Source: an uncultured bacterium (GTDB taxonomy: Bacteria; Chloroflexota; UBA5177; JANWHV01). From it: a stretch of DNA of 15,255 bases. The stretch is taken from contig CAWHAE010000013.1 of the NCBI GenBank assembly GCA_963827235.1, positions 1 to 15,255 on the forward strand. The letters run 5' to 3'. Of this stretch, positions 1 to 15,255 are shown piece by piece (positions within the stretch are counted from its first letter, which is position 1; the number at the start of each line of letters is the position of its first letter). Below the pieces are notes generated by a model. That model was not told the DNA's origin, did not search any database, and worked only from the letters and a program-made list of their open reading frames with translations. Position numbers and translations under genes: made by a program.

Positions 1-67
1 ACGACAATTAGATTTGCCGGTGGCGTCTTTGAAAGTTGCCGGTCAGTCGGGCACGTAGGTTGCCCGG
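1..67 (+). repeat. IS21-family left-end subterminal repeats (terminal TG lies just outside the window)
   Basis: TTGCCGGT at 14-21 and 36-43 (22-bp period) and a degenerate TTGCCCGG at 60-67, directly upstream of istA. IS21 ends typically carry multiple internal transposase-binding repeats. Confidence 0.6.
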
Positions 68-106
68 ATGACCAGACTGTGGCGTCCTCCAAGTACGGAG
101 GACGGC

Positions 107-1592
107 ATGAAGAAAGACGCTGAGGTGTGGATCTTGGAGAAGGAACGGAGCAAAGGAGCCACGCAGGTCGTGGCGGCGGCGCGGGCCGGGATGAGTGAGC
201 GCACCGCGCGCAAGTACGAGCAGGTCGGCAAGCTGCCCAGTCAACTCAAGCGGCCACGGCAGCATCGAACACGGCCCGATCCGTTTGCCAGCGAGTGGAG
301 TTGGGTCGTTGCGGAGTTGCAGCGTGATCCGGCCCTGCAAGCGGTGACGCTCTTTGGGCTCCTGCAGGCCAAGCACCCAGGCCGCTACCAGGAGGGCCAG
401 CTGCGCACCCTGCAGCGGCACATGGCCACCTGGCGCGCGGTGGCCGGACCGGAGCGGGAGGTGATGTTCGCGCAGGTGCATCGGCCCGGCGATCTCGCCG
501 AGTCCGATTTCACCCACATGAGCAGCCTGCAGGTGACGCTGGGCGGCCTGCCCTTTCCGCACGAGGTGTTCCACCTGGTGCTCACCTACTCGAACGTGGA
601 GGCGGCGCACATCTGTGTCAGCGAGAGCTTCGAGTCCCTGGCCGAAGGGCTCGAGTACTGCCTGTGGCAACTCGGCGGCGTGCCCCAGCGGCACAAGACA
701 GACCACATGGGCACGGCGGTGCGGCCATTGAGCGTGGCCGGCCAGGCGGAGTTCACCGATCGCTACCGGGCCTTGCTGGCGCACTACGGTATGGAAGCGG
801 CGGTCAACAACGCCGGCGAAGCGCACGAAAACGGCGACGTGGAACAGGCGCACCACCGGCTCAAACTGGCCGTCGACCAGGCGTTGCGCGTGCGTGGCAG
901 TCGCGACTTTGTCGACCGCGTCAGCTATGTCCGCTTCCTGGCGGAGATCGTGCGCCAACGCAATCTGACCCGGGAAGCACGCTGGCAGGCCGAGCGGGCG
1001 CTGCTGCGGCCCTTGCCCACGACACCGCTGGCCCCGTGCCGTGAGCTGCGCTGCACGGTCACCCACTACAGCACCATCCACATGCTGGAGAACACGTATT
1101 CCGTGCCCTCCCGCTTGATCGGCACGAAGGTGCTGGTGCGCCTGCATGCCGAGACCGTGGACGTCTACGTGGGCACCAGCCTGGTCTGCCAGATGCCGCG
1201 GCTCTTCGGCCGGCAGCAGCACGCCATCGACTACCGGCACGTCATCTGGTCCCTGGTGCGCAAGCCCGGTGCGTTTGCCGCCTATCGCTACCAGCACGAC
1301 CTCTTCCCCAGGCTGAGCTTCCGTCAGGCCTACGACCGGCTGCAGCAGGCACGGCCACGCCAGGCCGACCGCGAGTACCTGCGACTGCTCTCCTTGGCGG
1401 CCAGCACCGCGGAAAGCGAGGTCGACATCGCTCTGGACTTGCTGCTGGAGGCGCAGACCTTGCCGACCTTTGAGGCGGTACGGGAACTGGTGCGGGGGCC
1501 GCGGCCGGTTGCCGTGCCGGCCGTGAGCACGCCTAGCCTGAGATCTGACGCGCTATGACCAGTTGCTCCCCTCGAGGTGCCGCCATGCCTAA
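107..1592 (+). CDS. istA: IS21-family DDE transposase IstA, with a +1 frameshift near the C-terminus (as read, stops at 1558)
   Basis: GGAGGA RBS at 97-102 before ATG 107. N-terminal HTH (AAARAGMSERTARKY), DDE residues in ESDFT / KTDHMG / HENGDVE, and NTYSVPSRLIG. Deleting one base near 1541 gives the typical ending LDLTRYDQLL...RHA* (TAA 1590-1592), which overlaps the istB ATG. Confidence 0.93.
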
Positions 1593-2205
1593 CGTCCTGC
1601 CCACCATGGTCAATCGGCAAGAGCAGCTCCACCGCATGCTGCGCAGCCTCACGCTCACCCGCACGGCAGCCACCTTTGGCGACCAGGCCCTGCGCGCCGC
1701 GAAGGAGAACTTGACCCACGAAGCCTTCCTCTACGAGTTGGTCAGCCAGGAGTGTGAGCACCGCGCCCAGCAACGGGCCGTGCGCCGGCTGCGCCAGTCC
1801 GGACTGCCCCGGGAGAAGACGTTTACTACCCTCGACCTGGAGCACTTCAGCCCGGCGTTGCGGTTGGCGATCGAGCGGCTGCGCACCGGCGCCTTCCTGG
1901 AGGAGGCGATTAACGTCGTGGCGGTAGGCCGGCCGGGGGCAGGTAAGAGCCATGTCGCGGCCGCCATTGCCCACGATCTCATCGCCCACGAGTATCCCGT
2001 GCTCTGGCTGCCCACGGCCACCTTGGTGCAGCGGCTGCTGGCCGCCAAGCGGGACCTGCGCTTGCCCCAGGAACTGGCCCGTCTGGACCGCTTCCCCTGC
2101 CTCGTCCTCGATGACATCGGCTACGTCCAGCACGACCGTGATGAGATGGAAGTGTTCTTCACCCTGCTGGCCGACCGGTACGAGCGCCGCAGCCTGATGA
2201 TATAA
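1585..2205 (+). pseudogene. istB: IstB AAA+ ATPase, N-terminal part, truncated by the inserted element
   Basis: GAGG at 1574-1577 and ATG 1585. Walker A GRPGAGKSH, Walker B LVLDDIGY. Ends YERRSLMI*, with the TAA supplied by the inserted element exactly where ITSN is expected. Confidence 0.93.
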
Positions 2206-2297
2206 GTTACGTGGAATATGGGGATTGGCCGGGGGTGCGGCGGAGCGAGTGGCAGTAGAGTAGGCATGACAGGGTGGCACTGAGAGGCGGGGGCAGG

Positions 2298-3362
2298 ATG
2301 ACAGAGGTACGCTGGGACCGCTATCCGCTTGTCGCAGGCTATCCGGCCACACGCAGTTGGCTCTCCATCCAGGGTGCGGTTGGCCTTGCGCCGAATACCG
2401 TCGATGCGTATGGACGTGCGCTGCACGATTATCTCCGCTATTGCCGGGACCACGACATCGCTGCGGACACCGCCACGCGCGAGCATGTGGTGGGCTATGT
2501 GGGCGAGCTGGTTCAACGTCCCCATCCGCACGGAACAAACGTGGTGGCCTTCGACTCGGGCGCGGGACTCGCCAATGCCACACTGCAACAGCGTCTGGTG
2601 GCGCTTCGGCTCTTCTATGACTATCTGGTGGAAGAGGGACAGCGAGACGTGAATCCCGTGGGACGAGGGCGTTACACCGCCGGCAGGGGTTTTGGTGGTC
2701 AACGCGCACGAGGCTTGGTGCCCCGTTTTACCAAGCTGCCCTGGATTCCGAGTGACGAGCAGTGGCAGGCCATCATCGCCGCCATGCGGGAGGAATCCGT
2801 GCGCAATCGCCTGATGTTTGCGCTCGGGTATGATGCTGCCTTGCGGCGCGAAGAGTTGTGCGCGCTGTGCACGGAGGACCTGGATCCGGCCTATCGGACC
2901 GTGCGCGTGCGGGCCGAGACCACCAAGAACCGTCGGGAGCGCATCGTCCCGTACTCGGCCGTGACGGGGGAGCTGCTGCGTGCCTACCTTGCGCATCGCC
3001 GCACGCTCAGCCTAGCGCGAGGACCGCTCTTTCTGTCCGAATCCCGACGCAATTATGCGGCTCCCCTCTCGCTGTGGACCTGGTCGAAAGTGGTGCACGC
3101 GTTGGCGCTGCGTGCGAGCGTGCCCCAATTCTCTACCCACACCTTGCGCCATTTGTGCTTGACCGACCTGGCGCGAGCAGGCTGGGAGCTGCATGCGATC
3201 GCCACGTTCGCGGGCCACCGGAATCCAGCCACGACCCTGCAATACATCCACCTCTCGGGACGCGAGTTAGCGGAAAAACTGGCGCGGGGCATGGAACAGA
3301 TCCATGCCTGGCGTGTGCGCACGCTGACCGAGGCCGCTCAGGCCGTGGAGCCGGTCCGATGA
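2298..3362 (+). CDS. Tyrosine recombinase/integrase A (~354 aa, TnpA/XerD-like)
   Basis: N-terminal SAM-like region (LAPNTVDAYGRAL). Catalytic set R (LRREE), K (TTKN), HxxR (HTLRH), H (AGH), Y (LQYIH). Purine-rich RBS before ATG 2298. Confidence 0.93.
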   Translation: MTEVRWDRYPLVAGYPATRSWLSIQGAVGLAPNTVDAYGRALHDYLRYCRDHDIAADTATREHVVGYVGELVQRPHPHGTNVVAFDSGAGLANATLQQRLVALRLFYDYLVEEGQRDVNPVGRGRYTAGRGFGGQRARGLVPRFTKLPWIPSDEQWQAIIAAMREESVRNRLMFALGYDAALRREELCALCTEDLDPAYRTVRVRAETTKNRRERIVPYSAVTGELLRAYLAHRRTLSLARGPLFLSESRRNYAAPLSLWTWSKVVHALALRASVPQFSTHTLRHLCLTDLARAGWELHAIATFAGHRNPATTLQYIHLSGRELAEKLARGMEQIHAWRVRTLTEAAQAVEPVR

Positions 3363-5632
3363 GCCGATCCACGGCACCGGCCGCCATCACCTCCCTGGCG
3401 CTGGGTGAAGCGCTTCCCTGGACCTGGCCACTCACCCGTACGGTCTACGATCGCACGCCAACCCTCTCGGGCACGGAAGTGGACGTGCTGGTGGCCTTGG
3501 GTGACGACGTGCGCTGCTGGCGTGACGAGACCAGGCGATTTGTGCCGTTGCTCCGTCTCCTGCAGCCCTTGGTCGATGCGCGTGCTGCCCTTGAGGCTCA
3601 AACAAAGCATGGTCGGCATGCGGCGGATTCGGCGGTCGCGACGTTGTTGCATCACTGCCGCCGCACAGGATGCAGCTATTGGGGCTGGACGCCGGTGCAG
3701 TGGGTCGAGGTACTTGGCACGGATCAGGTGCGCTTTGTCGCTGCACACCCAGGCTGGGTCGACCGGTCGACGCGGTCCTACTTGATTGGGCTGGCCTATC
3801 TCTTGGGCTGCTTTGCCGATTTCGATGCGCTGGGCGGGTTCAAGCGGATTGCCGTGGCGGAGAAGGTCTTCGGGCAGGAGCGGGTGCGCACAGCGCTGCG
3901 CGCCATCGACACGGTGCTCTGTGGCTGGGGCTATAGCCCTGGACAGCCCGGGCGAGGACTGCCGGGCCTACTGGGCGAGTTGTTCCTGCGCAATGCCAGC
4001 CCGCAGCTTGCCGATCTCTCGCTCTCGTTGCTCGCGGCACAGCGCGCCGCGCCGGCCATCACGGCGGAAGATCATGCCCTGCTCTACCAGCTGCACCGAG
4101 GGCTCGCAGCCATGAACCTGCTGCCCTTTCCGTCGGCGCAGGGCGGCGTGTCCCCACCGGTGCAGGGCGTGGCGCCTGCCTGGTCCAGCTGGGTGACCCG
4201 CTGGGAGCGCACCTCCACCCTGGCCAGGGCGACGCGCCAGCAGGTGCGCACGTGCCTGCTCAAAATCGGACGCTGGCTCGCAGCCACCCGGCCAGATATT
4301 GAGGATCCCGCGGCTTGGACCCGCGATCTCTGCGCCGCGTACGTGGCCGCGGTCTCGGCCATGCAGATTGGCGACCACACCCAACGCACCACCGGTCTTG
4401 CCGGGCGGCTCGGGCAGCCCCTCTCTGCTCGTTCGCGCGTCGCGTACCTGGGCGCAGCACGCCAGTTCTTCCGCGATTGCCAGGAATGGGAGTGGATCCC
4501 ACGACGGTTTGATCCGGCGCGCGCCCTGGCGACGCCGCGCAGTATCAAGGCGCTCATCGGTCCCAACCCCCGGGTGATCGCCGACGACGTGTGGGCCAAG
4601 TTGCTGTGGGCAGGCATGAATATCGATGAAGCGGATCTCCCAATCGGTCGCACCGGTGGCCATCCGTATCCGGTCACACTGGTGCAGGCGCTGACGCTCA
4701 CCTGGCTCTTTAGCGGCCTGCGCAGTGATGAGATTGCTCGGCTACGCGTCGGGTGCGTGCGCTGGCAACGGGAGGACGTGCCGGTGCCAGCGCAGGACGG
4801 CGCCATCCTGGAGCAGGACGATGTCTGCCTGCTGGACATCCCGGTCCACAAAACGGGCACCGCGTTCACCAAGCCGGTTGACCCTGTCCTTGGTCAGGCC
4901 ATCACCGCCTGGGAACACGTGCGCCCGGACCAGCCGCCGCTGCTTGACCCACGCACCGGGGAACGCGTCCACTTTCTCTTCTGCTTTCGCGCCAAGCGCG
5001 TGGCCAAGCAATACCTGAACCAGACGATCATTCCGACGTTGTGTCGCAAGGCAGGCGTGCCGGTCGCCGATGCGCGCGGTCGCATCACCAGTCATCGGGC
5101 GCGTTCGACCATCGCCAGCCAACTCTACAATGCCAAGGAGCCCATGACCCTGTTCGAGTTGCAGGAGTGGCTTGGCCATCGGTCTCCCGCGAGCACCCAG
5201 CACTATGCCCGTATCACGCCAACGACCCTGGCCAAGGCCTACGCGGACGCGGGGTATTTCGCACGCAATGTGCGGACCATCGAAGTCTTGATCGATCGTG
5301 ATGCCGTGCAAAGCGGTGCCGCCACCGCCGGCGTGCCCTGGCAGTACTTTGATCTCGGCCCTGCCTACTGTACCTACAGCTTCTTCGACCAATGCCCCCA
5401 CCGCATGGCCTGTGTCCGCTGTGACTTCTGCGTGCCGAAAGACTCGAGCAAGGCGCACTTGCTGGAAGCCAAAGAGAATCTGCAGCATATGCTCGCCAGC
5501 ATTCCGCTCACGGACGATGAACGGGCCGCCGTGGAGGAGGGCGCCGATGCACTCGAGCGACTTGTGGCCCGACTGGCCGATGTGCCGGCACCGCGGTTGA
5601 CTGCTGCACCCCTCCCTCGGGCTCCGGTCTAG
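3359..5632 (+). CDS. Large tyrosine recombinase B (~757 aa, TnpB-like) with a C-terminal Cys cluster
   Basis: ATG 3359 overlaps the upstream stop (ATGA coupling). Catalytic set GLRSDE, VHKT, SHRAR, LGH, QHYA. Ends with YCTYSFFDQCPHRMACVRCDFC and a helical tail. Confidence 0.9.
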   Translation: MSRSTAPAAITSLALGEALPWTWPLTRTVYDRTPTLSGTEVDVLVALGDDVRCWRDETRRFVPLLRLLQPLVDARAALEAQTKHGRHAADSAVATLLHHCRRTGCSYWGWTPVQWVEVLGTDQVRFVAAHPGWVDRSTRSYLIGLAYLLGCFADFDALGGFKRIAVAEKVFGQERVRTALRAIDTVLCGWGYSPGQPGRGLPGLLGELFLRNASPQLADLSLSLLAAQRAAPAITAEDHALLYQLHRGLAAMNLLPFPSAQGGVSPPVQGVAPAWSSWVTRWERTSTLARATRQQVRTCLLKIGRWLAATRPDIEDPAAWTRDLCAAYVAAVSAMQIGDHTQRTTGLAGRLGQPLSARSRVAYLGAARQFFRDCQEWEWIPRRFDPARALATPRSIKALIGPNPRVIADDVWAKLLWAGMNIDEADLPIGRTGGHPYPVTLVQALTLTWLFSGLRSDEIARLRVGCVRWQREDVPVPAQDGAILEQDDVCLLDIPVHKTGTAFTKPVDPVLGQAITAWEHVRPDQPPLLDPRTGERVHFLFCFRAKRVAKQYLNQTIIPTLCRKAGVPVADARGRITSHRARSTIASQLYNAKEPMTLFELQEWLGHRSPASTQHYARITPTTLAKAYADAGYFARNVRTIEVLIDRDAVQSGAATAGVPWQYFDLGPAYCTYSFFDQCPHRMACVRCDFCVPKDSSKAHLLEAKENLQHMLASIPLTDDERAAVEEGADALERLVARLADVPAPRLTAAPLPRAPV

Positions 5633-5780
5633 TGGGCACTGGGCGATCCGATGCACTGCCACCGGCTATGCGCGTCAGTTCTGGGGCTACGCACGAAACG
5701 TGCTGCAGCGTCCCTGCGCACGCGCGCTGGAGAGCATGGCACCAGTCCCGAAAAACGATTGAACCTGTGTCTGGGGGTAT

Positions 5781-5857
5781 CCGGTGCGCCTTGGACAGAC
5801 GCGCTTGGACTTCCAGCCTACGGCGACACCCTCACCCGCGTCTGTCCAAGCGCCCGG
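5781..5857. repeat. Long inverted repeat/stem-loop in the element's 3' non-coding tail
   Basis: CTTGGACAGACGCG (5790-5803) and CGCGTCTGTCCAAG (5837-5850) are a perfect 14-bp inverted repeat with a 33-nt loop. Pairing extends with bulges to CCGG at 5781 and 5857. Confidence 0.8.
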
Positions 5858-6115
5858 CAGGCGATCTCCGCCGGCGGACCGACGAACACTGCTGGCGACT
5901 GGTCCAGTTGCGCGATTGGACGTCGTTTCACGGAGAACTGCTGGCCCGCGCGACTGGCCAGTTGCTCACCCCCTTCCTGTCACGTTGTCTATCCGCATCA
6001 ACGGCCAAATCTCCATGAGGCACCATGGACGAGGCAGCAGGGATGCACCGTTCGGCGACGGCGCCGCCCCGATACCTCTGCCGATAGCACCCGTTACGGT
6101 CATGTGACCAGGTAC

Positions 6116-6143
6116 TTGACACCCAGGGCTAATTCCACATAAT
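6116..6143 (+). promoter_or_regulatory. Putative outward-facing sigma70-type promoter in the element's right end
   Basis: TTGACA (6116-6121), 16-nt spacer, CATAAT (6138-6143). Confidence 0.55.
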
Positions 6144-6624
6144 CACCTCGAACAAGAGCCTGACCGACTGGGGCGCGATTGTCCAGGACGTCTCCTTGGC
6201 CGCCGCCCTGGTCGACCGCCTGATGGACGGCGGCCAGGTCTTCTATCTCAAAGGCCCGTCCTGGCGCACCAAGGACCTGCCCGACCCGCGCGCGGGAGCC
6301 CGGAGGGCACCCCACATGCGTAACGTGACGCATCAGCCGCAGGAAGTCAGCATGCCCCAACCCCGCCAACACGCTGAAAGCCGCCAAGCAACGCACCTAC
6401 CGCACACGCCAGACAAAAGGGAATGCCGCGGTCGTGCTGGCCACAGCCCGGCGCCGCGTGTGCACGTTGAGGCTAGCCAGGATGCAGCCACATGCACGAG
6501 CGAGCGGTGCGGATTGTCCCCCGAGCAGGCCCGTCGCCTCTGCGGTCACAATCTGACGCCGGACGAGTGGTGGCAGCACCTGGGGGCCAAACCTCTATCA
6601 CCAAACGTGCCCGGACTTGGCTAG
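6142..6624 (+). pseudogene. istB: IstB C-terminal part with an atypical ~110-codon extension
   Basis: ITSNKSLTDWGAIVQDVSLAAALVDRLMDGGQVFYLKGPSWR matches the IstB C-terminal pattern (TSN...W...D...A..DRL.HH......G.S[YW]R). The HH is replaced by DG. Confidence 0.85.
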
Positions 6625-6672
6625 GGACTCGACTGGGTTGCGACAGACCTGGTTGCATCATCTCTTCTGCGC

Positions 6673-6975
6673 CTACCTGCTGGAATCCTGGGCGAAAGCC
6701 ACTCTCGGTGCCGGCGACAGCGTGCACTGGGCGTTGGTGTAGCGGCCGGGAACGACGAGCGACACGCGGTCTCGAACATGCACCGTGGACTCCTTGATGT
6801 AGTTGCCCTTTCGATCCTCGACCGTCGACGATGAGGTGAGCATTGCCTCCCGACTGCGCGTCAGGCGCATGTCATACACGGTGAGCACGAATCCGGCTGG
6901 CGTCCGAGCAATTCGAGTTACTGTTGCATCGACCTGTGCGCACATGGTATAGGCCGATCCAAGGTCGGGCGGCAT
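6673..6975 (-). CDS. Small hypothetical beta-rich protein (possibly DUF5666/OB-fold-like), probably 5'-truncated
   Basis: VDATVTRIA...FVLTVYD...LTSSSTVEDRKG...STVHVRDRVSLVV has the same pattern as the domain in 9942-10586. No clear RBS, and the start is uncertain. Confidence 0.35.
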   Translation of the reverse strand: MPPDLGSAYTMCAQVDATVTRIARTPAGFVLTVYDMRLTRSREAMLTSSSTVEDRKGNYIKESTVHVRDRVSLVVPGRYTNAQCTLSPAPRVAFAQDSSR

Positions 6976-7022
6976 GGCACGAGCGTGCGCGGCAGCTCTG
7001 TCGTGTGGGATGTCAATGCGCT

Positions 7023-7340
7023 CTAGCCGGCTCGCCGCACTGCAACCTGCAAGGTAAAGTCCGCGCCAAGGGCCTGGACATAGCGCCGAAGGGTACTCAG
7101 CGTATACGCGTCGTACCCGCGCTTTTCGATGCGGGCCACTTGGGCCTGTGAGACGCCAAGCCGCTTGGCCAGCTCGGCCTGGGTTAACCCTGCCGCCTGG
7201 CGCGCTTCCACGAGTTGCAGCCACACGTCCTTCTTGCCCGCCTCTTCGTCATACACAGCGCGAAACTCGGGGTCGGCCATCTTCGTTGCCCAGTAGTCGT
7301 GATAGTGTTGCCGTCCTTCAGCCGCTGGTCGTTCTGGCAT
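7023..7340 (-). CDS. higA: XRE-family HTH antitoxin (HigA-like)
   Basis: DPEFRAVYDEE...LVEARQAAGLTQAELAKRLGVSQAQVARIE...TLSTLRRYVQALG. Lies 6 nt downstream of the toxin, with an AAGG RBS. Confidence 0.88.
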   Translation of the reverse strand: MPERPAAEGRQHYHDYWATKMADPEFRAVYDEEAGKKDVWLQLVEARQAAGLTQAELAKRLGVSQAQVARIEKRGYDAYTLSTLRRYVQALGADFTLQVAVRRAG

Positions 7341-7346
7341 CGATGA

Positions 7347-7712
7347 TTACCTTCCCGCCTCCCGTGCCTGGAAGGCGATTGCGCGCTTGCGCGCCGTCGC
7401 GACCTCGCGAGCAGGGGTCTTCTGGGTCTTCTTCTGAAAGCCATGCAGATAGACAATCCGGCGACCGGTGAAGAAGAAGTAGATGATCCGATAGATGTTG
7501 GTACTGCTCTCCTCGCGCAACTCCCACAGGTCATCCTCAAGATGGCGCACGAGTGGTTCTCGCGCAAGCACATTGCGCAGGCGGAGCTGCTCCATGGACC
7601 AGCGGAAGCGGGCGAGCGTCTTCACATCGAGTTGGTTGAGGAATGCCTCAACAGGGACTGTGCCGTCCTCTTCAACGTAAAACTCACCCGTCCATTCCTC
7701 TTCCTGCGGCAT
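7347..7712 (-). CDS. higB: RelE/ParE-superfamily toxin (HigB/Gp49-like)
   Basis: EFYVEEDGTVPVEAFL...LWELR...YRIIYFF...IVYLHGFQKKTQKTPAREVATARKR. Toxin-before-antitoxin gene order. Confidence 0.9.
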   Translation of the reverse strand: MPQEEEWTGEFYVEEDGTVPVEAFLNQLDVKTLARFRWSMEQLRLRNVLAREPLVRHLEDDLWELREESSTNIYRIIYFFFTGRRIVYLHGFQKKTQKTPAREVATARKRAIAFQAREAGR

Positions 7713-7747
7713 ATACGGATTTTAGTATATGACGCAGGCGGTGTCAA
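7703..7747 (-). promoter_or_regulatory. Leaderless promoter and palindromic operator of the TA operon
   Basis: Minus strand TTGACA (7747-7742), 17 nt, TAAAAT (7724-7719), 6 nt, ATG (7712). Inverted repeat CCTGCGGCATATAC (7703-7716)-N8-GTATATGACGCAGG (7725-7738) matches 13/14 and brackets the -10. Confidence 0.8.
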
Positions 7748-7825
7748 GGTGAGCCTGCCTATTGGGTGTGCCTCAGATCCCGCATCACAGAATACTACTC
7801 GCGGGCTTGCGCCATGGTATTCCAT

Positions 7826-7859
7826 TGAGATTCGTATAATAAGAATTATACGAATCTCA
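7826..7859. other. loxP/dif-like tyrosine-recombinase site (perfect 13-8-13 palindrome)
   Basis: TGAGATTCGTATA-ATAAGAAT-TATACGAATCTCA. The inner 8 bp of each arm (TTCGTATA/TATACGAA) equal those of loxP. It can also be read as 11-6-11 GATTCGTATAA-TAAGAA-TTATACGAATC. Confidence 0.7.
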
Positions 7860-8178
7860 TTAGCGACATGTTCGTGATAGTTGCTTCTTTCGTCTGTAGC
7901 TGGGATAGGACGGCAAGACCGTCTTGCTCAGTGGTGCCAGCCCTCCAGCACGCCACGGTCGTCGCGTAGCCCGGCCGGGACAGCGACACTCGCGTGGCCC
8001 TCATGATCAACCGCGACCGTGACAGCAGTGGCCTGTTGCGCAGCCTCCATGCAACGGTCCGTCGCGAGAAGGACCGTACAAACGAGGTGTGAGCTCTGCG
8101 CCTCGAATCATTACTGTCGGCTCGAACGGGAGGGTTTCGGCAACAGAGCGCACCCGGTACCGCCGTTGACGCCCGTCA

Positions 8179-8213
8179 TTGACACTGCTGTAAGACAACG
8201 CTAGAATTGTCTT
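8179..8213 (+). promoter_or_regulatory. Leaderless sigma70-type promoter with operator-like palindrome
   Basis: TTGACA (8179-8184), 17 nt, TAGAAT (8202-8207), 6 nt, GTG (8214). Inverted repeat AAGACAA (8192-8198)-N8-TTGTCTT (8207-8213). Confidence 0.7.
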
Positions 8214-8307
8214 GTGGTCCCCCCCATGTGAAGCCGATACCGGACGCCTCCCGCCCGGCATACACGAAGCAACCTGGCGTGAGATCCTCGTACGCTACGG
8301 ATCGAAG
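8214..8307 (+). pseudogene. N-terminal remnant of a DUF6932-like protein
   Basis: PPCEADTGRLPPGIHEATWREILVRYG resembles the M-I-P-x-F-D...G.LPPGIH.ATW.EI..RFG N-terminus recalled for DUF6932. GTG 8214 is out of frame by one base in a C7 run (8219-8225). Similarity ends after ~30 codons. Confidence 0.55.
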
Positions 8308-8391
8308 TGTGTGTCACGTCGGTCCCTGCCGGTCTGCATGGGCCATTCGCGCTGCCCCCCGCCATATCTACATGCGGGCTACCCGGGCGCT

Positions 8392-9396
8392 TCAGTCACC
8401 ACGGCCGAAGTGCACCATATAGGCGTAGAGGCAGGCGAAGGAGCGGTGCGGCGCGAAGTGGGCGACGGAACTCTGGATTTCTGCCGCGGATAGTTTCTCA
8501 GGGTGCTCGACTTCCGGCGCCACGATCGGCCGCACCGCAGGATCGTCGAGGAAGATGTCGCCGTGCATAAGGCCTCGCAGTGCGACGTAGCCCGCGATCC
8601 AGGGACCGACGCCGTGGAGGTCGTCGAGCACTTGCACTGCCTCCGCTCCGGGAAGTCCGCGCAACCGCTCCCAGTCGTACACGTCCGCGTGCATCGTGAA
8701 TGCTCTGCCTATGGCCGGAAGATAGGAAGCCTTCTGCCGGCTGAACTGCAGCTTCAGCAGGTCGCCGGGCTCCAGCGCGGCGACCTGCTCGGCCGTTGGA
8801 TAGATCGCCAACTCGCGCTCGCCAATCTGCAGCGTCCGGCCGTATGTCCGAGCGAGCGATTCCTCGAGGCGCCTGGCCAGGGGAGTGTAGATGCGGCTGC
8901 TGATGATGGTGGAAAGCAAACAGGACCAGGGGTCGGCCAGTCCCGGCACGCGCATCGGCCAGCACCGCTTGACCAAATAGGCCCCCACGGGATGCTTCTC
9001 CAGAGTAACTCGTACCGCCTGTAGGTCCGTATCGAGTGCGAAGCGGCGGCCGACCAGCGCAGCAGCCCGGGCAAGCTCGTGCTCACCCGGTGGCGGCGTG
9101 CCATTGCACGATCGCAGCGTGAGTCTGAACGCCGGTGAGCCGTCCTCTGCGCGGTCCGGCTCGAGGCACATGAGCGACGCCGCACCGTCCAGCAGCACGG
9201 CTCGCTCCAGTCGATCGTTCTTCGGGGCGAGATGATCGAAGACGTCCGTTGCGCCGGTTTCTTTCAGCAGCCGGAGCGCTTCGAATGGATCGAAGGGCGA
9301 TCCGGGTACGAGGAGCGCGCTCGCCGACCGCGGCTCGTCGGCGTCACGCTGGATAATACGTAGCGGCGACGGCAGGTCCGGCATTCCGTCGTTCAC
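8392..9396 (-). CDS. alkA: DNA-3-methyladenine glycosylase II / HhH-GPD family (AlkA-like)
   Basis: GAGGAGGTG RBS before GTG 9396. DPWSCLLSTIIS, YPTAEQVA, FSRQKASYL, HhH motif LHGVGPWIAGYVALRG, DDPAVR, and C-terminal APHRSFACLY. Confidence 0.85.
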   Translation of the reverse strand: MNDGMPDLPSPLRIIQRDADEPRSASALLVPGSPFDPFEALRLLKETGATDVFDHLAPKNDRLERAVLLDGAASLMCLEPDRAEDGSPAFRLTLRSCNGTPPPGEHELARAAALVGRRFALDTDLQAVRVTLEKHPVGAYLVKRCWPMRVPGLADPWSCLLSTIISSRIYTPLARRLEESLARTYGRTLQIGERELAIYPTAEQVAALEPGDLLKLQFSRQKASYLPAIGRAFTMHADVYDWERLRGLPGAEAVQVLDDLHGVGPWIAGYVALRGLMHGDIFLDDPAVRPIVAPEVEHPEKLSAAEIQSSVAHFAPHRSFACLYAYMVHFGRGD

Positions 9397-9941
9397 GACA
9401 CTTCACCTCCTCTTGGCACCAGGAAGCGGCGACCCCGCCGGAAGCCCCCACCGGCCACAGCCACGGTCAGGCTCGCAACGGATCAGTCGGCGCCGAGCAT
9501 TGGCCGGCAGTGCCTGCCACGGCTCCAATGTATCCGGTTAGCGCGGGTCGCCGATTCGCGCGGCGCCGCGAGCAGGACAGCCGGTAGGAGCTGCCGGCAG
9601 CGAACAAGGTCCGGCGGCTCGCCCGAGCGACCACGGTCCAAGTCACCCGTCCAGAGTGTTGAAAAGGTCCACGGCCGAGCCTGCTTGATCCCTACGCGGA
9701 CGAGCTCCTCTCTCGCGGGGCTGTTATGGGAGAACACAAGAGAGGGGGAGAAAAAGGGTGTAGAATACAAGAGAGCACTCCCCCCTCCTCGTCGTGTCGT
9801 TGACACGGCGCCCACCCAACAAAACATATAACACGGCGACCATGACTGGCGACTATGGTGAATGCGGAGGCGAGTGACCACCCGGTTGGCGCCGCCGGAT
9901 GCTGGGACACTGCCTGACCGACGTTACTGGAGGGATTCGTC

Positions 9942-10586
9942 ATGACACATCTGCACACCCTGACTCGTTTCCTGGCCGTGGCTGGTTTGAGCGCTGTAAT
10001 GCTGACTGTACTGGCCGGGCCCGCAGCCAGCCAAGCAGCGCCCATTTATGTCCGGGCGCAGTCCTTTACCGTCGTCTCAGTATCCGCTTCGACGCCCAAC
10101 ACGCTGATCGTGCAGCGGAGCGTCACCAGCCCGGAGATCACCGTCGTCCTGAGCCCGACGGCGACGATCGTGCGCCGATTTGACGGCAAGTCGAATCTCA
10201 GCGAGATCAGCGCTGGCGACCATATCGTGGTCACCCCGGTCGCTCCGCCACTGCCGACCGCGGGGCCGGTCACGGCGACGGCGGCGATGAGCATAACCGC
10301 TGCAGCCGTCAAAGATGACAGCATCCAGGTCGGCTATTCCCAGATCAACGGCCGTGTCATCTTCGTGAATCAAGCGCTCACTCAGCTCCAGCTGATCGTG
10401 ACCGCCAACGAGGGCCGGTTCGCCGCCATCCCGGTTGGTGATCATGCTTTCATCGACGTCACGCCCACCACGCCTGCGGCCCTGATCGGCAAGCCAAGCG
10501 CCACGCCTGCCGATGTGCGGTCCACAGCACCTGAACGTCGGCTCCTTCGGGCGAGTACTTGGCCGCATTATCCAGGAGGTTCGTGA
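9942..10586 (+). CDS. Secreted hypothetical protein with repeated beta-rich (DUF5666-like) domains, probably 3'-truncated near 10520
   Basis: GGAGG RBS. Signal peptide MTHLHTLTRFLAVAGLSAVMLTVLAGPAASQA. Domain pattern ITVVLSPTATIVRRFDGKSNLSEISAGDHIVV...ITAAAVKDDSIQ. The second repeat breaks off after ATPADVR. Confidence 0.65.
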   Translation: MTHLHTLTRFLAVAGLSAVMLTVLAGPAASQAAPIYVRAQSFTVVSVSASTPNTLIVQRSVTSPEITVVLSPTATIVRRFDGKSNLSEISAGDHIVVTPVAPPLPTAGPVTATAAMSITAAAVKDDSIQVGYSQINGRVIFVNQALTQLQLIVTANEGRFAAIPVGDHAFIDVTPTTPAALIGKPSATPADVRSTAPERRLLRASTWPHYPGGS

Positions 10587-11475
10587 GTACCTGCTCTAGC
10601 CGCGATGCGCTCGCCAGCGCACACAAACCATCCGAACCGTGCGTATGCACCACCTGGCCGCGATAGCTGTCCGACACCATGCGTGCGGCGCGGTGCACGA
10701 CGGCAGCCACGACAACCCGCTCTGACTCGGATCTGACTTCTGTTCGCTGCAGCCGGCTTATCTGCAAGAGGTCCTCGACGAGCTTGGATTGCCGGTTGGC
10801 AGCCCGTACGATCGCGGCGACGTGCCGCCGTCGCCGCTCGTCGTCGAGCTCGTCCCACCGCCCATCGAGCAACTCGGCATAGCCCACGATGGCCGTCAGG
10901 GGCGTCCGCAGCTCGTGGCTCACGGACGAGACGAAGTCTTCGCGCAGCGCCGCGAGGTGCTCGGCCGCACTGGCTCGCTGCGCTCCCCAGGCCAGCGTCT
11001 CGCTGATCAGCACACACAGGGGTGCGACGTACACGATCGAGCTGGCGGTGACAGGCGACCAGTGGCCGGTCGCCACCAAGGGCAAGAGATAGGCAGGCAC
11101 GAAGAGTGGCAGGATGCGCAGCGACGCGCCACGGGGTTGCGTGATACCTGTCCAGCCGAAGACCAGGATGAAATAGATGGAGTAGCGATAAGGATCGCCA
11201 CCTTCGAAGCTGTTGTGCAGAGCGATCAAGATGAACGCCGGCACGACGGCAGCCAACGACAGCCAGCGAGGCCAGCGGTGCCATAGCGCGAGTATCACGC
11301 CCGTGAGCAGCGCCCCCACGCCGACAACCGCGACGGCCGCGTTGTTCGCTCCGCTCGGTGCCGGCAGGAGCGTGCTACCGAGCGTCGCGGTACCGCCGCA
11401 GACGTAGAGCAGCAATGCCAGCCTGACCGTCTCGGCCGACGAGAGGAGCCACTCTGCCTCGCCCCGCCGCGCCAT
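10459..11475 (-). pseudogene. Membrane sensor histidine kinase truncated within the HATPase domain (start uncertain)
   Basis: About five hydrophobic segments, H-box FVSSVSHELRTPLTAIVGY, N-box RLEQVLTNLLDNAAKYS. No G1/F/G2 boxes; similarity ends near 10520. Confidence 0.85.
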
Positions 11476-11874
11476 CCGCCTGCTCAGGCGTCTCTCGCTC
11501 GCCGGCAAGGGCAGGGACGGACCAGAACGCGGGCCGAGCAGGCTTTGCATGCCTCGACGCATGGCGTTACCAGGTCCCTGCCACACCGGCATGCGCCGTG
11601 CCTCGCGGCTCTCGGCCCGTCCATTTCGCGCCGGGAGAATCGGCAGGAGTCGATAGCGATCCATGCTCACCTGTACGTGCCTCGCGCCTTCGCGACGCCT
11701 CGCGCGCCATACCACCGGGTGTTCGTGCTGCCGGGCCAGGGCCTGCCAGAACTGAGTGTAGTGCATGCGAGCCTGGCTACTATAGGAAATCCGAGATGGC
11801 AGGGGGACTACTCGCCGCGTCTCTCGTGACGCGCCGATGAGTCGAGTGGTCCAGCCTTAGCGAGACCGCAGGCG

Positions 11875-12723
11875 TCACAGGCCGCGGTGACTCTGCCGGG
11901 CAGCGGTACGATCCACGAGCACCCGGCCCATCATAGTTGTCGGGATGGGCAACTCGAGCAAAGACAGCACCGTCGGTGCGACATCCAGTGAGGTCGCCTC
12001 CGGACCCGGGATCGCAGTGAGATCGCGCCCGAGCGCGTAGAAGCAGACCTCGCGCAGCTCAGGCGCGTCCAACCGTGTCCGCGGTGCCCATCCATACCGT
12101 GGTCAGCGGTCAGCAGCATCACTGTCGCAGGACTACGCCGCCACACATCCGCCACGAAGGAGTCCAGCAGCGGATCGAGCGCATGCACGCAGTCGTCGTA
12201 CGCGGGCGCATCGGCTCCCCAGTAGTCTCCAGCGAAATCGGTCGCCATGGGGTGCACGAGCAGCAGTTCGGGTGCCCACTGCTCCCAGAGGCGCCTAGCG
12301 TACGCGATCACCACCGCGTCCGGCTCGCCGTCGCGCTCGTAGAAGAACGCATGCTGAATGCCGCGCGGATGGTGCTCGACATGAGTGTCACGCATGGAAT
12401 CGAATGGCGTGTCGTTGAACAGCTCCGACCACCAGGAGTAGGCGCTGGCAGCAGTACACAGGCCGGCGCCGCGAGCAATGGACCAGATGCTGGGCAGCGT
12501 TGCGACGCTCCGATCTTCGTTGTCCCGCGTACCGTTGTGCGGCGACGGGACCCCGGTGCTGATCGTGTTGTAGCTAGGGCGAGAGACGGTCGGCATGAGC
12601 GTCGTCATCGGCAGGTAGACGCCGAGGCCCTCGGCCATCAGGTGGCGAGGTGTGTCCAGCAACTGTATGGCTCGGTCACGTCGCAGACCGTCGACAACTA
12701 TCAGTATCTACGGGGCGTCGCAT
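11875..12723 (-). pseudogene. Alkaline phosphatase / nucleotide pyrophosphatase-phosphodiesterase family protein with two frameshifts
   Basis: ATG 12723, then ILIVVDGLR after a shift near 12708. PTVSRPSYNTISTG, LLVHPMATDFAGD, LLTADHG. After a shift near 12072 it continues LREVCF...LDVAPTVLSLLELPIPTTMMGRVL. Confidence 0.8.
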
Positions 12724-13005
12724 GCACATCCGCCTCTCGAGAGCCGTGACTGCCGCCACGGTGGAGGCAGTGACTGCTCGCGACTCGTACAGGTACGATA
12801 CAGCGCGCCTTCGCGTCCGGCGAGTGCGGCACGCTCCGGTAGGTGGGGCACTACAGCCTCAGGGCCGATAATCGAATCCGGGTTCGTGCCGGTTGCGGGG
12901 CGTTGGCTTCTCACCATGAATGCCTCCGCTGTGGCTTCTCTGCGTCCGTGTCGCTCGATCCCTGCGATGCACTGAACTCGCTGGAGTGCGCTGCTCCCGG
13001 TTCTC

Positions 13006-13727
13006 TCTCCTCGCAGCCGGGCCGGCTTGGACGTCGTCTCCCCCTCGGGTGTGACCAGCACCGCATTGCCAAAGGCCAGGTCCGCTGGGTCCATTGGCGG
13101 ACCCGCGAAGTAGATACCGCGCACCCGATCCGTCTCGCACTGTCGGTTCTCCGGATCGCCCAACGGATTGCTCAGCAGATTCCCGAAACTGTCGCAGCCG
13201 GCGTAGCCGGCCGGGTTCAGGAGTGTACCGACCGCTATGGCGGCGACCGGAACAGGTCCGGGATTGGCCAGACGCCAGCGGAACACGATGCAGGGCAAGC
13301 CGGAGTCCTCCGCGTCGAGTGGGACAAGCGGCGCGTACGTGAGCAAGTCGACCTCCAGAGGCACTCCGGAATCCCGCAGCTGCACCTCGGCGACCGGATA
13401 ACGCCCGCGAAAGCGGCATCCGGCAAAGCGCGGCAAACCACCCTGATTGTTGGGGTGAATTCCATGTGAGGCACTGTGCGGAGGAGGTACGCGACCTTCC
13501 AGCACGCGCGTTACGCACCAGGCCCTCTGCCTTCGCCCAGAGGGCAAAGAACGAGTAGGGCAGCGCCAAGCCCTTCCTCGGCACGTTCCAGATCTCGAAG
13601 TCTCGCAGGTCCCCGCGTGCTCCGAGAGAATGGTGCCTGTTCCAATACCCCCGAGCGGGAAAGCGACTTCAGTTGCCTCCGAACTTAGCCACGGCGCCGC
13701 TTCCCGTGATTCTGTCACGCTCTTCAT
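13006..13727 (-). pseudogene. GH116 (non-lysosomal glucosylceramidase-like) N-terminal fragment, frameshifted and truncated
   Basis: ATG 13727. AFPLGGIGTGTI, (shift ~13629) SLGARGDLRDFEIWN...FFALW, (shift ~13520) TRVLEG...GLPRF...FRGRYPVA...PLVPLDAEDSGLP. Similarity stops at KPARLRG; the catalytic C-terminal domain is absent. Confidence 0.8.
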
Positions 13728-13883
13728 AACTCCGTCGCCCCTTTTCGGTATTCGGACGCAGCGCAGTCGTCCTGGAAAGCCCACGCGTTCGCTCCGAGCC
13801 CCGCCTGCCAGGGAAGATGTTGGGCGATGCTGCATGCACCGGCTGGACACAGTCAGCTGCGATAGCACGCGCCTTCCTCCAGC

Positions 13884-14575
13884 ATGGCCACGTAGTTCTG
13901 GATTGGGAATGGCCGGCACCCCTGGGTCCGGCTCCATGAAGCCGGCGGAGACAAAGCGCCTGCAGCCGATCGGCTGCTGATGGACGTCCGTCAGCAACTC
14001 AAAGCAACCCGACTGCACGGTCATGTTCCCGCTGCGACCGGTGCGAGCGGTGCCGGCTGGGATCTGCTCCAAACATTGCCATTGCCCAACGGAGTCCGGG
14101 GACCGAGACTCCGGCCCGAGTATCTCGCGCAGGAGTTCGCGGTGCGCGCTGCAAGAGTCCTGGAGCGCCAACAGGAACGAGGGGAGCGAGTCGACTTTTC
14201 CGCGGCGGACTGGGCAGTCATCGGCACCATGCTGCAGCGCTACCCATGGCTGTACGCGTCCATCTGGCGCGAGCCATGCGCGAGGGCAGCCCCAGGATCG
14301 AAGAGCGCCACCGCGACCACGTCGCCGACTACATCGGCCGGACCGTCGTCAAACGGTTAGGGCCGCGCAACAACGTGACGGCCCTGCGGACGCCAAGCAC
14401 GAGCAGACGATTTCTCAGCGCACTAATGGCGATGGAAGCAGGAAAAGGCGTTCAGATGACCGAGCAGGATGTTCCGTGGTGGCAGCGCGAGCTCAACGCG
14501 CGCTTCGCGCGCCGAGCCGCACGCCGAGCTTGGCGCTATGCAGAATACTTATCCGGACTGTCACAGGTTTGGTAG
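13884..14575 (+). pseudogene. Broken hypothetical protein, possibly the cytoplasmic N-terminus of the downstream surface protein
   Basis: Protein-like stretches in two frames (…ADRLLMDVRQQLK…WLYASIW / AMREGSPRIEERHRDHVADYIG…RELNARFARRAARRAWR) can be joined by one base near 14265. ATG 13884 is followed by an in-frame TAG at 13893. No family recognised. Confidence 0.3.
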
Positions 14576-15255
14576 TGGCCACATTGGCGCTACTGATGCT
14601 TGTTCTGCTGGCTCAGACTCCCCGTGACCGAGAACCTTGTCGAAGTGCCGGTGCCTTGGCGGACGTAGTGCCATCCCCTACGCGAGTGAACATCAGTTCG
14701 GTCGCGCAAACCAAGGTTCGCAGAGCCGTCGTGACCATCGCGGGTGTGTCAGCCGGTCCAAACTCGCGAAAATCCGGTTCGGAAATGCAGGTCACAGTGA
14801 CCGATCGAAGCGGGAGCGCTTCCGGGCGTCACGGTGTGGGTGACGGTGTCAGGCTCGACATCCTATACAGAAGAGACAACGAGCGACACACGAGGCGTTG
14901 CGACCTTCCTGCTTCGCAGTGAACAGGGCCAATACACGATCCACATTACCGCCATGCTTGGCGGTAACGCCATAGCAAGCAGTACGGTCCAGATGGGCGC
15001 GGAGAGTCCGGCGGTCACGACGTCTTATGTAACCGGACGCTTCTATCCGTCCGACAATGCGTGCACGTTCAACGTGCCGAGCACGGGGATCGCCCACCCC
15101 ACTTTCACGGTAACCAACTTTGCCACGCTGAACTTCGGTGGGCCACCATTCGCCGCCTTCAGCCCAACACCGGGGCAGCCTGACGTCCCGGCTCGCAGCG
15201 CTATCTACGTCGCTGGGCTTGGCGCCCTCACCCACTTCAATGCAGTCCTCACCGG
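14536..15255 (+). pseudogene. Membrane-anchored or secreted protein with a Big_1-type Ig-like domain, frameshifted near 14818, running off the window
   Basis: Hydrophobic helix ILIRTVTGLVVATLALLMLVLLA, then MQVTVTDRSGS / LPGVTVWVTVSG...TTSDTRGVATFLLRSEQGQYTIHITA. The second frame is open from 14801 to the window end and is missing from the ORF track. Confidence 0.6.

Follow-up and report, generated by a model that had tools for sequence, protein, structure and literature searches.

The stretch of DNA analysed here, which we will call the window, is 15,255 bp long, and every feature described below lies on its forward strand. Its left part is occupied by an insertion sequence (IS) of the IS21 family, in which istA (positions 68 to 1558; Pfam rve and Mu-transpos_C_2) is followed by istB, and the latter is split by a mobile element of 3,942 bp that extends from 2201 to 6142. 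The 5′ part of istB (1555 to 2200), which ends in ...SLM(I), covers positions 3–190 of the Pfam IstB_IS21 profile, and the 3′ part (TSNKSLTDWG..., 6143 to 6276, in a frame that stays open to 6621) covers positions 191–234. The break is exact, with residue 216 (...SLMI) on the left corresponding to profile position 190 and the right part restarting at its very first residue (TSNK...) with position 191, that is, with zero loss and zero duplication. A preliminary description of this DNA had claimed that there was no target duplication, and the continuity of the profile across the insertion bears this out; the flanks of relatives tell the same story.

The element carries two adjacent, co-oriented genes for tyrosine recombinases. 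The first (2298 to 3362, with an alternative GTG start at 2274) encodes a small Xer-like, or TnpA-like, protein of about 354 aa with the Pfam domains Phage_int_SAM_1 and Phage_integrase (PF00589 at residues 154–320), and it overlaps at position 3362 with the second (3362 to 5632), which encodes a large TnpB-like protein of 756 aa. The best NCBIfam matches of the small recombinase are the XerC, XerA, and XerD models, at about 100 bits against cut-offs of 220–335. In the large recombinase, about 270 aa of helical extension at the N-terminus precede a core-binding domain (approximately residues 272–392) and the catalytic domain (PF00589 at residues 444–619), and a conserved Cys/His cluster is also present. 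Both ORFs are intact, and the large protein retains its catalytic residues, R454, K497, H578, R581, and H606 being invariant and Y615 nearly so. On structure comparison the recombinase folds match XerD, XerA, XerH, and Cre; in the AF2 model of the large protein (VIA-align), residues 272–392 resemble the integrase N-terminal domain 3nrw with a Z score of 12.4, and the match to XerD has a Z score of 10.7. The N-terminal 270 aa or so have a pLDDT of about 90, and the Foldseek and VIA-align matches mainly cover residues 272–640.

Downstream of these genes lies the tail of the element (5633 to 6131), which includes about 430 bp of extra sequence with no conserved ORF, while its last 75 bp or so match the short tails of relatives (alignment with loci L171 and L180). 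The ORFs of the window tail have no match in Pfam or NCBIfam, and the one at 5632–6018 has no tblastn homologue in 92 loci including the window. As regards a TnpC-like third gene, the tail ORFs do not cluster with the tail ORFs of long-type relatives. Neither an Rfam family nor a tRNA was found anywhere in the window.

When defining the boundaries one should keep in mind that the window copy has a slack of 2 nt, T2201 and T6143 being interchangeable and the preceding A likewise. Relatives inserted in IS5-class genes are free of this slack and set the element as TANNAG...GAA; therefore, we place it here at 2201 to 6142. Because the element occurs once in its own genome, which holds no second IS21 copy and no isogenic empty site, the boundaries are drawn from the reading frame, the continuity of the Pfam profile, and the relatives. 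Contigs of four metagenome runs contain uninterrupted istB relatives that read across the insertion site, as well as a related copy of the element with a different left flank. In the case of genome G061, which is considered further below, the other copies of the targeted ISs are also occupied, and the sole uninterrupted IS is 72% identical.

Relatives are numerous: of 8,000 candidates that were scored, at least 2,953 proteins belong to the family, and each of two DNA collections yielded about 590 confirmed stretches (585 in genome contigs). Of the roughly 1,175 confirmed loci, 159 were retrieved. They are present on 616 plasmids, including those of Klebsiella and Escherichia, and plasmids of Rhodococcus and Streptomyces match too. 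The 79 genome-contig loci that were examined belong mostly to Actinomycetota, and they match the large recombinase of the window element at 53–70% identity. Closer relatives exist as well, one of them (P0001) 97% identical and others (P0002–P0006) 67–76% identical. For the family survey we used 163 related loci, and the counts for arms, spacers, and flanks given below come from the testable subsets of these.

Ends of the element

The element begins with six bases, TATAAG (2201 to 2206), which we propose as the crossover region once the ends are joined, followed by an 11-bp arm on the tnpA-proximal side, TTACGTGGAAT (2207 to 2217). It finishes with a second 11-bp arm, ATTCCACATAA (6132 to 6142), which is inverted with respect to the first and complementary to it at 10 of the 11 positions. 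A search of the window for TTAYGTGGAAT, with at most one mismatch, returned exactly two matches, one at each end of the element and in inverted orientation, where 0.11 would be expected by chance and two hits were reached in one of 200 shuffles. It had been proposed that joining 6132–6143 to 2202–2217 gives two arms around a 6-bp spacer, and this 11-6-11 geometry was reproduced. The same holds for the placing of the whole spacer at the left junction, and for the observation that the target hexamer TCACCT has only a T in common with TATAAG. The second, degenerate arm copy suggested for 2216–2230 is a candidate only: it matches the right end read inward at 12 positions, with 2 mismatches and 1 gap (score 8), and two unrelated sites score equally high when both strands of the window are considered. 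Its spacing also differs from that of a weakly conserved C-n-G-n-GGG patch that relatives have at the same place.

Conservation of the arms among homologous elements was one of the points on which the preliminary description had staked its reading, and the arms are indeed conserved. Allowing one mismatch, the left arm was found at all of the loci that hold the left region (109/109), and the right arm, which takes the form ATTCCACA[G/T]AA across the family, at 137 of the 146 loci with at least 120 nt after tnpB (it was not found in 9/146). The arms are nearly identical in hosts of different phyla. The view that these ends serve a mobile element as its cis sites is supported, as is the view that, once joined, they would give an 11-6-11 core such as tyrosine recombinases use. 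In typical members of the family the arms are about 15 bp long. In an enterobacterial relative (L181) the left arm reads TTATTTGGAAT, a diverged form, and no right arm is clearly recognisable.

The spacer is also a feature of the family. It is TANNAG-like in 108/108 left junctions, ends in AG in every one of them, begins with T in 104/108, and always sits at the left junction. The invariant AG could belong to the arm, in which case TATAAG as the exact crossover region of the element would be a proposal only.

Target genes and target choice

One might ask whether the interruption of istB is peculiar to the window copy. In 87 of 134 loci the junction abuts the frame of a transposase or recombinase domain, and in 42/134 the flank has no Pfam match, with the flank frames having been picked heuristically (the longest and the highest-GC3 candidates were scanned together). 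The junctions lie at fixed positions of the Pfam profiles, e.g., between 284 and 286 of DDE_Tnp_Tn3, 26 and 27 of rve, and 190 and 191 of IstB. The elements target short stretches of DNA coding for conserved transposase motifs of other mobile elements, the one in the window being the IstB motif that is parted between I and TSN, and the target class is inherited with the recombinase lineage. On the TnpB tree the classes cluster, with 46 changes against a mean of 70.6 after shuffling (0/200 shuffles were as low). Near-identical copies of the element occur in both IS3 and IS630 genes. Since the target class switches between such close relatives, the specificity may be re-targetable, which may be of interest for genome engineering if the determinant can be found.

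Targeting by a guide RNA or by homology was considered and rejected, there being no signal over 78 loci. When the 60-nt target of each was compared with the terminal 130 and 140 nt of its element, the best ungapped match had a mean of 7.88, as against 7.79 with swapped targets.

Integration had been described as independent of homology, and the family agrees with this, the target hexamers being unrelated to the spacer apart from a frequent T at the first position (+1; 83 of 114 unique right flanks). In the Tn3, IS5/DUF4096, ISL3, IS256, IstB, and IS3 classes, copies of opposite orientation are offset from each other by exactly 6 bp. This offset, seen in six target classes, implies a 6-bp crossover region on the target side as well, which in the window would be the TCACCT (6143 to 6148) that stands intact at the right junction.

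Proposed route of integration and alternative readings

We propose that the element exits in circular form, with the spacer flanked by the right arm on one side and the left arm on the other, which would make up the 11-6-11 core. This core would recombine with a target that possesses its own 6-bp central region, unlike that of the element save for the preferred T at the first base. The junction that is inherited would always be the top-strand one (with respect to the element), formed at the 5′ edge of these 6 bp; this would keep the spacer at the left end, leave the 6 bp of the target intact at the right end, and produce neither a duplication nor a coupling sequence. The simplest route would be the exchange of one defined strand, followed by completion through replication. 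A one-strand route has been proposed for integron cassettes, CTX phage, and the strand-biased circularizing elements, or SEs (in part PMC10214605). What leads us to infer it for the present element is solely the absence of the reciprocal product type. We searched for the circle junction, as had been suggested, over 2100–6250 in the contigs of the four metagenome runs and found neither an end-to-end joint nor a deletion joint, such contigs dropping rare forms and showing presence rather than absence. Among the sequences examined (these contigs and the element's own genome) there was no circular form and no empty donor site.

Our reading, to which we assign a probability of about 0.8, is that the bases flagged in the preliminary description (2191 to 2217) are the left junction of a transposon that is driven by two tyrosine recombinases, possesses its own fixed spacer, would move by the circle and one-strand route, and has transposase motifs as its targets.

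The alternative that survives best, though we consider it unlikely, is that the ends are ordinary terminal inverted repeats, that both strands are joined at one point, and that the hexamer plays no part in crossover but serves, for instance, as the −10 element of a circularisation promoter. In 79 of 137 copies the right end is preceded by TTGACN at a distance of exactly 17 nt, and a circle would put TANNAG in the place of the −10; this suggests a candidate junction promoter, which would be another cause for the conservation of the hexamer. A single product type is all that has ever been seen, which also fits. Against this, the TTGACA of the window (6116–6121, within the final 75 bp or so of the tail) is 21 nt from the end, not 17, and the invariant G falls on the last −10 position, where G is unfavourable for sigma-70-type promoters. 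The offset of exactly 6 bp between the two orientations, found in six target classes, also speaks against it, being what staggered cuts on either side of a 6-bp core leave as their signature, and so does the presence in both tyrosine recombinases of core-binding and catalytic domains of the Xer/Cre type. The roles of crossover region and −10 element are, moreover, not mutually exclusive.

It is far less probable that TATAAG was picked up at the previous insertion site, as in transposition with a coupling sequence or a carried flank (Tn916/CTnDOT or Tn554/SE). The gene content is like that of Tn554 (PMC3414803), Tn554-type and SE circles are described as holding a flank-derived spacer of 6–7 bp (PMC10214605, PMC12486829), and the window taken alone shows just what such a model predicts, a hexamer unrelated to the target. 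The family speaks otherwise. Among the 108 left hexamers there are 13 forms that closely resemble one another and share a final AG, as against diverse target hexamers; none of 119 unique right flanks begins with a spacer-like sequence, and no left hexamer resembles a target hexamer. The hexamer tracks the lineage of the element and not the flank. In G061, six recently moved, 100%-identical mini-copies of 118 bp inserted in four targets all retain TATCAG, and their right flanks begin with TTTTCG, TCGCGA, TCGCCA, and TGTTCG. The preliminary description had left it to a comparison among copies to decide between an invariant spacer and a Tn916/Tn554-style coupling sequence from the previous target; the former stood and the latter was rejected. 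That TATAAG is a fixed spacer of the element holds.

Least probable of all is a dif-like site used by the Xer recombinases of the host (an IMEX-type element), for which one may cite the 11-6-11 geometry, the XerC, XerA, and XerD models that best match the small recombinase, and the inner arm bases, which may resemble dif sites, but the element has its own pair of recombinase genes, the window copy lies in istB and its relatives in transposase genes rather than at a chromosomal dif, the arms are nearly identical across phyla whereas the dif sites of hosts differ between them, and the Xer model scores are far below their cut-offs (about 330 for XerC and XerD). The earlier term "dif-like" is therefore apt for the geometry and not for the recombinases or the location.

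Returning to the two-recombinase transposon with its own spacer, a broader reading, for which we see roughly even chances, would extend it to the whole widespread family as parasites of mobile elements. Each lineage would home to one transposase motif (the first catalytic-Asp strand of IS3/IS481/ISL3/IS630, the IstB motif between I and TSN, Tn3 TnpA, IS5, IS256, or other tyrosine recombinases) and inactivate the gene, through a heterology-tolerant, one-strand-defined exchange that preserves its own 6-bp spacer. The target would be dictated by the large recombinase, via its N-terminal extension or its Cys/His cluster, and neither an RNA guide nor homology would decide it. With their consistent homing into transposase genes, such elements would be natural antagonists of ISs.

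Comparison with known systems

Little is understood of the tyrosine-recombinase transposons of the Tn554 type, and their large actinobacterial branch has hitherto been a gene pair only. The "actinobacterial Tn554-related transposons" of Van Houdt et al. (2012, Mob DNA 3:6, PMC3414803) are of a two-gene type, in which a recombinase of about 350 aa stands beside a co-oriented one of 611–828 aa with a C-terminal catalytic domain, and a TnpC-less subtype is included. In the portions available to us, the authors characterise the class solely through its genes and give the homology of the actinobacterial pairs to Tn554 TnpA/TnpB as "data not shown". The pair in the window (354 aa and 756 aa, adjacent and co-oriented, with the catalytic domain C-terminal in the large one) is of the same build, and the published hosts include plasmids and chromosomes of Rhodococcus, Streptomyces, and Mycobacterium; the host of the window, in contrast, belongs to a different phylum from most members. 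Our literature search turned up no earlier account of the arms, of the spacer, or of transposase genes as targets, and the supplements of PMC3414803 may list further members. Those matches that were listed for the arm motif were unrelated eukaryotic work, and PMC12169178, as far as its accessible text goes, is unrelated.

Tn554/Tn553-type elements of staphylococci and enterococci share with ours two tyrosine recombinases, one of them large, the absence of a target duplication, a circle spacer of 6–7 bp, and site-selective insertion (PMC10214605, PMC12486829). Their spacer is derived from the donor flank and changes with each hop, whereas that of the window family is fixed at the left end. Tn554 also needs TnpC, and in the window element no conserved third gene was found by Pfam, NCBIfam, or ORF comparison; the transposition route of Tn554 is described as unresolved in the available part of PMC10214605. 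The SEs treated in the same paper have a 6-bp crossover region and a strand-biased outcome, and one SE insertion is reported in an IS3 gene. They differ in possessing four core genes (intA, tfp, intB, and srap) and cargo, in being reported only in Gammaproteobacteria, and in leaving a 6-bp footprint that shifts between flanks, where the window element has two genes and its family retains its own spacer. RIT elements (PMC10214605, note to Table 1) are likewise small units made up of tyrosine recombinases only, with terminal inverted repeats, but they have three recombinases of 315–410 aa (ritA, ritB, and ritC) and 34-bp repeats, as opposed to two, one of 756 aa, and 11-bp arms. In contrast to the fixed spacer of the window family, the coupling sequences of Tn916 and CTnDOT are variable and flank-derived.

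The cores of Xer/dif and Cre/lox-type systems are similar in geometry, with inverted arms of about 11–13 bp around a crossover region of 6–8 bp, and the recombinase folds match. These systems need identical crossover regions in both partners, whereas the partner of the window element shares the first T at most, and chromosomal dif is not used. The family is a natural model for recombination between cores with unrelated crossover regions, for which the 118-bp mini-element is a ready substrate. The gene pair was already known; what is newly supplied here are its cis sites, the crossover geometry of both partners, and the contrast between a fixed and a travelling spacer.

Boundaries of the insertion in istB

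The 15,255-bp window is one entire contig of an 8-Mb genome, and Pfam places an IS21-type insertion sequence at the start of the contig (istA, 68-1558; istB, from 1555). The istB profile breaks at position 190, residue 216 (...SLMI), near base 2200, and picks up at base 6145, where TSNKSLTDWG matches from position 191; since the profile is continuous across the break, the intervening 3,942 bp (2201-6142) represent a clean insertion, with neither loss nor duplication. The left flank finishes ...CTGATGA and the right one opens TCACCTCGAAC, and the boundary of this copy is uncertain by 2 nt because the letters A/T at 2200-2201 and 6142-6143 are identical. Repeat-collapsed contigs of isolates (L022, L059, L065, L079, and L093) mark the same boundaries independently, starting at most 1 base from TANNAG and finishing at most 1 base from ...GAA.

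The istB frame beyond the element (6145-6621) runs on for ~115 codons after the Pfam IstB match ends; loss of the usual stop codon, or an unusual tail, may account for this. The remainder of the contig (8392-14171) carries ordinary genes, namely those for an AlkA-like glycosylase, a histidine kinase, a phosphodiesterase/sulfatase-like protein, and a GH116-N protein. Neither a tRNA nor an Rfam match nor a resistance gene was seen. In run X3, one metagenome contig has a sequence closely related to the left end of the element, with 15 differences over 228 nt, and attached at base 2200 to another left flank, so the lineage of the window element occupies other sites elsewhere.

Arms and spacer of the proposed core site

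We put the probability that the arms and spacer constitute the recombination site at roughly 0.9. The spacer TATAAG (2201-2206) is followed by the left arm TTACGTGGAAT (2207-2217), and the right arm ATTCCACATAA closes the element (6132-6142), the two arms being complementary at 10 of 11 positions. These coordinates bear out the 11-6-11 arrangement that the preliminary description had derived from the joined ends. The arm pattern has only two sites in the window, both at the element ends, against a chance expectation of 0.11.

Of 8,000 candidates scored, at least 2,953 are related to the large recombinase, which has 585 confirmed stretches in genome contigs and 590 in metagenome contigs and matched 616 plasmids. 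The analysis took in 163 loci, 79 of them from genomes and 80 from metagenomes, together with the window and 3 from related genomes. All 109 loci covering the region have the left arm with at most one mismatch (exactly TTACGTGGAAT in 99), and 137 of 146 have the right arm, ATTCCACA[G/T]AA, although protein identity within the family is only 46-70%. Conservation of this kind marks the arms as real cis sites, whereas its absence among homologues would have spoken against the arrangement first proposed. A second arm copy had also been suggested at 2216-2230; alignment to the right end read inward gives 12 matches with 2 mismatches and a single gap, a score that two unrelated sites in the window equal, and all that relatives show there is a weak C-n-G-n-GGG patch, 5-11 nt inward of the left arm and in a different register.

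In L041, a single tnpA-tnpB pair is preceded by two left arms 376 bp apart, which may reflect a nested or tandem partial copy. Plasmid relatives of the large recombinase (33-50% identity) occur in Klebsiella (167) and Escherichia (89), and also in Citrobacter, Pantoea, and Enterobacter; one on a Klebsiella plasmid (L181) has a diverged left arm, TTATTTGGAAT, and the hexamer TATATG, with no clear right arm seen.

The spacer could be either a fixed part of the element or, as in Tn916 or Tn554, a coupling sequence brought from the previous flank. It is very probably fixed. The 108 left hexamers comprise TATCAG (33), TATTAG (26), TATAAG (16), TAAAAG (12), TGTCAG (5), TAGAAG, TTACAG, and TTAAAG (3 each), TACAAG and GATCAG (2 each), and TCTAAG, GCCTAG, and CATCAG (1 each); every one ends in AG, and the hexamer tracks the recombinase tree, not the flank. 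The 6 bp past the right arm vary, and not one of the 119 unique flanks conforms to T[AGT]NNAG. The comparison among copies that the preliminary description called for comes from one genome, G061, where a 118-bp mini-element with both arms recurs six times, with 100% identity among the copies, across four different transposase-gene targets (L188:1381-1498, minus strand, and L193-L198). All have the left hexamer TATCAG and their right flanks differ, so the spacer is the element's own. A coupling sequence is rejected on these three grounds: right flanks that are never spacer-like, hexamers bound to lineage, and mini-copies that keep TATCAG. The preliminary description stands in its observations (the 11-6-11 geometry, arms, and boundaries) and in its fixed-spacer interpretation, and its coupling-sequence interpretation falls. 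Inside the mini-element is a junction-like copy in inverted orientation (left arm plus one extra base, 6 nt, right arm), by which each end could fold into a hairpin when single-stranded.

Targets and proposed strand exchange

The target scan with Pfam covered 323 open frames abutting junctions, one or two per junction, at 134 loci. At 87 of these, the frame encodes a mobile-element enzyme interrupted at a fixed profile position: IS3-type HTH_21/rve (25 loci; rve 26|27), ISL3 (19; about 220, or 16|17), Tn3 transposase (15; 284|286), IS5/DUF4096 (11; about 53-55), tyrosine recombinase genes (5), IstB (4; 190|191, in the window, L009, L149, and L180), IS256 (3; 355/356), rve plus Mu-C (2), IS630 (2; 41|42), and DDE_Tnp_1_4 (1). 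The other 47 comprise 3 with other Pfam domains, 2 with HTH only, and 42 without a Pfam match, among which short flanks are frequent. The family homes overwhelmingly into the genes of other mobile elements.

Target class requires 46 changes on the TnpB tree against a shuffled mean of 70.6 (0 of 200 shuffles as low) and therefore clusters on it. The tree, made by a quick method and with the window on a long branch, groups the window with L180, another IstB insertion (support 97). Near-identical copies occupy both IS3 and IS630 genes; in that clade, the flank translations inspected place the targets in DNA encoding the strand that terminates at the first catalytic Asp of DDE-type enzymes (e.g., L|ATVID). 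A search for complementarity between ends and targets gave background levels. Two loci, L042 and L047, share a non-Tn3 right flank, while their left flanks contain opposite halves of a Tn3 transposase gene, and L149 lies between two IstB C-terminal halves that are inverted relative to each other; both arrangements look as if copies of the element had rearranged with one another, by inversion or fusion.

Where a target class is hit in both orientations, the insertion points lie exactly 6 bp apart, and the element-oriented junction is always the 5' edge of the target's 6 bp. Copies in gene and reverse orientation, respectively, number 8 and 3 for Tn3 tnpA, 5 and 4 for IS5/DUF4096, 1 and 8 for ISL3, 2 and 2 for IS256, 4 and 1 for IstB (the reverse case being the left flank of L149), and 1 and 3 for the IS3 mini-copies. 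The offset is the footprint of cleavages staggered by 6 bp, such as tyrosine recombinases would give. Insertion is conservative, without duplication, and the 6-bp geometry is present in both partners. The only strong letters common to unique flanks are T at +1 (83/114) and G at +2 (68/114). The spacer also starts with T, and the commoner orientation tends to place T at +1, where it is not obligatory.

Joining of the element ends in a circle would create the core. Classical two-step exchange over unrelated 6-bp regions would leave a heteroduplex and, after replication, two product types; among 108 left and 119 right junctions there is only one. The inherited junctions would be those of top-strand exchange, and it is an even call whether the second strand is finished by replication, the simplest route.

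In 79 of 137 copies, the right end is preceded by TTGACN at a distance of exactly 17 nt, so that a circle would hold TTGACA-17-TANNAG upstream of tnpA; in the window the distance is 21 nt (6116-6121). End joining might tentatively be seen as completing a promoter with TTGACN and TANNAG as -35 and -10, a function compatible with a crossover role, but TANNAG ends in G, which is unfavorable at that position of a -10, and the window spacing also argues against it. The 510-bp tail of the element has no conserved ORF and no Pfam, NCBIfam, or Rfam match, and its likeness to the short tails of relatives is limited to the last ~75 bp.

Recombinases and related systems

The 354-aa recombinase has SAM-like and catalytic domains (Pfam); its best NCBIfam models are XerC, XerA, and XerD at ~100 bits, far under their cut-offs. 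Its gene is overlapped by that of the 756-aa recombinase (3362-5632), whose catalytic domain spans residues 444-619. An AlphaFold model of the latter from 20 sequences has a mean pLDDT of 68, with high values over the first 340 residues and low ones in the catalytic part. Residues ~1-270 are helical in the model and hardly covered by fold searches, the predicted core-binding domain (~272-392) resembles 3nrw (VIA-align Z 12.4, rmsd 2.1 Å, 99 residues), and fold comparison places a Xer/Cre-like catalytic domain after it. R454, K497, H578, R581, H606, and Y615 are invariant or nearly so in the family, and these we presume to be the catalytic residues. Past the tyrosine, a cluster of similar conservation (C670, C678, H680, C684, and C687) may be a zinc-binding module, in a part of the model (670-687) where confidence is poor.

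The defining features tested exclude a strand-biased circularizing element (SE), a recombinase-in-trio (RIT) element, a coupling-sequence transposon, and a Xer/dif client. The searchable literature, from which most subscription journals and the original Tn554 reports are missing, yielded no description of the arms, fixed spacer, 6-bp orientation offset, mini-element, or homing into transposase genes, and an earlier description may still exist. The gene pair itself corresponds to the actinobacterial Tn554-related transposons of Van Houdt et al. 2012 (PMC3414803), in whose passages on the pair the ends and targets are not described. Tn554-type elements and SEs are reported, in the parts of the sources consulted, to bring 6-7 bp of the previous flank with them into the new site (PMC10214605, PMC12486829). 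Unlike them, the family of the window element carries no flank-derived spacer, and with that traveling feature missing a strict Tn554-type element is excluded. The element is a member of the 2012 gene-pair class that resembles, in its working, the core-site systems of tyrosine recombinases.

Follow-up and report, generated by a model that had tools for sequence, protein, structure and literature searches.

The 3,942 bp insert that splits an istB gene in the window (the whole 15,255 nt stretch of DNA analysed here) is, with a probability of roughly 0.8, a cargo-less, IS-like member of the TnpC-less, Tn554-related tyrosine-recombinase transposons, inserted site-specifically at the istB codons I-T-S-N (profile position 190|191). 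Relatives of this element home into conserved motifs of other transposase genes, which makes the family one of transposons that parasitise transposons. In a search of the openly accessible literature, homing to transposase motifs was not reported for any two-recombinase element, and the targeting of such motifs by these pairs appears to be the new part.

The insertion in istB

The features of the locus, all on the forward strand, are as follows.

68..1558, +, istA (496 aa) of the IS21-family host element; Pfam matches to an HTH domain, Mu-transpos_C_2 and, weakly, rve
1585..2200, +, istB N-terminal part, up to base 1 of the Ile codon of ..SLMI; Pfam IstB_IS21 3-190, NCBIfam IS21_help_AAA 1-188
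2201..6142, +, inserted two-recombinase element, 3,942 bp; delimited by frame restoration, by ends conserved across the family and by a paralogous site that is empty in the genome of a relative
2201..2206, +, element-borne 6-mer TATAAG adjoining the left repeat; family consensus TAnnAG
2207..2217, +, left terminal repeat TTACGTGGAAT; near-invariant across clades, imperfect inverse of the right end
2298..3362, +, short tyrosine recombinase gene, TnpA-like; 354 aa from ATG (362 aa from GTG 2274); PF00589 (4.8e-28), PF02899
3359..5632, +, long tyrosine recombinase gene, TnpB-like; 757 aa; PF00589
5633..6142, +, non-coding tail including the right end, 510 bp; no coding signal
6116..6143, +, predicted outward-facing sigma-70-like promoter, TTGACA-16 nt-CATAAT, spanning the right end
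6132..6142, +, right terminal repeat ATTCCACATAA; relatives keep ATTCCACA(G/T)AA
6143..6148, +, central 6 bp of the target, TCACCT, within codons I-T-S; kept at the element's right junction
6143..6624, +, istB C-terminal part; Pfam IstB_IS21 191-234, NCBIfam 189-231 (match from 6145); frame open to 6624

Pfam and NCBIfam matches in both genes give the locus the IS21-family layout of an istA transposase and, next to it, an istB AAA+ helper. On the contig istA is preceded by 67 nt, and repeat searches found no terminal repeats for IS21, nor any long terminal repeats for the inserted element. The earlier note on this DNA, made from the sequence alone, had placed the insert between SLMI and TSN of istB and held that its removal gives an uninterrupted frame. 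Both points were borne out. The split falls at Pfam IstB_IS21 profile position 190|191, and excising the insert in silico exactly restores an open istB frame reading ..YERRSLMITSNKS.., with no bases lost and none duplicated at the insertion site. Joining 1585-2201 to 6144-6624 yields 1,098 nt, or 365 codons and a stop, with YERRSLMITSNKSLTDWG across the join. The joined frame of 366 codons that had been proposed stands as an open frame, but its last ~110 codons are unlike IstB and have no coding-type GC phase. Likeness to IstB is found only in about the first 45-50 codons downstream of the join, and the coding-type GC phase of the C-terminal part fades past ~6300. The IS21 copy itself may already have decayed.

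The element boundary is ambiguous by at most 2 nt because 2200-2201 (AT) is identical to 6142-6143 (AT). For the window copy alone 2202-6143 fits equally well, whereas comparison with the family and the empty paralogous site favour 2201-6142. Public contigs end or begin at 2198/2200, near the left boundary.

Ends and tail of the element

The 11-bp ends of the element were recognised solely via comparison with relatives. Across the family the pattern is a 6-mer TAnnAG followed by TTACGTGGAAT on the left and ATTCCACAKAA on the right, with no target duplication. These conserved ends are present in 98 of 161 family sources, and all 98 two-ended loci carry a TAnnAG 6-mer at the left junction, most commonly TATCAG (25), TATTAG (21), TAAAAG (20) and TATAAG (14). 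The promoter-like match at the right end is the single one in 2100-6300 (11/12 positions, 0.3 expected), and TTGAC[AGT] is found exactly 17 nt from the right end in 66/98 relatives.

The insert had been described previously as a 3.94 kb cargo-less unit with two recombinases and no third gene. This description agrees with what was found, as two recombinase ORFs only lie between the ends. A tnpC-like ORF in 5633-6131 was looked for using Pfam, NCBIfam, blastn/tblastx and GC phase, and was not found. The tail (5633-6142) has no Pfam or NCBIfam match and no blastn/tblastx similarity to the tails of 26 long-tailed relatives, and in windows inside it (starts 5661-5961) GC is flat, at 0.57-0.73 in all three codon phases. 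Where the tails of relatives have ORFs, these are passenger genes of various kinds.

The two recombinases

The ORFs of the short and long recombinases overlap at ATGA. Both proteins hold the complete R-K-HxxR-H-Y set reported earlier. In the short recombinase R183, K210, H281, R284, H307 and Y316 (numbered from the ATG at 2298) are invariant across relatives; in the long one R455, K498, H579, R582 and H607 are invariant and Y616 is present in at least 90% of rows. The long protein also has an invariant C-terminal Cys/His cluster (C671, C679, H681, C685, C688).

The long recombinase consists of an extra helical N-terminus (~1-265), a core-binding domain (273-393) and a catalytic domain (~404-640). 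Residues 273-393 gave a fold match to 3nrw (Z 12.1) and the remainder matches Xer/Cre/Int, the catalytic half of the full-length model being poor (pLDDT ~40-60). No Foldseek match at E <= 0.001 was obtained for the N-terminal 265 residues, and a wider fold search with this part gave Z of 5.4-7.3 only, under the chance level for helical models. Several rows of that wider search were recombinase core-binding domains, which is a hint only. Complex prediction of the short recombinase with residues 270-757 of the long one scored 0.06 against a mark of 0.32, which speaks neither for nor against binding. Target clades diverge from each other chiefly within the N-terminal half of the long recombinase, and on this pattern of sequence divergence that half is probably the target reader.

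Targets of the element and its relatives

Within the clade of the window copy, four further independent istB insertions were found at profile position 189-191, in both orientations. Locus L166 ends at IstB profile position 189, L167 starts at 191 and P0064, a fused ORF, starts at 189, while L169 lies in the reversed orientation with an offset of 6 nt. Such a 6-nt offset between orientations is what a 6-bp crossover predicts. The window copy, P0064 and L169 fall in one clade with 99% support, and the flanks and recombinases of the istB cases are just 50-69% identical.

Of 84 relatives that could be scored, 71 are inserted at fixed codons within conserved motifs; the genes hit are those of transposases or recombinases (ISL3, IS3, Tn3, IS256, IS5, IS630 and tyrosine recombinases). 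The earlier note had asked whether homologues sit at unrelated random targets; once flanks were scored, fixed motifs were found instead, and its view that the family parasitises other mobile elements is upheld. Its claim that the element targets the TSN codons of istB stands for the lineage of the window copy, which has hit ITS(N/Q) repeatedly (L166, L167, P0064, L169), but most relatives are in other transposase genes, in a clade-specific manner. Targets were confirmed by Pfam on representative flanks, ISL3 being confirmed on L035 and L114. The short flanks of L047 (ISL3 part) and of L129 and L107 (IS630 parts) gave no Pfam match, and the IS630 flanks are those which we take to be IS630 from the motif recognised rather than from a profile match. 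Two loci were assigned to IS110 on weak matches. Non-canonical insertions also exist: L179 lies in istB after Walker A, and L131 lies outside transposition genes, in a DNA methylase gene.

Targets group on the recombinase tree: 30 label changes are needed, compared with an average of 61.5 after shuffling, and 0/200 shuffles gave a value as low (trees were built with FastTree only, and the window copy and several matches from its phylum sit on long branches). In the ISL3 clade the element is opposite to the target gene in 23/25 cases, and the two insertions in the other orientation (L069 and L163, versus the 23 others) are offset by 6 nt. The central 6 bp differ between targets. In aligned sites within a clade, no obvious DNA consensus, base-pairing or likeness between element ends and targets was seen.

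Distribution and mobility

The family comprises 2,083 proteins related to the long recombinase, with 528 and 590 confirmed loci in two collections. The short gene adjoins the long gene in nearly all of 80 genome loci, and the partners are 60-72% identical. Relatives P0005-P0007 include proteins 97% and 75% identical to the window protein. A metagenome scan with a single protein gave relatives of at most 61% identity, and a search of a protein atlas brought up no more than generic 'tyrosine recombinase' clusters. Within the host phylum the element has a scattered occurrence, in 13/400 other genomes and in 0/4 of the same genus, a pattern consistent with horizontal spread.

The element is present once in its own genome, where neither a second copy of it or of IS21 nor an empty site was found. 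Four public runs (contigs only, searched with 1-7000, parts of which had no cover) showed no contig that joins 2199 with 6143 and no circle junction, and these contigs give no evidence either way on excision. Three 'joints' listed in the public runs lie inside the IS21 part and have short sides.

In one relative's genome, ISL3 paralogues occur with and without the element. Loci L047 and L049 are ISL3 copies with 99% identity to each other, and the elements in them are identical. The element of L183 is 99.93% identical to these, though its ISL3 flank is only 83.3% identical, and the empty ISL3 paralogue L184 equals the left plus the right flank of L047 exactly, with no duplication and no loss. 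Judged from these sequence comparisons, in which the same element occupies ISL3 paralogues 83% alike and a third paralogue is empty, the element is recently mobile in this genome. Moreover, many assembly contigs coincide with the element, give or take 1-2 nt.

Weighing the alternatives

It is scarcely credible that the position in istB is accidental and the element has little or no site preference. The window copy is indeed unique in its genome and the central 6 bp vary among targets, as expected of a chance landing, but the four additional istB insertions at 189-191 are independent and come from different genomes and IS21 relatives, 71/84 relatives sit at fixed motif codons, and the recombinase tree sorts by target. 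A single inherited istB insertion could revive this reading, but the flanks and recombinases of the istB cases are just 50-69% identical. Another reading is that copies multiply mainly by carriage on the host IS, complemented in trans, rather than by their own recombinase activity. L047 and L049 could be one copied ISL3-plus-insert unit. The near-identity (99.93%) of the L183 element within an ISL3 only 83% identical, alongside another 83% paralogue that is empty, argues against such carriage, as do assembly contigs that break exactly at element ends rather than IS ends, and the occurrence of both orientations at one site within the same clade. Carriage as the main route is thus very unlikely.

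The insert could also serve mainly as an interruption that can be reversed, as with the elements excised from sigK or nifD during development, so that excision restores istB and regulates the IS. Here the exact, in-frame and scarless insertion speaks in favour, and the recombinases are co-oriented with istAB, so that read-through from the IS is possible. However, neither an empty site nor an excised form was seen in the genome itself or in contigs of the four public runs, and the family is multi-copy and spreading between genomes and targets. The ISL3 clade is mostly opposite to its target gene (23/25), and in the IS21 copy the 3′ end of istB is aberrant and no terminal repeats are detectable. 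A switch of this kind is unlikely.

Proposed mechanism

If the insert is a site-specific, TnpC-less transposon as favoured above, both recombinases would act jointly on a circular form, the joint of which would be right repeat - 6 bp - left repeat. The short, well-conserved recombinase may handle the invariant ends, and the long one may read the target via its fast-evolving N-terminal half, made up of the core-binding domain and extra helical, possibly core-binding-like, modules; conservation patterns suggest this division of roles. Strand exchange would span 6 bp that lack homology, in line with proposals for Tn554 and SE elements, and would leave the target's own 6 bp at the right junction. 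On the left side the 6-mer is semi-conserved (TAnnAG), not a copy of earlier target cores, so the Tn554/SE 'footprint' model fits only partly. The right-end TTGACA could be part of a promoter that reads over the joint or outwards from the element. Insertion would break istB and so disable the IS copy, and the pay-off for the element would be a landing site that is harmless, abundant and travels horizontally. Reactivation of the IS on excision, which the earlier note proposed, might follow if this IS21 copy has not already decayed.

A broader reading may be put forward tentatively, at slightly under even odds. The family would be a naturally retargetable system, in which one conserved recombinase pair with constant ends carries a modular N-terminal reader on the long subunit that has repeatedly been re-tuned to motif-coding sequences, and the elements would be true hyperparasites that spread on and cripple transposons. 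The target list under this reading would be IS21 istB, ISL3, the first catalytic Asp of IS3/IS630/IS481, Tn3, IS256, IS5, IS110, own-family recombinase genes and plasmid umuC-like genes.

If these readings are true, a very abundant, minimal, recombinase-only family lives inside other transposons, at codons which those cannot afford to change. This would bear on how IS loads are checked, as the elements may limit IS expansion in soil bacteria, and would account for many 'broken' transposase genes in genomes from soil and from actinobacteria. With ends that stay constant, targets that differ by clade and a variable reader domain, the family would be a natural series of tyrosine recombinase specificity switches, so that the acquisition of new targets is directly testable by domain swaps. 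The defined ends permit automatic delimiting of elements now labelled only 'integrase'.

Comparison with known systems

The minimal recombinase duo of the earlier note is not a new element class, since the gene pair was described in 2012: in Van Houdt et al. (Mobile DNA 3:6; PMC3414803), short and long recombinase pairs without TnpC (Famint36 and Famint41) are Tn554-related actinobacterial transposons. As described there, the short protein is ~350 aa and the long one abnormally long (611-828 aa), the genes are adjacent on the same strand with no tnpC, and the pairs occur on actinobacterial plasmids and chromosomes, where identical copies suggest mobility. Relatedness to Tn554 is given in that text as 'data not shown', and the long proteins of the class are called 'less related' to Tn554. 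One replicon tabled in that paper, pRHL2 (NC_008270), holds this family, with 77.4% identity to a Streptomyces member (H126) over 43% of its length, in two places. The window pair is alike in its sizes (354/362 aa and 757 aa), its adjacency and the lack of a third gene. It differs in lying outside Actinomycetota, on a deep branch, and in targeting istB.

Tn554 of Staphylococcus encodes TnpA, TnpB and TnpC and targets radC. The window element shares with it the co-oriented order of short then long tyrosine recombinase genes (2298-3362, 3359-5632) and site-specific insertion without target duplication, seen here in the restored frame and in the empty paralogue abutting both flanks. A possible further likeness is a 6-bp core treated asymmetrically, with the target's copy at one junction and a copy carried by the element at the other; here the 6-nt orientation offset fits such a core, but the carried left 6-mer is semi-conserved TAnnAG, with no record of earlier targets. 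For Tn554 the gene order, absence of target duplication and asymmetric core are in part described in PMC10214605 and otherwise well established. The window element differs in having no TnpC, no resistance cargo, short terminal inverted repeats and a transposition gene as its target. No Staphylococcus or Enterococcus records were among the matches listed (40 and 60 of 616 matching plasmid records, with the tally giving the ten commonest genera).

RIT elements are likewise cargo-less units made of tyrosine recombinase genes alone, and the 'mobile integrase cassettes' of Bifidobacterium longum are, according to PMC2430713, 'sandwiched by two IS3-type IS elements', i.e. inside an IS. As far as that text goes, RIT units have three ordinary-size recombinases and ends with a 96-bp repeat and palindrome, versus two recombinase ORFs here, and no motif-level or clade-specific targeting is reported for them. 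The SE (strand-biased circularizing integrative elements) and the GInt or rulB-targeting integron-like elements (ILEs) resemble the window element, as described in PMC10214605 and PMC4542609: they have multiple recombinases, terminal repeats that are short and imperfect, a circular joint with a 6-bp spacer such as is proposed here, and a conserved gene for which they are highly specific. For ILEs that gene is rulB, which they enter at a single position, and insertion gives a 3-bp repeat. According to the same papers, SE needs four genes (intA, tfp, intB and srap), and GInt/ILE have three recombinases, a fourth gene and large cargo, in contrast to the two genes here.

The use of another mobile element as a safe landing site is a likeness to IS5075/IS4321-type IS. 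IS5075/IS4321 target the terminal repeats of Tn21-type transposons and the IS1111-attC group likewise targets mobile elements, all of them with IS110-family (DEDD) transposases that target non-coding repeats. In the window element and its relatives, tyrosine recombinases instead target motif-coding sequence inside transposase genes.

The insertion in istB

The insert at istB is real, and the anatomy proposed for it in the earlier note is right. The genome (8 Mb, 65% G+C, 21 contigs) contributes the window as one entire contig of 15,255 bp, which opens with an IS21-type element.

Features of the element and its surroundings
68-1558, + strand: istA (Pfam Mu-transpos_C_2, weak rve)
1585, + strand: start of istB of the IS21-type element
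2298-3362, + strand: short recombinase, 354 aa (362 aa from an upstream GTG), SAM-like and catalytic tyrosine-recombinase domains
3359-5632, + strand: long recombinase, 757 aa, catalytic domain in the C-terminal half
5633-6142, + strand: tail, 510 bp, without a third gene
6116-6143, outward from the right end: sigma-70-like promoter, TTGACA-16 nt-CATAAT, 11/12 positions
3′ of istB: ordinary chromosomal genes (AlkA-like glycosylase, histidine kinase, GH116-like protein, phosphodiesterase)

The N-terminal part of istB, whose last residues are ..YERRSLMI, covers positions 3-190 of Pfam IstB_IS21 and 1-188 of NCBIfam IS21_help_AAA; from 6145 the match resumes at Pfam positions 191-234 (NCBIfam 189-231) with TSNKSLTDWG as first residues. 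These matches abut, so istB is cut between two neighbouring profile positions with none lost and none added, exactly where the earlier note had split it, between SLMI and TSN. The uninterrupted frame that it expected on removal was also recovered: in silico excision of 3,942 bp yields 365 codons and a stop. As 2200-2201 are identical to 6142-6143, the cut can be placed in three ways; comparison with the sequences of relatives favours an element at 2201-6142. Likeness to IstB continues for only ~45 codons after the join, and the frame remains open to 6624, ~110 codons past the end of homology, with neither homology nor coding-type GC phase in 6290-6624. A search for IS21 terminal repeats found none, and the contig starts 67 nt before istA. 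Given the aberrant 3′ frame of istB and the missing repeats, the host IS copy (window 1-67, 6290-6624) may be truncated, decayed or otherwise not intact.

The two recombinase genes share an orientation and are joined by an ATGA overlap. Both proteins keep the R-K-HxxR-H-Y set, as had been read from the sequence, and its residues are invariant among aligned relatives with one exception, Y616 in the long protein, which is kept in at least 90% of rows. The long recombinase also has C671, C679, H681, C685 and C688 (residues 671-688, window 5369-5422), invariant in 20/20 aligned relatives. This cluster lies C-terminal to the catalytic tyrosine, where the structure model is of low confidence, and may be a zinc-binding module. 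The lack of a third gene was likewise upheld: the tail has no Pfam or NCBIfam match, comparison with relatives' tails by nucleotide and by translation showed no similarity, and its G+C is equal across all three codon phases. The promoter near its end is the sole match in 2100-6300 (0.3 expected).

A mobile family with shared ends

Among 8,000 candidates scored, 2,083 relatives of the long protein were found at E <= 1e-3, mostly 55-62% identical and many on contigs of 3.4-4.0 kb. Loci were confirmed on one-genome-per-species contigs (528) and metagenome contigs (590), and 80 of each were analysed, giving 161 sources with the window. A short recombinase gene, 60-72% identical, lies directly upstream of the long gene in nearly all genome loci. 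Flank alignment shows a left end formed by a 6-mer, TAnnAG, then TTACGTGGAAT, and a right end reading ..TTGACA..GATTCCACA(G/T)AA; both are present, 3.3-5.2 kb apart, in 98/161 sources. Several isolate assemblies have a contig that is the element itself to within 1-2 nt, as expected of a dispersed repeat with copies that diverge right beyond the ends.

The right flank of locus L047 served as query in the genome carrying L047 and L049. One match is L184, an uninterrupted ISL3 paralogue (83% identical) in which the L047 left flank runs directly into the right flank. Since L184 equals both flanks joined, insertion took place without duplication or deletion of target bases. At L183, another ISL3 paralogue, the flank is 83.3% identical and the element 99.93% identical over the 1,500 nt compared, which indicates that the element moved by itself into diverged target copies. 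The same figures rule out co-copying with a single IS as the sole source of these copies. At two further loci (L105, L159) the left flank is the reverse complement of the right flank, as expected if recombination between two opposite copies had inverted the intervening DNA.

Targets of the relatives

The flanks of the 98 two-ended loci were joined in silico and searched in six frames for conserved peptide motifs. Flanks were too short in 14, and 71 of the 84 scorable loci could be classified.

Target motifs of 71 loci (a slash marks the insertion point)
ISL3 C-terminal motif (..EGxxNxI/KxxKR): 25
IS3, just before the first catalytic Asp (..WLY/LAxVxD): 15
Tn3-family transposase: 9
Tyrosine recombinase N-terminal domain (../L..L..FY): 7
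IS256 (GHFP/xEQA): 4
IS5/DDE_Tnp_1: 4
ISL3 N-terminal site (GHRY/LTVVxD): 3
IS630-like (label from motif recognition by eye): 2
IS481/rve-like: 1
IstB (the window): 1

Pfam searches of representative flanks confirmed rve, DDE_Tnp_Tn3, Phage_integrase, Transposase_mut, DDE_Tnp_1, DDE_Tnp_ISL3 and rve_3. In 8 of the 13 unclassified loci (L017, L018, L073, L082, L091, L098, L105, L112) visual inspection recognised these motifs, at least by one of their halves. L077, also unclassified by motif, is an IS3 in reverse orientation (rve match), and L159 adjoins a transposase-type HTH protein; L009 and L011 gave only weak IS110 matches (E ~0.005) below the cut-off. One deep-branching relative (L131, 569-1243) lies inside an N6/N4 DNA methylase gene, which is not a transposition gene. 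Within the recombinase-targeting group, L003 (1141-5009) and L147 are nested elements, each lying within another family member's short recombinase gene, at the motif ..ANATLQQR/L..FYDF. This motif is also found in the window's own short gene (ANATLQQRLVALRLFYDY).

A FastTree phylogeny of the long protein (last 720 residues) was built for 93/98 loci, omitting five whose longest frame was <700 aa. Rows cluster by target. The ISL3 C-terminal clade holds 30 rows (25 ISL3, 5 unscorable; support 100) and the recombinase-targeting clade 8 (support 100); IS256 (5) and IS5 (4) form clades, and 9/10 Tn3 rows group together. In a 28-row clade (support 100) all 22 scorable rows (IS3, ISL3 N-terminal, IS630, IS481 and L077) hit, in DDE transposases, the strand immediately preceding the first catalytic Asp; the flanks of the other 6 were too short. 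Target labels change 30 times on the tree against 61.5 times when shuffled, and 0/200 shuffles were as low. Because related sequences share labels, this statistic shows clustering, not independent events.

istB targeting in the window's clade

The window adjoins the recombinase-targeting clade (support 99) on a long branch. Its long protein was found in 13/400 other genomes of the phylum and in 0/4 of the same genus; L166, L167, L169 and L179 belong to these phylum hits. The earlier note asked whether homologues map repeatedly to the TSN codons of istB, and for the window's lineage they do (L166, L167, L169 and the metagenomic protein P0064). L167 (52% identical) reads ..CCACATAA/TCACCAGCAAC.., coding I-TSNLEFSRWGEV.., and its flank begins at IstB profile position 191. 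At L166 (61%) the IstB N-part runs to profile position 189 (..RRYDRGAVI), and a variant left end comes after it. The right flank of L169 (69% over the part compared) reads ..AERYERRSVAIS on the reverse strand; its junction is 6 nt beyond the window's, as expected from the opposite orientation, and its istB is otherwise decayed. In P0064 (63% identical) the recombinase ORF reads through the element end into ..TITSQLP.., the fused part being IstB profile positions 189-236. A second tree unites the window, P0064, L169, L175 and nine proteins without known context (support 99), and places L167 outside this clade on a long branch. Another member of the window's clade, L179 (2843-4226), has the same target gene at another site: it lies antisense in istB after Walker A, at profile position 108, with istA upstream.

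Contigs from public sequencing runs X8 (record 32; window 5641-6229) and X1 (record 8; 5659-6171) span the right junction and continue into istB. They show 9-29 differences and are thus near relatives of the same insertion in other samples, one a soil RNA library and the other a DNA run from permafrost. A contig of run X3 has the left end, from 2200, joined to 232 nt of other sequence.

Crossover geometry and target recognition

In the ISL3 clade 23 elements are antisense and 2 sense (L069, L163) to the transposase gene. When targets are codon-aligned, sense and antisense junctions lie exactly 6 nt apart, and the same six target bases adjoin the element's right end in either orientation. The istB pair, window and L169, behaves in the same way. 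This offset implies that the central 6 bp of the target are kept at the right junction and that an element-borne 6-mer occupies the left. In 98 loci the left 6-mer is most often TATCAG (25), TATTAG (21), TAAAAG (20) or TATAAG (14); it is semi-conserved, unlike a true 'footprint'. In 66/98 loci the spacing between TTGAC[AGT] and the right end is exactly 17 nt, so a circular joint would read TTGACA-17-TAnnAG. This could act as a joint promoter, for which TTGACA-16-CATAAT would be the equivalent in the window's lineage.

Conservation by target group was compared in 30-column blocks for 72 long and 70 short proteins. In the short recombinase, conservation between groups is about that within groups (difference <=0.08 in every block), and in the catalytic half of the long protein the difference is mostly 0.00-0.11, with one block at 0.22. 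At the N-terminus of the long protein, over ~270 aligned columns, conservation is 0.6-0.77 within groups versus 0.30-0.54 between them. The element ends are nearly invariant across target groups; the targets differ. The predicted structure of the long protein has a canonical core-binding domain at 273-393 (3nrw, Z 12.1, rmsd 2.1, 99 residues) and a catalytic fold C-terminal to it. Residues 1-265, modelled alone, form two helical bundles (pLDDT 90), whose best structural matches are weak (Z 5.4-7.3), several being recombinase core-binding domains. In such an arrangement the short subunit would serve the constant ends, and the variable DNA-binding half of the long subunit would select the target.

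Cargo and plasmid relatives

A tail of 340-1,686 nt separates the long gene from the right end in 26/98 loci, the window (510 nt) included. Ten tail ORFs were tested, from loci including L029, L112, L103, L115, L008 and L032; a DSP-type phosphatase, GNAT, SUKH/SMI1, TIR, a methyltransferase and DUF4240 are among them, 4/10 had no Pfam match and 0/10 were TnpC-like. Enterobacterial plasmids commonly carry relatives with 33-43% identity (616 matching records, 167 from Klebsiella). Two were inspected, L083 (NZ_KP868647.1 27964-38078) and L084 (NZ_CP107149.1 47671-57683). One carries CBASS genes; the other is flanked by mucB and mucA and has three passenger genes. In both, the TTATTTGGAAT left end adjoins sequence read by eye as the GIKMG motif of umuC/mucB-type genes.

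Comparison with known elements

Several reports bear on this family. An asymmetric 6-bp arrangement at the junctions is described for Tn554-related elements and SEs (PMC10214605); the 6-nt offset seen here fits it, the semi-conserved left 6-mer only in part. In Bifidobacterium longum, three-integrase cassettes have an IS3 half on either side (PMC2430713), and elements with three recombinases use a single insertion point in rulB (PMC4542609). A letter on tmexCD3-toprJ1 mentions a pair of integrase genes and a umuC-like gene as insertion site (PMC11448381). Van Houdt et al. (PMC3414803) include in the Tn554-related class a subgroup without TnpC, whose section in that paper gives neither ends nor targets, and their pRHL2 carries DNA of the window's family. 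The two-gene anatomy of the minimal recombinase-duo element proposed in the earlier note stands; the class is not new. Full-text searches of the main text of mostly open-access articles turned up no description of elements with two recombinases that home to motifs of transposases.

Taken together, the element belongs to a known class, to which the copy in the window adds a new member that branches deeply and targets istB. The pattern seen across the family, with motif-level target sites that are fixed within transposition genes and that switch from clade to clade, appears to be undescribed, as does the part of it in which, judging from sequence conservation, the switch appears to map to one half of one protein, the long recombinase. 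It is this targeting pattern that makes the finding worth following up.
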